DNA of 64,000 nt from Pyrinomonadaceae bacterium (lineage in GTDB: Bacteria > Acidobacteriota > Blastocatellia > Pyrinomonadales > Pyrinomonadaceae). This document shows positions 1-64,000 of this stretch, piece by piece. A program made the position numbers and the translations under genes. How positions within the stretch are numbered: the first letter of the stretch is position 1; the number at the start of each line of letters is the position of its first letter. The notes beneath the pieces are model-generated. The model did no database searches. It was not told where the DNA came from and saw only the letters and a program-made list of their open reading frames with translations. Where the stretch lies: the NCBI GenBank assembly GCA_025054715.1, contig JANWYH010000005.1, positions 32,335 to 96,334 on the forward strand, given 5' to 3'.

Positions 1-2112
1 TATTTCTTGCTCCCATGTTATTGCGGCTTGGAAAGTTCTAGGATTTTTGAAATCCGGATCAAAACCGAAGACCCTAGTCAAAGCAGCACCGTTTCGAGTC
101 GTAAAAGCAAGAAATGCAGGATTGTCGAGCTGAGTAAGAATGTTCGGATAAGTAATCAAAGCCCCGCTTCCTCGAAAGTAGCAGTTTGAAGGAATCTGGG
201 CTGGGTTTGTTGCAGTCCTGCAAGCACCACTTCTTTCATCTATACGCATATCACGCGTTACAACATCGTTATTCACGAAAACTCTGTAGAAAAGAATCGC
301 TGGTGTTCTTGCAACATAAAGCCCAGACGAAACTCGCAAAACAGATTTTTTGTTACCAAAAACATCCCAAGAAAGCCCAAGTCTAGGTTGCCATTGATTG
401 AAGTCATCAGGTATCTTTTGCGTTTCTGGCAAGTTTTGGTTAGGATGTGTAGGATTTGGATTATCTAGCCCTTCCCAGCGAATTCCTGCCGAAAAAGTTA
501 AGTTTTTTGTCAATTTAATCCTGTCTTGCATGAAAAACGCATACTCACGTTGATAGGAACTCACAAGCAATGCATTCGGAATAAGCGGTATAGCCTGATC
601 AAAGCGTCTAGGAATTAGATTGATGTAGTCTTGCAGGCTATTGAATCTCCAAGTTCCTTTGCCGTTTGTTACTCTTTGCGCTTCCCATCTATTCACATTT
701 ACATCAAAACCCAATTTGAACCTATGATTACCTCTGATAATGGAAAACGTGTTCGTCACTTGATAACGCGTTGTGTTAAATATTCTGGGACGACTATTTG
801 AACCGCCAATGCGCCCCACTCCAGAAATCCTTATATCGGGACCTGGAAAATTTGAATCTTCTCGGCGATTGTCTGTAGCTACTTGAGCCCTTAGTTCATT
901 TATCAGATTCGAACTAAAAACTGTTACAAGCGATCCCTTAAGACCATTGCTTGAGCCACGTCTTAAGACATTCTGCGTAGCTGCTATGTCTGTTTTTACA
1001 GTCCCCTCATCGATCGTGACAAAATTTTCAGCCCTTAATCTGGAATAGGTATATTGAAGGTTCAGTGTGTTTTTGGAATTGATGTAAAAATCAAATCTTG
1101 AGAAAACAGCAGTCGGATCGTTCGTTGCGATCTGTTCTCCCTCTAATTCAGCAAGCTCTCTTGGCAGGGCAATTGTGGTAGGTGCAAAATCAACAAAATA
1201 CGGAATTCTCAAAAAATTCTGTTCTGCCCCAACAAAAAAGAAAGCTTTTTGCTTTACAATCGGTCCTCCTACGGAACCTCCAAAAAGATTCTGATTGTTT
1301 GCTCCATCATTCCCGAAAGCGTCTGGAGAAGTTAGACGATCATTACGATTGAAGAAAAAAGCCTCTCCCCGAAATTCGTTAGTTCCAGATTTTGTAACCA
1401 CATTGACAAAGCCCGAACCAGTTCTTCCAACCTCTGCTGACGCTCCGCTTCGGACAACCTGAAATTCTTTCACTGCTGTTTGTGGAAAGAAGAAGACAGC
1501 ATCGTTTCCACCTCTTTGATTACCTTGAAGAGCATCGTTAAAGTCAGCACCGTCTATTGAGATATTAGAATTTATCGAACGTTGACCGGCAATTACGAGT
1601 CCTTTTCGATCCGATTCTTGAATGACTCCGGGCGTTAACTGCACAAACTCTGGAAAATTACGTCCTCTAATTGGCAAGTCAGCTATTGAACGTTGCGGTA
1701 TGGTCGTTCCCGTAGAAGCCTCTTCTTTTTCTATTACCTCGTTTTCCGCTGTGACAACAACCTCTACTTCCGCTCCTTTCGGACGCAAAAGAATAGATAC
1801 CGATGTTGTTTCTCCAACAGTTAAAATAGCTTCCTGTTTTGCCTCCGTAAAGCCTTCGGCTGAAACAGTTATAAGATAACGTCCGACAGGTAAAATAGGC
1901 ACAGAAAAATTGCCACCAGCGTTGCTTACAGCTTTTCTTTCTAATCCTGTTTCTACGTTCTTAATTGATACGAAAGCGCCAGCAATAGCCGCACCATTTA
2001 CGTCTATAACTATCCCTTCGATAGAAGAGCTACCAAGCTCCGACTGACCGAAAACGTTATAAGTTATCAGCATTACAAAAAGAAAAAACATTTTCCTTGC
2101 CATACGGTTCAT
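1..2112 (-). CDS. TonB-dependent outer-membrane receptor with N-terminal carboxypeptidase-regulatory-like domain (partial; C-terminus lies beyond the left edge)
   Basis: Absent from the ORF track because no stop codon lies in-window. My translation of the minus strand from the ATG at 2112-2110 gives MNRMARKMFFLFVMLITYNVFGQSELGSSSIEGIVIDVNGAAIAGAFVSIKNVETG...LPIRGRNFPEFVQLTPGV...GSGFVNVVTKSGTNEFRGEAF. This shows a signal peptide, a CarboxypepD_reg-like domain and a plug. The frame was spot-checked open near 1000 and at 1-120. Confidence 0.85.
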   Translation of the reverse strand, partial: MNRMARKMFFLFVMLITYNVFGQSELGSSSIEGIVIDVNGAAIAGAFVSIKNVETGLERKAVSNAGGNFSVPILPVGRYLITVSAEGFTEAKQEAILTVGETTSVSILLRPKGAEVEVVVTAENEVIEKEEASTGTTIPQRSIADLPIRGRNFPEFVQLTPGVIQESDRKGLVIAGQRSINSNISIDGADFNDALQGNQRGGNDAVFFFPQTAVKEFQVVRSGASAEVGRTGSGFVNVVTKSGTNEFRGEAFFFNRNDRLTSPDAFGNDGANNQNLFGGSVGGPIVKQKAFFFVGAEQNFLRIPYFVDFAPTTIALPRELAELEGEQIATNDPTAVFSRFDFYINSKNTLNLQYTYSRLRAENFVTIDEGTVKTDIAATQNVLRRGSSNGLKGSLVTVFSSNLINELRAQVATDNRREDSNFPGPDIRISGVGRIGGSNSRPRIFNTTRYQVTNTFSIIRGNHRFKLGFDVNVNRWEAQRVTNGKGTWRFNSLQDYINLIPRRFDQAIPLIPNALLVSSYQREYAFFMQDRIKLTKNLTFSAGIRWEGLDNPNPTHPNQNLPETQKIPDDFNQWQPRLGLSWDVFGNKKSVLRVSSGLYVARTPAILFYRVFVNNDVVTRDMRIDERSGACRTATNPAQIPSNCYFRGSGALITYPNILTQLDNPAFLAFTTRNGAALTRVFGFDPDFKNPRTFQAAITWEQEI

Positions 2113-2192
2113 AACCATTCTCCACGATGAATTAATAGCGAATTTTAAAAGAGATGGCATTAAGAAGTGATTAAATCGAGGTTAAATTAGAA

Positions 2193-4292
2193 TTAACTTA
2201 TTAAGGGAAGCTCGATTCTAAATCTCGTTCCTTGAGGCAGGTTCTTATGCACAGATATTTTACCACCATGTTCTACAACGATTCGGTTAACGATGGTAAG
2301 ACCAAGTCCCGTGCCTTTGTCTTTTGTTGAAAAGTAAGGCTGGAAAAGCTTTGGGAAAAGCTTTGGGTCTATACCAGATGCGTTATCAGAAACTTCCAAC
2401 ACTATTTTTGAAACTTTTCGATCAACGAAAGTTTTTATGATAATTTGTTTTTCTAACTGAGACATTTCAAAGGCTTCTATTGCATTATCAATAAGGTTAA
2501 CTAGCGCCTGCTTTATTTGCTGCTCGTCTAGCATGCAATCAGGAATATCTCCTAACAAAAGCTTTATGTCTACATCAGCTCTATCCTCATAAAGTAAAAC
2601 GGCTCGTTTAATTATCTCATTTAGATTTTTCTGCTCCAATTTGGCACTTGGAAGCCTTGCAAATTTTGAAAATTCGTCAACCATGGATTTAAGACTCTTA
2701 ACTTCGGAAAGTATTATTTGAGTACCTTCTTTTACAACCTTTTTGAGATGCTCTAAGTTATTTCTTTGCTCAAGTTCAAGCTGAAACCTTTTCGCAATCC
2801 TTTCGGCAGAAAGCTGTATTGGGGTTAGCGGATTTTTAATCTCATGAGCCATTCGGCGTGCAACCTCTGACCATGCGGCAAGTCTTTGGGCTGCGATCAA
2901 CTCTGTAAGGTCTTCCATCACTATAACTATGCCACTTTCTTCAGGCAAAGCTGTTGCCGTCAGAGCAACTGGAATGCTATCACTGCCCTGGCTATCAGAA
3001 AATCTGTAAAGTGTAATCTGCTCAGAAGCTATCCCAATCCTTTTAGCTCTAGTTAATATCTTTTCAAATACAGGGAGATTTTCTTTTTGAATTAACGAAA
3101 AGAGTTTCATCCCAGAAAAATCGGCATTTTCAAGCTTTAGTATCTTTTTTGCAGCTTTGTTTATTGTGGTCAGGCGATTCTCAGCATCTACTGAAATTAC
3201 CCCTGCAGAAAGCGATTCGAGAACAGTTTCAATGTAATTCTTTCTTCTTTGAAGTTCTGTGGCATTTGCCTGAAGGCGCTCCGCCATCTGATTGAAGGAA
3301 GCTACTAAAATGGCCAGTTCATCTTCAGCCAAAACGTTAACCCTGTGTGAAAAGTTACCACTTGCTATTTCGTTTGCTCCTTCGGCAAGAGCTTTGATTG
3401 GCTCGGTCAAGCCCCGAGCAAGATGAAATGCAATCCAACCCGATGCAAAAATCAGTAACAGTGTAAGAAGCCCTAAAGTAGAAAGTCCTATTTGACGAAC
3501 AGTTATTTGCTGAGCCTTAAGCTTATCGAATTCTTCAAGTGCACGTTCTGCCATCTTGTCTGATCGCCATTCTGACACGGCATCAGAGAAAGCCAACAGC
3601 TTCTTACCATCAGAAAAATCAGCTCTTACAACAAATTTTCCTTGATCCATCTGAAACAGCTCACCCTCTAATGCAACATCAAGACGCTCATCTTGTAAAG
3701 GAGCGCTCGAGGATATAATTTTGTTCTCTTTAGAAAGCACTACAATCCTAGAAAAACCAGCTTTTCGAGCAATTTCAGCAAGCTTTTCATCCGTTATGTC
3801 CTCTCTTTCTAAAACAAACACAAGAAATTGCGCCAAATTAACCAAACTTGAAAGACGCTCCCTATTTACATCTTCCTGCATCTGATATGCCCTGCGAACG
3901 ACATTTTCCGGGATATTCGTAAACCATCTTTCTATGGCACGATTCATAAAAAGATAAGAAAAAACAGCCATCGCAATCGTCGGCATCAAGCTTACCGCGA
4001 AAAAATAAATCAGAAGGCGTGTCTTTATCTTTGAACCAAGCTGTAAATCCTTCCTTTCGCGTAAAAGCTTCAATAGGTTACGGATAAAAATAAAGACAAA
4101 TATGACGAAAGCCACGAAGTTAAGTGACGAAAGAGCATAAAGCAAAAGAATGTCTGCCGCAGTTTCTACTACAAGCACCTTCCATAGATTTGAAGACTGA
4201 AGCAAAACTAAAAACGAAAAAAGTATCAGCGAAGACACGCCAAAAATCCATAAAACCAGACGCCTTTTGTTTTTTTTCTCTTGTTGAGTCAC
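2193..4292 (-). CDS. ntrY: NtrY-like sensor histidine kinase (N-terminal TM segments, HAMP, PAS, HisKA, HATPase_c)
   Basis: 699-aa ORF. The H-box HEIKNPLTPIQLSAERIAKRF is characteristic of NtrY. N, G1 and G2 boxes are present (NLIDNAIEA, SDNASGI, GTGLGLTIV), and the N-terminus is hydrophobic. Confidence 0.75.
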   Translation of the reverse strand: MTQQEKKNKRRLVLWIFGVSSLILFSFLVLLQSSNLWKVLVVETAADILLLYALSSLNFVAFVIFVFIFIRNLLKLLRERKDLQLGSKIKTRLLIYFFAVSLMPTIAMAVFSYLFMNRAIERWFTNIPENVVRRAYQMQEDVNRERLSSLVNLAQFLVFVLEREDITDEKLAEIARKAGFSRIVVLSKENKIISSSAPLQDERLDVALEGELFQMDQGKFVVRADFSDGKKLLAFSDAVSEWRSDKMAERALEEFDKLKAQQITVRQIGLSTLGLLTLLLIFASGWIAFHLARGLTEPIKALAEGANEIASGNFSHRVNVLAEDELAILVASFNQMAERLQANATELQRRKNYIETVLESLSAGVISVDAENRLTTINKAAKKILKLENADFSGMKLFSLIQKENLPVFEKILTRAKRIGIASEQITLYRFSDSQGSDSIPVALTATALPEESGIVIVMEDLTELIAAQRLAAWSEVARRMAHEIKNPLTPIQLSAERIAKRFQLELEQRNNLEHLKKVVKEGTQIILSEVKSLKSMVDEFSKFARLPSAKLEQKNLNEIIKRAVLLYEDRADVDIKLLLGDIPDCMLDEQQIKQALVNLIDNAIEAFEMSQLEKQIIIKTFVDRKVSKIVLEVSDNASGIDPKLFPKLFQPYFSTKDKGTGLGLTIVNRIVVEHGGKISVHKNLPQGTRFRIELPLIS

Positions 4293-4317
4293 AATTGCAG
4301 TTTAGCACAAACTCATT

Positions 4318-5199
4318 ATGAATGACCTATTATTTGATTCAGACAAGAAGCTACGCAGCGGTTGGCGTTTCGTTCTGTTCTTTACTAGTTTTGTAATCAT
4401 TTCCAGCTTTGTGCAGCTAGTGCTTATAAGCGCCTTTAAAGAAGCGGCTTTAAGTTTCATGATAGTCTTAATGCACAGCGCTTCTATCATTATCTCAATC
4501 CTGCTTGGTTGGTTCTTTGGAAAAATCTTTGAAAATCTACCTTTTAAGGCTTTGGGAATATCAGTTACCAGAAATTGGCTAAAAGATTTTTCTCTCGGCT
4601 TACTCTTTGGTTTTTTTTCTATTTTCCTCGCAATCCTTATAGCCTATGTCTTCGACGCCTTGAAGCTCGAGGTAAGAAAAATAGACACTACTACCTTTTA
4701 CTCTTTGTCATTCAATTTTCTTATTTTTCTAATTGCGGCGATCTCAGAAGAGACTCTTTTTAGAGGATACATGCTTCAAACATTCATCAGGGCAAAATCA
4801 ACTCTGACGGGAATCATTCTAACGTCTCTACTTTTTGCTTCGGCTCATAACCTTAACCCAAGTGTAAACATTCTGTCTCTGATAAACACCTTCATTGCAG
4901 GTATTTGGTTATCGGTAGCTTACCTAAAGGCTCAAAATTTATGGTTTCCAATCTCAATCCATTTGTCTTGGAATTGGTTTCAAGGACCGGTTTTTGGAAT
5001 AAATGTAAGCGGAATCGAAGAATTTTCTAGGAATTCAATCCTGCAAGTGACCCAAAAGAACTATGAGCTTATAAACGGAGGCAACTATGGAATAGAAGGC
5101 GGTTTAGCTTGCACCGCCTCGCTCATCGTTTCTACAATTCTACTACTTCTTTTTCATCAAAAAATCAATATAGAACCCTCTGAGGCAAGACCTGAGTAA
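4318..5199 (+). CDS. CPBP (CAAX/Abi) family intramembrane glutamic endopeptidase
   Basis: Polytopic membrane ORF with the EETLFRGY motif and FASAHN / HLSWNW histidine motifs typical of CPBP proteases. Confidence 0.8.
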   Translation: MNDLLFDSDKKLRSGWRFVLFFTSFVIISSFVQLVLISAFKEAALSFMIVLMHSASIIISILLGWFFGKIFENLPFKALGISVTRNWLKDFSLGLLFGFFSIFLAILIAYVFDALKLEVRKIDTTTFYSLSFNFLIFLIAAISEETLFRGYMLQTFIRAKSTLTGIILTSLLFASAHNLNPSVNILSLINTFIAGIWLSVAYLKAQNLWFPISIHLSWNWFQGPVFGINVSGIEEFSRNSILQVTQKNYELINGGNYGIEGGLACTASLIVSTILLLLFHQKINIEPSEARPE

Positions 5200-6148
5200 A
5201 ACTTCTTGCTCCTCCTGTCACTATATCGAGAATGGTTTCACCGATGTTTTTCTTTGACTTTCCAACTTCGACTATATCTTCGGGTTGAAGCAGTATATCC
5301 TTTTGTTCGCCTCTTCTAATAGCATCATAGTTTACCGTAATTATCTCTCTATCTTTAGAATTCGGTTTTAATCGTCTTATACGAATTTCGCTGGTTTTGG
5401 CTTCACGACTAAAACCACCTGCTTGAGCGATTGCCTCAGTTAAGGTAAGGCCATTTTCCGTAATTGGAATCTCTCTTAAAACCATAACCTCCCCTATCAC
5501 ATAAACGGGCGATGCTCTTTGAACAATAATTATATCACCTGGATAAATTATCGGATTTGATTCTTCTTTTCCTTGTTTAACGCTGGTAAGGCTATAAATC
5601 ATTGATGGAAAGCCAAGCTCGCTGCTCGTAATTTCTTTCCAGTTTTGAATTTCCCTTTGATCGGCACAAAGAGGCGGTTGAGTCCTGAAAATCTGAATTA
5701 TTCCACCTGCTTTTTCCGTAACTCCACCGGCAAAGGAAAGCACTTCAAGAAGTCTTGTTTGACGAGTCAGAATAATTTGTTGTTGCTGACGAACCTCTCC
5801 ATAAACAGTCGCAGGTGGACGGCTCTTTCTTTCAGTCACTCTAACGCTAACTTGTGGATTACGAACATACTTTGATACAAGCTGTGTTATGTCGTTTCTA
5901 AGTTGCCGCTCTGTCTTACACATCGCCACTACAAGCTCTTCAAAAAAAGGCACCTGAATTTTGCCATCTTCGTCAACGGTGGCTATAAAATTAAAATCGT
6001 CCTCACCTAACACTTTAACCTCTACGACGTCACCAGGACCTATTAGATAGCCTCTCTGACCTGATTCAGAAAATCCTGGTTGAGCAAAAATCACTGTGCT
6101 CAAAAAAAGTATTAAAGAAACTACTCTTAACATCTTCTCCAACCCCAA
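5165..6148 (-). CDS. Polysaccharide export protein (Wza-like; Poly_export plus SLBB domains)
   Basis: Signal peptide followed by the PGDVVEVKVLGEDDFN motif, with repeated PGDIIIV / PEDIVEV soluble-ligand-binding beta-grasp elements. The TTG at 6148 or the ATG at 6133 are possible starts. Confidence 0.75.
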   Translation of the reverse strand: MGLEKMLRVVSLILFLSTVIFAQPGFSESGQRGYLIGPGDVVEVKVLGEDDFNFIATVDEDGKIQVPFFEELVVAMCKTERQLRNDITQLVSKYVRNPQVSVRVTERKSRPPATVYGEVRQQQQIILTRQTRLLEVLSFAGGVTEKAGGIIQIFRTQPPLCADQREIQNWKEITSSELGFPSMIYSLTSVKQGKEESNPIIYPGDIIIVQRASPVYVIGEVMVLREIPITENGLTLTEAIAQAGGFSREAKTSEIRIRRLKPNSKDREIITVNYDAIRRGEQKDILLQPEDIVEVGKSKKNIGETILDIVTGGARSFTQVLPQRVLY

Positions 6149-6173
6149 AAATATTCAGATTTAATCACAAAAT

Positions 6174-7280
6174 TTAAAGTTGCTTTTTGGGAATAACAAT
6201 TTCAAATGCCGTCCCTAGGCTTCCAGTTTCAATTTTAATCTTTCCGCCTACATTTTCGATCATTTTTTTTACTAAGTCTAGACCCACTCCCCTACCAGAT
6301 ATTTCCGAAACCTCATCAGATGTAGAGATTCCTTGATAAAAAACTAGCTCCAAAATTTCAGCCGATGAAGGCTGCGCTTCATCCGAAATCAATCCCTTTT
6401 CAATCGCTCGCTCCCTCACCTTTTCAAAATCCATACCAGAACCATTATCCGATACCTTAACTACAACTTCTTCGCTACTCTCCGTAACTTGAATAACTAC
6501 CCTACCGACCTTTTCGATTCCATGGTCAATGGCGTTACGAACAAGATGAATCAACACATCAAAAATTAATCCTGAAAGTTGCCCTGGAAGAGCCTTCAAA
6601 CCTAGTTCAACTTCAAACTCCACTTTTTTACCAAGCTCTTCGGCAATTTCTCTGCCGTGATTTACTACTCTTTCAATAATGTCAACTAAACTCTTATCTA
6701 AATAAAATTCATCTAAAATCTGAGCATCTTCAAAAACAGGCTTAGTTGACGGCACAAAAATAACCTCGAGGTCAGAAACCGAACTAGGCAAGAGCGCCAA
6801 TATACTCCCTCGACGAGAAATTTCCTTCAGGAAATCGTTAAGCCTACTTGAAAAATCTTGCACTCCAAATGACTTTCTTAGCAGCAAAACCTTCCTACCA
6901 CTTAAAAGATAGAAGCTTAGACGTTCTTTCTCTTGACTTGCAAGTCTGTTTGCTAGCTCAATAGGCAAAATAGAGACCTTTATTTGGGCTCTCCTTAACT
7001 TACTAGAGTTTTCCTCAAAATCGCCTTTCAAAGCTTTAATCGCTTGTTCAACGCACGAGATTATCTCGTGCAAATTACCTTTTCGAACTGAGTCTTCAGC
7101 TAGATGAATAATTCCTGCTAGCTCCCTGAATCCGAAAACTCGCGCTCTACCCTTTATAGTGTGAAAGAAACGAAAAAGTTCTTCCAAACGTAAATCTGAT
7201 AGTTCTTCTTTTTCTTTCAATTCAGATAGGAGTTTTTCCAGTTGTAAGAGAGCTTCAGAGCAGAAGTCTTCTGACGTCAT
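6174..7280 (-). CDS. Truncated CheA-like histidine kinase (Hpt domain plus HATPase_c, no CheW-like P5 domain)
   Basis: N-terminal Hpt signature [17 protein letters not shown]-terminal N/G1/G2 boxes [30 protein letters not shown]. The ORF ends directly after the ATPase fold. Its ATG overlaps the ribH stop (ATGA at 7277-7280). Confidence 0.7.
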
Positions 7281-7756
7281 AGATTCTCTTTTATAAGTTT
7301 ACAAAGGGTTGCCATCTCAACTGCTGCTAAGGCAGCTTCATAGCCCTTGTTACCTGCCTTACCCCCAGCTCGATTTGTTGCCTGCTCGACTGTGTCAGCT
7401 GTAACTATCCCAAAGATTGCTGGAATACCCGTTTTCACTGAAACTAAACTGATGCCTTTCGTAGTTTCACCAGCTACATACTCAAAATGAGGGGTCTCAC
7501 CACGGATAATTGTACCTAAGCATATTATGGCATCAAACTTCCCGCTTTCTGCAACCTTCAAAGCTATCAGGGGTATTTCGAAGGCACCCGGCACACGGAA
7601 AATTTCGATGTCTTCTTCCAAAACACCTAGCTTTTCCAGCCCGCCTAATGCACCTTCTATCAAACGAGAAGTTAAAAAGTCATTCCAACAAGAAGCTACA
7701 ATTGCAAATCTTAAACCCTCAGCCTTCAAACTTCCTTTATGAATCCTTGGTTTCAA
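7277..7756 (-). CDS. ribH: 6,7-dimethyl-8-ribityllumazine synthase
   Basis: 159 aa with [21 protein letters not shown]...[10 protein letters not shown]...[20 protein letters not shown], a classic RibH sequence pattern. Confidence 0.93.
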
Positions 7757-7881
7757 AGCTTTCCTCCAGATTCTTCAGATTACGAAAAAGTTTTAGTAAA
7801 TCGTGAGCTTAAATCTCAGATGACAAAACCTTTCTTTAGATGATATTCTAAATTTTCTCATGGTTTCAAGGTTCAGTCTCA

Positions 7882-8274
7882 ATGAATGAACTAGAGCTTA
7901 TCGAATTGGCCAAAATGGTCAGAAATCGGGCCTTTGCTCCATTTTCAAATTTCAAAGTCGGAGCAGTTTTAGTCACATCAGATAATAAAACCTACACTGG
8001 CTGTAACATAGAGTCAGCAAGCTACGGACTAACGGTTTGTGCCGAAAGAGTTGCAATCTGGAAAGCTTTATCCGACGGCGAAAACAGTTTCAGCAAACTC
8101 ATCGTCGTAACCGATGTAGAAAACCCTGCACCGCCTTGTGGGGCTTGTCGTCAAATAATATGGGAATTTTGCGGAAACATCTCAATCGTATTGTCTAATT
8201 TGAACGGAAAAACAAAATCTTTCAAAATGAAAGAACTTTTACCAAATCCATTTGGCAAAGAATTTCTGGAGTAA
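7882..8274 (+). CDS. cdd: Cytidine deaminase (small homotetrameric type)
   Basis: 130 aa with the zinc-ligand motifs CAERVAI and PCGACRQ. Confidence 0.9.
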   Translation: MNELELIELAKMVRNRAFAPFSNFKVGAVLVTSDNKTYTGCNIESASYGLTVCAERVAIWKALSDGENSFSKLIVVTDVENPAPPCGACRQIIWEFCGNISIVLSNLNGKTKSFKMKELLPNPFGKEFLE

Positions 8275-8278
8275 GTCT

Positions 8279-9679
8279 ATGAAAAAAACGATTATTTTCC
8301 TAATAACTTCGTTTTTCTTACTAAACCATGCTCAATCTCAAGAAAAACAGCCTGCCGACTTGTTGATTTTTGGCGGCACCGTTGTAACAATGAATCAAAA
8401 TCGGGAAATAATCGAAGACGGCGCAATTGCAATAAAAAATGGAAACATCGTTTCCGTCGGAAAATCATCAAAACTGCGCAGCCTATACAAAGCAAAACTC
8501 ACGATAAATGCTAGCGGTAGGGTCGTCATTCCCGGTCTTATCAATACTCATACGCATATACCTATGGTGCTTTTTCGCGGCATAGCCGACGACATGGATT
8601 TGCAAGACTGGCTAACAAATTATATCTTTCCGGCAGAAGCCAAAAATGTAAATGAAGATTTTGTTAGAGCTGGAACAAGGCTCGGTCTTGCTGAACTAAT
8701 AAAGGGCGGAACTACGACCTACTGCGACATGTATTACTTTGAAGATGCTATAGCTGAAGAAACAGCAAAAGCGGGAGTCCGAGCCATTTTGGGAGAAACT
8801 CTTATAGACTTTCCTGCTCCCGATAACAAAACTTTTGAGGATGCTTTAAAATACACTGAGAATTTTATCAAAAAATGGAAAGGGCACCGATTGATTACAC
8901 CTGCCATTGCTCCTCACGCACCATACACAGTTTCAAAAGAACACCTTCTTTTAGCCCGCCAGCTTTCTGACAAATTCGATGTTCCGTTGATTATTCACTT
9001 AGCTGAAGCTGAAACAGAAACCGAATTTACTTTGAAAAACTTCGGCCTTCGTCCGATAGAATACCTAGAAAAAATAGGCTTTTTTAACAAGAAAACTATT
9101 TTGGCTCACGTCATTCAAGCAACGGCCGAAGAAATTTCGCTTTTGAAGAAATACGACGTTGGGATTGCGCATAACCCTCAATCGAATATGAAACTTGCCG
9201 CAGGCATTGCTCCGATTCCTCTCATGCTGAAAGAAAACCTAAGAGTTGGACTTGGAACAGATGGGGCTGCCTCAAACAATGACTTGAACCTGTGGGAGGA
9301 AATGGATACCGCAGCAAAGATTCATAAGGTTTTCAACAAAGACCCAAAAGCGGCTTCCGCAGTGCAGATTTTTGAAATGGCAACTATTGGAGGCGCAAGG
9401 GCTCTGCACCTTGAAAAATTCATTGGCTCGATAGAAGAAGGTAAACGCGCTGATATCGTCCTAGTTAACTTTAATTCTTTACACCAGACTCCAATGTATA
9501 ATCTTTACTCACATCTGGTTTATGCTACGAAAGCAAGCGATGTCGATACGGTAATTATTGATGGAAAGATAATAATGAAAAACGGACGTTTGCTTACTTT
9601 GAACGAAAATGCTATAAAAAGAGAAGCTAATTTCTACAAACAAAAGATAGTCAAAAGTTTACGCTCTAATTCTAATTGA
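8279..9679 (+). CDS. Amidohydrolase of the MtaD/SsnA/TrzA (COG0402) type, with predicted signal peptide
   Basis: Shows GLINTHTHIPMVLFRGIADDMDLQDWL, IIHLAE and GTDGAASNN metal/catalytic motifs resembling 5-methylthioadenosine/SAH deaminase. The ATG at 8279 gives MKKTIIFLITSFFLLNHAQSQ, a signal-like N-terminus. The ORF track start at 8252 overlaps cdd. Confidence 0.8.
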   Translation: MKKTIIFLITSFFLLNHAQSQEKQPADLLIFGGTVVTMNQNREIIEDGAIAIKNGNIVSVGKSSKLRSLYKAKLTINASGRVVIPGLINTHTHIPMVLFRGIADDMDLQDWLTNYIFPAEAKNVNEDFVRAGTRLGLAELIKGGTTTYCDMYYFEDAIAEETAKAGVRAILGETLIDFPAPDNKTFEDALKYTENFIKKWKGHRLITPAIAPHAPYTVSKEHLLLARQLSDKFDVPLIIHLAEAETETEFTLKNFGLRPIEYLEKIGFFNKKTILAHVIQATAEEISLLKKYDVGIAHNPQSNMKLAAGIAPIPLMLKENLRVGLGTDGAASNNDLNLWEEMDTAAKIHKVFNKDPKAASAVQIFEMATIGGARALHLEKFIGSIEEGKRADIVLVNFNSLHQTPMYNLYSHLVYATKASDVDTVIIDGKIIMKNGRLLTLNENAIKREANFYKQKIVKSLRSNSN

Positions 9680-9685
9680 GGTGAG

Positions 9686-10675
9686 ATGATGCTTAGAGTA
9701 TTGGCAGTTTTCCTTTTGCTTTTCAGCACAAGCTTTTCGCAATTGATGAGTTCGGCTGAGGCAGAAACAATTAGAAAAGCTAAAGCATATTTTGCTTCTG
9801 GAAATTGCAGTGCAGCGTCTGAAGAGTTAGGAAAGATGAAGCGAGAAAGCTCAGATGAAGTTATCAAAAGCGCTGCTGACTCGATGCTTGCTGAATGTTA
9901 TGTAATCCAAAGCGATTACAAGGGTCTTCAGAAATTGTTAGAAGAATCTTTCCAAACTGCTAAAACTCAAAATAATCTGCAAAACTACATAATGGTATCG
10001 GCGCAAGTAATTAAAAACATAAAAAGCAAGATCGAGCGCTACAAGATCTTAGGAGTTTCTTTCAATGACACTTCCCTCCCCAAAGAAGTAACTAAAGACA
10101 TAGAAAAAATGAGAGAAGTCCTCGAGAAAGTAATCCAGCAATCATCCTCATTACAAGACACCTCTTTACTTGCCTTAATCGAAGAATCTTGCGCCACCCG
10201 TTCTAGCTTAGCAAAAGATGAATACGATTCCAACTATTGGAAAGAGCTAGCTGAAGACATAAAAGATGAACTCAGAAATGGAAGAAAGACGATCGCCGTA
10301 GTTGAAGAAGAAGAAGAAATAAATACAGACAAAGCGGTTGGACCTACACTTCAGAACCGTCTCCTTAACGCTTTTCAAAGCACGACAAAAGAAGAAACTA
10401 TAAAGGTTGGTTCTTTGGTTGAATACGCCATTAAGAAAGTGTCGCCGGTTTATCCAGCTGTAGCAAAACAACTTAAGATTTCTGGTTTGGTCAGAGTAGA
10501 AGTAATTGTTGACGAATCAGGGAAAGTAACAACCATAAAAAGCGTTTCGGGACACCCGATTTTACAGACTGCTGCGGTCGAAGCCATAAAAAAATGGGAA
10601 TTCAAACCTTTTACAAAAGAAGGGCGTCATGTTCGAGCTGAGGGCTTCGTAATTCTTAACTTCGTAGATGAATAA
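9686..10675 (+). CDS. TonB C-terminal domain protein (energy transducer TonB-like)
   Basis: N-terminal signal/anchor. The C-terminal ~80 aa, VSPVYPAVAKQLKISGLVRVEVIVDESGKVTTIKSVSGHPILQTAAVEAIKKWEFKP, match the TonB_C fold pattern. Confidence 0.75.
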   Translation: MMLRVLAVFLLLFSTSFSQLMSSAEAETIRKAKAYFASGNCSAASEELGKMKRESSDEVIKSAADSMLAECYVIQSDYKGLQKLLEESFQTAKTQNNLQNYIMVSAQVIKNIKSKIERYKILGVSFNDTSLPKEVTKDIEKMREVLEKVIQQSSSLQDTSLLALIEESCATRSSLAKDEYDSNYWKELAEDIKDELRNGRKTIAVVEEEEEINTDKAVGPTLQNRLLNAFQSTTKEETIKVGSLVEYAIKKVSPVYPAVAKQLKISGLVRVEVIVDESGKVTTIKSVSGHPILQTAAVEAIKKWEFKPFTKEGRHVRAEGFVILNFVDE

Positions 10676-10722
10676 CTTGCCTTAAACTCAAAAAGCTGTT
10701 ATCATGTTTTGAGCAACTTTGC

Positions 10723-11295
10723 GTGATGATTAGCGTAGAAAATCTCGTAAAGGGTTTAATCGAAATTCCGGACGAAGAATTTACATTAGAAAACGTTTAT
10801 GAATTCCTTGCTTGCAATCCAGTTGACGTAAGCTCAATAGAACCTTACCTCTTCTGGAGCAGCAAAAACTATACAAGAAACTTGATTTACAAAGATGAAC
10901 GCTTTGAGCTAATGGCTCTCTGCTGGGAAGTAGGACAGGTGTCCAGAATTCATAATCATGCCGATCAGAAGTGCTGGATGACAGTCCCAATAGGCAAACT
11001 ATATGGGCAAAACTTCCGTATAGCTGAAATTGACGAAAGTAGAAATTACTGTAAGCTCGAAAAAACCGAGTCCTTTGAGCTTTCAAATTGGCTTGCTGCA
11101 AAGGTTGAGCTCGAAGAGCCAATCCACCAAATCCTAAATCTTCCAGAGTACGGAAGTCGTGCTGTAAGTCTTCACATCTACTCAAAACCTTTCGATAAGT
11201 GCCTTTCCTACAACACGGAAAATAATTCCTTCCAAGAGGTAAAGCTTTTTTACACAAGCATCTACGGAAGCCTTTGCGATGGCGTAAGACTTTGA
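10723..11295 (+). CDS. Cysteine dioxygenase type I-like cupin
   Basis: 190 aa. The cupin metal motif SRIHNHADQKCWMTV plus a downstream SLHIYS histidine resemble bacterial CDO-family proteins. Confidence 0.6.
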   Translation: MMISVENLVKGLIEIPDEEFTLENVYEFLACNPVDVSSIEPYLFWSSKNYTRNLIYKDERFELMALCWEVGQVSRIHNHADQKCWMTVPIGKLYGQNFRIAEIDESRNYCKLEKTESFELSNWLAAKVELEEPIHQILNLPEYGSRAVSLHIYSKPFDKCLSYNTENNSFQEVKLFYTSIYGSLCDGVRL

Positions 11296-13103
11296 CGCAA
11301 AAATTGAACAAATTCATCAGGATCCCGAGTCATTCCTGGAAAAGTGCTTACGATTGTTTCGTCAGGTTCGATAACTGCGTAGAAAGGCAAAGCCACTGTT
11401 TTGAATTTCTCTTGTTGAAACCTTTGGTGCTTTTCGTAAATTTCACCCTGACCGTCAGTAAAGAGCTTTACAAGAACAAACTTTTTAAGTTCAGACTTGA
11501 CAGCTGGCTTTGTAAATATATTTGCCTCCATCCATCTGCAATTCGTACAGGTATAGCCCGTAAAGTCAATGAATACTCTTTTTTTCTCTAGACGAGCTAT
11601 TTGTTTGGCTTTTTCAAGATCGTTATTTATCCATTCGCTTTCTTGCTCTTTATAAAGCAATGATCTCGGCTTATCTAGTTCAGGCGGTAAAAAGGACTCA
11701 AGCTCCCCAAGAGAAAAGCCGAATAAGCCAGTAAAAAGATAAAGACTTGCGGCTAAGGTTACAATAGCAGCAGTTAAACGCAGCGAGCCTATCTTTTCTG
11801 TCTTTGAATCATGGAAAAGATGAAATTTACCGAGAAGATAAAAGGTCATTATTAAACCAATAGCAACCCAAAAAGACAAAACAACAGTGCGATTAAAAAT
11901 ACCCCATTTCCAAACTACGTCGGCATTTGAAATAAACTTCATCGCTGCGGCGACTTCTAAAAATCCCATAGAAACTTTCAAAGAATTCATCCAACCACCT
12001 GCTTTTGGGAGTGACGCCATATACTGCGGAATTAGAGCCAAAACGAAAAACGGAGAAGCAAAAACCAACGAAAAAGCAAACATTCCCAAAAGTGGCATTT
12101 GCCAATCACCTTGCGAAGCTGAAACCAAAACGGTCCCAACAAACGGAGAAGTGCAAGTGAAACTAGTTAGAGTAAAGGTTAGTCCCATCAACAAAGTCCC
12201 TAAAATTGCTCCACCTTCACCCTCTCTCGTTCTTGCAACCCTGTCTAACCAAGTTAAAACGCCAGAAGGTACGCGGATTTCATAAGCACCGAAAAGGTTA
12301 AAAGCAAAGGCAATAAAAATCGCGGCAATTAAGATATTAACCCAAGGATTTGCGGCAAAAAGGTTTATCCCAGCAGCGCCAACAAAAATCGCTATTAACA
12401 TTCCGAGAAGTGTGAAAGTTGAAATTATGCCTAAACAGTAAATCAAAGCAAGTTTCAAAGCTTTTACTCTGTTTTTTTCCGCATGATTGGTAAAGTAAGA
12501 AACGGTTATCGGAATCATTGGAAAAACGCAAGGTGTAAGAAGCGACAGTGCACCAAGCGTTATTGCAAGCCACAAAAAACTCCACAAAGGCGTTTGACTT
12601 GAACTTTGAGAAGCTTCTGTAGTAGGTTCTTTTTCACTTACAACAGCTGAAAATGAAACTAAAACCGTTTTTGGTGGAAGACAAACCGTATCGTTACATG
12701 CCTGATATCGAACATTTAAGGCTAAAGAATCCGATTGAGTCTCATTTACTGCCCTGAGAGGAATCTTGAAAACAGCCTCTTTTACTAAAAACTTGCTTTC
12801 TATTTGAAAATTTTGATCAAACTTAGATAAAGGCTTTGGCGCGTCTATCGGACCATCAAATACGAAATCCGAATTTTCAGGAAGCGAAATCCTCATCGGA
12901 ACTGGCCCGCCCTCATCGGGTTGCTCAATGGCATAGATATACCAGCCTTCATCTATTTTTGCCGAAAGTTTTGCCTGTATTTTCTCGTTTACTTTTATCC
13001 TACCAGTATGAGAAGATTCTATCTTCCAAGTAACCGGATTTTGCCCTTGTGCGCACAAAGACGCAAATGCAAATAGAAGCAAAAAATTCAAGCTTTTTTT
13101 CAT
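11262..13103 (-). CDS. dsbD: Thiol:disulfide interchange protein DsbD (N-terminal DsbD-alpha, TM core, C-terminal thioredoxin)
   Basis: 613 aa. Shows a signal peptide, the CVFPMIP membrane cysteine motif, multiple TM helices and a C-terminal thioredoxin-like GYTCTNCRWME CxxC. Confidence 0.88.
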   Translation of the reverse strand: MKKSLNFLLLFAFASLCAQGQNPVTWKIESSHTGRIKVNEKIQAKLSAKIDEGWYIYAIEQPDEGGPVPMRISLPENSDFVFDGPIDAPKPLSKFDQNFQIESKFLVKEAVFKIPLRAVNETQSDSLALNVRYQACNDTVCLPPKTVLVSFSAVVSEKEPTTEASQSSSQTPLWSFLWLAITLGALSLLTPCVFPMIPITVSYFTNHAEKNRVKALKLALIYCLGIISTFTLLGMLIAIFVGAAGINLFAANPWVNILIAAIFIAFAFNLFGAYEIRVPSGVLTWLDRVARTREGEGGAILGTLLMGLTFTLTSFTCTSPFVGTVLVSASQGDWQMPLLGMFAFSLVFASPFFVLALIPQYMASLPKAGGWMNSLKVSMGFLEVAAAMKFISNADVVWKWGIFNRTVVLSFWVAIGLIMTFYLLGKFHLFHDSKTEKIGSLRLTAAIVTLAASLYLFTGLFGFSLGELESFLPPELDKPRSLLYKEQESEWINNDLEKAKQIARLEKKRVFIDFTGYTCTNCRWMEANIFTKPAVKSELKKFVLVKLFTDGQGEIYEKHQRFQQEKFKTVALPFYAVIEPDETIVSTFPGMTRDPDEFVQFLRQSLTPSQRLP

Positions 13104-13147
13104 ATTACAAAATCTATCTTATCATTTAGCTTCTTTTCTACAAGCTT

Positions 13148-13176
13148 TTGCAGAACGCCTCTTAATCTCATATAAT
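13148..13176 (+). promoter_or_regulatory. Candidate sigma70-type promoter for the pdh operon
   Basis: TTGCAG (13148-13153), a 17-nt spacer, then a perfect TATAAT (13171-13176), about 48 nt upstream of the pdhA TTG start. GGAGGA Shine-Dalgarno at about 13209-13214. Confidence 0.35.
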
Positions 13177-13223
13177 TTAGTTTTGTCACTAAAGCCGACT
13201 AAACTTACGGAGGATTTCGACTT

Positions 13224-14330
13224 TTGCCAAAAGAAGCAGCAAAAACAAAGCGGAGCGATTCTCCTTTCAATCATAAAGCGAGAGCTATCGAGCCCGTAGA
13301 TGTTTTCGACCCGGACGAAGCTCAAGCCGAATATCTCAAACGTAAAAAGTCCCAGCTAGCACTCATAAAGAAAACCGATAAAGCACTTCTTGAAGAAATG
13401 CTTTATCAGATGATTTTGGGAAGGATTTTTGAAGAAAGGTGTGCAGAAGTTTACCGTCTTGGCAAAATAGGTGGATTTTGTCACCTTTATATCGGTCAAG
13501 AAGCTGTTGCAGTCGGTGCAATAACTGCAATTGACAAAAAGCGCGACTATGTAATTGTTGCTTACCGAGATCACGTTCAAGCAATGGTTGCAGGCATCAG
13601 CCCAGAAGCTGTCATGGCAGAGCTTTATGGAAAAGCAACCGGATGCGTTAAAGGTAAAGGTGGTTCAATGCATCTTTTCTCGAAGGAACACGGCTTCTTT
13701 GGAGGTCACGGAATTGTTGGTGGTCAAATAGGTGTTGGCACAGGTTTGGCGTTTGCCCAAAAATATCGAAACGATGGTGGCGTAACACTTTGCTTTTTCG
13801 GTGAAGCTGCAGTTAATCAAGGTATTTTCCACGAATCCTTGAACATGGCTCAACTGTGGAAACTGCCTATCGTCTACATTTGCGAAAATAATCAATACGG
13901 CATGGGAACTTCGCTAAAGCGAGCTATGTCGCTTGCAAACATTGCAAGAAAAGCTGATAGCTACGGAATGTATGGTGAGTTTGTTGATGGAATGGATGTT
14001 ATGGCCGTTCGTCAAGCCACTATGAAGGCTATCGAAAGAGCAAGAAATGAGAGTTTGCCAAGTCTTCTGGAAGTTAGATGCTATCGCTATATGGGGCACT
14101 CCATGTCCGATCCCGGTAAATACCGAACAGTTGAAGAAATAAAAAAATATCAACAGCGTGATCCGATACTTCTTTTCAAAGATAGCCTTAAGGAAGCTGG
14201 TGTTTTTGACGATTCTGAATTTGAGCAGATCGAACAGCGAGCTAGAAAAAGGGTAGAAGAAGCAGTAGAATTCGCAGAAAAAAGTCCTTTTCCAAGCGAA
14301 GACGAACTCTTAACGGATGTTTTGGTGTGA
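13224..14330 (+). CDS. pdhA: Pyruvate dehydrogenase E1 component, alpha subunit
   Basis: 368 aa with YRDHVQAM, GKGGSMH and the ThDP-binding GEAAVNQG...NN motif. Followed by the beta and E2 genes. Confidence 0.92.
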   Translation: MPKEAAKTKRSDSPFNHKARAIEPVDVFDPDEAQAEYLKRKKSQLALIKKTDKALLEEMLYQMILGRIFEERCAEVYRLGKIGGFCHLYIGQEAVAVGAITAIDKKRDYVIVAYRDHVQAMVAGISPEAVMAELYGKATGCVKGKGGSMHLFSKEHGFFGGHGIVGGQIGVGTGLAFAQKYRNDGGVTLCFFGEAAVNQGIFHESLNMAQLWKLPIVYICENNQYGMGTSLKRAMSLANIARKADSYGMYGEFVDGMDVMAVRQATMKAIERARNESLPSLLEVRCYRYMGHSMSDPGKYRTVEEIKKYQQRDPILLFKDSLKEAGVFDDSEFEQIEQRARKRVEEAVEFAEKSPFPSEDELLTDVLV

Positions 14331-14333
14331 GTT

Positions 14334-15317
14334 ATGGCTGAACTTACCATGCGTGATGCGTTAAATCAAGCGCTTCGTGAAGAACTTTTAAGAGACGAAC
14401 GCGTGTTTATAATGGGCGAGGAGGTCGCACAATACGATGGTGCCTATAAAGTAACTCGTGGTCTATGGCGTGAATTCGGCGACAAAAGAGTCATAGACAC
14501 GCCAATCAGCGAACTTGGCTTTGCTGCAATAGGTGTCGGTGCGGCAATGGCTGGTCTTCGTCCCGTAATAGAGTTCATGACATGGAACTTTTCCATATTA
14601 GCCGCCGACCAAATAATTAATCACGCCGCTAAAATGCTATACATGTCTGGCGGTCAATTTAACATACCAATTGTTTTTCGTGGTCCAAATGGTTCAGCTT
14701 ATCAAGTTTCCTCACAGCATTCTCAGGCATTGGAAGCAATGTATGCAAATTTTCCAGGACTTAAAGTTGTAATGCCATCAACTCCTGCTGATGCAAAAGG
14801 GCTTCTAAAATCCGCAATTAGAGACGATAACCCGGTTATCTTTCTCGAACAGGAAAAATTATACGGGACTAAGGGCGAGGTTCCAGATGACCCCGATTTT
14901 ACGATTCCGCTCGGTGTTGCCGATGTAAAACGACAAGGAAAAGATTGCACAATCGTAGCAAGATCACTTACCGTCCCGATAGCCTTACAAGCAGCAGAAA
15001 AAATAGAAAAAGAATACGGTGTATCTTGTGAGGTAGTTGACCCGAGAACTATAAAACCGCTTGATATTGACACGATAGTAAACTCCGTTAAAAAAACAAA
15101 TAGGCTCGTAATCGTTGAAGAATCTCATCAGTTTTGTGGTGTAGCTGCTGAGATAACTGCTCAAGTAAATGAAAAAGCATTTGATTATCTAGATGCTCCT
15201 ATAAAACGCATTTCATCTGCAGAAGCTCCGATGCCATACGCACGCAACCTAGAAGCAGCAGCTCTTCCTGATGTTGCAAAGATAGTGGCTGCAGTCAAAG
15301 AAGTTTGTTATCTTTAG
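14334..15317 (+). CDS. pdhB: Pyruvate dehydrogenase E1 component, beta subunit
   Basis: 327 aa. Transketolase-like pyrimidine-binding and C-terminal domains (RVIDTPISELGFAAIGVGAAMAGLRPV...). Confidence 0.92.
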   Translation: MAELTMRDALNQALREELLRDERVFIMGEEVAQYDGAYKVTRGLWREFGDKRVIDTPISELGFAAIGVGAAMAGLRPVIEFMTWNFSILAADQIINHAAKMLYMSGGQFNIPIVFRGPNGSAYQVSSQHSQALEAMYANFPGLKVVMPSTPADAKGLLKSAIRDDNPVIFLEQEKLYGTKGEVPDDPDFTIPLGVADVKRQGKDCTIVARSLTVPIALQAAEKIEKEYGVSCEVVDPRTIKPLDIDTIVNSVKKTNRLVIVEESHQFCGVAAEITAQVNEKAFDYLDAPIKRISSAEAPMPYARNLEAAALPDVAKIVAAVKEVCYL

Positions 15318-15336
15318 AGATTTCTGGAGTTTTTAT

Positions 15337-16605
15337 ATGGCTAGCAAAATTTTCATGCCAAAACTTTCTCCGACTATGGAGGAAGGTCAGATCTCAAGAT
15401 GGCTTAAAAAAGAAGGTGACGAAGTTCAATTAAACGAACCTATAGCTGAAGTTGATACAGACAAAGCCACAATGGAAATGACCGCCCTTGAATCGGGCGT
15501 TCTACTTAAAATCCTCGTCCCTGAAGGTGCAAGCGCAAAACTTGGACAAATCATCGGTATAATAGGCAAGAAAGGCGAAGATATATCTCAAATTTTAGCT
15601 GAAATCAATTCAGCTGAGTCCGCCGAGAAAACAAGCTTCGAAAAAGAACCTGCTCAACCGTTAGAAACCGCAGAAACCGTCTCAGAGCAACCCTCCACTT
15701 CAACAACAACCGTAGAGGACGGAAGAATTTTTGTGTCGCCAATCGCAGCTAGAATGGCTGCCGAACATGGCATTGATCTAAAAACTGTAAAAGGCTCCGG
15801 ACCCGGCGGCAGAATTATAAAACGTGACATAGAACAACTACTCGCAAAAGTAGAGCATAAAAAGGAAATCCCTGCTGTATTACCACAAGTCTTCAAACCA
15901 GCAGAAGCAACCTCTGTAAGCGCATATCGAGAAGAAGCCACAACCCCAATGCGCCGTACTATAGCAACACGTCTAGCTCAATCCATCGGTCCGATACCTA
16001 CATTCTACCTTACGGTTGAAATCGAAATGGACCGAGCCATAGAATTCCGTCAGCAAATTAACACTCGCTTGACTGAAGAAGAAAAAGTTTCTCTAAACGA
16101 CATAATAGTAAAAGCTGCAGCGATGGCGTTGATGAAGCATCCGTTTGTGAATTCTTCTTACCGGGACGATAAAATAAGATTTTACGAAGATGCAGACATC
16201 GGCGTAGCAGTAGCAATAGATGAAGGCTTGATTACCCCCGTAATTCGCAAAGCCAATCGAAAAGGTATTTTAGAGATAAGTCGCGAAATAAAACAGCTAG
16301 CTACAAGAGCAAGAGAAAAGAAACTCCAACCCGAAGAATACACCGGTGCAACATTTTCAATTTCAAACTTAGGTATGTTCGGGATTAAGCAATTTACGGC
16401 AATAATCAACCCGCCGGAAGCTGCCATTTTAGCCGTAGGAAGTGCAATGCAAATACCCGTAGCGCGAAATGGAAACGTAGAAATACACAGCATTATGCAT
16501 GTTACGATGAGTTGTGACCATCGCGTAATAGACGGTGCTACTGGAGCACGTTTTCTACAAACCTTCAAGCAAATGCTCGAAGACCCGATCTCTATGCTAC
16601 TTTAA
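15337..16605 (+). CDS. pdhC: Dihydrolipoamide acetyltransferase (E2)
   Basis: Lipoyl domain with EVDTDKATMEM, E3-binding domain SPIAARMAAEHGIDLKTVKGSGPGGRI, and the catalytic DHRVIDGA motif. Confidence 0.92.
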   Translation: MASKIFMPKLSPTMEEGQISRWLKKEGDEVQLNEPIAEVDTDKATMEMTALESGVLLKILVPEGASAKLGQIIGIIGKKGEDISQILAEINSAESAEKTSFEKEPAQPLETAETVSEQPSTSTTTVEDGRIFVSPIAARMAAEHGIDLKTVKGSGPGGRIIKRDIEQLLAKVEHKKEIPAVLPQVFKPAEATSVSAYREEATTPMRRTIATRLAQSIGPIPTFYLTVEIEMDRAIEFRQQINTRLTEEEKVSLNDIIVKAAAMALMKHPFVNSSYRDDKIRFYEDADIGVAVAIDEGLITPVIRKANRKGILEISREIKQLATRAREKKLQPEEYTGATFSISNLGMFGIKQFTAIINPPEAAILAVGSAMQIPVARNGNVEIHSIMHVTMSCDHRVIDGATGARFLQTFKQMLEDPISMLL

Positions 16606-16680
16606 GTTCCTTCTGTAATCCTAAAAAAGGCTTTGCATTTGCAAGGCAAGTCCTTTTTGAATAAAAATTCTGTTTTTGGA

Positions 16681-19600
16681 ATGTTTAAGCTTCAACGTCT
16701 AGAAATAACCGGTTTTAAGTCGTTTGCTAATCACACTGAGATCATTTTTGATGATGGTATAACGGCGATTGTAGGACCGAATGGCTGTGGGAAATCAAAT
16801 ATTTTTGAGGCGATCTGTTGGGCTTTAGGAGAACAACGAGCAAAACTCCTACGAAGCAATGAAATGCAGGACATCATCTTTCAAGGCACAAACTCGCATC
16901 CACCTGCATCAATGGCAGAAGTTACCTTGCATCTTCTCTCTACGAAAAATGACATTTCAGAAGAAATCGAAAAATTCGATGAATCAATTCAGAAACTAAA
17001 CGAAAGAAACGATTCAAATATCGAAAGGAAAAGCTGGAAGCCCTACTTTCAAAACTTGCAAATAAGTGAGGGAGAGACCGTATCAATAACAAGACGTCTT
17101 TTTCGTTCAGGAGAAAGCGAATATCTACTGAATGGAAAGCCTTGCCGCTTAAGAGACATTCAAGACCTTTTTTCAGGAACCGGTCTTGGTAACGTCCGCT
17201 ATGCAATTATCGAGCAAGGTTATATTGGACAGATTCTTTCAGCGAAACCAAGCGAAAGGCGTGCCTTAATTGAAGAAGCTGCCGGTATTTCAAAATTTCG
17301 GATGAGACAAAAGACCGCCGAAGCGCGCTTAGAAACTGCCCGCACAAACCTAACCAGAATAAACGACATAATTCGCGAAGTCGAAACTCAAGTTTCTTCA
17401 CTACGCCGGCAAGCCTTAAAAGCTGAGCGCTATAAAAACCTTAAAGAAGCGCTCCGACAAAACCTAAGGAAAATCTACACAATCGAAGGCATATCACTTA
17501 TAAACTTCATAGAACAAGCAAGAAAGGAACTCGAAAAAATCGAAGACTCCGAAAAACTCCTTCTTGAAAAGATCGAAGAACAAAAAGACTTACTCAGTAA
17601 AACAAAGTCTGAACTCTATAGAGTCTCCGAAGACTTAAAAGAGCTTGAAAACCTGCGAGTACAAAACATTATCCAAAAAAAAGAGCACGAGAAAGAAATA
17701 GAAAATCGAAAAGAACAAATAAAATCCCTTAGCGAACGTCTTGAATCTATAAGAAGAGAAAAAAATGAGGCGGAGGTAAAAATTCGGACTCTCGAATCAG
17801 AACTACAATCGTTAAGACAAAAAGAAACTCTTGAAATAGAAGAACAACAAAAGCATCAGATGGCTCTACGACAAGTAGAATTGCTACATCAAAAAGAAGC
17901 CCAAACAGTAAAACTTCTAGAAGAGGAACTTAAGAAAAAAGAGATCGAAAAACGACAGCACATTCTTGCACTAGAGCATCTCAAAAGCCTTTATCGTCAA
18001 AACGAAAGCACTGTTGAAAAACTTATTGAAAGACGTGAAGGTCTCATTAGAGAAGGTGAAAGAGCTGACAAGAATTTTCATGAACACAGCAAAGAAATTT
18101 CAGTCTTAACTGATGAGATAAAAAAACAAGACAAAATAAGACAAAGTACAAGCGCCGAACTCGAATCGCTTATAGAAAAAGAATCCAAAGAAAGACAACT
18201 CCTAAACGAAATCGAAGAAAACTTATACGAACTAAGACAAAGGCTTTCCCAAAACCAACTTTTGCTTAAAAATCTGAAGGAATTGGAATCAACGGGAAAG
18301 ATTTACGCGCCGGCGGTACAAAAAGTTTTTGCAGAACAGGAAAAGATAGGTGTAAAACTTGCCGGTATCTTAGCTGACAAACTTAATGTTCACCCAGAAG
18401 TGGAAAACATCGTAGAAAACATTTTTGGAAGTTATCTCCAAACATTACTCGTAGAGACAGTCTCACAAGCTTCAAAGCTAATAAAGTACATAGATGAGAA
18501 CGAAATCGGGCGTGTTAGCATCTTGATAGTCCCAGAGAAAATAGAGTCCAAAAACGATCGCGAAAACTCATCCCTAATAGATCAGCTTTTGGGAACTACC
18601 GAAAATTTAAGCTCAATCATGAAGGAAGTCTTTGCAAGAGAAGCTTCTGCAAAGCTCGTTGAAAGCATAAGTCCTGAATCTTCAAACGGTGAAGTCTTAG
18701 TAGATCGAAAGGGCAACCTCTCAGTGTGTGGTAAACTTTTCATCGTAGGAAAACATAAGAAAGACGACTTTGCATCCATTCTCTTCTTCAAGCGGAGAAT
18801 CAGGGAGCTTCAGTTAGAGATCGAATCTTTGTCAGAAGCAATTAAGCAAAAAGAAACCTTAGCAGCAAAAGCTAAGGGAAACTTAGAAAACTTAAGCGCT
18901 GAAATAAACTCCAAAAAAGCAGAGCTTGATAAAACAGAAAAACAGATTCTTTCACTATCAGTTCGCCTTGATTCTCTCGAACAAGAAATAAAAAGAACCG
19001 AAAGACACAAAAACGTAGTGGCTGAAGAGTTAAAACAACTAGGAGCTGATCTTATTGCTAGCCAAGAAAAATTTGAAGAAATCAGCTTAAAAGTAAAAAA
19101 TGCAGAAGAAACACTAGAAAAATCCAATCAAGAAGCCTCTGAGCTACAAAAGAAACTTGAAAAATTTAGAAAATCCCTGACAGAAATACTAACAAGCCTA
19201 AACCAAAAGAAAACTGCCGCACAAATAGCAGAAGAACGTCACAAAATAACCGTAAACACAATTCGTCGCATAGAAGCTGAGTTTTCAGAAACTAGAAAAC
19301 GTCTCATCCAGCTAGATGCCGAATCAAAGGATAATGAAGCGAAACAGAAAGCCCTTATAGAAGAAATCTCAGAAATAGAAAAGAAGCTTTTATTCCAAAC
19401 GGAAAAGATAAGCAAGACCGAGCAAGAAATTAGTCAAACCAAATCCAAGTTCGAAGAACTAAACCATGAAAACGAACGAATAAATGCTATTCTTGAAAAA
19501 AGCAACGATCAATTTCTGAAGCTAAAAGAAGAACGCTCTAGAATTGAGATAAAAATTGCAGAAGCAGAAGCCGACTTAAAAAACCTTAATGAAAAATGCC

Positions 19601-20316
19601 TGCGAGAGCTAAACAAACCCTTGAGCGAGCTGATCAGGCAAACAGAGGAAATTGTAGATTCCGAACTAAACGAAGCCTATGTCCAAGCCGAACAAATAAG
19701 ACAGAAACTTGAAAATCTAGGCACCGTTAATCTGCTTGCACAAGAAGAATTAATAGCAGCAGAGGAAAGATTGAAGTTTTTAATCAACCAGCGAAACGAT
19801 ATATCCGAGGGCATAAAGGATGCACAAGAAGCTCTTTCGGAAATAAAAAGCCGCTCAAAAGAAAGGTTTATCAAGGCGTTTGAAATCATAAATTCAAACT
19901 TTACAAAACTCTTTAGCGACCTTTTCGGCGGCGGCACGGGCGAACTTCGATTGATAGAAACAGATGAAATCCTAGAATCCGGTATTGAAATAATAGCGCA
20001 ACCACCTGGAAAACGCCTCCAAAATGTGCTTCTCCTTTCTGGAGGAGAAAAGGCTATGACCGCAATAGCTCTCATGCTTGCAATCTTTGAGTTTCAGCCA
20101 TCACCATTTTGCATACTTGATGAAGTTGACGCTCCGCTAGACGACTCCAATATATCTAGGTTTATAGAAAAGCTGAGACAGATGGCATCGGAAATACAGT
20201 TTCTCATCATCACTCATAACAAGAAAACTATGGAAGCAGCTGACCGTCTCTACGGCGTCACAATGCAAGAAAAAGGCGTATCAAAAATCGTGTCCGTAGA
20301 TTTGAAGAGGATATGA
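16681..20316 (+). CDS. smc: Chromosome segregation protein SMC
   Basis: The ATG at 16681 gives MFKLQRLEITGFKSF...GPNGCGKSN (Walker A). Long coiled coils, a hinge, the LSGGEKAMTAIAL signature and the ILDEVDAPLD Walker B follow. The ORF track start (TTG at 16633) is probably too far upstream. Confidence 0.93.
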   Translation: MFKLQRLEITGFKSFANHTEIIFDDGITAIVGPNGCGKSNIFEAICWALGEQRAKLLRSNEMQDIIFQGTNSHPPASMAEVTLHLLSTKNDISEEIEKFDESIQKLNERNDSNIERKSWKPYFQNLQISEGETVSITRRLFRSGESEYLLNGKPCRLRDIQDLFSGTGLGNVRYAIIEQGYIGQILSAKPSERRALIEEAAGISKFRMRQKTAEARLETARTNLTRINDIIREVETQVSSLRRQALKAERYKNLKEALRQNLRKIYTIEGISLINFIEQARKELEKIEDSEKLLLEKIEEQKDLLSKTKSELYRVSEDLKELENLRVQNIIQKKEHEKEIENRKEQIKSLSERLESIRREKNEAEVKIRTLESELQSLRQKETLEIEEQQKHQMALRQVELLHQKEAQTVKLLEEELKKKEIEKRQHILALEHLKSLYRQNESTVEKLIERREGLIREGERADKNFHEHSKEISVLTDEIKKQDKIRQSTSAELESLIEKESKERQLLNEIEENLYELRQRLSQNQLLLKNLKELESTGKIYAPAVQKVFAEQEKIGVKLAGILADKLNVHPEVENIVENIFGSYLQTLLVETVSQASKLIKYIDENEIGRVSILIVPEKIESKNDRENSSLIDQLLGTTENLSSIMKEVFAREASAKLVESISPESSNGEVLVDRKGNLSVCGKLFIVGKHKKDDFASILFFKRRIRELQLEIESLSEAIKQKETLAAKAKGNLENLSAEINSKKAELDKTEKQILSLSVRLDSLEQEIKRTERHKNVVAEELKQLGADLIASQEKFEEISLKVKNAEETLEKSNQEASELQKKLEKFRKSLTEILTSLNQKKTAAQIAEERHKITVNTIRRIEAEFSETRKRLIQLDAESKDNEAKQKALIEEISEIEKKLLFQTEKISKTEQEISQTKSKFEELNHENERINAILEKSNDQFLKLKEERSRIEIKIAEAEADLKNLNEKCLRELNKPLSELIRQTEEIVDSELNEAYVQAEQIRQKLENLGTVNLLAQEELIAAEERLKFLINQRNDISEGIKDAQEALSEIKSRSKERFIKAFEIINSNFTKLFSDLFGGGTGELRLIETDEILESGIEIIAQPPGKRLQNVLLLSGGEKAMTAIALMLAIFEFQPSPFCILDEVDAPLDDSNISRFIEKLRQMASEIQFLIITHNKKTMEAADRLYGVTMQEKGVSKIVSVDLKRI

Positions 20317-21131
20317 AAAACAAAAAGCTTATCGGCTTAATACTAATCATCGTCGCATTCACAGGAGCTCTTAATTCTCTCGGACAAACTAAGTCTAGAA
20401 AAAAACTCAAAAGGCAAGTCGAAAAAACAGAGCAAACCGCACCAATAACTGATAAACCGTCTGAAACGATAAATACTGCCGAAAAGCTCAACAAGAAAAA
20501 TCAAAGGTCTGCAGAGGAAAAATCAGAAGAAAAACACTCCACAACGGAAAGTAAAGAACTCTATCTTTACGAATTTGAAGCAGAACAATTTCGCATAAAA
20601 CGCATTAGGATAGAACACGACGAAGCCGGCAGAGGCAGTATAAGCTTTTGGAAAAGCGATGTAGAAGAAGAAATTTCTGAACCTTTGAAGCTTTCAACGT
20701 CAGTTCTTCAGAAAATTAAAAATCTGTTTAACTTGCTTTCCTTTCTAGAATCCAATGAGGACTACCAATCAAAACAGCATGACTACAAACATCTAGGAAC
20801 AGTAAAAATCAGCTTAAAAGTAAACGAAAAACATCGCTCTGTCAGCTTTAATTGGACAGAAAATAAAACTGCGAAAGACCTCGCCAACGAATACCAAAAA
20901 ATTAGTAACCAGCGTATATGGATATTTGAAATGAATCTTGCAAGAGAAAACCAACCTCTTGAAGCTCCTGATCTCATGAAAAAACTTGAACTTTACGTGT
21001 CAAGAAACGAAATATCCGATCCGACAGAACTCCTACCTTATCTAGAAGAACTTGTCAACGACGAAAAAATCCCTCTCATTGCGAGAAACCATGCTGCACG
21101 AATCGCAAAAAGGTTGAAAGAGAGAAAATAG
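20313..21131 (+). CDS. Hypothetical secreted/anchored protein
   Basis: 272-aa ORF with an N-terminal hydrophobic segment (MKNKKLIGLILIIVAFTGALN). The ATG overlaps the smc stop (ATGA at 20313-20316). No recognisable motif. Confidence 0.6.
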   Translation: MKNKKLIGLILIIVAFTGALNSLGQTKSRKKLKRQVEKTEQTAPITDKPSETINTAEKLNKKNQRSAEEKSEEKHSTTESKELYLYEFEAEQFRIKRIRIEHDEAGRGSISFWKSDVEEEISEPLKLSTSVLQKIKNLFNLLSFLESNEDYQSKQHDYKHLGTVKISLKVNEKHRSVSFNWTENKTAKDLANEYQKISNQRIWIFEMNLARENQPLEAPDLMKKLELYVSRNEISDPTELLPYLEELVNDEKIPLIARNHAARIAKRLKERK

Positions 21132-21191
21132 TAAAAACCGAATGGCCTTTTTGAAAATTGAATAACTTTATAGTAATATAAAAATTGAGAT

Positions 21192-22958
21192 ATGAGAAAA
21201 GTTGCTGATCTGAATCTCGTAGATTCCGACAAAGATTCATTTTCTCTTAAAAGTTTCCTGCCAATACTGGAGTGGTTACCTAAATACAGAAGTGATGATT
21301 TTGTCCAGGACCTTATAGCTGGACTCATAGTCAGCGTAGTGTATGTTCCGCAAGTGATGGCTTATGCGATGCTGGCTGGCTTGCCTCCATACATAGGGCT
21401 TTACGCAAGTCTTTTGCCGCTTATAATCTACGCGATTTTTGGAACTAGTCGGACGTTATCGGTAGGTCCGGTAGCCATAGTTTCGTTACTTACCTTTAGT
21501 AGCGCATCAGCTTTTGCAGAACCAGGCAGTAACGAATTCATCTCAATTGCAATTACCTTGGCTCTGTTAACTGGTATTATTCAGATACTGATGGGGCTAC
21601 TGAGACTTGGTTTTCTGACTAATTTCTTAAGTCACCCCGTGCTAGTTGGATTTACAGCTTCTGCTGGTTTAATAATAGCTTTTAGCCAGATAAAGCACTT
21701 GTTTGGAGTTAAACTACCTGAAACGAAGTATCCTTACGAGCTTATATTTCAAACCATTTTGCACATACCAAATTCAAATCTTGCAACCACGGCAATAGGC
21801 GCTCTTAGCATACTGATTTTGCTATATTCTCAAATTTATGGCAAAAAAACATTAGTCAAATTAGGCTTATCAGATTTTTCAGCTGAAGCTTTCAGCAAAC
21901 TCGGTCCGTTGATAGCCGTTTTAACTACAACACTTCTAGTTTGGGGAATAGAGTTAGATAAAAAGTGGGGTGTAAAAGTTATTGGAGAGATTCCTGCAGG
22001 TTTACCACCTTTAACGATTCCCGAAATTGACTTAGCGAAAGCTACTTCACTGATAATGGCAGCTACTGTAATTTCACTAGTCGGTTTCATGGAAAGCAAT
22101 GCAATAGCTACGGCTCTTGCCAACAGAAGAAGACAAAAAATAGACCCTAACCAAGAACTCATCGCCTTAGGAGCAGCTAATCTAGGAGTTTCCTTCACAA
22201 GCGGTTATCCAGTAGCTGGAGGATTAGCAAGAACGGTTGTAAATTTTAATGCAGGCGCTAAGACTCCTCTATCTTCGATAATTACCTTCATGTCAGTCGC
22301 CATAGTTTTACTCTTCTTCACGCCTTTATTCTACTATTTACCACAGGCAACTTTAGCTTCAATTGTTGTTGTTGCTGTTGCTAAGCTGTTTGACCTTAAA
22401 GCTATCAAAAGAATTTGGGAGTATAGTAAAGCAGATGGCACATCTATCTTAGCGACACTTTTCGGCGTTCTCATTTTTGATGTTGAAATAGGTATCTTGA
22501 TTGGTTTAGCCACATCAATACTACTTTTTCTTTACAGGACAAGCAAGCCACATGTAGCAATTGTTGGAAGAGTCGGAAATACCGAGCAATTTAGAAACGT
22601 TTTGCGGCACAGAGTAAAAACTTGTCCTGAAACTCTCGCTATTCGTATAGATGAAAGTCTTTATTTTGCAAACACAAAGGAATTAGAAAGATGCATCATG
22701 AGCAAAGTGGCTGATAATCCTGAAATCCGAAATGTCGTCTTAATCTGCAGCGCAGTCAATTTCATAGATGCAAGTGCTCTTGAAACGCTTGAAAAAATCA
22801 TTGATGAACTTCGCTCAGCAGGAATCAATTTTTATTTAAGCGAAGTCAAAGGTCCCGTGATGGATAGGCTTGAAAAAATTGGTTTTGTTGAACGTTTTGG
22901 AAGAGAAAAAATCTTTTTAAGCACACACCAAGCAATGGAGTTTCTCGGATGCAAATAA
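21192..22958 (+). CDS. SulP family anion (sulfate) permease with C-terminal STAS domain
   Basis: 588 aa. Polytopic membrane domain with SulP-type sequence (VPQVMAYAMLAGLPPYIGLYAS), plus a C-terminal STAS-like region (LAIRIDESLYFANT...). Confidence 0.88.
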   Translation: MRKVADLNLVDSDKDSFSLKSFLPILEWLPKYRSDDFVQDLIAGLIVSVVYVPQVMAYAMLAGLPPYIGLYASLLPLIIYAIFGTSRTLSVGPVAIVSLLTFSSASAFAEPGSNEFISIAITLALLTGIIQILMGLLRLGFLTNFLSHPVLVGFTASAGLIIAFSQIKHLFGVKLPETKYPYELIFQTILHIPNSNLATTAIGALSILILLYSQIYGKKTLVKLGLSDFSAEAFSKLGPLIAVLTTTLLVWGIELDKKWGVKVIGEIPAGLPPLTIPEIDLAKATSLIMAATVISLVGFMESNAIATALANRRRQKIDPNQELIALGAANLGVSFTSGYPVAGGLARTVVNFNAGAKTPLSSIITFMSVAIVLLFFTPLFYYLPQATLASIVVVAVAKLFDLKAIKRIWEYSKADGTSILATLFGVLIFDVEIGILIGLATSILLFLYRTSKPHVAIVGRVGNTEQFRNVLRHRVKTCPETLAIRIDESLYFANTKELERCIMSKVADNPEIRNVVLICSAVNFIDASALETLEKIIDELRSAGINFYLSEVKGPVMDRLEKIGFVERFGREKIFLSTHQAMEFLGCK

Positions 22959-23020
22959 GCGCATATGCAACAAGTTGAAACTTATTCGCTCTTTTGAAAA
23001 CAAAGCGTTAAAATAAAATT

Positions 23021-24091
23021 GTGATAGTTTTAGGCATAGAAACATCTTGCGATGAAACGGCAGCTGCAGTCGTTTTCGATGGCAGTCAGATACTTTCTTC
23101 AGTGATTTCTTCCCAAGCGGAGCTTCATAAGCCATACGGTGGAGTTGTTCCAGAGATAGCTTCTAGAGAGCACCTTGAAAAGATAGAACCTGTCGTTAAT
23201 GAGGCTCTTCTGAAGGCAAAAGTTTCCTTAAAAGAAATAGATGCGATAGCCGTTACACAAGGTCCTGGTCTTGTAGGCTCGCTACTTGTCGGCGTTTGCT
23301 TTGCTAAATCATTAGCTTTTGCAATTAACAAGCCCTTTATAGGAGTAAATCACATCGAAGGACACATTTTTTCCGTAGTGTTTGATAATCCACCGGTTCA
23401 ATATCCCGCACTTGCGCTCATAGTTTCCGGCGGACATACCAATCTTTTTTTCATTCCAGAAGCAGGAAAGTATAAGCTTGTAGCTCGCACTCGTGACGAT
23501 GCTGCAGGAGAAGCATTTGATAAGGTTGCAAAAATGCTCGGTCTTGGTTATCCGGGCGGTCCCATAATCGAAAAAATAGCTAAGGAAGGAAACCCGAAAA
23601 AAATCAAATTTCCAATTCCCAAAATAACAGACGGAAAGCCTGATTTCAGTTTTAGTGGCTTGAAAACTGCTGTTTCTAGATACATCCGGCAAGAAGGAGT
23701 AGAACCTGCAAAAGATGGTTCGGTCAATCAACAAATAAAGGATCTTTGCGCAAGTTTTCAGCTTACTGCAATTCGTTCGCTTATTTTACCAATGGAAAAA
23801 CTCGCCCGAGAGCTTAAGCCCAAAACCCTCATAGTTGCAGGCGGAGTTGCGTGTAATATGCTTCTAAGAACGGAGGCAGCAAAAGTTGCCGAAAAACTAA
23901 AAGTGCCCGTTTACTTCCCTTCACGTCACCTTTCAACCGATAATGCAGCAATGATTGCCGCTGCTGGCACTTTTCACCTAAAAAGAGGTGAAAAATCAGA
24001 CCTTTTGATGACGGCTGACCCAATGATGCGACTTCAAAATATTGAAGTAGATGACGAAAAGTTACGAAAAAAGGTTAGATACAGACTATAA
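23021..24091 (+). CDS. tsaD: tRNA N6-adenosine threonylcarbamoyltransferase
   Basis: GIETSCDETAAAV N-terminus, the HIEGH metal motif, and an overall Kae1/TsaD pattern. GTG start. Confidence 0.92.
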   Translation: MIVLGIETSCDETAAAVVFDGSQILSSVISSQAELHKPYGGVVPEIASREHLEKIEPVVNEALLKAKVSLKEIDAIAVTQGPGLVGSLLVGVCFAKSLAFAINKPFIGVNHIEGHIFSVVFDNPPVQYPALALIVSGGHTNLFFIPEAGKYKLVARTRDDAAGEAFDKVAKMLGLGYPGGPIIEKIAKEGNPKKIKFPIPKITDGKPDFSFSGLKTAVSRYIRQEGVEPAKDGSVNQQIKDLCASFQLTAIRSLILPMEKLARELKPKTLIVAGGVACNMLLRTEAAKVAEKLKVPVYFPSRHLSTDNAAMIAAAGTFHLKRGEKSDLLMTADPMMRLQNIEVDDEKLRKKVRYRL

Positions 24092-24135
24092 ACTAACTTG
24101 CGACCGAAATCGGCTAGATATATTCTATTTATACT

Positions 24136-24489
24136 ATGCTCATAGGCGTTCTAAAATCGAAAATTCACTGTGTTACTGTTACCCAAGCTGAACTAGATTA
24201 TGTCGGAAGCATAACAATAGATGAAGAGCTGATGGAAGCCGCAGATTTATTAGAAAATGAACAAGTTCACGTTCTCAACAAAAGAAACGGCGAAAGAATC
24301 ATAACTTACGTGATAAAAGGGGAAAGAGGGAGCGGAACAATTTGCCTCAACGGTCCTGCTGCTCTAAAGTTCAAGGTTGGAGACGTGGTCATAATCATTT
24401 CCTACACGTGGCTTACTCCGGAAGAAGCACGAAACTTCAAGCCAAAAATCGTTTTCCCAGATACACAAACAAACCGACTATTGAAATAG
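24136..24489 (+). CDS. panD: Aspartate 1-decarboxylase
   Basis: 117 aa. [30 protein letters not shown] contains the G-S self-processing site. Confidence 0.92.
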
Positions 24490-24678
24490 AAGCTTTCTAT
24501 TCACAAAGTAAAGAATTGCCTAATTGACAAAGGCTGAATAAGTGTTATCATTGCTATTAGGCTGATAGCCAAAGCCGATACGGTTGAAGTAACCTCAACC
24601 AGAAAAAAGAGGCAGGCAAGCCTCGTCAGAATGAGAGGTTTTCATCCTTAAGATGGCTTACCAAGGAGAATTACGACC

Positions 24679-25593
24679 ATGAAGAAGTTTTTGTTACTAG
24701 TTTTATTTTTTGCTGTTTCTACTGGATTTTACGCCCAGAGCAAAGAAAAGGATGAGCTTTTCAACAAAATTGCAAAGCTTACCCAAAAGAAAAAACCCGA
24801 GGAGATTGATAAAGCCTATCAGTTGAGTAAAGAGTTTTTGGCTAAATTCGGTAATGACACTGATGAAAAAACCAAGAAAATTCAAGAGTTTGTGTTAAAT
24901 TACCGGTTGATGAAATTTAATCAACTGCTTAACCAAGCAAAAATAAAAGAAGCTATTCCTTACGGGAAAGAAATACTAGAAAGCGATCCTGAAAATTCCT
25001 ACGTTACGATGAACATTGCCTACGCAGGCTACGAGCTCTATACAAAAAATCAAGATAAATCTCTGGCAAAGGAGGCAACCGAGTACGCAGCAAAAACCAT
25101 ACAGCTTTTTCAAAACGGAAAGCTGCCAAAAGAATTCGCCCCTTTTAAAGATAAAGACGAAGCTGAAGCACTGATGCACTATGTAATAGCCACTTTCGCC
25201 GTGGACTCAGACATAAAACAAGCAGCAAAGCACTTTTATCAATCAATTCAATTTAACTCACAAATTAAAACACAGTTCTATCCTTACTACGTTATAGCTT
25301 TCTACTACGAAAAACTTTACGAAAACTCAATCAAAGAGCTAAATCAAAAGCCAGAAATAAAACCTGATGATGAATCTAAAATTCGCGAAAAGATCAACAC
25401 GATAATCGACCGCATGATTGATGCCTATGCAAGAGCGGTTAAGCTCAGCGAAAACATGGATAACCCACTGAAAGTTGAATTGAGAAACAGACTCATTGAA
25501 GCTTACAAATTCCGTCATCAAACGGAAAAAGGCATAGAAGAATATCTTTCTAAAGTCGTGAATACCCCAATGCCAGACCCTATGGGCATCTAA
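24679..25593 (+). CDS. Hypothetical secreted helical-repeat (TPR-like) protein
   Basis: 304 aa, with signal peptide MKKFLLLVLFFAVSTGFYAQ and an AAGGAG Shine-Dalgarno upstream. Helical, Lys/Glu-rich composition; no specific motif recognised. Confidence 0.6.
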   Translation: MKKFLLLVLFFAVSTGFYAQSKEKDELFNKIAKLTQKKKPEEIDKAYQLSKEFLAKFGNDTDEKTKKIQEFVLNYRLMKFNQLLNQAKIKEAIPYGKEILESDPENSYVTMNIAYAGYELYTKNQDKSLAKEATEYAAKTIQLFQNGKLPKEFAPFKDKDEAEALMHYVIATFAVDSDIKQAAKHFYQSIQFNSQIKTQFYPYYVIAFYYEKLYENSIKELNQKPEIKPDDESKIREKINTIIDRMIDAYARAVKLSENMDNPLKVELRNRLIEAYKFRHQTEKGIEEYLSKVVNTPMPDPMGI

Positions 25594-25602
25594 CCGCCAA
25601 AG

Positions 25603-26670
25603 ATGGCAGCTGAAAGCTTTAACTTTCTCTCCAGCACCATCGCTAATATATGGCACGCTCAAAAGGAACCACACTCTTACGAGTGGTGGTATTTTGATGC
25701 CCTGTCAGACGATTCAAAAAGCGCCATCATAGTGATTTTTCTTGATAACTTTATATTTTCACCCAGATACAATCAAGCTGCTAGGCAAAAGGTCACTGAA
25801 AATTTTAAGCGTTTCCCTGCCATTGCCTTCTTTTATTACGAAAACGGTCGTCCAGTGTATCGTGCGATAAATGAGTTTTCTGAAGATCGTTTCAAAGCCG
25901 AAAGTGATAAACCAGGCTGCAAAATTGATGAAAATCGCTTTAGTTTTGAATGTGCACCTTATGGTTCAGGTTATCTTGTTGAAGTAAATACAAAAACTTA
26001 TGGCAATCAAATCTTAAAAGCTCGTCTAGAATGGCTTTCGGTAGAAAGCGATCTCACAACAGAAAAAAGATTTCAATTTGTCGGGAACCAACATAATTGG
26101 AACCTAGTTGTAGCAAGAGCCGATGTAACCGGCAAAATACAAGCTTTTGACGAAAGTGGTAAGGTCCTATTCAATCGAGATTTTCGTGGAACAGGTTATC
26201 ATGATCACAATGCTGACTCAAGATGGCTACCTGAAACCGTTTATCAATGGCATTGGGGAAGAGCACATTTCAACGATTCAACGGTGATTTTTTACAACTA
26301 TGAAGAATTCGATTCCCCTCCGGTAACAAAATTGATTGTGGTAAAAAACGGACAAACAAACGTTCTTGATGCAAAGCTTCAAACAAGCGATTTTAGAATG
26401 AGTATTTTTGGTCTTATCTATCCAAGAAGGCTAACCTTTCTAAGTTCGGAAAAGGGGTTTAAGCTCGTAGTAAAACAGAAAGTCGTTGATGCAAGTTTCT
26501 TTTATCTTCGTTTTCTTAGCGAAGCAGAAATAGAGTATCCCGATGGTCAAAAACACTTCTCTACTGCTATCTCAGAATATCTTTTTCCAAAAAGGCTCAA
26601 GAAAAGCTGGTTCGACCGCTTGATTGATATGAGGATAGGAAAAAACGGTATTCCTGCAAGCCTTCCTTGA
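25603..26670 (+). CDS. CrtC (hydroxyneurosporene synthase)/AttH-like lipocalin-fold protein
   Basis: 355 aa. The N-terminal YEWWYFDALSDD motif is typical of the carotenoid 1,2-hydratase/AttH family. Confidence 0.55.
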   Translation: MAAESFNFLSSTIANIWHAQKEPHSYEWWYFDALSDDSKSAIIVIFLDNFIFSPRYNQAARQKVTENFKRFPAIAFFYYENGRPVYRAINEFSEDRFKAESDKPGCKIDENRFSFECAPYGSGYLVEVNTKTYGNQILKARLEWLSVESDLTTEKRFQFVGNQHNWNLVVARADVTGKIQAFDESGKVLFNRDFRGTGYHDHNADSRWLPETVYQWHWGRAHFNDSTVIFYNYEEFDSPPVTKLIVVKNGQTNVLDAKLQTSDFRMSIFGLIYPRRLTFLSSEKGFKLVVKQKVVDASFFYLRFLSEAEIEYPDGQKHFSTAISEYLFPKRLKKSWFDRLIDMRIGKNGIPASLP

Positions 26671-26682
26671 GCCTTTCAGAAG

Positions 26683-28203
26683 TCAGTCTCCTTCGACTTT
26701 CTGCATCATTCTTTTCATAGGCACGGCAAGAATTAGCAAAACTACGCCACTAATAACTAATGCCAACGTTGTATAGGTAAACAAAACAGGCATCTGATCC
26801 AGCTTTTCTGGATCAACATGCCCACCAACAAGCCCCGCAATTAAATTTCCTAACGAGCTTGCCAAAAACCATATTCCCATAACCTGACCTACATAACGAC
26901 GTGGGCTTAATTTTGTCATCGAAGATAAACCAACAGGACTTAAACAAAGTTCTCCTATTGTTTGAAAAACATAACTGAAGGTAAGCCAAAAAATGGAAAC
27001 TTTGACTGCACCATTGCTTTTTAAAACTTCCCAAGACGCAAAAATCATGATCAAGAATCCAACAGCAGCAAAAAGTAAGCCCAATGCAAATTTCGTCGGA
27101 CTCGAAAGATCAAGTCCTTTCTTACCCAAAAAAGTCCAGATTGAAGCAAACACTGGAGCTAAAATAATAATTAGCAGCGGATTTATCGATTGAAACCATG
27201 TCGCAGGAACTTCAAATCCCATTATATTTCTATCGGTAAAATCCTTAGCGAAAAGATTTAGCGAAGTCGGAGCTTGCTCGAAAGCAGACCAAAATACCGC
27301 CGCAGCAACGAAAAGAACTACCACGACAAGCATTCTCTTTTTCTCATCAGAATTTAGACCACCAAGCATAAACAAATATGCAAAGTAAATAACCGCAACA
27401 GCTACTAGTAGATAACTCATATAAGTTCCTACCACTTTTGCATCAATTGTTATCAGACCCAAAGAAGCGAAGATGAAAATCGCCGCTAAAATCAAAATAC
27501 CAGAACTCACTACTGCCTTAACTCGCCATTCTATCTTTGCTTGCTCCACCTTATCTGGATGTTTTGCTGGATGCAAACCAATCTCACCTAAAGTTTTCCT
27601 TCTTGAAAGAATGTAAATCAAAAGACCTAAAAGCATGCCCACGCCGGCTGCTCCGAAACCCCAATGCCAACCATATTTTTCTCCTAGAAGCCCAGTGATT
27701 ATCTGCCCTGAAAAAGCTCCCAAGTTTATTCCCATGTAAAAAATAGAAAAACCAGCATCACGCCTTGCTCCACCTTCCGGATAAAGGTCTCCAACTATAG
27801 CAGATATATTTGGTTTCAGCAGTCCAGTTCCCAACACAATCAAAATCAGTCCAAGAAAAAATGTGGCTTTACCGGCAAAAAAGGCAGATAAGCCAATTGA
27901 AATATGCCCTGCAGATATGCATATCGCTCCGTAAAGAATAGCCCTCTGAAGCCCAAGCAGTCGATCGGCAACCCAGCCACCCGGCAAACTCGCCAGATAA
28001 ACGCTAGCAGCATAAATGCCGACTATCGCCGATGCCTGCTCACGCTCAAAACCAAAACCACCATCTAAAATGGCAGCGCTCATGAATAAAACTAGAAGCG
28101 GTCTTATGCCATAATAGGAAAAACGCTCCCACATCTCAGTAAAAAAGAGCGTTGCAAGTCCGCTTGGATGCCCAAAAAAGCTACTCCTTTTCGTTTCTTC
28201 CAT
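26683..28203 (-). CDS. Proton-dependent oligopeptide transporter (POT/PTR2 family, DtpT-like)
   Basis: 506 aa. FFTEMWERFSYYGIRPLLVLF is the POT family signature, with about 14 TM segments. Confidence 0.9.
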   Translation of the reverse strand: MEETKRSSFFGHPSGLATLFFTEMWERFSYYGIRPLLVLFMSAAILDGGFGFEREQASAIVGIYAASVYLASLPGGWVADRLLGLQRAILYGAICISAGHISIGLSAFFAGKATFFLGLILIVLGTGLLKPNISAIVGDLYPEGGARRDAGFSIFYMGINLGAFSGQIITGLLGEKYGWHWGFGAAGVGMLLGLLIYILSRRKTLGEIGLHPAKHPDKVEQAKIEWRVKAVVSSGILILAAIFIFASLGLITIDAKVVGTYMSYLLVAVAVIYFAYLFMLGGLNSDEKKRMLVVVVLFVAAAVFWSAFEQAPTSLNLFAKDFTDRNIMGFEVPATWFQSINPLLIIILAPVFASIWTFLGKKGLDLSSPTKFALGLLFAAVGFLIMIFASWEVLKSNGAVKVSIFWLTFSYVFQTIGELCLSPVGLSSMTKLSPRRYVGQVMGIWFLASSLGNLIAGLVGGHVDPEKLDQMPVLFTYTTLALVISGVVLLILAVPMKRMMQKVEGD

Positions 28204-28370
28204 TTTCTACCTCCGATTTTTGAGAAACTAAGTAAGTCGAAAGAAATATAGCAAATTTTTCGCAAAGCCAAAAACCGGATGATTCATGCTTTTTGTTGCA
28301 GGCTGCGAAGGGACGACGTTTAACGGTATAATCGGGCTCTATCGCTAAAAAGATTAAGGTAAATGTGAGC

Positions 28371-28461
28371 TGGTGCCGGAGGTCGGACTCGAACCGACAT
28401 GGGCCGTTGAAAGCCCGCTAGATTTTGAGTCTAGTGCGTATACCAATTTCGCCACTCCGGC
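28371..28461 (-). tRNA. tRNA-Leu (anticodon CAA), CCA encoded
   Basis: Minus-strand sequence gccggagtggcg...ctagaCTCAAAAtctag...long variable arm...gtcggttcgagtccgacctccggcacca. The 7-bp acceptor, anticodon loop cuCAAaa and T-arm were all folded by hand. Confidence 0.9.
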
Positions 28462-28528
28462 ACAACATTAAGAATATAACCTTATTTCAATCGAACGTCA
28501 AATTTGACTCGATCAACTAAGCAAAGCA

Positions 28529-30813
<2,285 letters not shown>

Positions 30814-30912
30814 TTATCAACTACTAGCAAGTCTGCGAAAGAAGGTTCACAGAAATCTTGAAACCGTCAAAGAAACTTTTACGTAAATAGAATTGATTTC
30901 ACAAAGGAAGTT

Positions 30913-32619
30913 ATGAAAAAAGCAATAATTTTTTGGATTTTTATCCTGATTTTTCCTGTAAAATCACAAGATTTTCTTTCTAAAGCCGAAAATCCAACAA
31001 CCAGAGTAGGAGTTCAAAGCGACGCTACGCCTTTAGTTCTGAAGCTAGAAGAGGCAATCAAACTAGCCCTTGAAAACAACAACGAAATAGAAATCGCACG
31101 TAATGAAGTCAAACTCCAAGAGTCTCAATTAAAGTCATTGCTTGGCACTTTTGATCCTGTATTTACGGTTACTCCGCAATTTACTCGCACTTCAACTACA
31201 GGCTCAAGAGCAAGCGATGACTTTAGAGTAAACGCTGCGATGACAAAATTTCTTCGCTACGGTGGTGGAAGCTATCGCATATTTTTCAATAACGTTCAAA
31301 CCGAAAACACATTTTCACAGGCACAGATTAGCTCGGGAGCCGCAAGCGGAACAAGTAAGCTTTATTCATCAAACTTGGGAATCTCGATAACCCAACCCCT
31401 ATGGCGTAACTTTTTAATTGATGAGAATCGAAGGCAGATAAAAATCCAACGAAAGAGGTTGACTCAATCTGATGCCGATTTCCGCCGTCAGGTCATTGAG
31501 ATAATTTCAAGAGTGCAAAAAGCTTATTGGGATTTAGTATTTGCCCTTAAAGACCAGCAAAATAAAGTTGCAAACCTGAATCTATCAAAAGAAAATTTGC
31601 GTCAGATAGAAGCAAAGATAGCAGCCGGTTTATCTGCTCCTATAGCAAAAGCAGAAGTAAATACAGAAATAGCTAATCGTGAAGCAGAAGTTCTGCTAGC
31701 TGTCCAACAAGTTTCGATAGCAGAGAATACACTAAAAGGTCTGATTTTTAAGGACACAAACACAGAAGATTGGAAAAAGAGCATAATCCCGGTTGATGAA
31801 CCTATTTTTGACGAAAACGAAAAAGTTGATCTAGAAGATGCCATAACGCAAGCTATGAGAAATCGCCCGGAGCTTAAACGCTTGAAGTTAGAGCTAGAAA
31901 TCAACAAAATTGACAAAGATTTCTTCAAAAACCAAACCCAACCGCAGATTGATTTGACAGCAAATTTGTCTCTTAACGGATTTAGCTTCGGAAAAATTAA
32001 CACTCAACCTCAAACCTTACCTATAATTTCAGGCAACCCCGCTACGAATCCAGACGCTTTTCTACTTCAGCAAATAAACTTGGTCAGAGCAAACTTGAAT
32101 CCTTCGCTTCCACCCGTCTCGAGTCCGGTCGTTACTATTCCTGGATCACCCAACTTTCTTTCGGGAGGATTCAACCGTTCAATAGCAAATATGTTTCGTA
32201 AAGATGCTCCAAATTATTCATTCGGACTTACTATCTCGTTTCCCTTTAAAAATCAAGTAGCTGAGGCGAATCTTGCATCTTCTGAAATTAACAAACAAAG
32301 GATAGAGGCACAAATAAGAAGCACTGAGCAAGGCATTCTCACAGAAGTTAGAAACGCAGTGCAAGCGGTAGAAACTGCAAGACAAAGAGTACTTGCTGCA
32401 AGACAGGCACGCAAAAACGCTGAAATCCAACTGGAAGGCGAAAGAAAGCTCTTCGAGGCCGGTCGTTCAACAACATTCCTTCTCTTCCAAAGAGAAAACG
32501 CCCTTGCGAACGCAAAAAATGCCGAAATAAGAGCAGAAACCGATTACAAGAAAGCAATCGTTGACCTTCAAAAAGCGACTTCTACGATACTTCAAGCTAA
32601 CAATATCGAGATACGTTAA
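30913..32619 (+). CDS. TolC family outer-membrane efflux protein
   Basis: 568 aa. Signal peptide, then two OEP-type repeats (LEEAIKLALENNNEIEIAR..., LEDAITQAMRNRPELKRL...). Confidence 0.82.
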   Translation: MKKAIIFWIFILIFPVKSQDFLSKAENPTTRVGVQSDATPLVLKLEEAIKLALENNNEIEIARNEVKLQESQLKSLLGTFDPVFTVTPQFTRTSTTGSRASDDFRVNAAMTKFLRYGGGSYRIFFNNVQTENTFSQAQISSGAASGTSKLYSSNLGISITQPLWRNFLIDENRRQIKIQRKRLTQSDADFRRQVIEIISRVQKAYWDLVFALKDQQNKVANLNLSKENLRQIEAKIAAGLSAPIAKAEVNTEIANREAEVLLAVQQVSIAENTLKGLIFKDTNTEDWKKSIIPVDEPIFDENEKVDLEDAITQAMRNRPELKRLKLELEINKIDKDFFKNQTQPQIDLTANLSLNGFSFGKINTQPQTLPIISGNPATNPDAFLLQQINLVRANLNPSLPPVSSPVVTIPGSPNFLSGGFNRSIANMFRKDAPNYSFGLTISFPFKNQVAEANLASSEINKQRIEAQIRSTEQGILTEVRNAVQAVETARQRVLAARQARKNAEIQLEGERKLFEAGRSTTFLLFQRENALANAKNAEIRAETDYKKAIVDLQKATSTILQANNIEIR

Positions 32620-33019
32620 TTTGGAATACAAGAAATGAAAAACAACGACAAATCATCGCTGACAATCACGAGGAGACACCGTTTATCAACCACATCGTAA
32701 ATGAAAACTATCTAGCATTTGAACTGTTCAATGCAAACTTGCAACTATAATGGTCTCACTAAGAAACGCTTATTTTGAACTTTACAAACGCATAGGCAAT
32801 TTCGAGAAAAGATCCGAAAAAGCGTGTACCTTAATTGGCATGAAAATGTTTGCAAAGGATTTTATTTACCAGAAGGACTTGTCATGCTTAGGCTATGATA
32901 GAACAAAGCTTGATGTTAAAACTTCAATTTGTTATGTTCGAAGTGTGTAAAGCAAGGCAAGCTGGAAAAGTGATGATTAGCAAAACTGTGTAATGTAGGC
33001 GAAGCTGGCTAGCCGACAG

Positions 33020-34081
33020 ATGAAGTTTACATTAGAATCAGAAAAATCAAGCGCAAGCGACGGTTGTTCTGGCGATTTGATTATGCAACAAGCCGAGATG
33101 AAAGCAGAATGCCTTATTGCATGCGATCTGTGCAATTCAACAGACTCAGAAGAAATTTCCTTGATCGATCGTGATGGTGATTACCTACGCACGGTGATTT
33201 GTCGGCAATGTGGCCTAGTTTATTCCGATCCTAGACCGAGTTCAGAGCAAATTCGAAATTATTACAGAAGCGGTTATCGTGTGGACTACAAAGCGACGTT
33301 TCAACCTAAGCCAAAACATGTTTATCGGGCTGGCAAGACTGCTTTAGAGCGCTTTCGCAGGATAGAGAGAATCTTGAAACGGAGCTGTCGAGTTCTCGAT
33401 TTTGGTGCTGGTAGCGGAGAGTTAGTTTTCGTGCTGCTTGCAATGGGCTACGAGGCTTCTGGTTTCGAGCCAAACGAAGGCTATGCTCGATTTGCATCAG
33501 AAGTTCTTGGTTTACCAGTTGCTGAAGGATTTTACCAAGACGTTCAGATTGAACCAGAATCACAAGATGTCGTAACCGCTTTCCACGTTATAGAGCATTT
33601 GGAAAGCCCTTATGATGCATTTAAGCGTGTAAGAGATTGGCTTCGGCCGAATGGGCACTTGTTGGTCGAGGTGCCCAATGTTGAAGCGGTTTGTCAATGG
33701 CCCCACAGTCGGTTTCATCGGGCACATCTTTACAATTTCAATCTGGCTACTCTACAGATGCTTGGCAGAAAAGCCGGCTATAGCGTAGTTAATAGCTGGA
33801 TTTCTTCTGATGGCGGCAACATTATGGTGATCTTTCAAAAGAACAACGAACTAGCTCCAGTATCAGTAAAGATTCCAGGCAATTACGAACGCGTGAGCTG
33901 CATCATACGCAACCACACTTATTTGCGACATCTCTTTACTTATTTTCCCTATGTTCGACCTTTTCAGAAGATTGCTGCAAGGATAGAAGAGCAACGAGCG
34001 GTTCGGAAACTAGAATCGCCAAGGGAAATACTAGATGCTTTGGTTATGCGTGAATTACTGCGCAAACGATCAAGTGTCTAA
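33020..34081 (+). CDS. Class I SAM-dependent methyltransferase with N-terminal zinc-ribbon
   Basis: CDLCNS...CRQCGLVYSDP four-Cys ribbon. SAM motif I is VLDFGAGSGE. Downstream FHVIEHLESP and the LLVEVPN pattern fit Methyltransf_23-like proteins. The start codon is uncertain (internal Met candidates exist). Confidence 0.75.
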   Translation: MKFTLESEKSSASDGCSGDLIMQQAEMKAECLIACDLCNSTDSEEISLIDRDGDYLRTVICRQCGLVYSDPRPSSEQIRNYYRSGYRVDYKATFQPKPKHVYRAGKTALERFRRIERILKRSCRVLDFGAGSGELVFVLLAMGYEASGFEPNEGYARFASEVLGLPVAEGFYQDVQIEPESQDVVTAFHVIEHLESPYDAFKRVRDWLRPNGHLLVEVPNVEAVCQWPHSRFHRAHLYNFNLATLQMLGRKAGYSVVNSWISSDGGNIMVIFQKNNELAPVSVKIPGNYERVSCIIRNHTYLRHLFTYFPYVRPFQKIAARIEEQRAVRKLESPREILDALVMRELLRKRSSV

Positions 34082-34217
34082 AAACGAATTAGATTCAAGA
34101 CTCAACTGAAAAGATAGAGAGACGTTTTTTTGGCTTTGGTTCATTTTTATCTGCACAGCTTGAAAATAAGGCAAAATTTGAGTAATTCTTGTGTCATAAA
34201 ATGTTAGCTATCAACTT

Positions 34218-36953
34218 ATGACAACAACTCAAAAGAATAGACTAATAAGCATATCAACTCCTCTCGGAGAAGATTTTTTTCTACTACAGAGATTCACGGC
34301 AAAAGAAGCTATCTCAGAACTTTTTGAAGTAGAGGCCGAACTTTTGCATGAAGAGAAAAATTCAGGTCATCAAACTACTCAAATAGATGCAATATCCTTG
34401 CTAGGTCAATCTGTAACAATTAAAATCACACAGAAAGACGGTGTAGAACGCTATTTCAACGGCATTGTTAAGAAATTTTCGCAAATTGGTCGAAACGTCA
34501 GATTTTCTAGATATTATGCAACAATCGTTCCAAAGGTATGGATTCTTACGCAAAACATTCAAAGCAGAATATTTCAACAACTATCCGTTCCAGAGATTCT
34601 CAAGAAGATTCTAGAAGGATTTGAAGTTTCTTTTCAGCTTCAGAATTCCTATGAACCGAGAAATTACTGCGTTCAATACAGAGAATCAGATTTTGACTTC
34701 GCTTGCCGACTGATGGAAGAAGAAGGAATCTTCTACTTCTTTGAACATACTTCCAATGATCACAAGATGATAATATCCGATACATCTCAATCACATCAAC
34801 AATGTGCAAAAAGCTCTATTCCTTACTTCATAAATGTTGAAAGAAAAGAAGATTGGATAAGTTCCATACACAGATGGCAGATTGATTATAATTTACGAAG
34901 TGGAAAGATTACACTATGGGACCACAACTTTCAACTCCCACACAAAAGCCTAGAAGCGAGCAAATCTAGCCGATTTCTCGTTAGTGCAAATAAAGAAACT
35001 GAAATCTACGAATTTCCTGCAGGCTACGCAAGGAAATACGATGCAATTGACAAAAGCGGTAGTGAAAACTCATCCGAGCTGCAAAAGATTTTTAACGATA
35101 ATAGACATACAGCACAGATTAGAGCTGAAGAGATAGACTCGCAATACAAAGTTATCCATGGCAACTCTGATTGTGCAGCTCTTACAGCGGGTTTTCGTTT
35201 TAAGCTGTATAATCATCCTGATCAATCCGCAAACGGTGAATACGTTTTGACTAAAGTAACACACGAAGCTATGCAAAGCCCCTCCTATGTAAGCGAGGAA
35301 GAAGTAGAAGACGCTTATAAAAACAGTTTTACTTGCATACCCTACGGCGGCATTCATCCTACTTTTCGACCACCCAGAAAAACACCAAAACCGATAATAC
35401 ACGGCAGTCAAACCGCCTATGTTGTAGGACCAGCTGGTGAGGAAATATTTACTGACAAGTACGGGCGTGTTAAGGTTCAATTTCATTGGGATAGAGACGG
35501 AAAGGACAATGAAACTAGCTCTTGCTGGCTTAGAGTTGCGCAAAGTTGGGCCGGAAATGGTTGGGGATCGGTTTTTATTCCTCGTGTTGGAATGGAAGTT
35601 ATAGTTCATTTTCTAGAAGGGGATCCAGACCAGCCAATCATTACTGGTTGCGTCTATAATCCGACAGCAATGCCACCATACAAACTTCCAGAAGAAAAAA
35701 CTAAATCAACCATAAAATCAAATTCATCAAAAGGAAGCGGCGGCTTTAATGAAATACGCTTTGAAGACAAAAAAGGCGAAGAACAGGTTTTTGTTCACGC
35801 ACAAAGACGAATGGACGTGCGAGTAAGAGGCTCTTTGTATGAAACCTGTGGCGGAAATCGCCATGAAAGAATTGGTGTCCGCAGCGATAACCAACCCGGC
35901 GGAAACCTCGTCGTAACAGTAGGTGGAAGCCACGATCTGCATATCAAAGAATCGTTTTACATAAAAATTGATCAAGATTTGAATGAGTCCGTAAAGGGAA
36001 GCGTAGTCGAAGATTATCAAGGCAACCTCTCAACCATTGTTAAAAACAAGGTAGAGCTAAATGCACTAGAAATAACCATCGAAGCCAAGTCAAAGATAAG
36101 CTTGAAGGTTGGCGGAAATTGCATAATGCTTGACCCAAGCGGCATAACTATTGCAGGAACAATGGTTAAGATAAACTCTGGCGGATTTGCTATGGGAACA
36201 GGGAATCCACTAATCACCGAACCATTAGATGCAGAGCCCGCCGATACGGGAGAACCGGGCTTTTTGAATAAGAGAAGAGGAGCTACCGGAAGAGGACGAA
36301 ACCAAAGAAGATTAGAATCGCAGCATTACGTAGCACCTCCAAGACCAGGAGAAGACCCGAGAATAACTGAAATAAGAAATACGTTACAACATTCAGAAAG
36401 AGGACGCCATGCTTTAGAAGTGTACGATAGACACGGAGTAATTCCATCCTTCAACCCAGGAAAAGGCTCTTTCTTCAATGGTTCAACAAACACTGTGAAT
36501 CTAGACCCAAGTCAAAATACAATTACTTCTGCTCTTACGTTCGTTCATGAAATGAATCATGCCGAAGAGTATCATGAACGTAGAACCGGTGATGTTCACA
36601 AGCAATCTAAACAGGACTACATAAATGAAATGCTGCAGGAAGAAGTTGATGGAACAGTAGCTAGCATCGAAGCAAAGATAGAGCTAAAGCAAAACGGTGT
36701 GGACGTTTCAAACGCCCACTTTCCGCTTGAAAATGAATACCTTCAAGCTTATCAAGACGCCGTCAATAGTGCAATAAATAATAATCCCAACTTGAGCGAG
36801 TCAGAGCTAGATGCAATCGGAAGAGCTGCAGGAAGAGATAGAGTAATGAAAGGTTTTCAAGACGGAGAAGTTGTCACTTCTACAAATGGGCAAAAATACC
36901 CGGATTATTATGGTAGCTACTGGGATCAAGTTAATGGAGGCGGTAAAAAATAA
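34218..36953 (+). CDS. vgrG: Type VI secretion spike protein VgrG (TssI) with C-terminal HExxH metallopeptidase-like extension ('evolved' VgrG)
   Basis: 911 aa. The N-terminus ISTPLGEDFFLLQRFTAKEAISELFEVEAELL is gp27-like. The gp5 OB-fold is WLRVAQSWAGNGWGSVFIPRVGMEVIVHFLEGDPDQPIITGCVYN. The beta-helix ends at ...GTMVKINSGG near aa 655. An Arg-rich linker follows, then a ~200-aa domain containing FVHEMNHAEEYH (36546-36575). Confidence 0.9.
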   Translation: MTTTQKNRLISISTPLGEDFFLLQRFTAKEAISELFEVEAELLHEEKNSGHQTTQIDAISLLGQSVTIKITQKDGVERYFNGIVKKFSQIGRNVRFSRYYATIVPKVWILTQNIQSRIFQQLSVPEILKKILEGFEVSFQLQNSYEPRNYCVQYRESDFDFACRLMEEEGIFYFFEHTSNDHKMIISDTSQSHQQCAKSSIPYFINVERKEDWISSIHRWQIDYNLRSGKITLWDHNFQLPHKSLEASKSSRFLVSANKETEIYEFPAGYARKYDAIDKSGSENSSELQKIFNDNRHTAQIRAEEIDSQYKVIHGNSDCAALTAGFRFKLYNHPDQSANGEYVLTKVTHEAMQSPSYVSEEEVEDAYKNSFTCIPYGGIHPTFRPPRKTPKPIIHGSQTAYVVGPAGEEIFTDKYGRVKVQFHWDRDGKDNETSSCWLRVAQSWAGNGWGSVFIPRVGMEVIVHFLEGDPDQPIITGCVYNPTAMPPYKLPEEKTKSTIKSNSSKGSGGFNEIRFEDKKGEEQVFVHAQRRMDVRVRGSLYETCGGNRHERIGVRSDNQPGGNLVVTVGGSHDLHIKESFYIKIDQDLNESVKGSVVEDYQGNLSTIVKNKVELNALEITIEAKSKISLKVGGNCIMLDPSGITIAGTMVKINSGGFAMGTGNPLITEPLDAEPADTGEPGFLNKRRGATGRGRNQRRLESQHYVAPPRPGEDPRITEIRNTLQHSERGRHALEVYDRHGVIPSFNPGKGSFFNGSTNTVNLDPSQNTITSALTFVHEMNHAEEYHERRTGDVHKQSKQDYINEMLQEEVDGTVASIEAKIELKQNGVDVSNAHFPLENEYLQAYQDAVNSAINNNPNLSESELDAIGRAAGRDRVMKGFQDGEVVTSTNGQKYPDYYGSYWDQVNGGGKK

Positions 36954-37633
36954 TGCAAATAGCGGTTTTGACCTTAATTTTATTACTTCAACAAGTTTGT
37001 GCGAAAAGTCAAAATCACACTGATAACTCAAACATGGAGAGGAATCAAATGAACCAAAATGAAATAGTGGAAAGAATAAAAGAAGCAGATGAGCTTCTAG
37101 CAGATAAAATTACTAGACGAGAAGCAACTTTAGAAAAACGAGAAACACCTTTCTTAAAGAACGGAACCATCTACCGAATCGCTGAATTCAACCCAACGAG
37201 ACCTATAATTCACCATATCGTTTTTTTCAATGACAGAAAGGTAGTAATCCTTGAAGGCGACGAACAAAGCTTTTATTCGTCTGTAAGAGAAGCTGGTTTG
37301 GTTCTTGACAAAGCCAACGAGCGCGTTGAGTATGTAAAGGCTTACCTTGAAATAGTATATGCTAGTGGTAAACGATTGCAGATTCTTAACGACATAGATG
37401 AGATTACAGAAAGACCAAACCTCACTGAAGAAAAAAGAAAAATTTTTGCTGAAGTTAAAGAAAAATATAGATCGCTCGTAAAACCGCCTTCATGCTCTTT
37501 AACGAATTGTATTTTATTTGCAGTAAAGGGACAAAGTTTAGTCAAATTTGACTTGAAAATCTCAGGCGACGGAGAGATAAAAGTAGAAGAGGAAGTTTTG
37601 GAAAAAGAACTACTGATACCCTATACAATTTGA
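36953..37633 (+). CDS. Hypothetical protein; candidate cognate immunity protein for the VgrG C-terminal domain
   Basis: 226-aa ORF whose ATG overlaps the vgrG stop by 1 nt (TAATG). GGAGG lies about 12 nt upstream. The hydrophobic N-terminus (MQIAVLTLILLLQQVCA) lacks a basic n-region, so export is uncertain. No recognisable motif. Confidence 0.6.
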   Translation: MQIAVLTLILLLQQVCAKSQNHTDNSNMERNQMNQNEIVERIKEADELLADKITRREATLEKRETPFLKNGTIYRIAEFNPTRPIIHHIVFFNDRKVVILEGDEQSFYSSVREAGLVLDKANERVEYVKAYLEIVYASGKRLQILNDIDEITERPNLTEEKRKIFAEVKEKYRSLVKPPSCSLTNCILFAVKGQSLVKFDLKISGDGEIKVEEEVLEKELLIPYTI

Positions 37634-37639
37634 TTTGAT

Positions 37640-38146
37640 ATGCCGCAAGGTCCAGCCGCAAGAGCTTTAGTTGATACCGTAGCACACCCGCTACCACCTG
37701 TTTTATCGCCCGGACCAGGAAGTCCAAACGTCTTAATAGGCTTTGCGCCTGCGTGGCGTGGTATTCCGCTTGCTGCAGTAGCAGCTCTTCAAGCAGCTAA
37801 AACAGCAGCCGATACCGCAATTCGCGCAGCAGAAGCAGCAACTGCCGCCGCTGCCGGCACGCCTGGAGCTGCAGCAGCCTATGCAGCTGAACAAGCTACA
37901 AAATCAGCAGCTTTATCTTCAATGTCAAGTGCAATAACAAGTGCTGCAGCTTCCGGAGCAGATATTCACAACTGCATGACTCCCACGCCTGTTCCACCTC
38001 ACGGACCCGGCGTTGTGATTAACGGTTCTGCAACCGTAATGATAAATTTTCTTCCGGCAGCAAGGCAGGGCGATACAATCCTTGAGGCTATAGGCCCTGC
38101 AAACACGATTACCAAAGGCGAACCAACAGTTATAATTGGCGGATAA
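37640..38146 (+). CDS. PAAR domain protein (T6SS spike tip) with internal Ala-rich insertion
   Basis: 168 aa with three PAAR-type motifs: GPAARALVD (aa 4-12), APAWRG (aa 36-41) and INFLPAARQGD (aa 135-145). It has the C-terminal pattern HGPGVVINGSATVMIN...GEPTVIIGG. Residues ~44-108 are Ala-rich low-complexity sequence. Confidence 0.85.
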   Translation: MPQGPAARALVDTVAHPLPPVLSPGPGSPNVLIGFAPAWRGIPLAAVAALQAAKTAADTAIRAAEAATAAAAGTPGAAAAYAAEQATKSAALSSMSSAITSAAASGADIHNCMTPTPVPPHGPGVVINGSATVMINFLPAARQGDTILEAIGPANTITKGEPTVIIGG

Positions 38147-38161
38147 AGCAAAAACAAAGGC

Positions 38162-38839
38162 TTATTTTCTTTCACCGAATATCTTGGTTCCGATTCTGAC
38201 ATGAGTTGCCCCTTCTTGAATAGCTATATGAAAATCATGACTCATACCCATTGAAAGCCCACCGTTAGGTAAAAACTTATCTCTAAGAAATTTTAATCTT
38301 CTAAAAAACGGTCTTACCTTTTCTGCGTCTTCAAAAAATGGCGGCAAAGTCATCAGGCCTATTGGCTTCAGCTTATCACACTTTCTTACAAAGTCTACAA
38401 GTTCTTCCAAGTCGTTTTCACTTACGCCAGATTTTGTCTTTTCACCAGATATATTGACTTGGATAAAAATCGGAAGCTGAGCTCGATTTTCCTCTTTGCA
38501 GGTTTGATTCAAAAGCCGAGCAATCTTTATAGAATCGACGCTGTGAATTACATCGAAAAGTCTCACGGCTTTTTTAACCTTATTTGACTGAAGATGACCC
38601 ACAAGGTGCCATTCAATCTGATGTCCAAGGAGGGCTATCTTCTTTTCGGCTTCCTGAACTCTGTTCTCTCCAAAAATTTTTATACCTGCCTTTATAGCTT
38701 CCTCTATTAAAGCAACTGGTTGAGACTTACTTACAGCAACAACTACGACTTCCTCAGGTTTTCTGCCACAACTTCTGCAGGTTTCCTCTATTTCATTTCT
38801 TATTTTTTCGATATTAGCTTTCAAGAGGTGCATAGACAA
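38162..38839 (-). CDS. yggS: YggS family pyridoxal-phosphate homeostasis protein
   Basis: 225 aa with the VAVSKSQP lysine motif, FGENRVQE, and the MGMSHDF...GATHVRIGTKIFG C-terminus. Confidence 0.9.
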   Translation of the reverse strand: MSMHLLKANIEKIRNEIEETCRSCGRKPEEVVVVAVSKSQPVALIEEAIKAGIKIFGENRVQEAEKKIALLGHQIEWHLVGHLQSNKVKKAVRLFDVIHSVDSIKIARLLNQTCKEENRAQLPIFIQVNISGEKTKSGVSENDLEELVDFVRKCDKLKPIGLMTLPPFFEDAEKVRPFFRRLKFLRDKFLPNGGLSMGMSHDFHIAIQEGATHVRIGTKIFGERK

Positions 38840-38902
38840 AAGCTTAACCTAGAAGTATTATAAGTTGAATCTAAGCATCTACCCATGATATATTTTTCTC
38901 GT

Positions 38903-38989
38903 GCGGACGTGGCGGAATTGGTAGACGCGCAGGTCTCAGAAGCCTGTGGGCTTTAGCCCGTGGAAGTTCGACTCTTCTCGTCCGCACCA
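38903..38989 (+). tRNA. tRNA-Leu (anticodon CAG), CCA encoded
   Basis: gcggacgtggcggaattggtagacgcgcaggtCTCAGAAgcctg...variable arm...ggaagttcgactcttctcgtccgcacca. Acceptor gcggacg/cgtccgc, anticodon loop cuCAGaa. Confidence 0.9.
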
Positions 38990-39019
38990 AGCTTTGCGAC
39001 GGCGCAAGCCAAATTTACC

Positions 39020-39045
39020 AAAAAAGGGCGGTATAAAAACCACCC
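39020..39045 (-). terminator. Intrinsic terminator downstream of glnA
   Basis: The minus-strand RNA reads GGGUGG-UUUUUAUA-CCGCCC followed by UUUUUU, placed 8 nt after the glnA stop. Confidence 0.6.
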
Positions 39046-39052
39046 CACCAAG

Positions 39053-40480
39053 CTAAACATCGTAATACATTGCAAATTCAAATGGATGCGGTCTTAGGCG
39101 CATTTGGCTGACTTCTTTTTCGCGCTTATAAGAAATCCATCTTTCGATTATCTGTTCTGTAAAAACACCGCCTTTAAGTAGGAAGTCGCAATCGTTTTCT
39201 AGGGCTTTTAAAGCATCGTCTAAGCTACCCGGTAAAGACGGAACATTGGCGAGCTCTTCTGGTGGAAGATCGTAAATGTCTTTGTCTAAAGGCTCACCTG
39301 GATCGATTCTATTCTCAATTCCATCAAGCCCGGCCATCAGCATCGCCGAAAAAGCCAGATAAGGATTACAGGAAGGATCAGGCGGACGAAACTCTATTCG
39401 TTTTGCTTTTGGAGATGCCGAAAACATAGGTATTCTAATAGCTGCTGAGCGATTCCTTGCCGAATATGCGAGATTGACAGGTGCTTCAAAGCCGGGAACT
39501 AAACGCTTATAACTATTTGTTGTTGGAGCAGCAAAGGCTACAATCGCTGGTGAATGTTTTAACAAACCGCCAATATAGAATCTAGCTAGTTCGGACAACC
39601 CGGCATAACCATCGCCAGCAAACAGAGGCTCTCCATCTTTCCAAAGTGACTGATGACAATGCATTCCAGAACCATTATCACCAAAGACTGGCTTCGGCAT
39701 AAAGGTAGCCGTCTTACCAAATCGAATAGCCGTATTCTTTACTACATACTTGAAAAGCATCAGGTTATCAGCAGTATGTAGAAGATTCGAATACTTAAAA
39801 TCAATCTCACACTGCCCAGCAGTTGCAACTTCGTGATGATGGCATTCAACCTTTATACCTACCTCTTCTAAGGTCAAAGAAATAGCATTTCGTAGGTCAA
39901 CAAGCGTATCCAAAGGAGGCACAGGCACATATCCTTCTTTACTACGAATATGATAGCCTCTGTTCGAAACTCCGTCCTCGTGGCTAGAACGTCCCGTATT
40001 CCAATGACCTTCTTCAGAGTTAACCATATAGCCGGCAGAATGCTGATTATTGTGATAAAAAACCTCATCAAATACGAAAAATTCGGCTTCTGGACCAAAA
40101 TACGCAGTGTCGGCGATACCCGTAAATCTCAGATAATTCTCTGCTCTTAGGGCAACACTGCGTGGATCAAGACCGTAACCTTCTTTCGTAATCGGATCAA
40201 CAACATTTGCAAAAAGGCAGATTGTAGTTTCATCAGTAAACGGATCGATCCAAAAACGCGATGGGTCAGGAATCAAAAGCATGTCTGACTCGTTTATAGC
40301 TGCCCAACCCCGCAAACTCGAAGCATCAAAACCAAATCCGTCTTCAAAAGAATCTTCCGTTAGCTGATCGATAGGAAAGGTTAAGTGGTGCCACGCACCT
40401 AGAAAATCCGTAAATCGCAAAGAAACGAATTTTACCCCGTGCTCTGCTGCATAGTGTAATATGTTTTTCGTGTTGTTCAT
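39053..40480 (-). CDS. glnA: Glutamine synthetase, type I
   Basis: 475 aa. Shows [10 protein letters not shown], the [14 protein letters not shown]-binding motif and a [13 protein letters not shown] region. Confidence 0.94.
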
Positions 40481-40575
40481 GTTGCATGCACTCCTGTGAA
40501 AGTTTTACAGGAGTTGAAGGAAGGATGTTAAACGCGCAAGATTTGATGGTAAATTTACTAACCCTGAAAGTCAAG

Positions 40576-41922
40576 TCATCTATCGTAGATTTCTACCTTT
40601 CCTTCGTAAGCCTCTGCAACGGTAAGACCATTGTTGTTCAAGAGAAAGACCTTGCTGAAATTTCTCTGTTTACCGACGTTGACTAATTTTTCAACCATTG
40701 CTTTCTTTTCACTATCGTTCAGAGTCTTCCATTTGTCTGTCACGACACCAATCAAAAGCTCATTACTTATTCTACCTGCTTTCAGATAACCTTGGAATTC
40801 CGTGTTTTCAATTTGAAATATCTCGACATTCTTCTTCGTCACGCCGCTCATCCCGAATTCTACATAGACGTAAAGCGCCAAGGCCAAACCAATCGTTAGA
40901 AATAAAACCACCAGTAACCATTTGTTTGTGATAGTAAAGGAAAAACTCGGGATAAATGGAGTAATTTCCTGCTTTTTCTTTTCTTTCTTAGGTTTTTTCT
41001 TAACCAGAATTTCCGTTTGTGTCTCAGGTTCTGAAAACCTTACTACTTCTTCCCTTTTTGCATCCACAATATCAGCAACGTTAAAAGTTTTAGCTATTGC
41101 TTCAGATAAAATATCGTCAATAGAAGCACCGTATCTTGACTTTACAGCTTCTGCACCAAGCACTTCTTTTTCACGCAAAACAAGCTCGACACAATGGTTC
41201 CCAAAAGAAACATTACAATCCACAGAAGCGGCCAATACGTAAGGAGCTAGAAATTCTTCTCCCAAGCTTGCTTTGAAATTTAGAAGTTCGCTATGAATGC
41301 CACTTTGAAGCAGCTCTCCGAGAGTATTGAAATTTTTAGCTCTTTCAACAAATTCTCTAAATCTTGCTAGAACCTCGTCCTTTTGCTCAGAAAATAAAGG
41401 AGCATTTGCCCATTCTTTGTAAAAGCCTTCAAATTTCATTCTTATTTCATCAGTCGAAGCTACAAGCTCACGGCTCTTATTCCAAGTTTGCGTGCTAAAA
41501 AGTTTTGTTACCAATACATCCAACTTAGAACGGATATGTTCGGAGAAAGGTAATCCAGTGTAGAACCTAATCAGGGAAACTAAAGCCTGAGGACTTAAAG
41601 GTGGTTTTGAATTCTCGCAGTATAATCTAAATTCGGAGGGCATGATTTTCTTGTCTCTTTGCGCCAAGGATAAATACCAAAGCTCTATTTGCTCTTCTAT
41701 TTTTTCCTCGATTTCTGATGTTTTTTCCCTGTTTTCGGACTGAATCGCTTTCGAAAAGTCATGCAGAATGCTTTTTAGCTGTGATACATTAAACCTTTCG
41801 TCAGAATTAGCCCCTTTGCCCTTCTCTATACTAGAAAAGATATAATCAACTAGCTGGAGAGAGCTTACCTCGCTTTCAAAATCGCGATAAGACTTTTCCA
41901 TATTTTGATAACCATCAAACAT
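40576..41922 (-). CDS. Hypothetical single-pass membrane protein
   Basis: 448-aa ORF starting 10 nt downstream of the pilin gene. It has a Lys-rich stretch (KKKPKKEKKKQE), then one TM helix (WLLVVLFLTIGLALALYVYV) and a ~95-aa C-terminal domain. No recognisable family. Confidence 0.6.
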   Translation of the reverse strand: MFDGYQNMEKSYRDFESEVSSLQLVDYIFSSIEKGKGANSDERFNVSQLKSILHDFSKAIQSENREKTSEIEEKIEEQIELWYLSLAQRDKKIMPSEFRLYCENSKPPLSPQALVSLIRFYTGLPFSEHIRSKLDVLVTKLFSTQTWNKSRELVASTDEIRMKFEGFYKEWANAPLFSEQKDEVLARFREFVERAKNFNTLGELLQSGIHSELLNFKASLGEEFLAPYVLAASVDCNVSFGNHCVELVLREKEVLGAEAVKSRYGASIDDILSEAIAKTFNVADIVDAKREEVVRFSEPETQTEILVKKKPKKEKKKQEITPFIPSFSFTITNKWLLVVLFLTIGLALALYVYVEFGMSGVTKKNVEIFQIENTEFQGYLKAGRISNELLIGVVTDKWKTLNDSEKKAMVEKLVNVGKQRNFSKVFLLNNNGLTVAEAYEGKVEIYDR

Positions 41923-41931
41923 CTTTTCTCT

Positions 41932-42345
41932 TCACGGCATAATTTCAGTTATTTGTCCTGTATGGTTTCCTGAGATTGTATATGGCAAATCAATACCGCC
42001 GGGCTTTGACGCAACAATGGTAAATTCATTTCTTAGTTGCGAATCGGTCGGATTTACAGGAACCATCTGAAACGTAAAACTACCACGGTAAAGAGTGTTT
42101 CCCGATATTTCACCGAGTCCACCGCCTTGGTGAGCATTCAATTCATCAAGCCTAGCAAACCTTGCGTTCTGAGAGTAATAACTAAACTCAGCAGATATGA
42201 TAGTTCTCATAGTAGCGTAGGCATTTGCATTCTCCGCAGCACTTCTTGCCCTACGCAAGAACGGAAAAACTATCACGGCTAGTATCCCTAAAATTACCAA
42301 AACTATTAAAAGCTCGACCAAAGAAAACCCCTTCTCTTTTCTCAT
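41932..42345 (-). CDS. Type IV pilin / pseudopilin with prepilin-type N-terminal cleavage-methylation motif
   Basis: The ATG at 42345, preceded by AGGAAGGAG, gives MRKEKG|FSLVELLIVLVILGILAVIV (G-1, F+1, E+5). The ORF track start at 42408 adds 21 unlikely residues. Confidence 0.85.
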   Translation of the reverse strand: MRKEKGFSLVELLIVLVILGILAVIVFPFLRRARSAAENANAYATMRTIISAEFSYYSQNARFARLDELNAHQGGGLGEISGNTLYRGSFTFQMVPVNPTDSQLRNEFTIVASKPGGIDLPYTISGNHTGQITEIMP

Positions 42346-42626
42346 CTTTCTATTTCTCCTTCCTAAAAAATGACACTTTTTGGCACCTAAACTGACAAAT
42401 ATCTGCACTAAGCTTTTCTGAGATTTCGCAAAAAATCATTGATTTTCAAAATTTTTCAAATAATGCAAGGCTTCATTAAATTTCTCCAATTCACCTTTGG
42501 CAAATCTTATGCCAAAAAATTTCGTTTATACGCGGAAAATAATTGTTGATGAAGATTTCATTTTTTGCTAAATTTTTGCTATTCATATAAGTTTTAGGCA
42601 ATAATTCCAAGTTTGGGGTAGTTGAA

Positions 42627-44555
42627 TTGACAGCAGTCATCGAACAGATAACAGAAAAGTACGGGATCGAAAATTGGGGAGCAGGCTACTTCAGCATAAA
42701 TCGAAAAGGCAATCTAGTTGTTCACGCTTCAGAAGGCGATACTCGTGGAGCCGATTTGAAGGAAATTGTAGATGATTTAAGAAAACGTGGCATAAATCCT
42801 CCTATATTGCTTCGCTTTCCTCAGTTAATTGTTTCTCAGATTCGTCGCCTTCAAAGAGCTTTCAAAAATTCAATAAAAGAATACGAATACAAGGGTAAGC
42901 ACGTTTGCGTTTATCCGATGAAGGTTAACCAAAACCGAGCAGTCGTAGAAGAATACCTTAAAGAAGGCTCTAAATACGACTTTGGACTTGAAGCAGGTTC
43001 AAAAGCAGAGCTATACGCAGCCTTAGCAATGGAGCAGTCCGAAGATTCGCTTCTAGTCGTAAACGGCTTTAAGGATGAGGAATTCATACAACTTGCCTTC
43101 ACTGGAGCAAGAATCGGCAAAAGAGTCTTCATAGTAATAGAAAAACTAAGCGAGTTAGATATAACTTTGAAGCTCGCCAACGAAATCAAGCGTAAGTACC
43201 CACACGCAAGCCTTCCAATGTTAGGCATCAGAGTAAAGCTCTACTCGAAAGGCTCTGGAAAATGGGAAAAATCTGGTGGCGAAGCGGCAAAGTTCGGTTT
43301 GACTACAACAGAAATTCTAGAGGTTATAAGACGACTTGAAAAGGCAGGACAGAGCAATTTATTGAGACTACTCCATTTTCACATAGGCTCACAGCTTACC
43401 GACATAAAACGCATAAAATCAGCAATGAGAGAAGCTGCCAGAGTCTATGCCAAAATACGTCAGATTGGACTTCCAATAGAATATCTAGACGTAGGTGGAG
43501 GAATGGCTGTCGACTATGATGGCTCAAAAACCTCTTTTGAATCATCGGCAAATTACAATGCTCAAGAGTTTGCAAACGACGTAATTTATTCAATAAAAAA
43601 TATTTGCGATGATGAAAACGTCCCCCACCCGAACATAATTCAAGAATCGGGGCGTTACATGGCAGCATATCATGCAATGTTGATAGTCAACGTCCAAGAC
43701 GAAATAGAAACCGTAGTAGAAGATTTTGCCGAACCGATAGTCGTTACCGAAGACGACCCACAAGTAGTTAAGGAGCTATATGATTTAAGGGAACATATAA
43801 ACGCTAAGAATTACCAAGAATACTACCATGACGCACTAGAAAATCGCGAAGAATTATTTACAATGTTCAATCTAGGTTTAATCTCACTTGAAGATAGAGG
43901 CAAGGGTGAAGTTCTTTTCTGGGATATCTGCGAAAAGGCTGATTATTTCGCTCAAAAGAAAAAATATGTTTCGGAAGAATTCGATGAGTTAAGGCGCCTT
44001 CTTTGTGCCAAATACTTAACAAATTTTTCGGTTTTTCGCTCTGTTCCTGATAACTGGGCTTTAGAGCAACTTTTCCCTATAGTTCCCATACATAAACTAA
44101 ACAAAAAACCGACTGAGTATGCTACTCTTTGCGATATAACTTGTGACTCCGATGGAATAATTGAAAAATTCGTTGATCTTCATGATGTAAAGCGAGTTCT
44201 CGAGCTACATGAACTCGAAAAAGGAGAGCCCTACTATCTTGCAATATTACTTATAGGCGCTTACCAAGAAGTCATGGGTAATAATCATAATCTTTTCGGT
44301 TTCCCGCACGAAGCCCATATCCACATTGACGAAGACGGATATATAATTAAAAAAGTGCTACATGGTTCAACATTAGCAGACATGTTAACCCAAGCCCGAT
44401 ATGACATTGCGCACCTACAGGAAAATTTCCGCCGTTATGTTGAGAAAAAAGTTAAGGAAGAGGAGCTTTCAAAAAAGGAAGCAAATGAACTAATAGAGCT
44501 TTACGAAAAAAAAGCAAATTCTTACACTTATTTGCTACCAAACTATCAGAAATAA
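42627..44555 (+). CDS. speA: Biosynthetic arginine decarboxylase
   Basis: 642 aa with the PLP-lysine region VYPMKVN, HFHIGSQ, and the C-terminal ...GAYQEVMGNNHNLFG motif typical of SpeA. TTG start. Confidence 0.92.
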   Translation: MTAVIEQITEKYGIENWGAGYFSINRKGNLVVHASEGDTRGADLKEIVDDLRKRGINPPILLRFPQLIVSQIRRLQRAFKNSIKEYEYKGKHVCVYPMKVNQNRAVVEEYLKEGSKYDFGLEAGSKAELYAALAMEQSEDSLLVVNGFKDEEFIQLAFTGARIGKRVFIVIEKLSELDITLKLANEIKRKYPHASLPMLGIRVKLYSKGSGKWEKSGGEAAKFGLTTTEILEVIRRLEKAGQSNLLRLLHFHIGSQLTDIKRIKSAMREAARVYAKIRQIGLPIEYLDVGGGMAVDYDGSKTSFESSANYNAQEFANDVIYSIKNICDDENVPHPNIIQESGRYMAAYHAMLIVNVQDEIETVVEDFAEPIVVTEDDPQVVKELYDLREHINAKNYQEYYHDALENREELFTMFNLGLISLEDRGKGEVLFWDICEKADYFAQKKKYVSEEFDELRRLLCAKYLTNFSVFRSVPDNWALEQLFPIVPIHKLNKKPTEYATLCDITCDSDGIIEKFVDLHDVKRVLELHELEKGEPYYLAILLIGAYQEVMGNNHNLFGFPHEAHIHIDEDGYIIKKVLHGSTLADMLTQARYDIAHLQENFRRYVEKKVKEEELSKKEANELIELYEKKANSYTYLLPNYQK

Positions 44556-44568
44556 TTTTGGAGAACCT

Positions 44569-45627
44569 ATGATGCAGAAAAAAGCAAAACTATCGAAATT
44601 TCTGACTGTTCCAATTCAGCCTATCCCAATCGATCGAGACCGCTCCGTTGCTGGACTACTAGAAAAAATGGAAAGTGCCGGATTTGGGGCTAAGCAAATC
44701 GCTGAAGCTCATAGAATTTGGCTGGACATGCTTGACGATAACACTACCATATACCTTTGCGCCTCCGGTAATCTCATACCTGCAGGCATGAGAAGGCTAC
44801 TAGCATATGTAATTAAAAACCGTTTTGTTGACGTTTTAATTGTTTCAGGAAAAATCCTTTTTCACGATATACATGAAACGTTGGGGAGAAATCACTATCA
44901 AGCCCATCCGTCAATGTCCGATGAAGAACTCGAAGTTAACGAGGTTTACAGAGTTGGTAATGTCCTTGCTAACCTTGATGAATATCGAGAAGCCGACGAA
45001 TGGATTGGTAGCGTGATAAACCAGCTTGACTTGAGTCGCTCATATACCGTCAGAGAATTTCTTCACGTTTTAGGGAGAGAACTGTCCGAAATTGCAAATG
45101 AGGACGGCATACTAACTTCAGCTTTTAAGGCACGCGTTCCTGTCTTTTGCCCTGACATTTCGGGAAGTGAACTTGCTGTAGGTATAGCACGCGAACGCTT
45201 CGAGAAGAAAAATCACATTTATTTCGATACGGCTCAAGACACTATTGATTTAATGCTAATAGCCCAAAGAGCTAGAAATTCAGGACTAATAGCTTTGGGA
45301 AGCACTAACAGTCAAGAAATGCTTGCAATAGCTGATTTTTCCTCGTATCTAAACCGCATAAACGTTCGAGGGCATAAATATGCAATCTCGATCGTAACAG
45401 ATGGGTTTACGATGGATACTAGAACTCCCTCAATCAATGCAAGTTACAAAACCGTATTCGGCAAGCTAGCAAAGGGAGCGCTGACCGCCTATGTTCCATG
45501 CGACCCGTCCATAGCTCTTCCATTGATAATCACAGCAATGTCGCAAACAGCTGCCAAATACATGAAAGCTCGTAAACGTCCCTCTTTTTCATTCGCAGGA
45601 AAAGAACTAACCATTGAAATTCCATAA
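44569..45627 (+). CDS. Deoxyhypusine synthase-like protein (candidate homospermidine synthase)
   Basis: 352 aa. The N-terminal half (FGAKQIAEAHRIWLDML...TIYLCASGNLIPAGMRRLLAYVIKNRFVDVLIVSG) resembles the DHS family Rossmann core. The gene sits between speA and speB. Confidence 0.7.
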   Translation: MMQKKAKLSKFLTVPIQPIPIDRDRSVAGLLEKMESAGFGAKQIAEAHRIWLDMLDDNTTIYLCASGNLIPAGMRRLLAYVIKNRFVDVLIVSGKILFHDIHETLGRNHYQAHPSMSDEELEVNEVYRVGNVLANLDEYREADEWIGSVINQLDLSRSYTVREFLHVLGRELSEIANEDGILTSAFKARVPVFCPDISGSELAVGIARERFEKKNHIYFDTAQDTIDLMLIAQRARNSGLIALGSTNSQEMLAIADFSSYLNRINVRGHKYAISIVTDGFTMDTRTPSINASYKTVFGKLAKGALTAYVPCDPSIALPLIITAMSQTAAKYMKARKRPSFSFAGKELTIEIP

Positions 45628-45632
45628 AAACT

Positions 45633-46544
45633 ATGACAGAATCGGCAAATTTACCAATGATTTTCGGCGGAATAGATGATGAACGATACTCAAACTTTGA
45701 TAGCGCACGCGTTCTTATATTACCAGTGTCCTACGAAGGAACGGTCTCGTACGGAAAAGGAACGGGAAAAGGTGCCATGGCTATAATTGATGCCTCAAGA
45801 AATATGGAGCTCTACGAAGAAGAAACGGATGCCGAAGTTTATAAAATCGGGATTCATACACTTGAGGAATTCAAGCCACGAACCTCACCTGACTCAATGA
45901 TGGCAGACCTTTACGAATACTCAAAGAAAATACTTGAGTCAAATAAATTCCTGTGCACGCTCGGAGGCGAACACTCCATAAGCGCTCCTATAATCAAAGC
46001 ACATGCAGAAAGATACCACAACTTAAGTGTCCTTCAAATAGATGCTCACGCAGACCTTAGAGATACCTACGATGGAACACCACATTCACATGCTTGCATA
46101 ATGGCACGTGTTGTAAAAGACCTCAAGATACCGGCCGTGCAAGTAGGCATCCGTTCACTTTCGGCTGAAGAAGCAAGAAGTCTCAAAGACTTACCTCATA
46201 CAAAGATTTTCTGGGCTAAAGACATAGTTGGCAAAACCGACTGGATCGAAAATGCAATAGGTGCGCTCACCGAAAATGTCTATCTTACGATTGATATAGA
46301 CGGCCTAGACCCAAGTCTCGTTCCAACAACCGGCACTCCTGAACCCGGCGGACTAGGATGGTATGAAACACTTGCATTGATTAGAAAGTTGGCTAGTGAA
46401 AGAAAAGTCGTAGGAATGGATTTGGTGGAGTTTTCTAAAGTAGACTCTCTAGATGCGCCAGCCTTTTTATGCGCAAAACTCATTTACAAATCTCTTGCAT
46501 ACATATTTTCTTCGGAAACACCTAAGGTTTGCAGAGAAATATAA
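45633..46544 (+). CDS. speB: Agmatinase (ureohydrolase family)
   Basis: 303 aa. The Mn-binding motifs GGEHSIS, DAHADLRD and DIDGLDP are present. Confidence 0.9.
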   Translation: MTESANLPMIFGGIDDERYSNFDSARVLILPVSYEGTVSYGKGTGKGAMAIIDASRNMELYEEETDAEVYKIGIHTLEEFKPRTSPDSMMADLYEYSKKILESNKFLCTLGGEHSISAPIIKAHAERYHNLSVLQIDAHADLRDTYDGTPHSHACIMARVVKDLKIPAVQVGIRSLSAEEARSLKDLPHTKIFWAKDIVGKTDWIENAIGALTENVYLTIDIDGLDPSLVPTTGTPEPGGLGWYETLALIRKLASERKVVGMDLVEFSKVDSLDAPAFLCAKLIYKSLAYIFSSETPKVCREI

Positions 46545-46570
46545 ACGGAGAGGCTATAAAGCCCTCCGTT
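46544..46570. terminator. Hairpin between convergent speB and htrA (possible bidirectional terminator)
   Basis: aacggag(a)ggc-tataaa-gccctccgtt forms a 7+3 bp stem with a 1-nt bulge. A U-rich tract follows only on the minus-strand side (uuauauuucucu). Confidence 0.4.
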
Positions 46571-46579
46571 TAGAGAAAA

Positions 46580-48046
46580 CTACTCGCCTGGTTGAATGGT
46601 GACATAAAATGTTTGATCTCCTCTTGCTACCAATAAGACAAGCGGTTTGTTGCCTGCCCTTTCTAACACAGCTTCAACATCTTCAAATTTTTCTACTGGT
46701 TGGCGATTTATGGAAATTATCACATCGCCTCGCTGAATACCCTCTTCGGCAGCAGGTCCAGAAGGATCAACACCAGTTACCAGCATCCCCTTCGTGTTGG
46801 GCGGAAGTTGAAGCCGCTTTGCCATTTCAGACGTTAAAGGTTGAAGTTCCAGTCCGAGTTTACCTCTACTTGCTGATTTTTTCTGTCCTGAGTCACTTTG
46901 ATTGCTTCCTTGCAAATTGTCCTGTAGCTCATCCAAAACTGCTTTTACTTCAATTTCCTTACCATCGCGCACAATCGTTAAGGTAACCTCCGTGCCCGGC
47001 ATAGTTTCTGCCACTTTATTTCTCAAAGCATTTGTATCTTCAATTCTTTCACCGTTAAAAGCTACTATTACATCGTCGCGTTTGATACCGGCACGTTCAG
47101 CGGCGCTACCTGGTCGGACTTGACTTACAAGAGCCCCCTTTGTATCTTTGAGCCCAAATTGCTCTTTTATCGCTTCGTTGATCGGCTGAATTATAACTCC
47201 TAATTGACCGCGCCTCACTTTTCCTGTCTTTATAAGTTGCTCCATTACAGACTTTGCCATGTTTGATGGAATGGCGAAGCCTATGCCTATATTGCCACCA
47301 GAAGGAGAGAGAATTTGCGAATTTATGCCGATTAACTCGCCGTTTAAGTTTATGAGTGCGCCCCCTGAGTTCCCTCGATTTATCGGAGCATCCGTTTGAA
47401 GAAAATTCTCAAAGCTATCGGAAAGCCCCGTTCTTCTGCCCTTTGCGCTAATGATACCTGCCGTTACGGTCTGACCTATACCTAAAGGATTTCCTATGGC
47501 TAAAACAATATCTCCCACGCGAACACGATCAGAATCACCGAGCGTAAGAAATGGAAGGTTGCTAGCTTCTATTTTCAAAACTGCCAAATCGCTTAATCTA
47601 TCAGTTCCTACTACTTTTGCTTGAAAAGTTCTCTTATCGGTAAGTTCTACCGTTATCCTCTCGGCTCCTTCAATAACGTGATTATTCGTTAAAATGTAAC
47701 CATCTGGGCTTACGATAACACCAGAACCTACTCCTCTCTGAACCCTAGGTCTTTGTTGTGGAACCGGCAGTCCAAAATCCCTAAAAAAATCATCTCCAAA
47801 AGGAAAGCCTCCTAGTGAACTAACCTTCTGCTCAGTGCTTACATTCACGACGGCTGGCGCTGCCTTTTCAACTATGTCCGCATAAGTAGTGCGGGTACCA
47901 TCAGCCAAAATAATCGGCGAAGAAGACTGTGCTTGAACTTGGTTTGACGGCGAATCGCTTTTACACCCTTGAAAAAAGATGGAAAAGGAAAAAATAAATA
48001 AAAACCATCTTAGAAGTCTCATAAATCTAATTCTCCATCTCAACAT
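46580..48046 (-). CDS. htrA: Do/DegP/HtrA family periplasmic serine endoprotease with two PDZ domains
   Basis: 488 aa with the catalytic triad context TNNHV...D...GNSGGALIN and two PDZ-like segments. The N-terminal signal has an FFQGC lipobox-like motif. The start may be the Met at 48022. Confidence 0.9.
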   Translation of the reverse strand: MLRWRIRFMRLLRWFLFIFSFSIFFQGCKSDSPSNQVQAQSSSPIILADGTRTTYADIVEKAAPAVVNVSTEQKVSSLGGFPFGDDFFRDFGLPVPQQRPRVQRGVGSGVIVSPDGYILTNNHVIEGAERITVELTDKRTFQAKVVGTDRLSDLAVLKIEASNLPFLTLGDSDRVRVGDIVLAIGNPLGIGQTVTAGIISAKGRRTGLSDSFENFLQTDAPINRGNSGGALINLNGELIGINSQILSPSGGNIGIGFAIPSNMAKSVMEQLIKTGKVRRGQLGVIIQPINEAIKEQFGLKDTKGALVSQVRPGSAAERAGIKRDDVIVAFNGERIEDTNALRNKVAETMPGTEVTLTIVRDGKEIEVKAVLDELQDNLQGSNQSDSGQKKSASRGKLGLELQPLTSEMAKRLQLPPNTKGMLVTGVDPSGPAAEEGIQRGDVIISINRQPVEKFEDVEAVLERAGNKPLVLLVARGDQTFYVTIQPGE

Positions 48047-48151
48047 TTCTCTGAAAATATTTTAGAACAATTTACCTTCTACAAAAAACTTTTTCACAAT
48101 TTCTGAAAGCCAAACTGCCAACAAGTTAGCTTACTCTACTTCGGCTTTTCA

Positions 48152-48160
48152 TGTTATAAT
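48152..48160 (+). promoter_or_regulatory. Extended -10 promoter element (TGtTATAAT) upstream of the J-domain gene
   Basis: tgttataat at 48152-48160 sits 18-36 nt upstream of the candidate starts. No good -35 element was seen. Confidence 0.35.
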
Positions 48161-48195
48161 CAAGGTGCTTTTACTCGTTGAAACTGGCAAAAAAG

Positions 48196-48993
48196 ATGAT
48201 AAACTACTACAAAGTCCTAAGAGTGCCCCCAAATGCAACAGATGCTGAGATAAAACGCGCCTATAGACGACTTGCCAAAAAGTATCATCCGGATTTACAC
48301 GGCGGCTCAGAAGAAGCAACCAAAAGATTTGCTCTTATAGTCGAAGCCTATGAAGTTCTCAGTAATCCACAAGAAAGGGCCTACTTTGACAAACAATTAG
48401 CAAAAGCTATTTACGGAGACGAGTCAAAAGGTTCAATATTCTCCTCCGACAACTATTATGCCCGAAAACTTCGCCAGATAGCTCTTGAAAAGCGCTACAA
48501 CCAGATAATAGATGAAATAATTAATGTCGAAAGAAAAGAAGTCCTAGCACTTCAGAAAATCATATTTCCGCTCGTTGGACTTTTCCTTTCGATTTTCTTC
48601 GTCGCAATCTTCAGACCTAGATTTTTTGCAAATTCAAATCTTTTTACAAAAATTATTTTGTTTTCGCTTTTCATTACCGGAACAATTCACCTGTTAAGCA
48701 GATTGAAAGATGGTATTCAAAAATATACCTATAAGGAGAGACTACACGACTCGATTTTTGAAGAATTCAGCGAATCCCGTTCCTATTCACGCGCAACTGC
48801 GCTTATGTTTATTCTTTTCGGCATGGCTATCAGCGCAACTACGGGCGTTTTGATAGGCAACTATATAGAAATGTTTGTCTCTTCTTCGATGCCGGGGCTT
48901 TTTTCACCTACCTTTCAGTTTGAATTTATACTTTATCCGCCTATAATCGTTTTATTAGTTGATTTTATTCACTCATTCACTTCTAGAGATTGA
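48196..48993 (+). CDS. J-domain (DnaJ-like) membrane protein
   Basis: The N-terminus is YYKVLRVPPNATDAEIKRAYRRLAKKYHPDL (HPD motif), followed by several hydrophobic helices. The start is the ATG at 48196 or the TTG at 48178. Confidence 0.8.
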   Translation: MINYYKVLRVPPNATDAEIKRAYRRLAKKYHPDLHGGSEEATKRFALIVEAYEVLSNPQERAYFDKQLAKAIYGDESKGSIFSSDNYYARKLRQIALEKRYNQIIDEIINVERKEVLALQKIIFPLVGLFLSIFFVAIFRPRFFANSNLFTKIILFSLFITGTIHLLSRLKDGIQKYTYKERLHDSIFEEFSESRSYSRATALMFILFGMAISATTGVLIGNYIEMFVSSSMPGLFSPTFQFEFILYPPIIVLLVDFIHSFTSRD

Positions 48994-49015
48994 TCTTCTA
49001 TCAGGACAGTTTAGT

Positions 49016-49900
49016 ATGAATAAAAATTTTAAGGTTCTAATTGGATACGACGGTTCAAGTTTTGCAGATGCTGCAATAGATGATCTAAAAAATGCAGGAT
49101 TACCCGACAATACAGAGGTTATAGTTTTAACTATCGCAGAAGTTTGGCTCCCTCCACACGAGGAGGGAGAGGAAATTGAATTTACTACGGAAGAGCTCAG
49201 ACAAAGATTTGAAAAAAACTTGCAAATTTTGAAAGAAGCTGAAAGAAAAGCTCAACAAGCATCTGAAAGAATAAGGAGAAACTTTCCTGGTTGGACAGTT
49301 GAAGCAAAGGCAACATATGGCTCACCTGCATGGGAAATCCTATTTCTTGCAGAAAGCTTGAAACCAGATTTGATTATTCTAGGAGCACAAGGTGTGTCAG
49401 GATTGAAAGGAATTTTAATCGGTAGCGTGGCTCAAATTGTAGCTTCCGAAGCAAGCTGCTCAGTTCGTATTGCCCGCGGAAAAGTCGAAGTAGAAAACTC
49501 CGCTTTACGCCTTCTCCTAGGCTACGACGCTAGCAAAGGCGCCGAGCTTGCAGTAGAAAAAATATGCCAAAGAAAATGGACTGACAAAACAGAAGTAAAA
49601 CTTGTGGCTGTAAAAGATGAGCAAATTTTCTCAAGCCTTTTACGAGCAGAAAACCCTAATCTAGAAAATGCTGTAGAAGAAGCTGTCAAAAAACTTAAAA
49701 AATGCGGACTCGAGGCTTCCTCTGTTGTTTGCACTGGTAATCCAAAAAAGGTCTTAGTCGAGCAAGCACAACAATTCGCAGCCGACTGTATTTTTGTAGG
49801 AGCGACAAGCAATGAGAAAACCATTAAGCGCTATCTTCTGGGAAGTGTCGCATCTGCCATCATTGCAAGAGCAAATTGTTCAGTAGAGATTGTCAGGTAA
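49016..49900 (+). CDS. Tandem universal stress protein (UspA family)
   Basis: Two Usp-like halves are present: VLIGYDGS...LIILGAQG..GLKGILIGSVAQIV and LLLGYDAS...IFVGATS...RYLLGSVASAIIARANCSVEIV. The ATG at 49016 avoids overlap with the upstream gene. Confidence 0.8.
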   Translation: MNKNFKVLIGYDGSSFADAAIDDLKNAGLPDNTEVIVLTIAEVWLPPHEEGEEIEFTTEELRQRFEKNLQILKEAERKAQQASERIRRNFPGWTVEAKATYGSPAWEILFLAESLKPDLIILGAQGVSGLKGILIGSVAQIVASEASCSVRIARGKVEVENSALRLLLGYDASKGAELAVEKICQRKWTDKTEVKLVAVKDEQIFSSLLRAENPNLENAVEEAVKKLKKCGLEASSVVCTGNPKKVLVEQAQQFAADCIFVGATSNEKTIKRYLLGSVASAIIARANCSVEIVR

Positions 49901-50538
49901 ACTACTTCCCATCTGTAGAGGTTAGATTAGGAGTTTGTACTTTGTGCGGTGCCTTATCTCATCAGGTTCCTGTGCGGAGGCTGTTACGTATTACGTAGCC
50001 TCTAAAGGTACTTTTGCTAAAACTCTGAAATGGTGTAGCTAATCTCGTTCTAGCTCTTGTTAAGCCGTTTCTATGGTTGATCTTCTGACTTGAGTGTTCA
50101 TAAAAACTATTAACGAGCTGTTGTAGGTGACATGCATAAAAAGTAACTTAAAAGTGTTTTCCAGAACGCAGACATTTTTAGAGAAGAGACGATGACAAGC
50201 GATCAGAGCAACTGCGCATTTACCGGAAAGCAAATGAAACAAAGTCAAGAAACATCTGTGCTCAACTTGAGACTATATCCTCTGATGAATTCGCATCATC
50301 GAGATCTGTAGTTTTGTCGCTTTTATGAGAAAAAAGAAAAATCTCTATGTTATTTTCGCTTGTATTGCGAAGGTAAAAAGTACTTGGCGGCGTTGAAGAA
50401 ACTTGGGATTATTTATTCTGTAATTATTTCTAATATCAAGTCTTGCATTTTCATCGAAAAATGGGTAAAAATTGATAAGGCTGAAAAAGCTTTTCTTCAA
50501 GAGTACTTTTTCCACAATTTAGTTTTAATAGGAGAAAC

Positions 50539-51216
50539 TTGATGAAAAACTTTTTACTAGCTTGCCTTTTTTCATTCTCTTTTGTCAACATAGTTTCTAG
50601 TCAAGCAATCCGTCCTAGAATAGTTGAAACCATCGAAGCAAAACGCCCCATTGAAGTGCCCGTAACGAAAACGCTCATAACACAACCAAAGGTTAATCAG
50701 CCTGTTGAAAATCGTCCAATGATCAGTAAAACAGCAGACGTAAAGCCAGTCAGTTCGCCCGTAAATTTCGATCTAGTTCCAAAAGACATCCTAAAAAACT
50801 CTCTTTTTGACTCTTACACAACTTCGCTTCTTTTTTCATCAATACAAACAAAGCTCGGTTTTCCCTACCGCTATGGTAGTGAAGGACCAGACAGCTATGA
50901 CTGTTCTGGATTCATCTGGAGCGTTTTTCAATCGGCCGGAATTGATTTTGAAAGAACAAGCGCAAAAAAGTTATGGATTATAAGCGAGCCTGTTTCAGAA
51001 GAGGAAAAATATAAATTCGGCACTTTAGTCTTCTTCAATCGCCTAGGTCATGTCGGAATCGTAGTAAACGAAAAAGGTTTCTACCACGCCTCCAGAACCA
51101 AAGGCATTGTTTATTCGCCATTTGCCGGATACTGGGAAAAAAGAATTGTCGGCTTTAGAAAGCTTAATCTTCGTACCACGGAGCCTGAAAAAGAAAAAGC
51201 GGATTTGATAAGATAG
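50539..51216 (+). CDS. NlpC/P60 (C40) family cell-wall peptidase
   Basis: Signal peptide, then YRYGSEGPDSYDCSGFIWSVF (catalytic Cys) and GHVGIV (His). Confidence 0.85.
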   Translation: MMKNFLLACLFSFSFVNIVSSQAIRPRIVETIEAKRPIEVPVTKTLITQPKVNQPVENRPMISKTADVKPVSSPVNFDLVPKDILKNSLFDSYTTSLLFSSIQTKLGFPYRYGSEGPDSYDCSGFIWSVFQSAGIDFERTSAKKLWIISEPVSEEEKYKFGTLVFFNRLGHVGIVVNEKGFYHASRTKGIVYSPFAGYWEKRIVGFRKLNLRTTEPEKEKADLIR

Positions 51217-51220
51217 ACTT

Positions 51221-51577
51221 ATGTCACAAGATTTCAAGCCGGGCGATTTTTTGATTTTCCAGCTGGAAAGTGCTTACGGCGTTTTGAGAATTCTGGATAT
51301 TGAGAAAGATCAGGAAAGCACGATCTGGCATCTTGCAGCCTATAATGAATTTTTCTTGGACGTAGAATCAGCCGAAGAAGCCATAAACAAAGGAATACTC
51401 ACAATTAACATTCCACACGTTGCCCTAACCAACCGAGCATTCTTTGCAACTCAAACTGCCAGAATGTCAAATCAGTCTTTAACAGACAAAGAACTTAAAC
51501 CACTTCATGATTGGAAAAAAGATCCTAATCATCAAGTCCATGATCGATCGATAAGGCTAATGATAGGAATAAGATGA
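51221..51577 (+). CDS. Hypothetical protein
   Basis: 118-aa ORF starting 4 nt after the NlpC/P60 gene. No signal peptide and no recognisable motif. Confidence 0.5.
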   Translation: MSQDFKPGDFLIFQLESAYGVLRILDIEKDQESTIWHLAAYNEFFLDVESAEEAINKGILTINIPHVALTNRAFFATQTARMSNQSLTDKELKPLHDWKKDPNHQVHDRSIRLMIGIR

Positions 51578-51616
51578 ATGTAAGACTTTCGACAGTGCGG
51601 ACCTTTATGCCTTGAC

Positions 51617-52288
51617 TTAGACTAGCCTTTTGTATTCGTCGAATTTGCCTTGAAGAATATCATTTCTAATACTATCCAAAAGCTCTGTAAGTTCTTGCTG
51701 CATCTTTGCTTTTAAGGTAGATTTACTGACTCCGGTTCCTCTAATAACTTCCGAATTACCAACCTTTGCAAAGGCTTCAGGCTTGAAATCCTCTAGAAAC
51801 TCATATCTAAATGCTAACGGCACTAGAATCAGATCTTCAACAGCTTGGACGATTCTAACAACACCGCTTTGAATTTTAATTGGACGAATATCATTAGGTT
51901 CTATCTTTCCTTGAGGGAAAATTAAAATGGCGCATCTTTTGTTTTGCTTCATCAAATTAGAAGCATATTCGAGGCTTTTCAGAGCCTGTTTTGGACTGTG
52001 TTTCGGAACCGAAAAAGCCCCTAGCCACCGAAAGAAAAAATACTTTCTTAGCTGACTTTCTTGCATCATTACGAACCAATCAAGTTTTGTATGTAAGGAA
52101 ATCTCATAAGCTATCAATCCATCCCACCAGCTAGAATGATTTGCATAAACTAAACAAGGCAAATTCTCCACTAAATCTAAATTTTCCAAACCAGCAACTC
52201 TTAATGTGTTAAAACGCCTGTCTATAAGATTTCGATTATAGAATGCGAAAACCTTCTCAAAAAATACATTCTTACTAGCCTTTATCAT
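51617..52288 (-). CDS. Lysophospholipid (1-acyl-sn-glycerol-3-phosphate) acyltransferase family protein
   Basis: 223 aa. Shows the HX4D motif in YANHSSWWDGL and a downstream FPQGK block (PlsC-like). Confidence 0.75.
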   Translation of the reverse strand: MIKASKNVFFEKVFAFYNRNLIDRRFNTLRVAGLENLDLVENLPCLVYANHSSWWDGLIAYEISLHTKLDWFVMMQESQLRKYFFFRWLGAFSVPKHSPKQALKSLEYASNLMKQNKRCAILIFPQGKIEPNDIRPIKIQSGVVRIVQAVEDLILVPLAFRYEFLEDFKPEAFAKVGNSEVIRGTGVSKSTLKAKMQQELTELLDSIRNDILQGKFDEYKRLV

Positions 52289-53402
52289 CTCGATAAACTC
52301 TGTAAACTCTTTTACTTATTCCACATGTTATTTCATACGAAATGGTGCCACAAATTCTTGCAATGTCCTCTACGCTCACTTTCAAGTCACCTTTTTCTCC
52401 TATCAAAATCACCTCATCACCTAACCGCACTCCTTTAATATCAGTCACATCGATTAAAGTCCAATCCATCGAAATGCGGCCAACCACTGGAGCATAAAAA
52501 TTCTTTAGTATTACTTTTCCTCGATTTGAAAGCAGCCTCGGATAACCATCGTTGTAACCAACTGGAAGAGAAGCAATTACTGACGGTCGCTCAGTTCTAA
52601 AAGTCAGGCCATAGCCTATTGGCTCGCCAGCAGGAATGTCCTTGATAAAGCTAATCTTAGTGTGAAAGCTCATAACTCGCTTTAGTTTCGGTCTCTCAAC
52701 CCAATCAGGTAATATATCCTCCCAAATACCATAAATTATCCCGCCTAGCCTAACCATGTTTCCTCTAGCTTCCTTATATCCAAGGCTGGCAGGTGAGTTT
52801 GCCATATCAAAATAGATTGGACTAAACCCAAAGCTCCTAAAAATTCGTATAGATTCTTTAAATCGATCTATTTGAAGCATCGTAAAGCTTTTGTCTGAAT
52901 CCGCCGCAGCAAAATGAGTCATTAAACCCTCCACCTCAAGGTTTTCAAAGCTTCTAAGTCTTCTTGCAAAAGTTTCTGCTCGGTCGAATCTGACACCAAC
53001 TCTATTCATGCCGGTATCAATTTTAACGTGTATCTTTACGGTTTTTCGCAATCTTCCTGCTAAGTGATTTAATTTTTCTGCCTTTTCTAGATCAAAAATA
53101 ACCGGTGTTATGTCGTATTCTAATATTGCTTCCTCTTGCCCTTCCCAAAAGCTACCCAAACACAAAATAGGTTTGTTAATACCATTCAGTCTAAGCTCGA
53201 TACCTTCTTCAGGAAGAGCTACAGCAAACCAATCAACGCCTGCTCTCTCAAGACATCGAGCGCATTTAACAGCACCGTGTCCGTAAGCATCGGCTTTTAC
53301 TACCGCCATGTATTTTATCTGCTCACCTAAAAGACTTTTTATTGAAAGAAAATTGAAAGCAAGATTTGAAAGGTTTATCTCAACCCATGTGGGCCTCTGC
53401 AT
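52275..53402 (-). CDS. alr: Alanine racemase
   Basis: 375 aa with the AVVKADAYGHG PLP-lysine motif and overall Alr pattern. It overlaps the downstream acyltransferase gene by 14 nt. Confidence 0.92.
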   Translation of the reverse strand: MQRPTWVEINLSNLAFNFLSIKSLLGEQIKYMAVVKADAYGHGAVKCARCLERAGVDWFAVALPEEGIELRLNGINKPILCLGSFWEGQEEAILEYDITPVIFDLEKAEKLNHLAGRLRKTVKIHVKIDTGMNRVGVRFDRAETFARRLRSFENLEVEGLMTHFAAADSDKSFTMLQIDRFKESIRIFRSFGFSPIYFDMANSPASLGYKEARGNMVRLGGIIYGIWEDILPDWVERPKLKRVMSFHTKISFIKDIPAGEPIGYGLTFRTERPSVIASLPVGYNDGYPRLLSNRGKVILKNFYAPVVGRISMDWTLIDVTDIKGVRLGDEVILIGEKGDLKVSVEDIARICGTISYEITCGISKRVYRVYRDDKG

Positions 53403-53459
53403 AATTTGAAATTACCATAAAAGAAGCGATGCACGAAGACTTGATCCAACCTTGTAAAG

Positions 53460-54641
53460 ATGATATTCAAGAATCTGAGGTATCGAGCAATGGGTAGGGA
53501 TTTTTTTAGAGATATTGAAAGCTTGGTTTCCGAGTTTTTTGAAACTATAGCCGATGTAACCGTAGGCACTGCAGAAACTTTACGAGATGGCTCTGAATAC
53601 GAGCCTGTGAAATTACCTGCAGACCTTGCTGCGCATCGCAAAGCTCAAACCGAATGGTGGTATTACACTGGTCACTGCAAAACAGAATCAGAAAAAGAAT
53701 TCGGATTCGAGCTAGTCTTTTTCAAGCGCAGAACCGACATAGATAAATTTGGACCCGTTCCGTTGAGATTAATTGGCAACCCCATATACTTTGCCCATTT
53801 CGCAATAACCGATCTGCACAACAAACGATTTCGATATGCTCACAGGAAAAGTGCAAATAACCTTCTAGATTTCCCCGCTTCAGCCAGCGAGAAGCACTTT
53901 TTCGTCAAAATAGGGGATTGGTCAATCCGCGAATCCCCCGATGGACATATTTTAAGGGCTTCTATGGAAAACACATCCTTTGAGGCAACTCTTACTCCAT
54001 TAAAACCAGCCATTCTAAACGGAAAAAATAAAGACGGTGTTTCCTTCAAGGACGAAGGTGAAGCCTCACGTTACTTTAGCTATACAAGGATGAAGGTCGA
54101 AGGCTTTCTATCTGAAAACGACAAGGTCGAGAAATTTGTTGGCTCTGCATGGATGGACAGAGAGTTTGGAACATGGGCACCGACGGAAAAACAGAAAGGA
54201 TGGGACTGGTTTTCTATACAACTCGACAACAACTGCGAATTGATGTGCTACCAGCTCCGTGATAGTAATAATCAAGTCTCTGAGTTCTCTTGCGGAACCT
54301 ATGTAAACGAAAAAGGCGAATCCTTTTTCCTATCAAATGAAGACTTTAAGATAGAGACTCTAGACTTCTGGAAATCTCCTCATACAAACGCTGTGTATCC
54401 ATGCAAATGGCAAATAAAAGTTGACAGTTTCGATATTGACCTAGTTATAACACCATTCCTTAAGGACCAAGAGTTAGATACGCGAGGCACTACAATGATA
54501 GTTTACTGGGAAGGTGCCTGCAAAGTTGAAGGAAGTCCGTCGAATGGTAAAGCCTATGTTGAGTTAGTCGGCTACGATCGTTCACATGAAAGCCCTAATT
54601 TGGCATACTTTCTAATGGGCAATGAATTTGTAAAAAACTAG
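53460..54641 (+). CDS. AttH/CrtC-like lipocalin-fold protein
   Basis: 393 aa. QTEWWYYTGHC...FGFELVFF and WMDREFG motifs are typical of AttH / carotenoid 1,2-hydratase-like proteins. Confidence 0.6.
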   Translation: MIFKNLRYRAMGRDFFRDIESLVSEFFETIADVTVGTAETLRDGSEYEPVKLPADLAAHRKAQTEWWYYTGHCKTESEKEFGFELVFFKRRTDIDKFGPVPLRLIGNPIYFAHFAITDLHNKRFRYAHRKSANNLLDFPASASEKHFFVKIGDWSIRESPDGHILRASMENTSFEATLTPLKPAILNGKNKDGVSFKDEGEASRYFSYTRMKVEGFLSENDKVEKFVGSAWMDREFGTWAPTEKQKGWDWFSIQLDNNCELMCYQLRDSNNQVSEFSCGTYVNEKGESFFLSNEDFKIETLDFWKSPHTNAVYPCKWQIKVDSFDIDLVITPFLKDQELDTRGTTMIVYWEGACKVEGSPSNGKAYVELVGYDRSHESPNLAYFLMGNEFVKN

Positions 54642-54651
54642 TTCGACTCGG

Positions 54652-55104
54652 ATGAAGGCTTTAGAAAAAGCAATAAAACTTCTTGCAATAAAATACTATT
54701 CCGCTTCGGAATTGCAGCAGAAACTTCGTCAGAAAGGTTTCTCTGATGAGGAGATCAAAGACGCAATCAAACGCCTAGAAAGATACGGCTATCTAGACGA
54801 CGAAAAATTTGCCCAAAACTTTGTCGAATCCAAAATCAAGCAAAAACCCATTGGGAAGAAGTTAGTAAAACAAAAACTCAAACAAAAGAAAATACCGGAC
54901 AAAATAATTGAAAAAGCCGTAAGTGCTATCAAAGAAGAAGAACTTATAGAAGTAGCTTTAGAGAAGCGACTGCAACAAAAAGGCTGTCCTAAAAATCAAA
55001 AAGAAGTTAAAAACCTATATAATTATCTGTTAAGACGAGGCTTTTCAGGTGATATAATCATGGAAATGCTACGAAAAGCCGATATATTCAAACTCACCGA
55101 CTAG
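54652..55104 (+). CDS. recX: Regulatory protein RecX
   Basis: 150 aa. Repeated three-helix modules are present (YSASELQQKLRQKGFSDEEIKDAIKRLERYGYLDDEKFAQNFVESK...). Confidence 0.85.
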   Translation: MKALEKAIKLLAIKYYSASELQQKLRQKGFSDEEIKDAIKRLERYGYLDDEKFAQNFVESKIKQKPIGKKLVKQKLKQKKIPDKIIEKAVSAIKEEELIEVALEKRLQQKGCPKNQKEVKNLYNYLLRRGFSGDIIMEMLRKADIFKLTD

Positions 55105-55435
55105 CAAGGCTATTCTCGACTAATCATGGATTGCTGAAAAATATTCAAAGAAAATAAACCGCAAAAGCTTTAAGAATTTTCAAGTGCCTAGTCAGTTCTT
55201 GGAAAGCAGAGCTGCCACCTTTTTGAGGAAAAATTCTCCGGATACAAGTCTCAAATCCGAATGATATAAAATTGCAATTGCAGAAGTTGCATCTGCATGT
55301 TCATCCTACAAAGGAACCCCATGCAACAAACTTCATGAACTTGACCTAACCAACCAAATCTATTGTCAAGCGATTGATTACGTTGAAGTTTTCGATTTTT
55401 CACGAACAAAAAAGGATTTTTTTGGATGGATTTTG

Positions 55436-55510
<75 letters not shown>

Positions 55511-55526
55511 ATTAACTATAAGAAGC

Positions 55527-55562
55527 AGAAGCGACGCTTTTAACGTTAAAAGCGTCGCTTCT
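55527..55562. repeat. Perfect 36-nt palindrome (16-bp stem hairpin) between tRNA-Gly and tRNA-Cys
   Basis: agaagcgacgcttttaacgttaaaagcgtcgcttct equals its own reverse complement (checked base by base). Confidence 0.9.
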
Positions 55563-55570
55563 AAAACTTT

Positions 55571-55646
55571 TGGAGCGGGAAACGAGGCTCGAACTCGCGA
55601 CCTCAACCTTGGCAAGGTTGCGCTCTACCAACTGAGCTATTCCCGC
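55571..55646 (-). tRNA. tRNA-Gly (anticodon GCC), CCA encoded
   Basis: gcgggaatagctcagttggtagagcgcaaccTTGCCAAggttg...gcgagttcgagcctcgtttcccgctcca. Confidence 0.92.
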
Positions 55647-55703
55647 TTACTTTTCAATCTTACTGACAAATTTTATTTTACAACCTTCGTTTCTGTTGTC
55701 AAG

Positions 55704-55789
55704 TGGCGGAGAGGACAGGACTCGAACCTGCAAGCCCGTAAGGGCGGCGGTTTTCAAGACCGCTGCGTTACCAATTACGCTACCTCTCC
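55704..55789 (-). tRNA. tRNA-Ser (anticodon UGA), CCA encoded
   Basis: ggagaggtagcgtaattggtaacgcagcggtCTTGAAAaccgc plus a long variable arm (cgcccttacgggc), the T-arm and cctctccgcca. Confidence 0.9.
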
Positions 55790-55896
55790 GCTTTTCAAAT
55801 CAGTCCGAAACAAAAATGATAGCTTAAACTCGCCAAAAATACAAACCCGCTTCGATAACACTTCAACCAAATAAACTTTTGATATAATCTTTTAAC

Positions 55897-56826
55897 GTGA
55901 ATCTGATCGAAACAAACAATTTAATTTCATGCCCAAGATGTCACAGACTTTCGCCTCCAACAAGACATAACTGCCTTTATTGCGGCACAGAAATAATTAT
56001 TTCGAACAACTCATCGAAAAAACATCGTAAACCAGAACCATGGGAAAAAGGATATAATCTAGTTATCTTAAACTACTTTCAGGAAAACTATTTTTCACAA
56101 AAACCGCATCAATCAATCGACATAGACCCTGAAGACTTACAAAGTTTGATAAATCAGAAAGCAAAAGCTCCTATTAGTCGCGTTCTTTCTCGACAAGAAG
56201 CAGAAGAACTTGCACGAGCGCTGGAAGCTATCGGGCTTATCTGTGATATAGTTCCAGACGTAGCTCTGGAAAAAATGCCAAAGAGACTCCGTAGAATTGA
56301 CTTTCAAGAGGAAAAAACAATATTGACCCTTTTTAGCGGCAAAGTCTTGGAAATTGACAGAAATAATCTGACACTTGTGGTCGAAGGTAAAGTATTTAGA
56401 AAACGCATCCATGCGGTAGAAGAAAGACGAAAAAAAAGAAACCAACTAAAAGAAAGCTCCGAATTTGACGAAGACGAACTGTTAGCCGACATTTACATAG
56501 ATGAACATTCAACAGGTTATAGAATTCTACCGACAGGATTTGATTTTTCTTCTCTCGGCTCGGAGAAAAGAAATTTAGCAGTCGAAAATTTTCCTATTTT
56601 GATAGAAAAACTCATTAAAAGCTCTCCAAAAGTCCATTTCATAAACAACTATCCAAAGATTCGCAAAACTCTTGACAAAATCTGGCCAGTAGAAGAAAAA
56701 CATAACCGAATACGCTGGCGAAGGAAGAGCTTTGGCAGTTATGAGTTTGAAAATGAAATCCTGTTTAGCAATCTCGAACAGTTCAATAAATATTCAAATC
56801 TGCAGTGGTATCTAACGAAAAGATGA
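55897..56826 (+). CDS. Hypothetical protein with N-terminal zinc-ribbon
   Basis: 309 aa with a GTG start and CPRCH...CLYCG at the N-terminus. The stop overlaps the rlmB start (ATGA at 56823-56826). Confidence 0.6.
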   Translation: MNLIETNNLISCPRCHRLSPPTRHNCLYCGTEIIISNNSSKKHRKPEPWEKGYNLVILNYFQENYFSQKPHQSIDIDPEDLQSLINQKAKAPISRVLSRQEAEELARALEAIGLICDIVPDVALEKMPKRLRRIDFQEEKTILTLFSGKVLEIDRNNLTLVVEGKVFRKRIHAVEERRKKRNQLKESSEFDEDELLADIYIDEHSTGYRILPTGFDFSSLGSEKRNLAVENFPILIEKLIKSSPKVHFINNYPKIRKTLDKIWPVEEKHNRIRWRRKSFGSYEFENEILFSNLEQFNKYSNLQWYLTKR

Positions 56827-57590
56827 GAAATGAGAGAATAATCTGCGGAGTAAACCCCGTTTTAGAATTGCTACGTTCAAATCCGCAAAAAGTCACCAAG
56901 GTTTTTATTTCAGAAGGCAGGACTGGCAAGCTTTTAGACGAAATTTACTATCTTCTTCGCTCAAACAACATTCCCTTCCAAAAGACGCCACGTCAAGCAC
57001 TGAAAAAATATACGAATCAAAGTCACCAAGGCGTGATTGCGATAGTTTCTCCTTCAACTTATCACAGCGAAGAAGATCTATTAAGCAAAATTGCCCAAAA
57101 ACCTACTTCAATAAGCATCATTTTAGACGGTATCGAAGACCCGAGAAACTTTGGCTCTATCCTAAGAACAGCCGAATGCGCAGGAGTTGATGCCGTGTTT
57201 ATACCTGAAAGAAGGTCAGTCGGTGTAACTGAGGTGGTCGCTAAAACTTCCGCCGGCGCTGTCGAATATGTGCCAATCGCAAGAAGCTCAAACATTAACC
57301 GACTCATCGAAAAAATGAAAAAAAACAACATCTGGGTGGTAGGAACTGACGCAAAGGCAGAAATAGAATACACGGCTTGGAAATGGGATGCAAAAACTGC
57401 ATTGGTCTTAGGAAGCGAAGGAAAAGGATTACATGAGCTCACAAGAAAAAAATGTGATGCATTGGTTAAGATTCCAGTATTTGGAAAAATAGAAAGCCTA
57501 AATGTCGCCGTTGCTGCTGGTGTGATTTTATATGAAATCATCAGACAAAGAAATTTCCAAAAACATTCTCAAAATGCGATAATAAGATAG
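56823..57590 (+). CDS. rlmB: 23S rRNA (guanosine-2'-O)-methyltransferase RlmB (SpoU/TrmH family)
   Basis: Shows the SpoU substrate-binding N-terminus (ICGVNPVLELL), LDGIEDPRNFGSILRTAE, and the C-terminal knot motif LVLGSEGKGL...IPVFGKIESLNVAVAAGVILYE. Confidence 0.85.
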   Translation: MRNERIICGVNPVLELLRSNPQKVTKVFISEGRTGKLLDEIYYLLRSNNIPFQKTPRQALKKYTNQSHQGVIAIVSPSTYHSEEDLLSKIAQKPTSISIILDGIEDPRNFGSILRTAECAGVDAVFIPERRSVGVTEVVAKTSAGAVEYVPIARSSNINRLIEKMKKNNIWVVGTDAKAEIEYTAWKWDAKTALVLGSEGKGLHELTRKKCDALVKIPVFGKIESLNVAVAAGVILYEIIRQRNFQKHSQNAIIR

Positions 57591-57639
57591 TTTTTTTCGT
57601 TAATCTCAAAGCATCTAACTAAAAAGAGGTGCAAAAACC

Positions 57640-59712
57640 ATGCTAAAAAATGTGCTTGTTTTCTTTTCGTTTCTTGTTTCCTTGCAAAACTCTCTTTCGC
57701 AGGATACCCGCCGGACAGGCCTAGACTTTGATATTGTAAACTACAAGGTTGAGGCTAGAATTTTTCCCGAACAGAACCGCCTCGATGTTCAAGCTGACGT
57801 TTCTATCTTGCCTCTTTCAGACACAAGAACGGTAATCTTTGAACTAAATGGAGCATTGAAGATTGAAAATGTAACGAAGCTCATAGATTTACAGCCATCT
57901 CCAACGCCTCAACGAGGAAGACCAACCCTAACACCAACACCACCGAATAAGATAACGTTCATTCAGGATCAAGTCGGAGTATCTGAGCTCGGACCAAAAG
58001 TTACTATAGATCTTGGCGAAATCGTTACAAAAAATACTAGTGTTACTCTAAGATTTAAGTACTCTGGAATTTTGGTAACGCCTCAAGGCGGACCTCTCCT
58101 TACTAAAAGACTTGCTTTTATAGGCGATCGATACGGTTATCTAACTTACGCCTCCCGCTGGCTTCCCTTTCATGACTACGCAGCCGATCGTGCCACTGCA
58201 GATATCACAGTATATTTGCCAAAAGGTTATAACGCTGTTGCTTATAGTGATTCTTCTTCTGCCGAACAAGGAAAATATCGCTTCATATATACCAATCCGA
58301 ATTTCATTGGCAATATAGTCTATAGCAATTACTTTCTTACAACAAAACTAGACCAGGAAGGCTATGAATTTCTTTTTTACACAAAACCTGGAACGGAAAA
58401 AGCTGTAAAGTCTTTTTCTGATATAATTAGTAAATCGTTTGATTTCTACACTAAGCAATTTGGCTTACCTGACTGTGGTTCTAAATTGATTATAGCCCAG
58501 ACGGATGATGAAACTTTGGATTTTTACACAGGACAAGGAATTATACTCATCTCAGACAAATTCTTCGACGAAACAAACGCTGTCACTGCTGAACGATTAC
58601 CTCGTGAAGTTGCATATCAATGGTGGGGATACACCGTAGGATTAAAATCTTTCGATGATGCTTGGCTCTCACAGGGACTTGCAGAATTTTCTGCTATAAA
58701 ATTTCGAGAAATCGGAGCTTCTGAAGCAAAGCTTGAACAAATAAGGCGTGAACTCTTAGAAAAAGCCCTCACCTTTGAACAAGTAGCCTCGCTTACGCGC
58801 GCACCGGCAATACTAGATGATACCTCAACCGCCTATCAATACATAATGTTTGGCAAAGGTGCTTTAGTTTTCAAACTTCTTGAGGAAACTTTGGGCAAAG
58901 AAAAGTTCAATCTTCTTTTGAGAACTTATCTCCAAAACTACCGCGGTAAAAACGTCTCAATTGCCGAATTTGAAGACCTTACCTCGAAAATCGCAGACGA
59001 GCCAATGAGATATTTCTTTGCAAGATGGGTCGAAAGCACAGGGGTTCCTGAATTTTCAGTTGATTATGTGATCCTACGAACTCGCGATAAAAAATTCATT
59101 ACCCGCGGCACAGTCAGACAAAACTACAGCAATCTCAGGCTTCCTGTAGATATTCAACTAGTCACAGAAGCAGACACCTCAACGTTAATCAAAACCGTTA
59201 TGATTGAGGACGTTAGCGCAGACTTTCAAATAGAATCAGAAACAAAACCTCTTCAAGTAGTCGTTGATCCAAAGTTTAAGCTTCTTAGAACGTCCGATGA
59301 ATTAAAAGTTTCCGCAATAGCTAGACGTGGCATAGAGCTTTTCAAAGAAGGCAACCTAGCCGAAGCACAGCAACAATTTGAAGCTGCACTCAAACTCGAT
59401 AGAGGCAACACTTGGATTTACTATAACTTGGGACTGCTTTACCTAGAACAACGTAACTATGATCTTGCAATTGACAACTTTAAGATAGTAACACAAGCCG
59501 ATAGAGAGAGAGTTCGTCCAGCATGGATTTACGTATGGTCATTTATAAAGCTTGGTAATGCCTACGATGCAAAAGGCGACAGAATAAGAGCAACTGATGC
59601 TTATAAGAAAGCTCTCGACGTAGGCGATAACTACGACAATGCACAAGAAGTAGCAAAACGCTTTCTTGCAGAACCCTTCGATCCGAGGAAGAACCAGCTC
59701 GGTAGCAACTAA
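57640..59712 (+). CDS. Secreted M1-aminopeptidase-like protein with C-terminal TPR repeats; zinc-binding motif degenerate (probable pseudo-peptidase)
   Basis: 690 aa with a signal peptide. The M1 core context REVAYQWWGY...(18 aa)...WLSQGLAEF aligns to the HExxH-x18-E signature, with H->R, H->Y and E->Q substitutions. C-terminal TPR-like repeats are present (AEAQQQFEAALKLD..., YYNLGLLYLEQRNYDLAIDNF...). Confidence 0.75.
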   Translation: MLKNVLVFFSFLVSLQNSLSQDTRRTGLDFDIVNYKVEARIFPEQNRLDVQADVSILPLSDTRTVIFELNGALKIENVTKLIDLQPSPTPQRGRPTLTPTPPNKITFIQDQVGVSELGPKVTIDLGEIVTKNTSVTLRFKYSGILVTPQGGPLLTKRLAFIGDRYGYLTYASRWLPFHDYAADRATADITVYLPKGYNAVAYSDSSSAEQGKYRFIYTNPNFIGNIVYSNYFLTTKLDQEGYEFLFYTKPGTEKAVKSFSDIISKSFDFYTKQFGLPDCGSKLIIAQTDDETLDFYTGQGIILISDKFFDETNAVTAERLPREVAYQWWGYTVGLKSFDDAWLSQGLAEFSAIKFREIGASEAKLEQIRRELLEKALTFEQVASLTRAPAILDDTSTAYQYIMFGKGALVFKLLEETLGKEKFNLLLRTYLQNYRGKNVSIAEFEDLTSKIADEPMRYFFARWVESTGVPEFSVDYVILRTRDKKFITRGTVRQNYSNLRLPVDIQLVTEADTSTLIKTVMIEDVSADFQIESETKPLQVVVDPKFKLLRTSDELKVSAIARRGIELFKEGNLAEAQQQFEAALKLDRGNTWIYYNLGLLYLEQRNYDLAIDNFKIVTQADRERVRPAWIYVWSFIKLGNAYDAKGDRIRATDAYKKALDVGDNYDNAQEVAKRFLAEPFDPRKNQLGSN

Positions 59713-59716
59713 GATG

Positions 59717-59791
<75 letters not shown>

Positions 59792-59827
59792 ATAAGCCTA
59801 GATTTTATTTTATTTGATAAACCAAAG

Positions 59828-60529
59828 TCAAACAGAGGGCTCTTGTGTAACTTCAACCGATTTAAGCCCTTTTCTCTTTCGCAAATACTTTTCTTTAAGA
59901 TACTCGTAAAATATCGGTGTAAGAGAAAGAAATATGACCACAGCTACAAGCTTTTCAATATGATCCTCGAGTTTTATACCAAAAATTCGCTCAACTGCCT
60001 CGCCCAAATAATATCCTGTAAGAAGCATGCTTACAATCCAAATGAATCCACCAGCTACGTTATAAATAAAAAAATCTCTATAACGCATATCAGCTGCACC
60101 GGCTACGATTGGGGCAAAGGTTCTCACTATAGGAACAAATCTCGCTAAAATAATAGTTTTGCCGCCGTGTCTTTTATAAAACTCATGCGCACGCTGAAGA
60201 TGTTTCGGATTAAAGAACCTAGACTTCGGACGCTTAAATATAGCAGGTCCTATTTTTTTACCCGAATAGTAGCCGACAGCATCTCCCGTAACTGCAGCTA
60301 TAAAAAGAGTAATCATCATTATCCAAAGATCAAGCTTTCCGGCAGCCGCAAAAAGTCCAGCTACTACGAGAAGCGAATCACCCGGTAGAAAAAACCCTAT
60401 GGCAAGACCAGTCTCAGCAAAAATAATAAGAAAAAGCCCAACATAAGCAAAGGCACCAAGCCAACCGAGAAGTGTTTCAATTATTACTTTCGGATTAAGA
60501 TAGTGCAGAAGGTCGTTCAAAAACTCCAT
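59828..60529 (-). CDS. DedA family (SNARE-associated) inner-membrane protein
   Basis: 233 aa. Shows the FFLPGDSLLVVAG motif, GKTIILARFVPIVRTF and a hydrophobic profile. Confidence 0.85.
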   Translation of the reverse strand: MEFLNDLLHYLNPKVIIETLLGWLGAFAYVGLFLIIFAETGLAIGFFLPGDSLLVVAGLFAAAGKLDLWIMMITLFIAAVTGDAVGYYSGKKIGPAIFKRPKSRFFNPKHLQRAHEFYKRHGGKTIILARFVPIVRTFAPIVAGAADMRYRDFFIYNVAGGFIWIVSMLLTGYYLGEAVERIFGIKLEDHIEKLVAVVIFLSLTPIFYEYLKEKYLRKRKGLKSVEVTQEPSV

Positions 60530-60576
60530 AATTTTCAGGATAAAATATCTTTCCGATTTTTAAAAGAAAGAAAATT

Positions 60577-61257
60577 TCACTTCCAACCATGCTCACCAAT
60601 TAACGGAACAAAAGCGCAAGCACCGAAATCTTCATAAGTGAAATCCACTTGTGTTCTCGTTATGCGTATAAGCCTTTGTGCTTGTTTTTCAAAACCTACA
60701 GGTAGAATCATCTTGCCGCCAATTTTCAATTGTGATAGAAGTGGCTCAGGTATTTTAGGACTTCCAGCAGTAACTATTATCGCATCAAAAGGAGCATAAA
60801 TTTCCCAGCCAAGTGTTCCGTCACCACAACGAATAACTACATTTAAGAATCCAAGTGACCTAAGCCTTTTTTCAGCCTCTTCGGCAAGCTGTGGTACTCT
60901 CTCAATTGAATACACTGACCTGGCAAGAGACGCTAAAATAGCAGTTTGATAACCAGACCCGGTTCCTATCTCTAAAACTCTATAGTTAGGTTCTATTTGA
61001 AGTAGCTCCGTCATCTTTGCAACTATGTAAGGTTGAGAAATCGTCTGACCTGCTGCTATCGGTAAAGCATTATCCTTGTAAGCTTGGGATTTCAAGGCTT
61101 CAGGAACGAAAAGCTCTCTTGGCACTTGTTGCATCACTCGAAGAACTCTTTCATCCTGAATATGATAGTGTGACATTAGATGCTCAACCATTTTTGAGCG
61201 AAGAATGGCAAATTCTTCACTTTGAGGCTTATCTTGAGAAAAGATTTTTTCTTTCAC
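60577..61257 (-). CDS. pcm: Protein-L-isoaspartate O-methyltransferase
   Basis: 226 aa. Shows GQTISQPYIVAKMTELL and the VLEIGTGSGYQTA SAM motif. Confidence 0.92.
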   Translation of the reverse strand: MKEKIFSQDKPQSEEFAILRSKMVEHLMSHYHIQDERVLRVMQQVPRELFVPEALKSQAYKDNALPIAAGQTISQPYIVAKMTELLQIEPNYRVLEIGTGSGYQTAILASLARSVYSIERVPQLAEEAEKRLRSLGFLNVVIRCGDGTLGWEIYAPFDAIIVTAGSPKIPEPLLSQLKIGGKMILPVGFEKQAQRLIRITRTQVDFTYEDFGACAFVPLIGEHGWK

Positions 61258-61301
61258 TGCAAAGAAATTATAGGTTTAAGAGAGAAAAAATGAAAGACTA
61301 G

Positions 61302-62054
61302 TCAAACTATAAGCCGATCCCAAGATTTTAGGGCTTCAAACGCTTTATAATCCGTAAGATCACTTTTCATCGGAGTAATAGAAACATAACCTTCCTCTAC
61401 GGCTTCAAAGTCGGTGTTTCCTTCACGATAATAGCCGTTTCTTTCTTCACCAATCCAATAATAAGGCTTTCCTCTTGGGTCTGTGTGCTCGTAGATTATA
61501 GGTCTAGCGTTCTTCAGCCCTTGTTTCGTGATCCTTACTCCGAGAGGTTTGCCTATGGGTATATTAACATTCAGAAGCGTGCCCTGAGGCAAGCCCTCTT
61601 CTAAAACTTTAAGAGCTATCTCTCTCGCTACACGGGCCGCCTCTGTAAAATCCTCATCATTGTTGCTAGTAAGACTAAATGCCAAGGCTGGCACCCCCAA
61701 AATTGCTGCTTCCATGGCACCTGCAACCGTTCCTGAATAGGTTGCATCATCACCAAGATTCGATCCGTGATTTATTCCTGATGCGCACAAATGAGGTCTT
61801 AATTCAGGTGGAATGATTTTGTTTATAGCAAGCGTCACACAATCCGTAGGAGTGCCATCAACAGTCCAACGCCTTTCACCTACTTGTCGAATCCTTAAGG
61901 GTCTAGATATTGTGAGGCTATGTGACGCAGCGGACATTTCGGACTCGGGAGCAACAACGAAAACCTCGCCAATTTCCCTCAATGCGCTTTCTAGAGCGTT
62001 TATCCCTGCCGAATGAATGCCATCATCATTTGTGACCAAGATTCTAAAAGACAT
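61302..62054 (-). CDS. surE: 5'/3'-nucleotidase SurE
   Basis: 250 aa with the ILVTNDDGIHSAGI N-terminus and SGINHGSNLG motif, in the classic surE-pcm arrangement. Confidence 0.92.
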   Translation of the reverse strand: MSFRILVTNDDGIHSAGINALESALREIGEVFVVAPESEMSAASHSLTISRPLRIRQVGERRWTVDGTPTDCVTLAINKIIPPELRPHLCASGINHGSNLGDDATYSGTVAGAMEAAILGVPALAFSLTSNNDEDFTEAARVAREIALKVLEEGLPQGTLLNVNIPIGKPLGVRITKQGLKNARPIIYEHTDPRGKPYYWIGEERNGYYREGNTDFEAVEEGYVSITPMKSDLTDYKAFEALKSWDRLIV

Positions 62055-62056
62055 TC

Positions 62057-62263
62057 CTAGCCTTGCCCATTTTGTAGCTTCTTGTTACGCTTTCTGTTGC
62101 GTTTCCGAGCAAGTGCCGATTTAAGTTTTCTCTTCTGACTGGGCGAGATGTAATGAGCATGCTTTTTTAAATCCTTTATGATCTCTTCACTTATCACCTT
62201 ACGCTTGAAGCGCCTAAGAGCACTCTCAATTGATTCACCTGGTTCTAAAACTATGTAAGCCAT
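62057..62263 (-). CDS. rpsU: 30S ribosomal protein S21
   Basis: 68 aa. Shows ESIESALRRFKRKV...HAHYISPSQKRKLKSALARKRNRK. Confidence 0.9.
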   Translation of the reverse strand: MAYIVLEPGESIESALRRFKRKVISEEIIKDLKKHAHYISPSQKRKLKSALARKRNRKRNKKLQNGQG

Positions 62264-62385
62264 CCTTCTTTTCTCAAACTCCTCAGTAAAGATTTTCTAA
62301 CGAAAGCCGAAAGTAAAATTAAACAACATACGAAACACTAAAGGCAAGTTTGCCAAGCTAATTTTTCTACGACGAGAAAAACTTA

Positions 62386-62414
62386 AAGAGCCTACTCAAA
62401 ATGAGTAGGCTCTT
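62386..62414 (-). terminator. Intrinsic terminator downstream of the radical SAM gene
   Basis: The minus-strand RNA reads AAGAGCCUACUCA-UUU-UGAGUAGGCUCUU followed by UAAGUUUUU, about 25 nt after the stop at 62438. Confidence 0.65.
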
Positions 62415-62437
62415 CGGTTGAAAACTTTGGGAGAAAA

Positions 62438-64000
62438 CTAAGCTATTTCTACCTTTTTCTTTCTCTTCAAGCCTGTTATCTGAACAAGCTCTTGTCCTTT
62501 TATATTATTTTTTTCGAGCACCATCTTCTGGTAGAGCTTGCGCATCATCTGCAGTTCTTCAGCAGCAGTTTTTGGTCCTTCCATAGTTGGTTTATTTGGT
62601 CTTTGTAGGTCAATTTCGTTTAGAACAAGGCTGTGCTTAGTATCTTCAAGAGGCACATTCTTACCCTTAGCATAAATTTCATGTCTTCCATACTTTTTAT
62701 ACCACTCAGCAACTGTAGCATTTTGGTGCATATGTTCAATTATCTGTCTCCATCCAATCCCTGTATTATAAGCACAGAAGCTTATTTCACCTTCCTGAGT
62801 TCCGTAAGGAATTATGCACATTTCAGTTCTACGGAAGTCGTAATTAAACAAGTCTTGAAACCACATTCCAGCAATAAACAAGAAATTCCATGGGTCTTGA
62901 CGACGCTTTTGAATGTCCTCGAAAGTCCTGTCAGGGCCAACCTTTCCGTAATCTTTACCTGTCAACCCAAAAGATTTATCAAACTTCTTAAAGATATCAA
63001 TCAGTGTAAGGCTTCGTGGAGCTCCGTAAGGATTGTAATTTTTCAAAAGAGCAAGCGCCATCATGAAGTTCGAAAACCACTTGCCACGATTCGTATCAGT
63101 TATGTGCTGCATGTCTTTAACTAACTGCTTTATATTCAAAAACTGAGGCACTGGAGCCATTTCTTTTGTTTCTTTGTGAATCATAACAGCTGTCCCGACT
63201 CCACAGTTCGGGTGACAGCCACATGACACTTGCCCCCATTCGGCATCGGGACCGTGAACCATGTCAGCAAAATCCGCAAAAGCTCCCATCAGTGAAAGCG
63301 GGAACCAATCACGTGTAGGTTCTGTTATTCCAACCTGCTTTTTAACATCATGCGCAAGATGTGAAAGTGTATATCGCTGCTGAAGCCGTCTTTGCTCAGT
63401 TATGTGCTCGTCTCTACCGGTAAAAGAAACGGGTTGAAACGCCACAAATGCTATTTTCTTCGGATTTTCAAGGGCAAAACGAATAACTGAACCAACCTGA
63501 TCATTGTTTACGTTATTTACGATCGTAGTAACCAAAACAATCTCAACACCGGCTTCATGCAAGTTCTCAATAGCCTTCAGCTTAACATCAAAAAGATTCC
63601 CAACATGACGGTGAGAATTCGCATCGTTACCTATACCGTCAAATTGCAGATAAACAAATCTTAATCCAGCTTCAGCCGCTTCGCGACAAAATTCCTTCGA
63701 CTTTGCAAACTCAATTCCATTCGTAGCTGCCTGAACCGAATTGTAACCTACTTTTCGAGCATATCTTATGGCCTCTATGAAATGAGGCGAAAGCGTAGGC
63801 TCACCACCAGAAAACTGAACTGAAAGCTGGCGACGCGGCTTTATTTGAATGGCATTATCAAGTATTTCCTTTATGTCTTCCATCGAAAGCTCATGAACGA
63901 ATCCCACTTGGTTTGCATCCATAAAACAGGGATCGCACATCATGTTACATCGATTAGTAAGGTCAATCGTCAAAACAGCACCACGTCCATATTTGATCGA
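62438..64000 (-). CDS. Radical SAM protein, large COG1964-like type (possible tetraether/membrane-spanning lipid synthase Tes/GDGT-MAS homologue); N-terminus beyond the right edge
   Basis: The frame stays open upstream of the listed Met (SIKYGRGAVL precedes TIDLTNRCNMMCDPCF). It has the CxxxCxxC radical SAM motif and GGEPTL. Additional Cys motifs are SCGCHPNCG and MCIIPYGTQEGEISFCAYN. More than 520 aa are visible. The radical SAM call is firm; the Tes-like call is tentative. Confidence 0.85.
   Translation of the reverse strand, partial: SIKYGRGAVLTIDLTNRCNMMCDPCFMDANQVGFVHELSMEDIKEILDNAIQIKPRRQLSVQFSGGEPTLSPHFIEAIRYARKVGYNSVQAATNGIEFAKSKEFCREAAEAGLRFVYLQFDGIGNDANSHRHVGNLFDVKLKAIENLHEAGVEIVLVTTIVNNVNNDQVGSVIRFALENPKKIAFVAFQPVSFTGRDEHITEQRRLQQRYTLSHLAHDVKKQVGITEPTRDWFPLSLMGAFADFADMVHGPDAEWGQVSCGCHPNCGVGTAVMIHKETKEMAPVPQFLNIKQLVKDMQHITDTNRGKWFSNFMMALALLKNYNPYGAPRSLTLIDIFKKFDKSFGLTGKDYGKVGPDRTFEDIQKRRQDPWNFLFIAGMWFQDLFNYDFRRTEMCIIPYGTQEGEISFCAYNTGIGWRQIIEHMHQNATVAEWYKKYGRHEIYAKGKNVPLEDTKHSLVLNEIDLQRPNKPTMEGPKTAAEELQMMRKLYQKMVLEKNNIKGQELVQITGLKRKKKVEIA

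Follow-up and report, generated by a model that had tools for sequence, protein, structure and literature searches.

Why should the spike genes of a T6SS sit among housekeeping genes, in a stretch of DNA that carries none of the rest of the machine? The question is raised by a window of 64,000 nucleotides (the whole stretch analysed here), whose host was predicted from the letters alone to have an Acidobacteriota-like background and is indeed a member of the Pyrinomonadaceae, Acidobacteriota. The bacterium that carries the cassette is a soil/hot-spring Acidobacterium. Almost all that is known of T6SS weaponry comes from Proteobacteria and Bacteroidota. Acidobacteriota rank with the most abundant bacteria in soil, and to our knowledge their interbacterial weapons are essentially unstudied; our own literature search returned no paper connecting Pyrinomonadaceae with T6SS. 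We consider it quite probable that the region is an auxiliary (‘orphan’) T6SS spike module, made up of three co-transcribed genes and fired by a T6SS encoded elsewhere in the genome.

The original prediction had placed every ORF of the region correctly, and the features on which the argument turns are the following:

30913-32619, + strand, TolC-like OEP (OEP family)
32620..33019, no strand, non-coding spacer of 400 bp between tolC and the methyltransferase gene
33020-34081, + strand, class I SAM methyltransferase (Methyltransf_23, 72 bits) with an N-terminal CxxC...CxxC segment
34218-36953, + strand, VgrG, 911 aa (TIGR03361)
34218..36341, + strand, spike core of VgrG, aa 1-708: hub, OB fold, beta-helix and linker
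36342..36953, + strand, toxin domain of VgrG, aa 709-911 plus the stop codon: putative DUF6782-type, gluzincin-like metallopeptidase
36953-37633, + strand, ORF226, 226 aa, matched by no Pfam or NCBIfam family
37640-38146, + strand, PAAR protein, 168 aa (PAAR_motif)
38162-38839, - strand, YggS (TIGR00044), convergent with the cassette
38903-38989, tRNA-Leu(CAG)

The trio of VgrG, ORF226 and PAAR is tightly packed: within the letters TAATG the VgrG stop codon shares 1 nt with the start of ORF226, and a gap of just 6 nt separates ORF226 from PAAR. Downstream, the stops of PAAR and yggS are 15 nt apart and a terminator scan found no hairpin-like structure between them, both as first described, while the tRNA gene, originally put at about 750 bp beyond the cassette, measures 757 bp from it and was all that Rfam, promoter and terminator scans recovered in the region. 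The 400-bp spacer behind tolC holds a single mechanical ORF of 66 aa, has no match in Rfam, and cannot be aligned with the 534-bp tolC-vgrG spacer of L082, a syntenic relative to which we return below.

What sort of spike is this? The full protein scores 611 bits against TIGR03361 (cutoff 186), about three times the cutoff, and 417 bits against TIGR01646 (cutoff 122); it contains the Pfam domains Phage_GPD, Phage_base_V and Gp5_trimer_C, and its core runs from a gp27-like hub through an OB fold and a gp5-C beta-helix to a conserved Pro/Arg-rich linker ending ...SQHYVAPP, with no DUF2345/TTR segment above threshold. We read it as a T6SS TssI and not a phage spike, and the initial worry that a profile search might reveal a prophage tail spike was not borne out. 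The original call holds: the VgrG is of the evolved type, its C-terminus resembles a toxin, and it comes with a closely coupled small ORF and a PAAR protein. The best VgrG match in a scan of GTDB representatives, a set without the window's own genome, is at 53%. A more informative relative is P0031, a VgrG with a C-terminal Peptidase_M91 domain, which is 67% identical over aa 3-708 and whose similarity ends sharply at aa 708, the last residue of the core.

What lies beyond that boundary had been called an uncharacterised payload, a description that can now be sharpened, for Pfam assigns the domain to DUF6782, a family of putative metallopeptidases (35.4 bits when the whole protein is searched and 39.1 bits when the domain is searched by itself, cutoff 27, over profile positions 18-146 of 241). 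VgrG thus looks like an evolved VgrG with a C-terminal putative metallopeptidase. The HExxH motif, here HEMNH at aa 777-781 (36546-36560), is kept in all 52 full-length homologues of the domain, and H777, E778, H781 and E808 (the invariant Glu808 is encoded at 36639-36641) do not vary in the alignment, a conservation from which catalytic activity is predicted. An AF2 model shows a separate domain with a pLDDT of 89.7. Foldseek gave no significant structural match in the PDB, the best listed being selecase, jannalysin and abylysin, which are minimal zinc peptidases, together with ArdC and IrrE, none of them with an E below 0.2, and a PDB sequence profile search yielded one marginal match, ADAM8, at E 1.5. 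Our literature search found no mention of DUF6782 and no characterised member. The domain has 775 representatives and occurs in fusions with VgrG, PAAR, an eCIS_core/PF13699 domain or a WXG100-like domain, and in related VgrG cores M91 or ATLF domains stand in its place, so we would describe it as a polymorphic warhead, apparently swappable on VgrG.

The PAAR protein, in turn, reads as the spike-tip protein. PAAR_motif (PF05488) matches aa 119-168 with 40.5 bits (cutoff 27), the repeats are GPAAR, APAWR and LPAAR, and the alignment shows H16, H108/C110 and H121 as candidate zinc ligands. What sets it apart is an inserted stretch of some 65 residues (aa 41-106, 37760-37957), rich in Ala, that splits the fold, with motifs 1 and 2 before it and motif 3 after it in the alignment, and that accounts for the low score against NCBIfam T6SS_PAAR_dom (29 bits, cutoff 124). 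The insert is kept in PAARs adjoining VgrGs in Acidobacteriota loci and is missing in canonical PAARs of 96-118 aa; this subclass was seen here in Acidobacteriota-labelled loci alone. The insert is amphipathic, its highest Kyte-Doolittle mean over 19 residues is 1.5, and it shows no clear TM helix. It may be a helical element with a separate role, such as interacting with membranes or docking the toxin carried by VgrG at the tip of the spike.

And the small ORF between them? ORF226 has a hydrophobic N-terminal segment at about aa 2-16 preceded by positive charges, and is predicted to be an exported or membrane-anchored protein; eight of nine homologues share the hydrophobic N-terminus. A homologue lies directly 3' of a DUF6782-type VgrG in every one of nine lineages, across three genomic contexts. 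It is also the fastest-evolving gene of the trio, since between the window and L002 identity falls from 59% in the VgrG core to 37% in the toxin domain and 24% in ORF226 (divergence being ordered ORF226 > toxin domain > VgrG core). The AF2 model, built from a five-sequence alignment, is an alpha/beta fold with a pLDDT of 82; it has no relative in the PDB, where Foldseek gave non-significant matches alone, and no sequence or structural relative was detected among known immunity proteins. Most likely, in our view, ORF226 is a candidate periplasmic immunity protein to the VgrG toxin domain.

Put together, these parts suggest how the weapon would work. A VgrG trimer would form the spike, each monomer bearing a C-terminal DUF6782 zinc-metallopeptidase toxin; PAAR would cap it; and the loaded spike would be fired by a canonical T6SS-i whose genes lie in another part of the genome. 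The protease would then act outside the cytoplasm of a neighbouring bacterium, in the periplasm or cell envelope, while ORF226, exported or anchored through its N-terminal segment, would shield the producer and its kin as cognate immunity protein. That the target is both periplasmic and bacterial we infer. M91- and ATLF-type domains in well-studied systems act on eukaryotic proteins, and their presence on sister VgrGs therefore makes a non-bacterial target conceivable. An anti-eukaryotic or dual-target effector would cleave a protist, fungal or other eukaryotic protein and leave ORF226 as an accessory or unrelated envelope protein, and it draws on a weak, sub-threshold match between the HExxH region of the toxin domain and Peptidase_M91 (E 0.057), on the M91 or ATLF domains of closely related VgrG cores, on the fusion of the same domain to eCIS_core, and on the precedent of VgrG2b, which has bacterial and eukaryotic targets (PMC6899460). 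We nevertheless think it unlikely, because toxin and ORF226 are linked without exception in 9/9 lineages, both have diverged further than the VgrG core and PAAR, and ORF226 carries a predicted export signal.

Where, then, is the machine that would fire this spike? Not in the window. Some 250 TssA/B/C/Hcp/E/F/G/ClpV proteins from related loci gave no tblastn match in the 64 kb, all 15 proteins of a complete Pyrinomonadaceae T6SS (TssK/L/M, TagH and TagJ included) found nothing there by tblastn and phmmer, and Pfam scans of 46 window ORFs recovered no DUF4123, DUF1795 or DUF2169 adaptor and no phage, eCIS, integrase or transposase family, housekeeping families being all that they returned. The absence of core and adaptor genes from the window, as first reported, is thereby confirmed. 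The view that the delivery machine was uncharacterised does not hold at the level of the family, where orthologous trios end canonical T6SS-i operons. The VgrG-ORF-PAAR trio is conserved in all nine lineages examined, and in five of them (L002, L003, L101, L102 and L103) it is the terminal part of an operon reading TssA-B-C-Hcp-E-F-G-ClpV-VgrG-ORF-PAAR; the core genes before the trio in L002/L003 score 740 bits for TssC, 690 for TssF and 1298 for ClpV with NCBIfam. One Pyrinomonadaceae MAG holds a full TssK-L-M...ClpV-VgrG cluster, and in another MAG, SMAG_U7147, a main cluster (L025) coexists with an orphan VgrG island (L011). A TssC search returned more than 120 clusters at >=86% identity, many of them named Pyrinomonadaceae, and tied no T6SS to the window's own MAG; four of the clusters that were followed up belong to other MAGs. 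The T6SS is widespread in the family, and we infer its presence in the window's genome too.

One might argue instead that the T6SS was lost or never present and that the trio is a non-functional leftover, intact by chance. Besides a window without core genes and a MAG to which no T6SS is tied, this would fit with the closest clade (the window, L082, L085, L087 and the M91-type orphan L117), in which none of the VgrGs examined adjoins core genes. Detached trios lie at TolC/YggS in the window and L082 and next to PBP1A in L085 and L087, and all their ORFs are intact in these four lineages. Such integrity speaks against a relic, as do the invariant catalytic residues of the toxin domain, the 91-93% identity of PAAR across the detached lineages, the wide spread of T6SS in Pyrinomonadaceae, and the pattern of substitution. 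Between the window and L082 dS is saturated (>1.5, or not computable by NG86), so that comparisons of dN alone are usable, and these put the cassette's non-synonymous divergence at the level of the flanking housekeeping genes: 0.137 for the VgrG core, 0.133 for the toxin domain and 0.066 for PAAR (0.05-0.07 to its orthologues), set against 0.120 for TolC, 0.142 for PGK and 0.198 for YggS. A relic is accordingly quite unlikely. The reading we prefer, a module fired from elsewhere in the genome, would have the trio begin as the terminal module of an ancestral T6SS operon and move to housekeeping sites in the window's clade.

How recent was that move? The segment had been suspected of being an insertion, and this stands insofar as the cassette at tolC-yggS is accessory, being absent from L088, a separate lineage at similar distance (TolC 77%) that has an arg operon at the site; L088 came to light in a metagenome scan with a two-sequence alignment, an earlier TolC scan having given none. 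A recent wedge, on the other hand, does not stand, for L082 has the cassette at the same site with a divergence like that of its flanks, 72-76% nucleotide identity running throughout cassette and flanks (at the amino-acid level, 81% for TolC and 78% for VgrG). Nor does the heterogeneous composition noticed at first signal a foreign origin, since GC3 is native: no gene of the segment departs by more than 1.5 sd from the mean for the window (z = -0.6 for VgrG, -1.5 for ORF226 and +1.4 for the methyltransferase), and PAAR combines a total G+C z of +4.2 with a GC3 z of -1.4, so that its excess comes from Ala/Gly/Pro codons. The cassette is under purifying selection and native in composition, and with its housekeeping-like dN we therefore take it to be an old module kept by selection, one that was not inserted recently and is no relic. 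The methyltransferase had also been counted as part of the segment; it is present in just one of 113 fetched loci searched, the window's own contig (L001), and missing in 112 others, and because syntenic L082 reads TolC-VgrG-ORF-PAAR-YggS without it we place it outside the cassette, as what looks like an unrelated, lineage-specific neighbour of the T6SS module. A variable site, this lineage-unique neighbour and a tRNA-Leu 757 bp away are what a recent genomic island, or the remnant of a prophage or eCIS tail spike, would have in its favour between tolC and yggS. We hold it to be highly improbable and largely refuted by the shared site and flank-like divergence in L082, where no tRNA lies beside the cassette, by the native GC3, by a TIGR03361 score three times the cutoff, and by the lack of phage, eCIS, integrase and transposase families among the window ORFs scanned.

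So why does it matter? Auxiliary vgrG islands, evolved VgrG metallopeptidases and periplasmic immunity are already known in general, and the cassette is an ordinary auxiliary weapon module, detached from the main secretion cluster in which its relatives remain. The locus and its relatives offer a clean effector-immunity candidate pair; they bring in a toxin family, DUF6782, whose carriers are of the kinds used by three or more delivery systems (T6SS, eCIS and T7SS-like); and they display directly the passage from terminal operon module to ‘orphan’ island. A bolder joint reading would combine a DUF6782 warhead shared across T6SS, eCIS and WXG100-T7SS-like carriers and aimed at a new extracytoplasmic target, an immunity fold without PDB relative, and a split-PAAR subclass; taken as a whole it is rather doubtful, and so is its more far-reaching variant, in which the window's clade would have no T6SS and the trio would arm a different contractile machine.

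Set beside known systems, the module can be compared with the orthologous trios that sit inside T6SS clusters in MAGs of Pyrinomonadaceae and Chloracidobacterium (L002, L003, L101 and L102), with which it shares gene order, toxin family, immunity-candidate family and an insert-bearing PAAR, its VgrG being 53-62% identical to theirs; the difference is that their trios follow ClpV and are followed by fumC, whereas the window trio lies between tolC plus methyltransferase and yggS. Like the vgrG-effector-immunity-PAAR clusters of Proteobacteria (V. cholerae Aux; orphan hcp/vgrG/PAAR islands, bioRxiv 10.64898/2025.12.03.692189), it is a stand-alone spike and payload with core T6SS elsewhere and modular toxin swapping. 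Unlike them it has no DUF4123, DUF1795 or DUF2169 adaptor, because the toxin is fused to VgrG, and its ancestral 3' operon position is still visible in relatives. The PAAR recalls the prePAAR/split-PAAR effectors (Tse6, Rhs; PMC7773334) in its interrupted fold and in an N-terminal PAAR...D...H that probably supplies a zinc ligand. PrePAAR effectors (PMC7773334) carry the motif AARxxDxxxH and TMDs at the N-terminus, are served by an Eag (DUF1795) chaperone and end in a toxin domain, and a prePAAR reading was set aside on the spacing, which here is AARxxxDxxxH, and on the lack of TMD, Eag chaperone and toxin; the insert, moreover, is Ala-rich and amphipathic and comes after the second PAAR motif, not the first strand.

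The closest characterised analogue is VgrG2b-PA0261 of P. aeruginosa, from the vgrG2b satellite island of the H2-T6SS, in which VgrG2b has a C-terminal metallopeptidase and PA0261, encoded downstream, is a periplasmic immunity protein with a signal peptide (PMC6899460). The window differs in its toxin, which belongs to DUF6782 and not DUF4157/PF13699 (no PF13699 match at E <= 1, and no VgrG2b chain among the 50 Foldseek matches listed), in a VgrG without DUF2345/TTR above threshold, in an ORF226 unrelated to PA0261, and in a dedicated PAAR with an Ala-rich insert; it comes from Acidobacteriota, not Proteobacteria, and is known here from its genes alone. What the two have in common is a C-terminal HExxH zinc metallopeptidase on an evolved VgrG, putative in the window, a small ORF with an N-terminal signal directly downstream, the candidate immunity gene in our case, an island away from the T6SS core, and evidence that C-terminal domains are exchanged by recombination. 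The relation of the window toxin to VgrG2b is one of analogy, not membership.

Every ORF position in the original prediction matched our own ORF calls exactly, and the region reads as follows.

30913-32619, + strand: TolC-like outer-membrane factor, 568 aa
32620-33019: non-coding stretch, 400 bp
33020-34081, + strand: class I SAM methyltransferase, 353 aa
34218-36953, + strand: VgrG, 911 aa
36258-36341, within vgrG: Pro/Arg-rich linker, VgrG aa 681-708, also in the homologous VgrG P0031
36953-37633, + strand: ORF226, candidate immunity gene, 226 aa
37640-38146, + strand: PAAR, 168 aa
37760-37957, within the PAAR gene: insert of ~65 residues, 30 of them Ala, PAAR aa 41-106
38162-38839, - strand: YggS, convergent, 225 aa
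38903-38989, + strand: tRNA-Leu(CAG)

In TAATG the stop codon of vgrG overlaps the start codon of ORF226, 6 nt separate ORF226 from the PAAR gene, and the PAAR and yggS stops are spaced 15 nt apart. In profile searches, VgrG scored 611 bits against the T6SS-specific TIGR03361 (cutoff 186) and also contained Phage_GPD, Phage_base_V and Gp5_trimer_C domains, so the 911-aa protein is a T6SS VgrG; the TIGR03361 score rules out its being a phage tail spike. The third gene of the trio matched PAAR_motif, and the VgrG and PAAR matches bear out the original call of a T6SS spike cassette. Pfam DUF6782 (‘putative metallopeptidase family’) lay above threshold on VgrG residues 705-828, and ORF226 matched no family in these searches. 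The cassette is an auxiliary vgrG island of a well-known kind, comprising an evolved VgrG effector, a putative immunity gene and PAAR; it comes from an under-studied phylum (Pyrinomonadaceae are placed in Acidobacteriota, class Blastocatellia), and both its toxin family and its immunity family are uncharacterised. The VgrG is identical to NCBI MCS6874272.1, from a Pyrinomonadaceae MAG (179,631-bp contig), a variant differing at two residues occurs as MCX7640412.1 and MDW8304839.1 (543,938-bp contig), and the same VgrG sequence is present in Logan assembly SRR25904939.

The methyltransferase, previously counted within the cassette segment, is separate from the T6SS module. It belongs to Methyltransf_23, with an N-terminal CxxC...CxxC segment and a slightly high GC3 (z = +1.4); in the related locus L082 its place is taken by a non-aligning 534-bp spacer, it is absent from the other 112 fetched loci searched, and among these loci only the window's lineage has it between tolC and vgrG. 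The heterogeneous composition ascribed to the segment does not hold up either: GC3 is unremarkable in VgrG (z = -0.6), ORF226 (z = -1.5) and PAAR (z = -1.4), and the PAAR gene owes its raised total G+C (z = +4.2) to a protein rich in Ala, Gly and Pro. Aligned to canonical PAARs of 96-118 aa, this protein has motifs 1-2 (GPAAR...D...H, APAWR) ahead of the insert and LPAAR plus the His/Cys ligands behind it. The insert is conserved in sequence at L002, L003, L008, L011, L013, L067, L080, L082, L085, L087, L101 and L102, with insert-bearing PAARs adjoining VgrGs in Acidobacteriota-labelled loci, and is absent from canonical PAARs and from the PAAR of the ‘Deltaproteobacteria’-labelled L103; we found no description of such an Ala-rich insert. 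A prePAAR effector was considered and rejected, the spacing being AARxxxDxxxH, and TM segment, Eag chaperone and toxin all being absent (PMC7773334).

The claim that the window lacks T6SS core and adaptor genes survived tblastn, phmmer and Pfam scans. Some 250 related-locus proteins (TssA, TssB/C, Hcp, TssE, TssF, TssG and ClpV) gave no tblastn match in the window, and neither tblastn nor phmmer found a counterpart there for any of the 15 proteins of a complete Pyrinomonadaceae T6SS cluster (TagH, TssK, TssL, TssM, TagJ, TssA-G, Hcp and ClpV). The 46 window ORFs put through Pfam gave housekeeping families only (for example, SMC, pyruvate/2-oxoacid dehydrogenase E1/E2, glutamine synthetase, arginine decarboxylase, HtrA and alanine racemase), and none belonging to phages, eCIS, integrases or T6SS adaptors.

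Full-length VgrG homologues, C-terminal domain included, are common in Acidobacteriota (47-78% identity), and comparison of the trio in nine lineages revealed three different contexts overall. At five loci (L002, from Pyrinomonadaceae SSF22; L003, from a Chloracidobacterium MAG; L101, L102 and L103) it ends the main T6SS operon, in the order TssA-TssB-TssC-Hcp-TssE-TssF-TssG-ClpV-VgrG-ORF(194-264 aa)-PAAR, and is followed by fumC in L002, L003, L101 and L102. NCBIfam scores in L002 were 200 bits for TssB, 740 for TssC, 120 for TssE, 690 for TssF, 345 for TssG and 1298 for ClpV, with Hcp, at 56 bits, slightly below the 58.9 cutoff. The trio is detached between TolC and YggS in the window and L082/L083 (VgrG identity 78%), and detached beside a PBP1A gene in L084/L085 (GCA_026002895.1) and L086/L087 (72% and 71% identity). 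All nine lineages have a homologous ORF behind VgrG (pairwise E <= 1e-24 to window ORF226; HMM E <= 1e-56 for three loci kept out of the model). The Pyrinomonadaceae MAG GCA_017983495.1 encodes a full T6SS-i in which TssK, TssL and TssM lie ahead of TssA, and TssC is abundant in the family. In MAG SMAG_U7147 a main cluster (L025) coexists with a distinct VgrG island (L011). Since the trio ends T6SS operons and a full T6SS-i exists in the family, the delivery machine is, at family level, a canonical T6SS-i; the trio usually sits at the operon end, and the window holds this module after relocation.

Members of the family arrange the T6SS core differently. L118 has TssK-TssL-TssM-TagJ immediately upstream of TssA; rpoC precedes TssA in L104 and an SdrD_B/CarboxypepD_reg protein does so in L114, so that at these two loci the membrane-complex genes must be elsewhere, and T6SS genes split over several loci seem common in the clade. 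The VgrG of L117 (Logan SRR11727984), the M91-type evolved VgrG P0031 that is closest to the window core (67% identity), is also an orphan: its neighbours are serS, pyrF and lpxD, and no T6SS core lies within 10 kb of it. In the sub-clade containing the window and L117, evolved VgrGs scattered in this way appear to be the norm. Main clusters also encode, between ClpV and VgrG, a conserved ~200-aa protein (in three of the five operon-end loci) that has no assigned family, its sole match being a sub-threshold caspase domain, and that the window's detached cassette lacks:

L002, 9332-9928
L003, 9331-9927
L102, 9296-9934
L114, 18420-19058
L118, 18396-18995

Window and L082 DNA are colinear, at 76% identity from the tRNA-Leu(CAA)/PGK region up to and including tolC, 72% across vgrG-ORF226 and 74% across PAAR-yggS, with amino-acid identities of 81% for TolC, 78% for VgrG, 79% for PGK and 70% for YggS; because these values are comparable along the alignment, the cassette has diverged in step with its flanks. 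Of the proposal that an accessory segment had been wedged in here, recent insertion is contradicted by the same site and divergence in L082, and the accessory part stands: L088 keeps PGK-GAPDH-TolC (TolC 77%, GAPDH 92.5%), continues with argR-argG-argC-argD-argF-argB and lacks the cassette, which over longer times thus remains accessory. With synonymous sites saturated between window and L082, dN is 0.137 for the VgrG core (aa 1-708), 0.133 for the toxin domain (aa 709-911) and 0.066 for PAAR, and in the flanks 0.120 for TolC, 0.142 for PGK and 0.198 for YggS, which indicates purifying selection on the cassette comparable to that on housekeeping genes and argues against a decaying relic. Given such purifying selection, and how widespread T6SS is in the family, a core T6SS is likely encoded in the window's own genome.

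Synteny stops directly after yggS (window 38840-40480 versus L082 14848-17315), where the window has tRNA-Leu(CAG) and glnA, and L082, lacking a tRNA there, has genes for a DUF4344 protein and for a leucyl aminopeptidase of family M17; the cassette region thus has a rearrangement breakpoint at its downstream edge. At 40576-42408 (- strand), two genes adjoining glnA form a small unexplained operon: the first encodes a 158-aa protein bearing the prokaryotic N-terminal methylation (pilin/pseudopilin) motif, the second one of 448 aa without a Pfam match.

P0031 is 67% identical to the window VgrG over residues 3-708, beyond which a Peptidase_M91 domain abruptly takes over, the linker at the end of the shared part being conserved (...DAEPADTGEPG.LNKRRGA...APP); other close cores bear an ATLF-type C-terminal domain or none. 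The linker, the exact switch point among DUF6782, Peptidase_M91 and ATLF domains, is likely a recombination joint. Swapping of C-terminal cassettes in this way is characteristic of polymorphic toxins. Within residues 709-911, HExxH (H777, E778, H781) is present in 52/52 full-length homologues and Glu808 is invariant too, giving a gluzincin-like HExxH + E arrangement. A confident AlphaFold2 model (18 sequences, pLDDT 89.7) is mainly helical and had no significant Foldseek match in the PDB, the best (E = 0.2-0.5) being the minimal zinc peptidases selecase, jannalysin and abylysin, the ArdC protease domain and IrrE/PprI; a sequence-profile search of the PDB gave only a marginal ADAM8 active-site match, and our literature search found no mention of DUF6782. 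Among 1.84 billion proteins, the domain's profile retrieved 775 cluster representatives at E <= 1e-3, 176 of them at E <= 1e-30. In sampled architectures the domain sits on VgrG, is fused to PAAR (P0249), lies downstream of an eCIS_core domain (PF13699, which we take to be the former DUF4157; P0262, P0270 and P0353) or occurs in four copies in a WXG100-like protein (P0255). Many of the proteins are 180-320 aa long, P0263 (252 aa, Pfam-scanned) being the domain alone, and giants of 4,000-6,700 aa carry as many as ten copies (P0250, at 6678 aa; both figures for it come from the profile search). Because it is found in VgrG, PAAR, eCIS_core and WXG100-like architectures, the domain appears to be a genuine toxin warhead mounted on carriers that characterise several delivery systems, which suggests one warhead common to carriers typical of T6SS, eCIS and T7SS-like systems.

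An N-terminal hydrophobic stretch, often with Arg/Lys ahead, is present in 8/9 ORF226 homologues, the window's included (short there, at about aa 2-16, Kyte-Doolittle 1.5), and is followed by a ~190-aa soluble domain; to judge from sequence, the window's short stretch resembles a Sec signal peptide. The AF2 model (5 sequences, pLDDT 82) has an alpha/beta fold with no PDB neighbour (best match E 0.1, TM < 0.3). Of the three genes, ORF226 evolves fastest (dN 0.33 versus L082), and identity to L002 is 24% for ORF226, 37% for the toxin domain, 59% for the VgrG core and 83% for PAAR, the order of divergence to be expected where a toxin and its immunity protein co-evolve. Invariable juxtaposition, start/stop overlap, an export signal and rapid co-divergence together point to a periplasmic immunity protein and, therefore, to an extracytoplasmic bacterial target. 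In P. aeruginosa, the C-terminal HExxH metallopeptidase of VgrG2b is toxic in the periplasm only, and immunity to it through PA0261 depends on a signal peptide (PMC6899460). The ORF226/toxin combination would agree with that pair, the periplasmic immunity demonstrated there being what we infer here.

Follow-up and report, generated by a model that had tools for sequence, protein, structure and literature searches.

The pair closest in design to the one described here is VgrG2b-PA0261 of Pseudomonas aeruginosa, an experimentally shown case of a periplasmic gluzincin fused to VgrG and its immunity protein (PMC6899460). The C-terminal domain of VgrG2b is an HExxH gluzincin made of three strands and helices. 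The PA0261 gene lies immediately downstream, and its product is exported to the periplasm; some PA0261 orthologues are lipoproteins (PMC6899460).

Other zincins also enter the comparison. Enzymes of the Peptidase M78 family (ImmA/IrrE) are cytoplasmic regulators that cleave repressors, not secreted toxins. The zinc ligands of one of them, IrrE, are H82, H86 and E113 (PMC5552922). The M91 (NleD/HopH1) and Tox-MPTase1-5 families are zincin HExxH toxin domains found at the C-termini of polymorphic toxins, a placement shared by the domain reported here.

To our knowledge, VgrG2b/Tpe1 is essentially the sole studied family of VgrG-fused metallopeptidase effectors, and the biology of T6SS in Acidobacteriota is almost unstudied. 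Here we analyse a 64,000-nucleotide stretch of DNA (the window) from a Pyrinomonadaceae bacterium (Acidobacteriota). It contains a vgrG gene with a DUF6782 domain at its 3' end, followed by a candidate immunity gene and a PAAR gene. We consider it likely that the first two encode an antibacterial protease effector acting in the periplasm and its immunity protein, and that the three genes form an orphan T6SS effector island. The locus is one more case of a familiar weapon design and not a new kind of system: VgrG-effector fusions are already known, and Pfam lists the domain among its families as a putative metallopeptidase. What the locus would add is a second, unrelated predicted gluzincin toxin family on VgrG, with a clearly identifiable immunity partner.

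The VgrG carrier and its C-terminal domain

The N-terminal ~650 aa of the ORF are a canonical VgrG with a complete gp27/gp5-like core. TIGR03361 matches this part at 611 bits (cut-off 186), and Pfam finds Phage_GPD at aa 29-353, Phage_base_V at aa 413-480 and Gp5_trimer_C at aa 497-599. The sequence GTMVKINSGG closes the beta-helix at aa 656 (V650 corresponds to position 36165). Residues 657-911, beyond the beta-helix, comprise a linker and the DUF6782 domain, so the protein is an evolved (specialised) VgrG; the evidence supports the prediction that its C-terminal effector is a zincin-type metallopeptidase. An initial annotation had described a VgrG with an extension of about 255 aa past the gp5 beta-helix, and the domain matches confirm that description. 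The features of the locus are collected in Table 1.

Table 1. Features of the vgrG locus, in window coordinates
Feature	Coordinates	Strand	Basis or remark
VgrG ORF	34218..36953	+	911 aa, C-terminal extension ~255 aa
VgrG spike core, aa 1-656: gp27-like hub, OB fold, gp5 C-terminal beta-helix	34218..36185	+	TIGR03361, Pfam
Flexible linker, aa 657-705, acidic/Pro then Gly/Arg-rich	36186..36332	+	low pLDDT, clade-wide conservation
DUF6782 zincin-like metallopeptidase toxin domain (predicted), aa 706-911	36333..36950	+	PF20573, AF2, C-terminal position
HEMNH: H777 and H781 predicted zinc ligands, E778 predicted catalytic base	36546..36560	+	conservation
E808-E809, candidate third zinc ligand, in the helix after the active-site helix	36639..36644	+	conservation, AF2
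Immunity candidate, 226-aa predicted lipoprotein, leader MQIAVLTLILLLQQVC	36953..37633	+	linkage, leader, AF2
PAAR spike-tip protein, 168 aa, Ala-rich insert	37640..38146	+	PF05488, 40.5 bits

What is the domain at the end of this VgrG? The initial annotation could assign it to no family. Residues ~706-911 belong to Pfam DUF6782 (PF20573, "putative metallopeptidase"): the model scores 38.6 bits with the C-terminal 262 aa and 35.4 bits with the full protein, against a gathering threshold of 27, and the match covers only about positions 18-146 of its 241. No NCBIfam model matches the toxin domain or the immunity protein, and a lookup of the exact VgrG sequence gave no record.

The HEMNH motif, with its catalytic Glu, lies at the coordinates first given for it. 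HExxH is invariant among close homologues (22/22), and a library-wide search finds it in 167-168 of 177 domain instances (94%). Where the motif is missing, the copy is a degenerate one from either of two giant proteins that contain the domain many times; every single-copy member keeps it. From typical residue frequencies we estimate that ~0.02 HExxH motifs would be expected by chance in a protein of this size.

The residues around the motif are another matter. The initial annotation had read a HExxHxxxxH signature that includes H786 (36573-36575), the next His after HEMNH. This residue is kept in only 74/172 instances (43%), and we reject the signature. The same annotation found no metzincin pattern, and we agree: the sequence HEMNHAEEYHE has no Gly at +3 and its poorly conserved H786 stands at x4, so that HExxHxxGxxH with a Met-turn does not describe it. 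It also saw no obvious gluzincin pattern, and here the conserved residues point the other way. E808 is present in 159/177 instances (90%) and E809 in 169/177 (95%), and both sit within helix 149-176 of the AF2 model. As candidates for the third ligand they would give the gluzincin pattern HExxH-x26-E. We infer that the domain binds zinc through H777, H781 and either E808 or E809, that E778 would serve as general base, and that the domain is a protease.

The AF2 model agrees with a zincin-type domain. The core of the toxin domain is modelled with pLDDT >93 and consists of three beta-strands, the active-site helix and the following Glu helix in a zincin-like layout. Foldseek against PDB and BFVD gave no toxin-domain match at E<0.001; its meaningful matches were all weak and all to small zincins (ArdC, selecase/abylysin, IrrE, SprT-like). 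Searched by sequence, PDB yielded nothing at E<=10 with the C-terminal region as a single query, only noise and one VgrG beta-helix match with the A1 profile, and weak IrrE and ChaB matches with a profile of the domain only. A fold search and Pfam profiles had been proposed as checks in the initial annotation. Together they describe a zincin-like domain, with no TTR-type or adaptor-type fold among the results. Among the individual Pfam models, DUF6782 matched, M91 stayed below threshold (13.6 bits) and the Tox-MPTase models found no match in the window protein at E<=1. The conserved HExxH, PF20573 and the zincin-like layout thus support, as a prediction, the zinc metallopeptidase effector that had been suggested from HExxH.

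Comparison with VgrG2b, M78 and M91

The resemblance to VgrG2b-PA0261 (Tpe/Tpi; PDB 6H56) is one of design. Both loci encode a VgrG with a C-terminal HExxH domain of three strands and helices, and both have an immunity gene directly downstream, whose product here is a predicted lipoprotein; this last likeness is an analogous feature only. The predicted logic, an antibacterial protease acting in the periplasm, is also the same. The differences lie in the proteins themselves. Neither the single sequence nor two profiles matched VgrG2b in PDB at E<=10, and 6H56 is absent from the best 50 of 94 Foldseek matches with E<=10. The spacing to the third ligand is x43 in VgrG2b (H939 to E983) and x26 here, and no TTR domain precedes the toxin in the window protein. 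For the immunity protein of this locus, neither Pfam nor PDB gave a match. VgrG2b, which the initial annotation had cited as a precedent, is therefore apt as an analogy, but homology to it is not detectable in PDB sequence and profile searches at E<=10.

With M78 the resemblance is one of detail. HExxH-x26-E is exactly the spacing of the IrrE ligands, a family profile weakly matches IrrE across its strand and HExxH region, and IrrE/PprI is among the weak fold matches of the toxin model. Peptidase_M78 (PF06114) is also matched by 9/66 DUF6782 family members, with E down to 6e-8; one relative, at locus L009, scores 25.0 bits (cut-off 22). The window protein, however, has no PF06114 match at E<=1, and it differs from M78 enzymes in its C-terminal helical subdomain. 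These comparisons suggest that DUF6782 is a distant relation of M78 and not a member of it.

M91 offers a third comparison, because sister VgrGs of the same clade bear M91 domains at the same junction. PF14891 matches the window protein with E=0.087, well short of its cut-off of 25 bits. When the domain was aligned by hhalign with the M91 domains of the sister VgrGs, the probability was 12% over 19 columns, and we reject a relationship.

The immunity candidate and the probable site of action

The start codon of the downstream gene overlaps the stop codon of vgrG (TAATG). A genome scan for related loci, made with an alignment of 6 sequences, found a homologue of this gene directly 3' of the DUF6782 gene at 10/10 loci, whatever the carrier, eCIS_core and short-leader carriers included. 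These loci are spread over Acidobacteriota, Cyanobacteria, Bacteroidota, Myxococcota and Alphaproteobacteria. In comparison with locus L001, the encoded protein is 29% identical and the neighbouring PAAR, which occupies the same position there, 71%; divergence so much faster than that of PAAR is typical of an immunity protein. At L005, L006 and L008, too, a PAAR gene comes after the immunity gene. AF2 models the 226-aa protein with pLDDT 82 and its first 31 residues disordered; the protein has no Pfam match, and its model no meaningful PDB fold match. The best reading of this ORF is that it is the candidate cognate immunity protein.

Where would the toxin act? Among database homologues of the immunity protein, 17/19 have a hydrophobic leader that ends in Cys. 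Such a leader is present in 8/10 locus copies, ending in Cys except at L013, whose leader is signal-peptide-like and has no Cys. A cognate gene at 10/10 loci, in most copies with such a leader, speaks for a bacterial target in the periplasm. The leader is absent from the homologue at L009, which lies beside a cyanobacterial eCIS_core-DUF6782 gene, and from two short database forms. Given these leaderless forms, the target of DUF6782 may not be exclusively periplasmic. In the window, an internal ATG at 37049 stands behind a strong Shine-Dalgarno sequence, GGAGAGG, and could give rise to a cytoplasmic immunity isoform here too.

The same protease toxin might then act mainly on a cytoplasmic substrate, or on one that occurs in both compartments, such as a membrane protein or the peptides of peptidoglycan precursors, with the lipoprotein as only one of two immunity isoforms. 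The leaderless forms and the internal ATG speak for this reading, as do the eCIS_core and WXG100/T7SS carriers, which as a rule go with delivery to other compartments or with action there. We judge it unlikely: the export leader with its lipobox-like Cys prevails among the immunity homologues and locus copies, and the Sec-type leaders of many stand-alone DUF6782 members would be pointless for a toxin confined to the cytoplasm.

A eukaryotic target, which the initial annotation had left open, is less probable still. That suggestion came from the basic patch of the linker, NKRRGATGRGRNQRR, which is present as described, although its coordinates were off by one nucleotide (36266-36310 for the true 36267-36311, aa 684-698). 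AF2 gives pLDDT <55 across model residues 1-55, as for a disordered linker. Its junction motif, DPLDAEPADTGEPGYLDRPRxGGGRGRxxRxLxxQH-APP, is kept in DUF6782-carrying VgrGs, and the same motif is found in the M91-carrying sister VgrGs up to the 'QH-APP' boundary; across six related VgrG loci, linker identity is 52-71%. The Arg/Gly-rich linker is therefore a junction common to this VgrG clade and does not belong to the DUF6782 effector. Because sister VgrGs with an M91 peptidase have it as well, it is not a nuclear localisation signal (NLS) particular to the DUF6782 effector, and we reject the NLS reading.

If the protein were nonetheless an anti-eukaryotic effector, its linker would be the NLS and its protease would cut host proteins as M91/NleD does. 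The superficial NLS-likeness of the patch and the weak, sub-threshold M91 match both lean that way, but the linker is shared by VgrGs with a different toxin domain, and the hhalign match to M91 is limited to columns around HExxH. The tightly linked immunity gene at every locus and the free-living habit of the source lineage, in soil and sediment, also argue against it. As a rule, a toxin whose targets are all eukaryotic comes with no immunity gene. The same has been argued for PVC-system toxins (PMC3482391).

The model that we favour is thus an antibacterial one. A VgrG trimer would form the spike, and three protease domains of ~205 aa would hang next to the PAAR tip, each tethered to the C-terminus of the beta-helix by a disordered Gly/Arg-rich linker of ~50 residues. 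Firing would deliver the domain into a neighbouring diderm bacterium, where a gluzincin-type protease would most likely act in the periplasm and cut some envelope protein or peptide. The producer and its kin would be guarded by the co-translated lipoprotein, which we infer binds the protease directly and blocks it in the periplasm. No T6SS core genes lie within the window, and a functional T6SS in the genome is an assumption of the model. Horizontal transfer was rejected on composition: the profile has no anomaly in GC anywhere along the island.

DUF6782 as a probable polymorphic-toxin domain

The DUF6782 family comprises 505 clusters at 50% identity (E<=1e-3), and the PF20573 threshold is passed by 55 of 66 sampled relatives. 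The domain always occupies the extreme C-terminus of its carrier, and the carriers are diverse: VgrG, PAAR, eCIS_core (17/66), WXG100/T7SS_signal proteins and proteins with signal peptides. In position and in range of carriers, this is the behaviour of polymorphic-toxin cargo, and the toxin domain would ride on at least four delivery systems. We found no paper naming DUF6782 or PF20573.

Might the domain be no toxin at all? It could be a 'releasing' peptidase that processes its own protein, or it could lack catalysis and serve the spike as a structural part or an adaptor. Some zincin domains of polymorphic toxins are indeed releasing peptidases (PMC3482391), and the mostly degenerate copies in the giant proteins P0087 and P0100 indicate that loss of catalysis need not mean loss of the fold. 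At the extreme C-terminus, however, nothing lies downstream to be released. The strict retention of HExxH in single-copy members and the linked immunity gene speak for a toxic enzyme, and neither Pfam nor Foldseek found a TTR-like or adaptor-like fold. We therefore hold this reading to be very unlikely and keep to that of a protease toxin.

A broader proposal can be made more tentatively, at somewhat less than even odds. DUF6782 and its linked lipoprotein may constitute an undescribed toxin-immunity module that spans phyla, a gluzincin swapped between T6SS, eCIS, T7SS-like and Sec routes that kills through a conserved envelope target. If so, that target could be a new antibacterial vulnerability. 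The defined toxin-immunity pair could itself be used to find the envelope component that such proteases hit.

In the two giant proteins, the DUF6782 copies stand in tandem, up to about ten of them. This side branch of the family may point to a further role for the fold, one that involves no enzymatic activity.

A putative metallopeptidase domain on a VgrG core

The first ~650 residues of the 911-aa protein form a VgrG core (TIGR03361, 611 bits). Past the end of the beta-helix (table) come an acidic/Pro stretch and then a basic patch, NKRRGATGRGRNQRR. The initial annotation had placed this patch, the HEMNH sequence (H777, E778 and H781) and the next His, H786, correctly to within one base. It had left the domain that contains HEMNH unassigned. 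Against Pfam PF20573 (DUF6782, 'putative metallopeptidase family'), whose curated cut-off is 27 bits, the C-terminal 262 residues score 38.6 bits, and the region can therefore be assigned, though to an uncharacterised family only. We found no mention of DUF6782 or PF20573 in the literature searched. Among other Pfam models, Peptidase_M91 scores 13.6 bits, far under its threshold of 25, and the Tox-MPTase and SprT models give no match at E<=1. Judged by its sequence, the domain is a DUF6782 member distinct from M91, Tox-MPTases and metzincins.

An AlphaFold2 model of the extension, built on 22 homologues, is confident, with a mean pLDDT of 85; each 10-residue block of model residues 61-250 averages at least 93, while the linker, which makes up the first ~55 residues, is disordered. 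The modelled fold runs through two helices, a three-stranded sheet, the long HExxH helix (model residues 119-137), another long helix (149-176) and a final set of three helices. Foldseek searches of PDB and BFVD with the domain model returned nothing under E=0.001. Small zincins account for nearly all of the best among the weak matches: ArdC metalloprotease domain, selecase, abylysin, IrrE/PprI, SprT-like and PolyVal metallopeptidase. The C-terminal helical subdomain has a borderline family-profile match (E=0.0054) to PDB 1sg7, the putative cation transport regulator ChaB.

Features of the vgrG region, with conservation in aligned DUF6782 domain instances
Feature	Window position	VgrG residues	Instances keeping residue
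vgrG ORF	34218-36953 (+)	911 aa	
Phage_GPD		29-353	
Phage_base_V		413-480	
Gp5_trimer_C		497-599	
Beta-helix end, ...GTMVKINSGG		656	
Basic patch	36267-36311	684-698	
HEMNH	36546-36560	777-781	
H777			167/177
E778			167/177
H781			168/177
H786	36573-36575		74/172
E787			86/175
E808			159/177
E809			169/177
ChaB-matching helical subdomain (family profile)	36720-36870	~835-884	
Immunity candidate, 226 aa	36953-37633 (+)		
Its internal ATG (M33)	37049		
PAAR gene	37640-38146 (+)		
ORF of 448 aa	40576-41922 (-)		
Prepilin-type (N_methyl) gene	41932-42408 (-)		

Conserved residues and candidate zinc ligands

Which residues would hold the zinc? A full scan of a 50%-identity representative library found DUF6782-type domains in 505 clusters at E<=1e-3, of which 322 reach E<=1e-10, and conservation was counted over 177 aligned instances drawn from the best matches. 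HExxH is conserved among homologues, as the initial annotation's reading would have it: V-H-E-x-x-H and Y801 are invariant in 22 close homologues, and the motif is nearly as constant family-wide (table). The proposed HExxHxxxxH motif does not survive the same comparison, H786 being far less often kept than H777, E778 and H781, and HExxH-x4-H is rejected as a signature. Strong conservation extends to R798 and Y801. The residue counts thus give the family signature VHExxHA-x5-G-x9-R-xx-Y-x6-EE, with which a metzincin reading is rejected too. Its spacing is HExxH-x26-E, a gluzincin pattern in which the Glu, a candidate third zinc ligand, falls on the next helix along from the one with the active site. 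The same spacing is found in IrrE, whose zinc ligands are H82/H86/E113 (PMC5552922). IrrE also gives a weak domain-only profile match across the strand and HExxH region (E=0.15), and Peptidase_M78 is matched by 9 of 66 DUF6782 family members. The VgrG domain thus appears distantly M78-like.

HExxH is intact in every single-copy DUF6782 member, and degenerate forms of it are confined to two giant multi-copy proteins. In P0087 (6678 aa), eleven stretches match the domain profile and about ten copies are recognisable; HExxH is intact in only two and the rest read R-A-A-x-L/A. The other, P0100 (1652 aa), begins with a WXG100-like N-terminus; of its four copies, one has an intact motif. These tandem arrays hint that the fold can serve a non-catalytic purpose.

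Carriers, linker and the downstream gene

DUF6782 lies at the extreme C-terminus in 166/166 proteins. Its N-terminal carriers include the eCIS core domain (formerly DUF4157; 17/66), full VgrGs, PAAR and WXG100/T7SS-signal domains, and Sec-type and Flp/TadE-like leaders also occur. DUF6782 behaves as polymorphic-toxin cargo does. The sequence MVKINSGG...DPLDAEPADTGEPGYLDRPRxGGGRGRxxRxLxxQH-APP is conserved in VgrGs bearing the domain and equally so in the sister VgrGs P0023-P0027, which share the beta-helix end and Gly/Arg linker (window 36090-36340) and diverge straight past 'QH-APP' into a Peptidase_M91 domain. Linker identity is 52-71% in VgrG loci of Pyrinomonadaceae and other Acidobacteriota, of Bryobacterales and of an Acetobacteraceae MAG. 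The Arg-rich patch thus belongs to the clade's junction, and the suggestion of a nuclear-localisation-type signal tied to this effector is rejected. The junction is a flexible tether and probably a recombination boundary for toxin-cassette exchange.

The start codon of the 226-aa ORF overlaps that of the vgrG stop (TAATG). The ORF product has no match in Pfam or NCBIfam, and a Pyrinomonadaceae MAG encodes a hypothetical protein with 100% identity to it; the vgrG-ORF-PAAR order recurs in GCA_026419355.1. By tblastn, a homologue lies directly 3' of the DUF6782 gene in 7/9 genome loci. An HMM from five homologues finds one directly 3' of it in 10/10, spanning Acidobacteriota, a cyanobacterium (carrier eCIS_core-DUF6782), Bacteroidota, Myxococcales and Acetobacteraceae, and including the metagenomic contig L001. 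The gene thus tracks the toxin domain and not VgrG, as a cognate immunity gene does. Compared with L001, it is 29% identical and the adjacent PAAR 71%; the immunity candidate is diverging much faster.

In 17/19 database homologues and most locus copies, the protein opens with a brief hydrophobic leader that ends in Cys (LQQVC, LQANC, FVQC, LLAC, LSNC), and a low-complexity tether comes next. The AlphaFold2 model of the window's protein (pLDDT 82) has an alpha/beta body after 31 disordered residues and no match in a PDB fold search. We read the protein as a predicted immunity lipoprotein on the periplasmic side, and this reading implies that the toxin acts in the periplasm. The leader is absent from the cyanobacterial copy and two short database forms. 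In the window gene, GGAGAGG precedes an internal ATG at ideal spacing (window 37036-37051 holds both), and the position equivalent to M33 is where the L001 gene call and two homologues in the database begin; a leaderless cytoplasmic isoform is possible.

Comparison with VgrG2b and the setting of the locus

The extension is a real, non-chance feature. Its reading as a VgrG-fused zinc protease effector was apt, in the form of a putative DUF6782 metallopeptidase on a VgrG core: a fresh case of an already known design. The closest functional analogue would be P. aeruginosa VgrG2b C-ter with PA0261. VgrG2b C-ter is a VgrG-fused thermolysin-like gluzincin (H935/E936/H939 + E983, PDB 6H56). Its toxicity is confined to the periplasm, and the immunity protein that neutralises it is exported and, in Enterobacteriaceae, is a lipoprotein (PMC6899460). 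We infer that the window domain would work similarly. No homology between the two was detected by PDB sequence and profile searches or among the Foldseek matches listed (50 of 94 at E<=10), and their ligand spacing differs. The putative toxin-immunity family is widespread and common to several secretion systems.

The PAAR protein carries a ~100-aa Ala-rich segment before its motif match (aa 119-168). Housekeeping genes flank the island: GAPDH and PGK on the upstream side, glutamine synthetase and a PLP-dependent protein of the Ala_racemase_N family on the downstream side. Elsewhere the window encodes an SMC protein and a 2-oxoacid dehydrogenase complex. GC is uniform at about 0.40, and no T6SS core genes were found within the window. 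The locus is an orphan vgrG island.

In L001 (2401-4314), an IS element (rve-family transposase) immediately upstream cuts vgrG and leaves the C-terminal DUF6782 part, immunity gene and PAAR gene intact. In a Coleofasciculus MAG (L009, 2912-6204), the gene after an eCIS_core-DUF6782 toxin encodes an immunity homologue that lacks a leader, and next comes a second gene that shares the N-terminal 'LQTRPFG' leader but has an unrelated C-terminus without Pfam match; the set may be a polymorphic toxin array. In the window itself, the 448-aa ORF has no Pfam match; it contains a segment rich in Lys and Glu as well as a transmembrane-like stretch, and the prepilin-type gene lies directly upstream of it.
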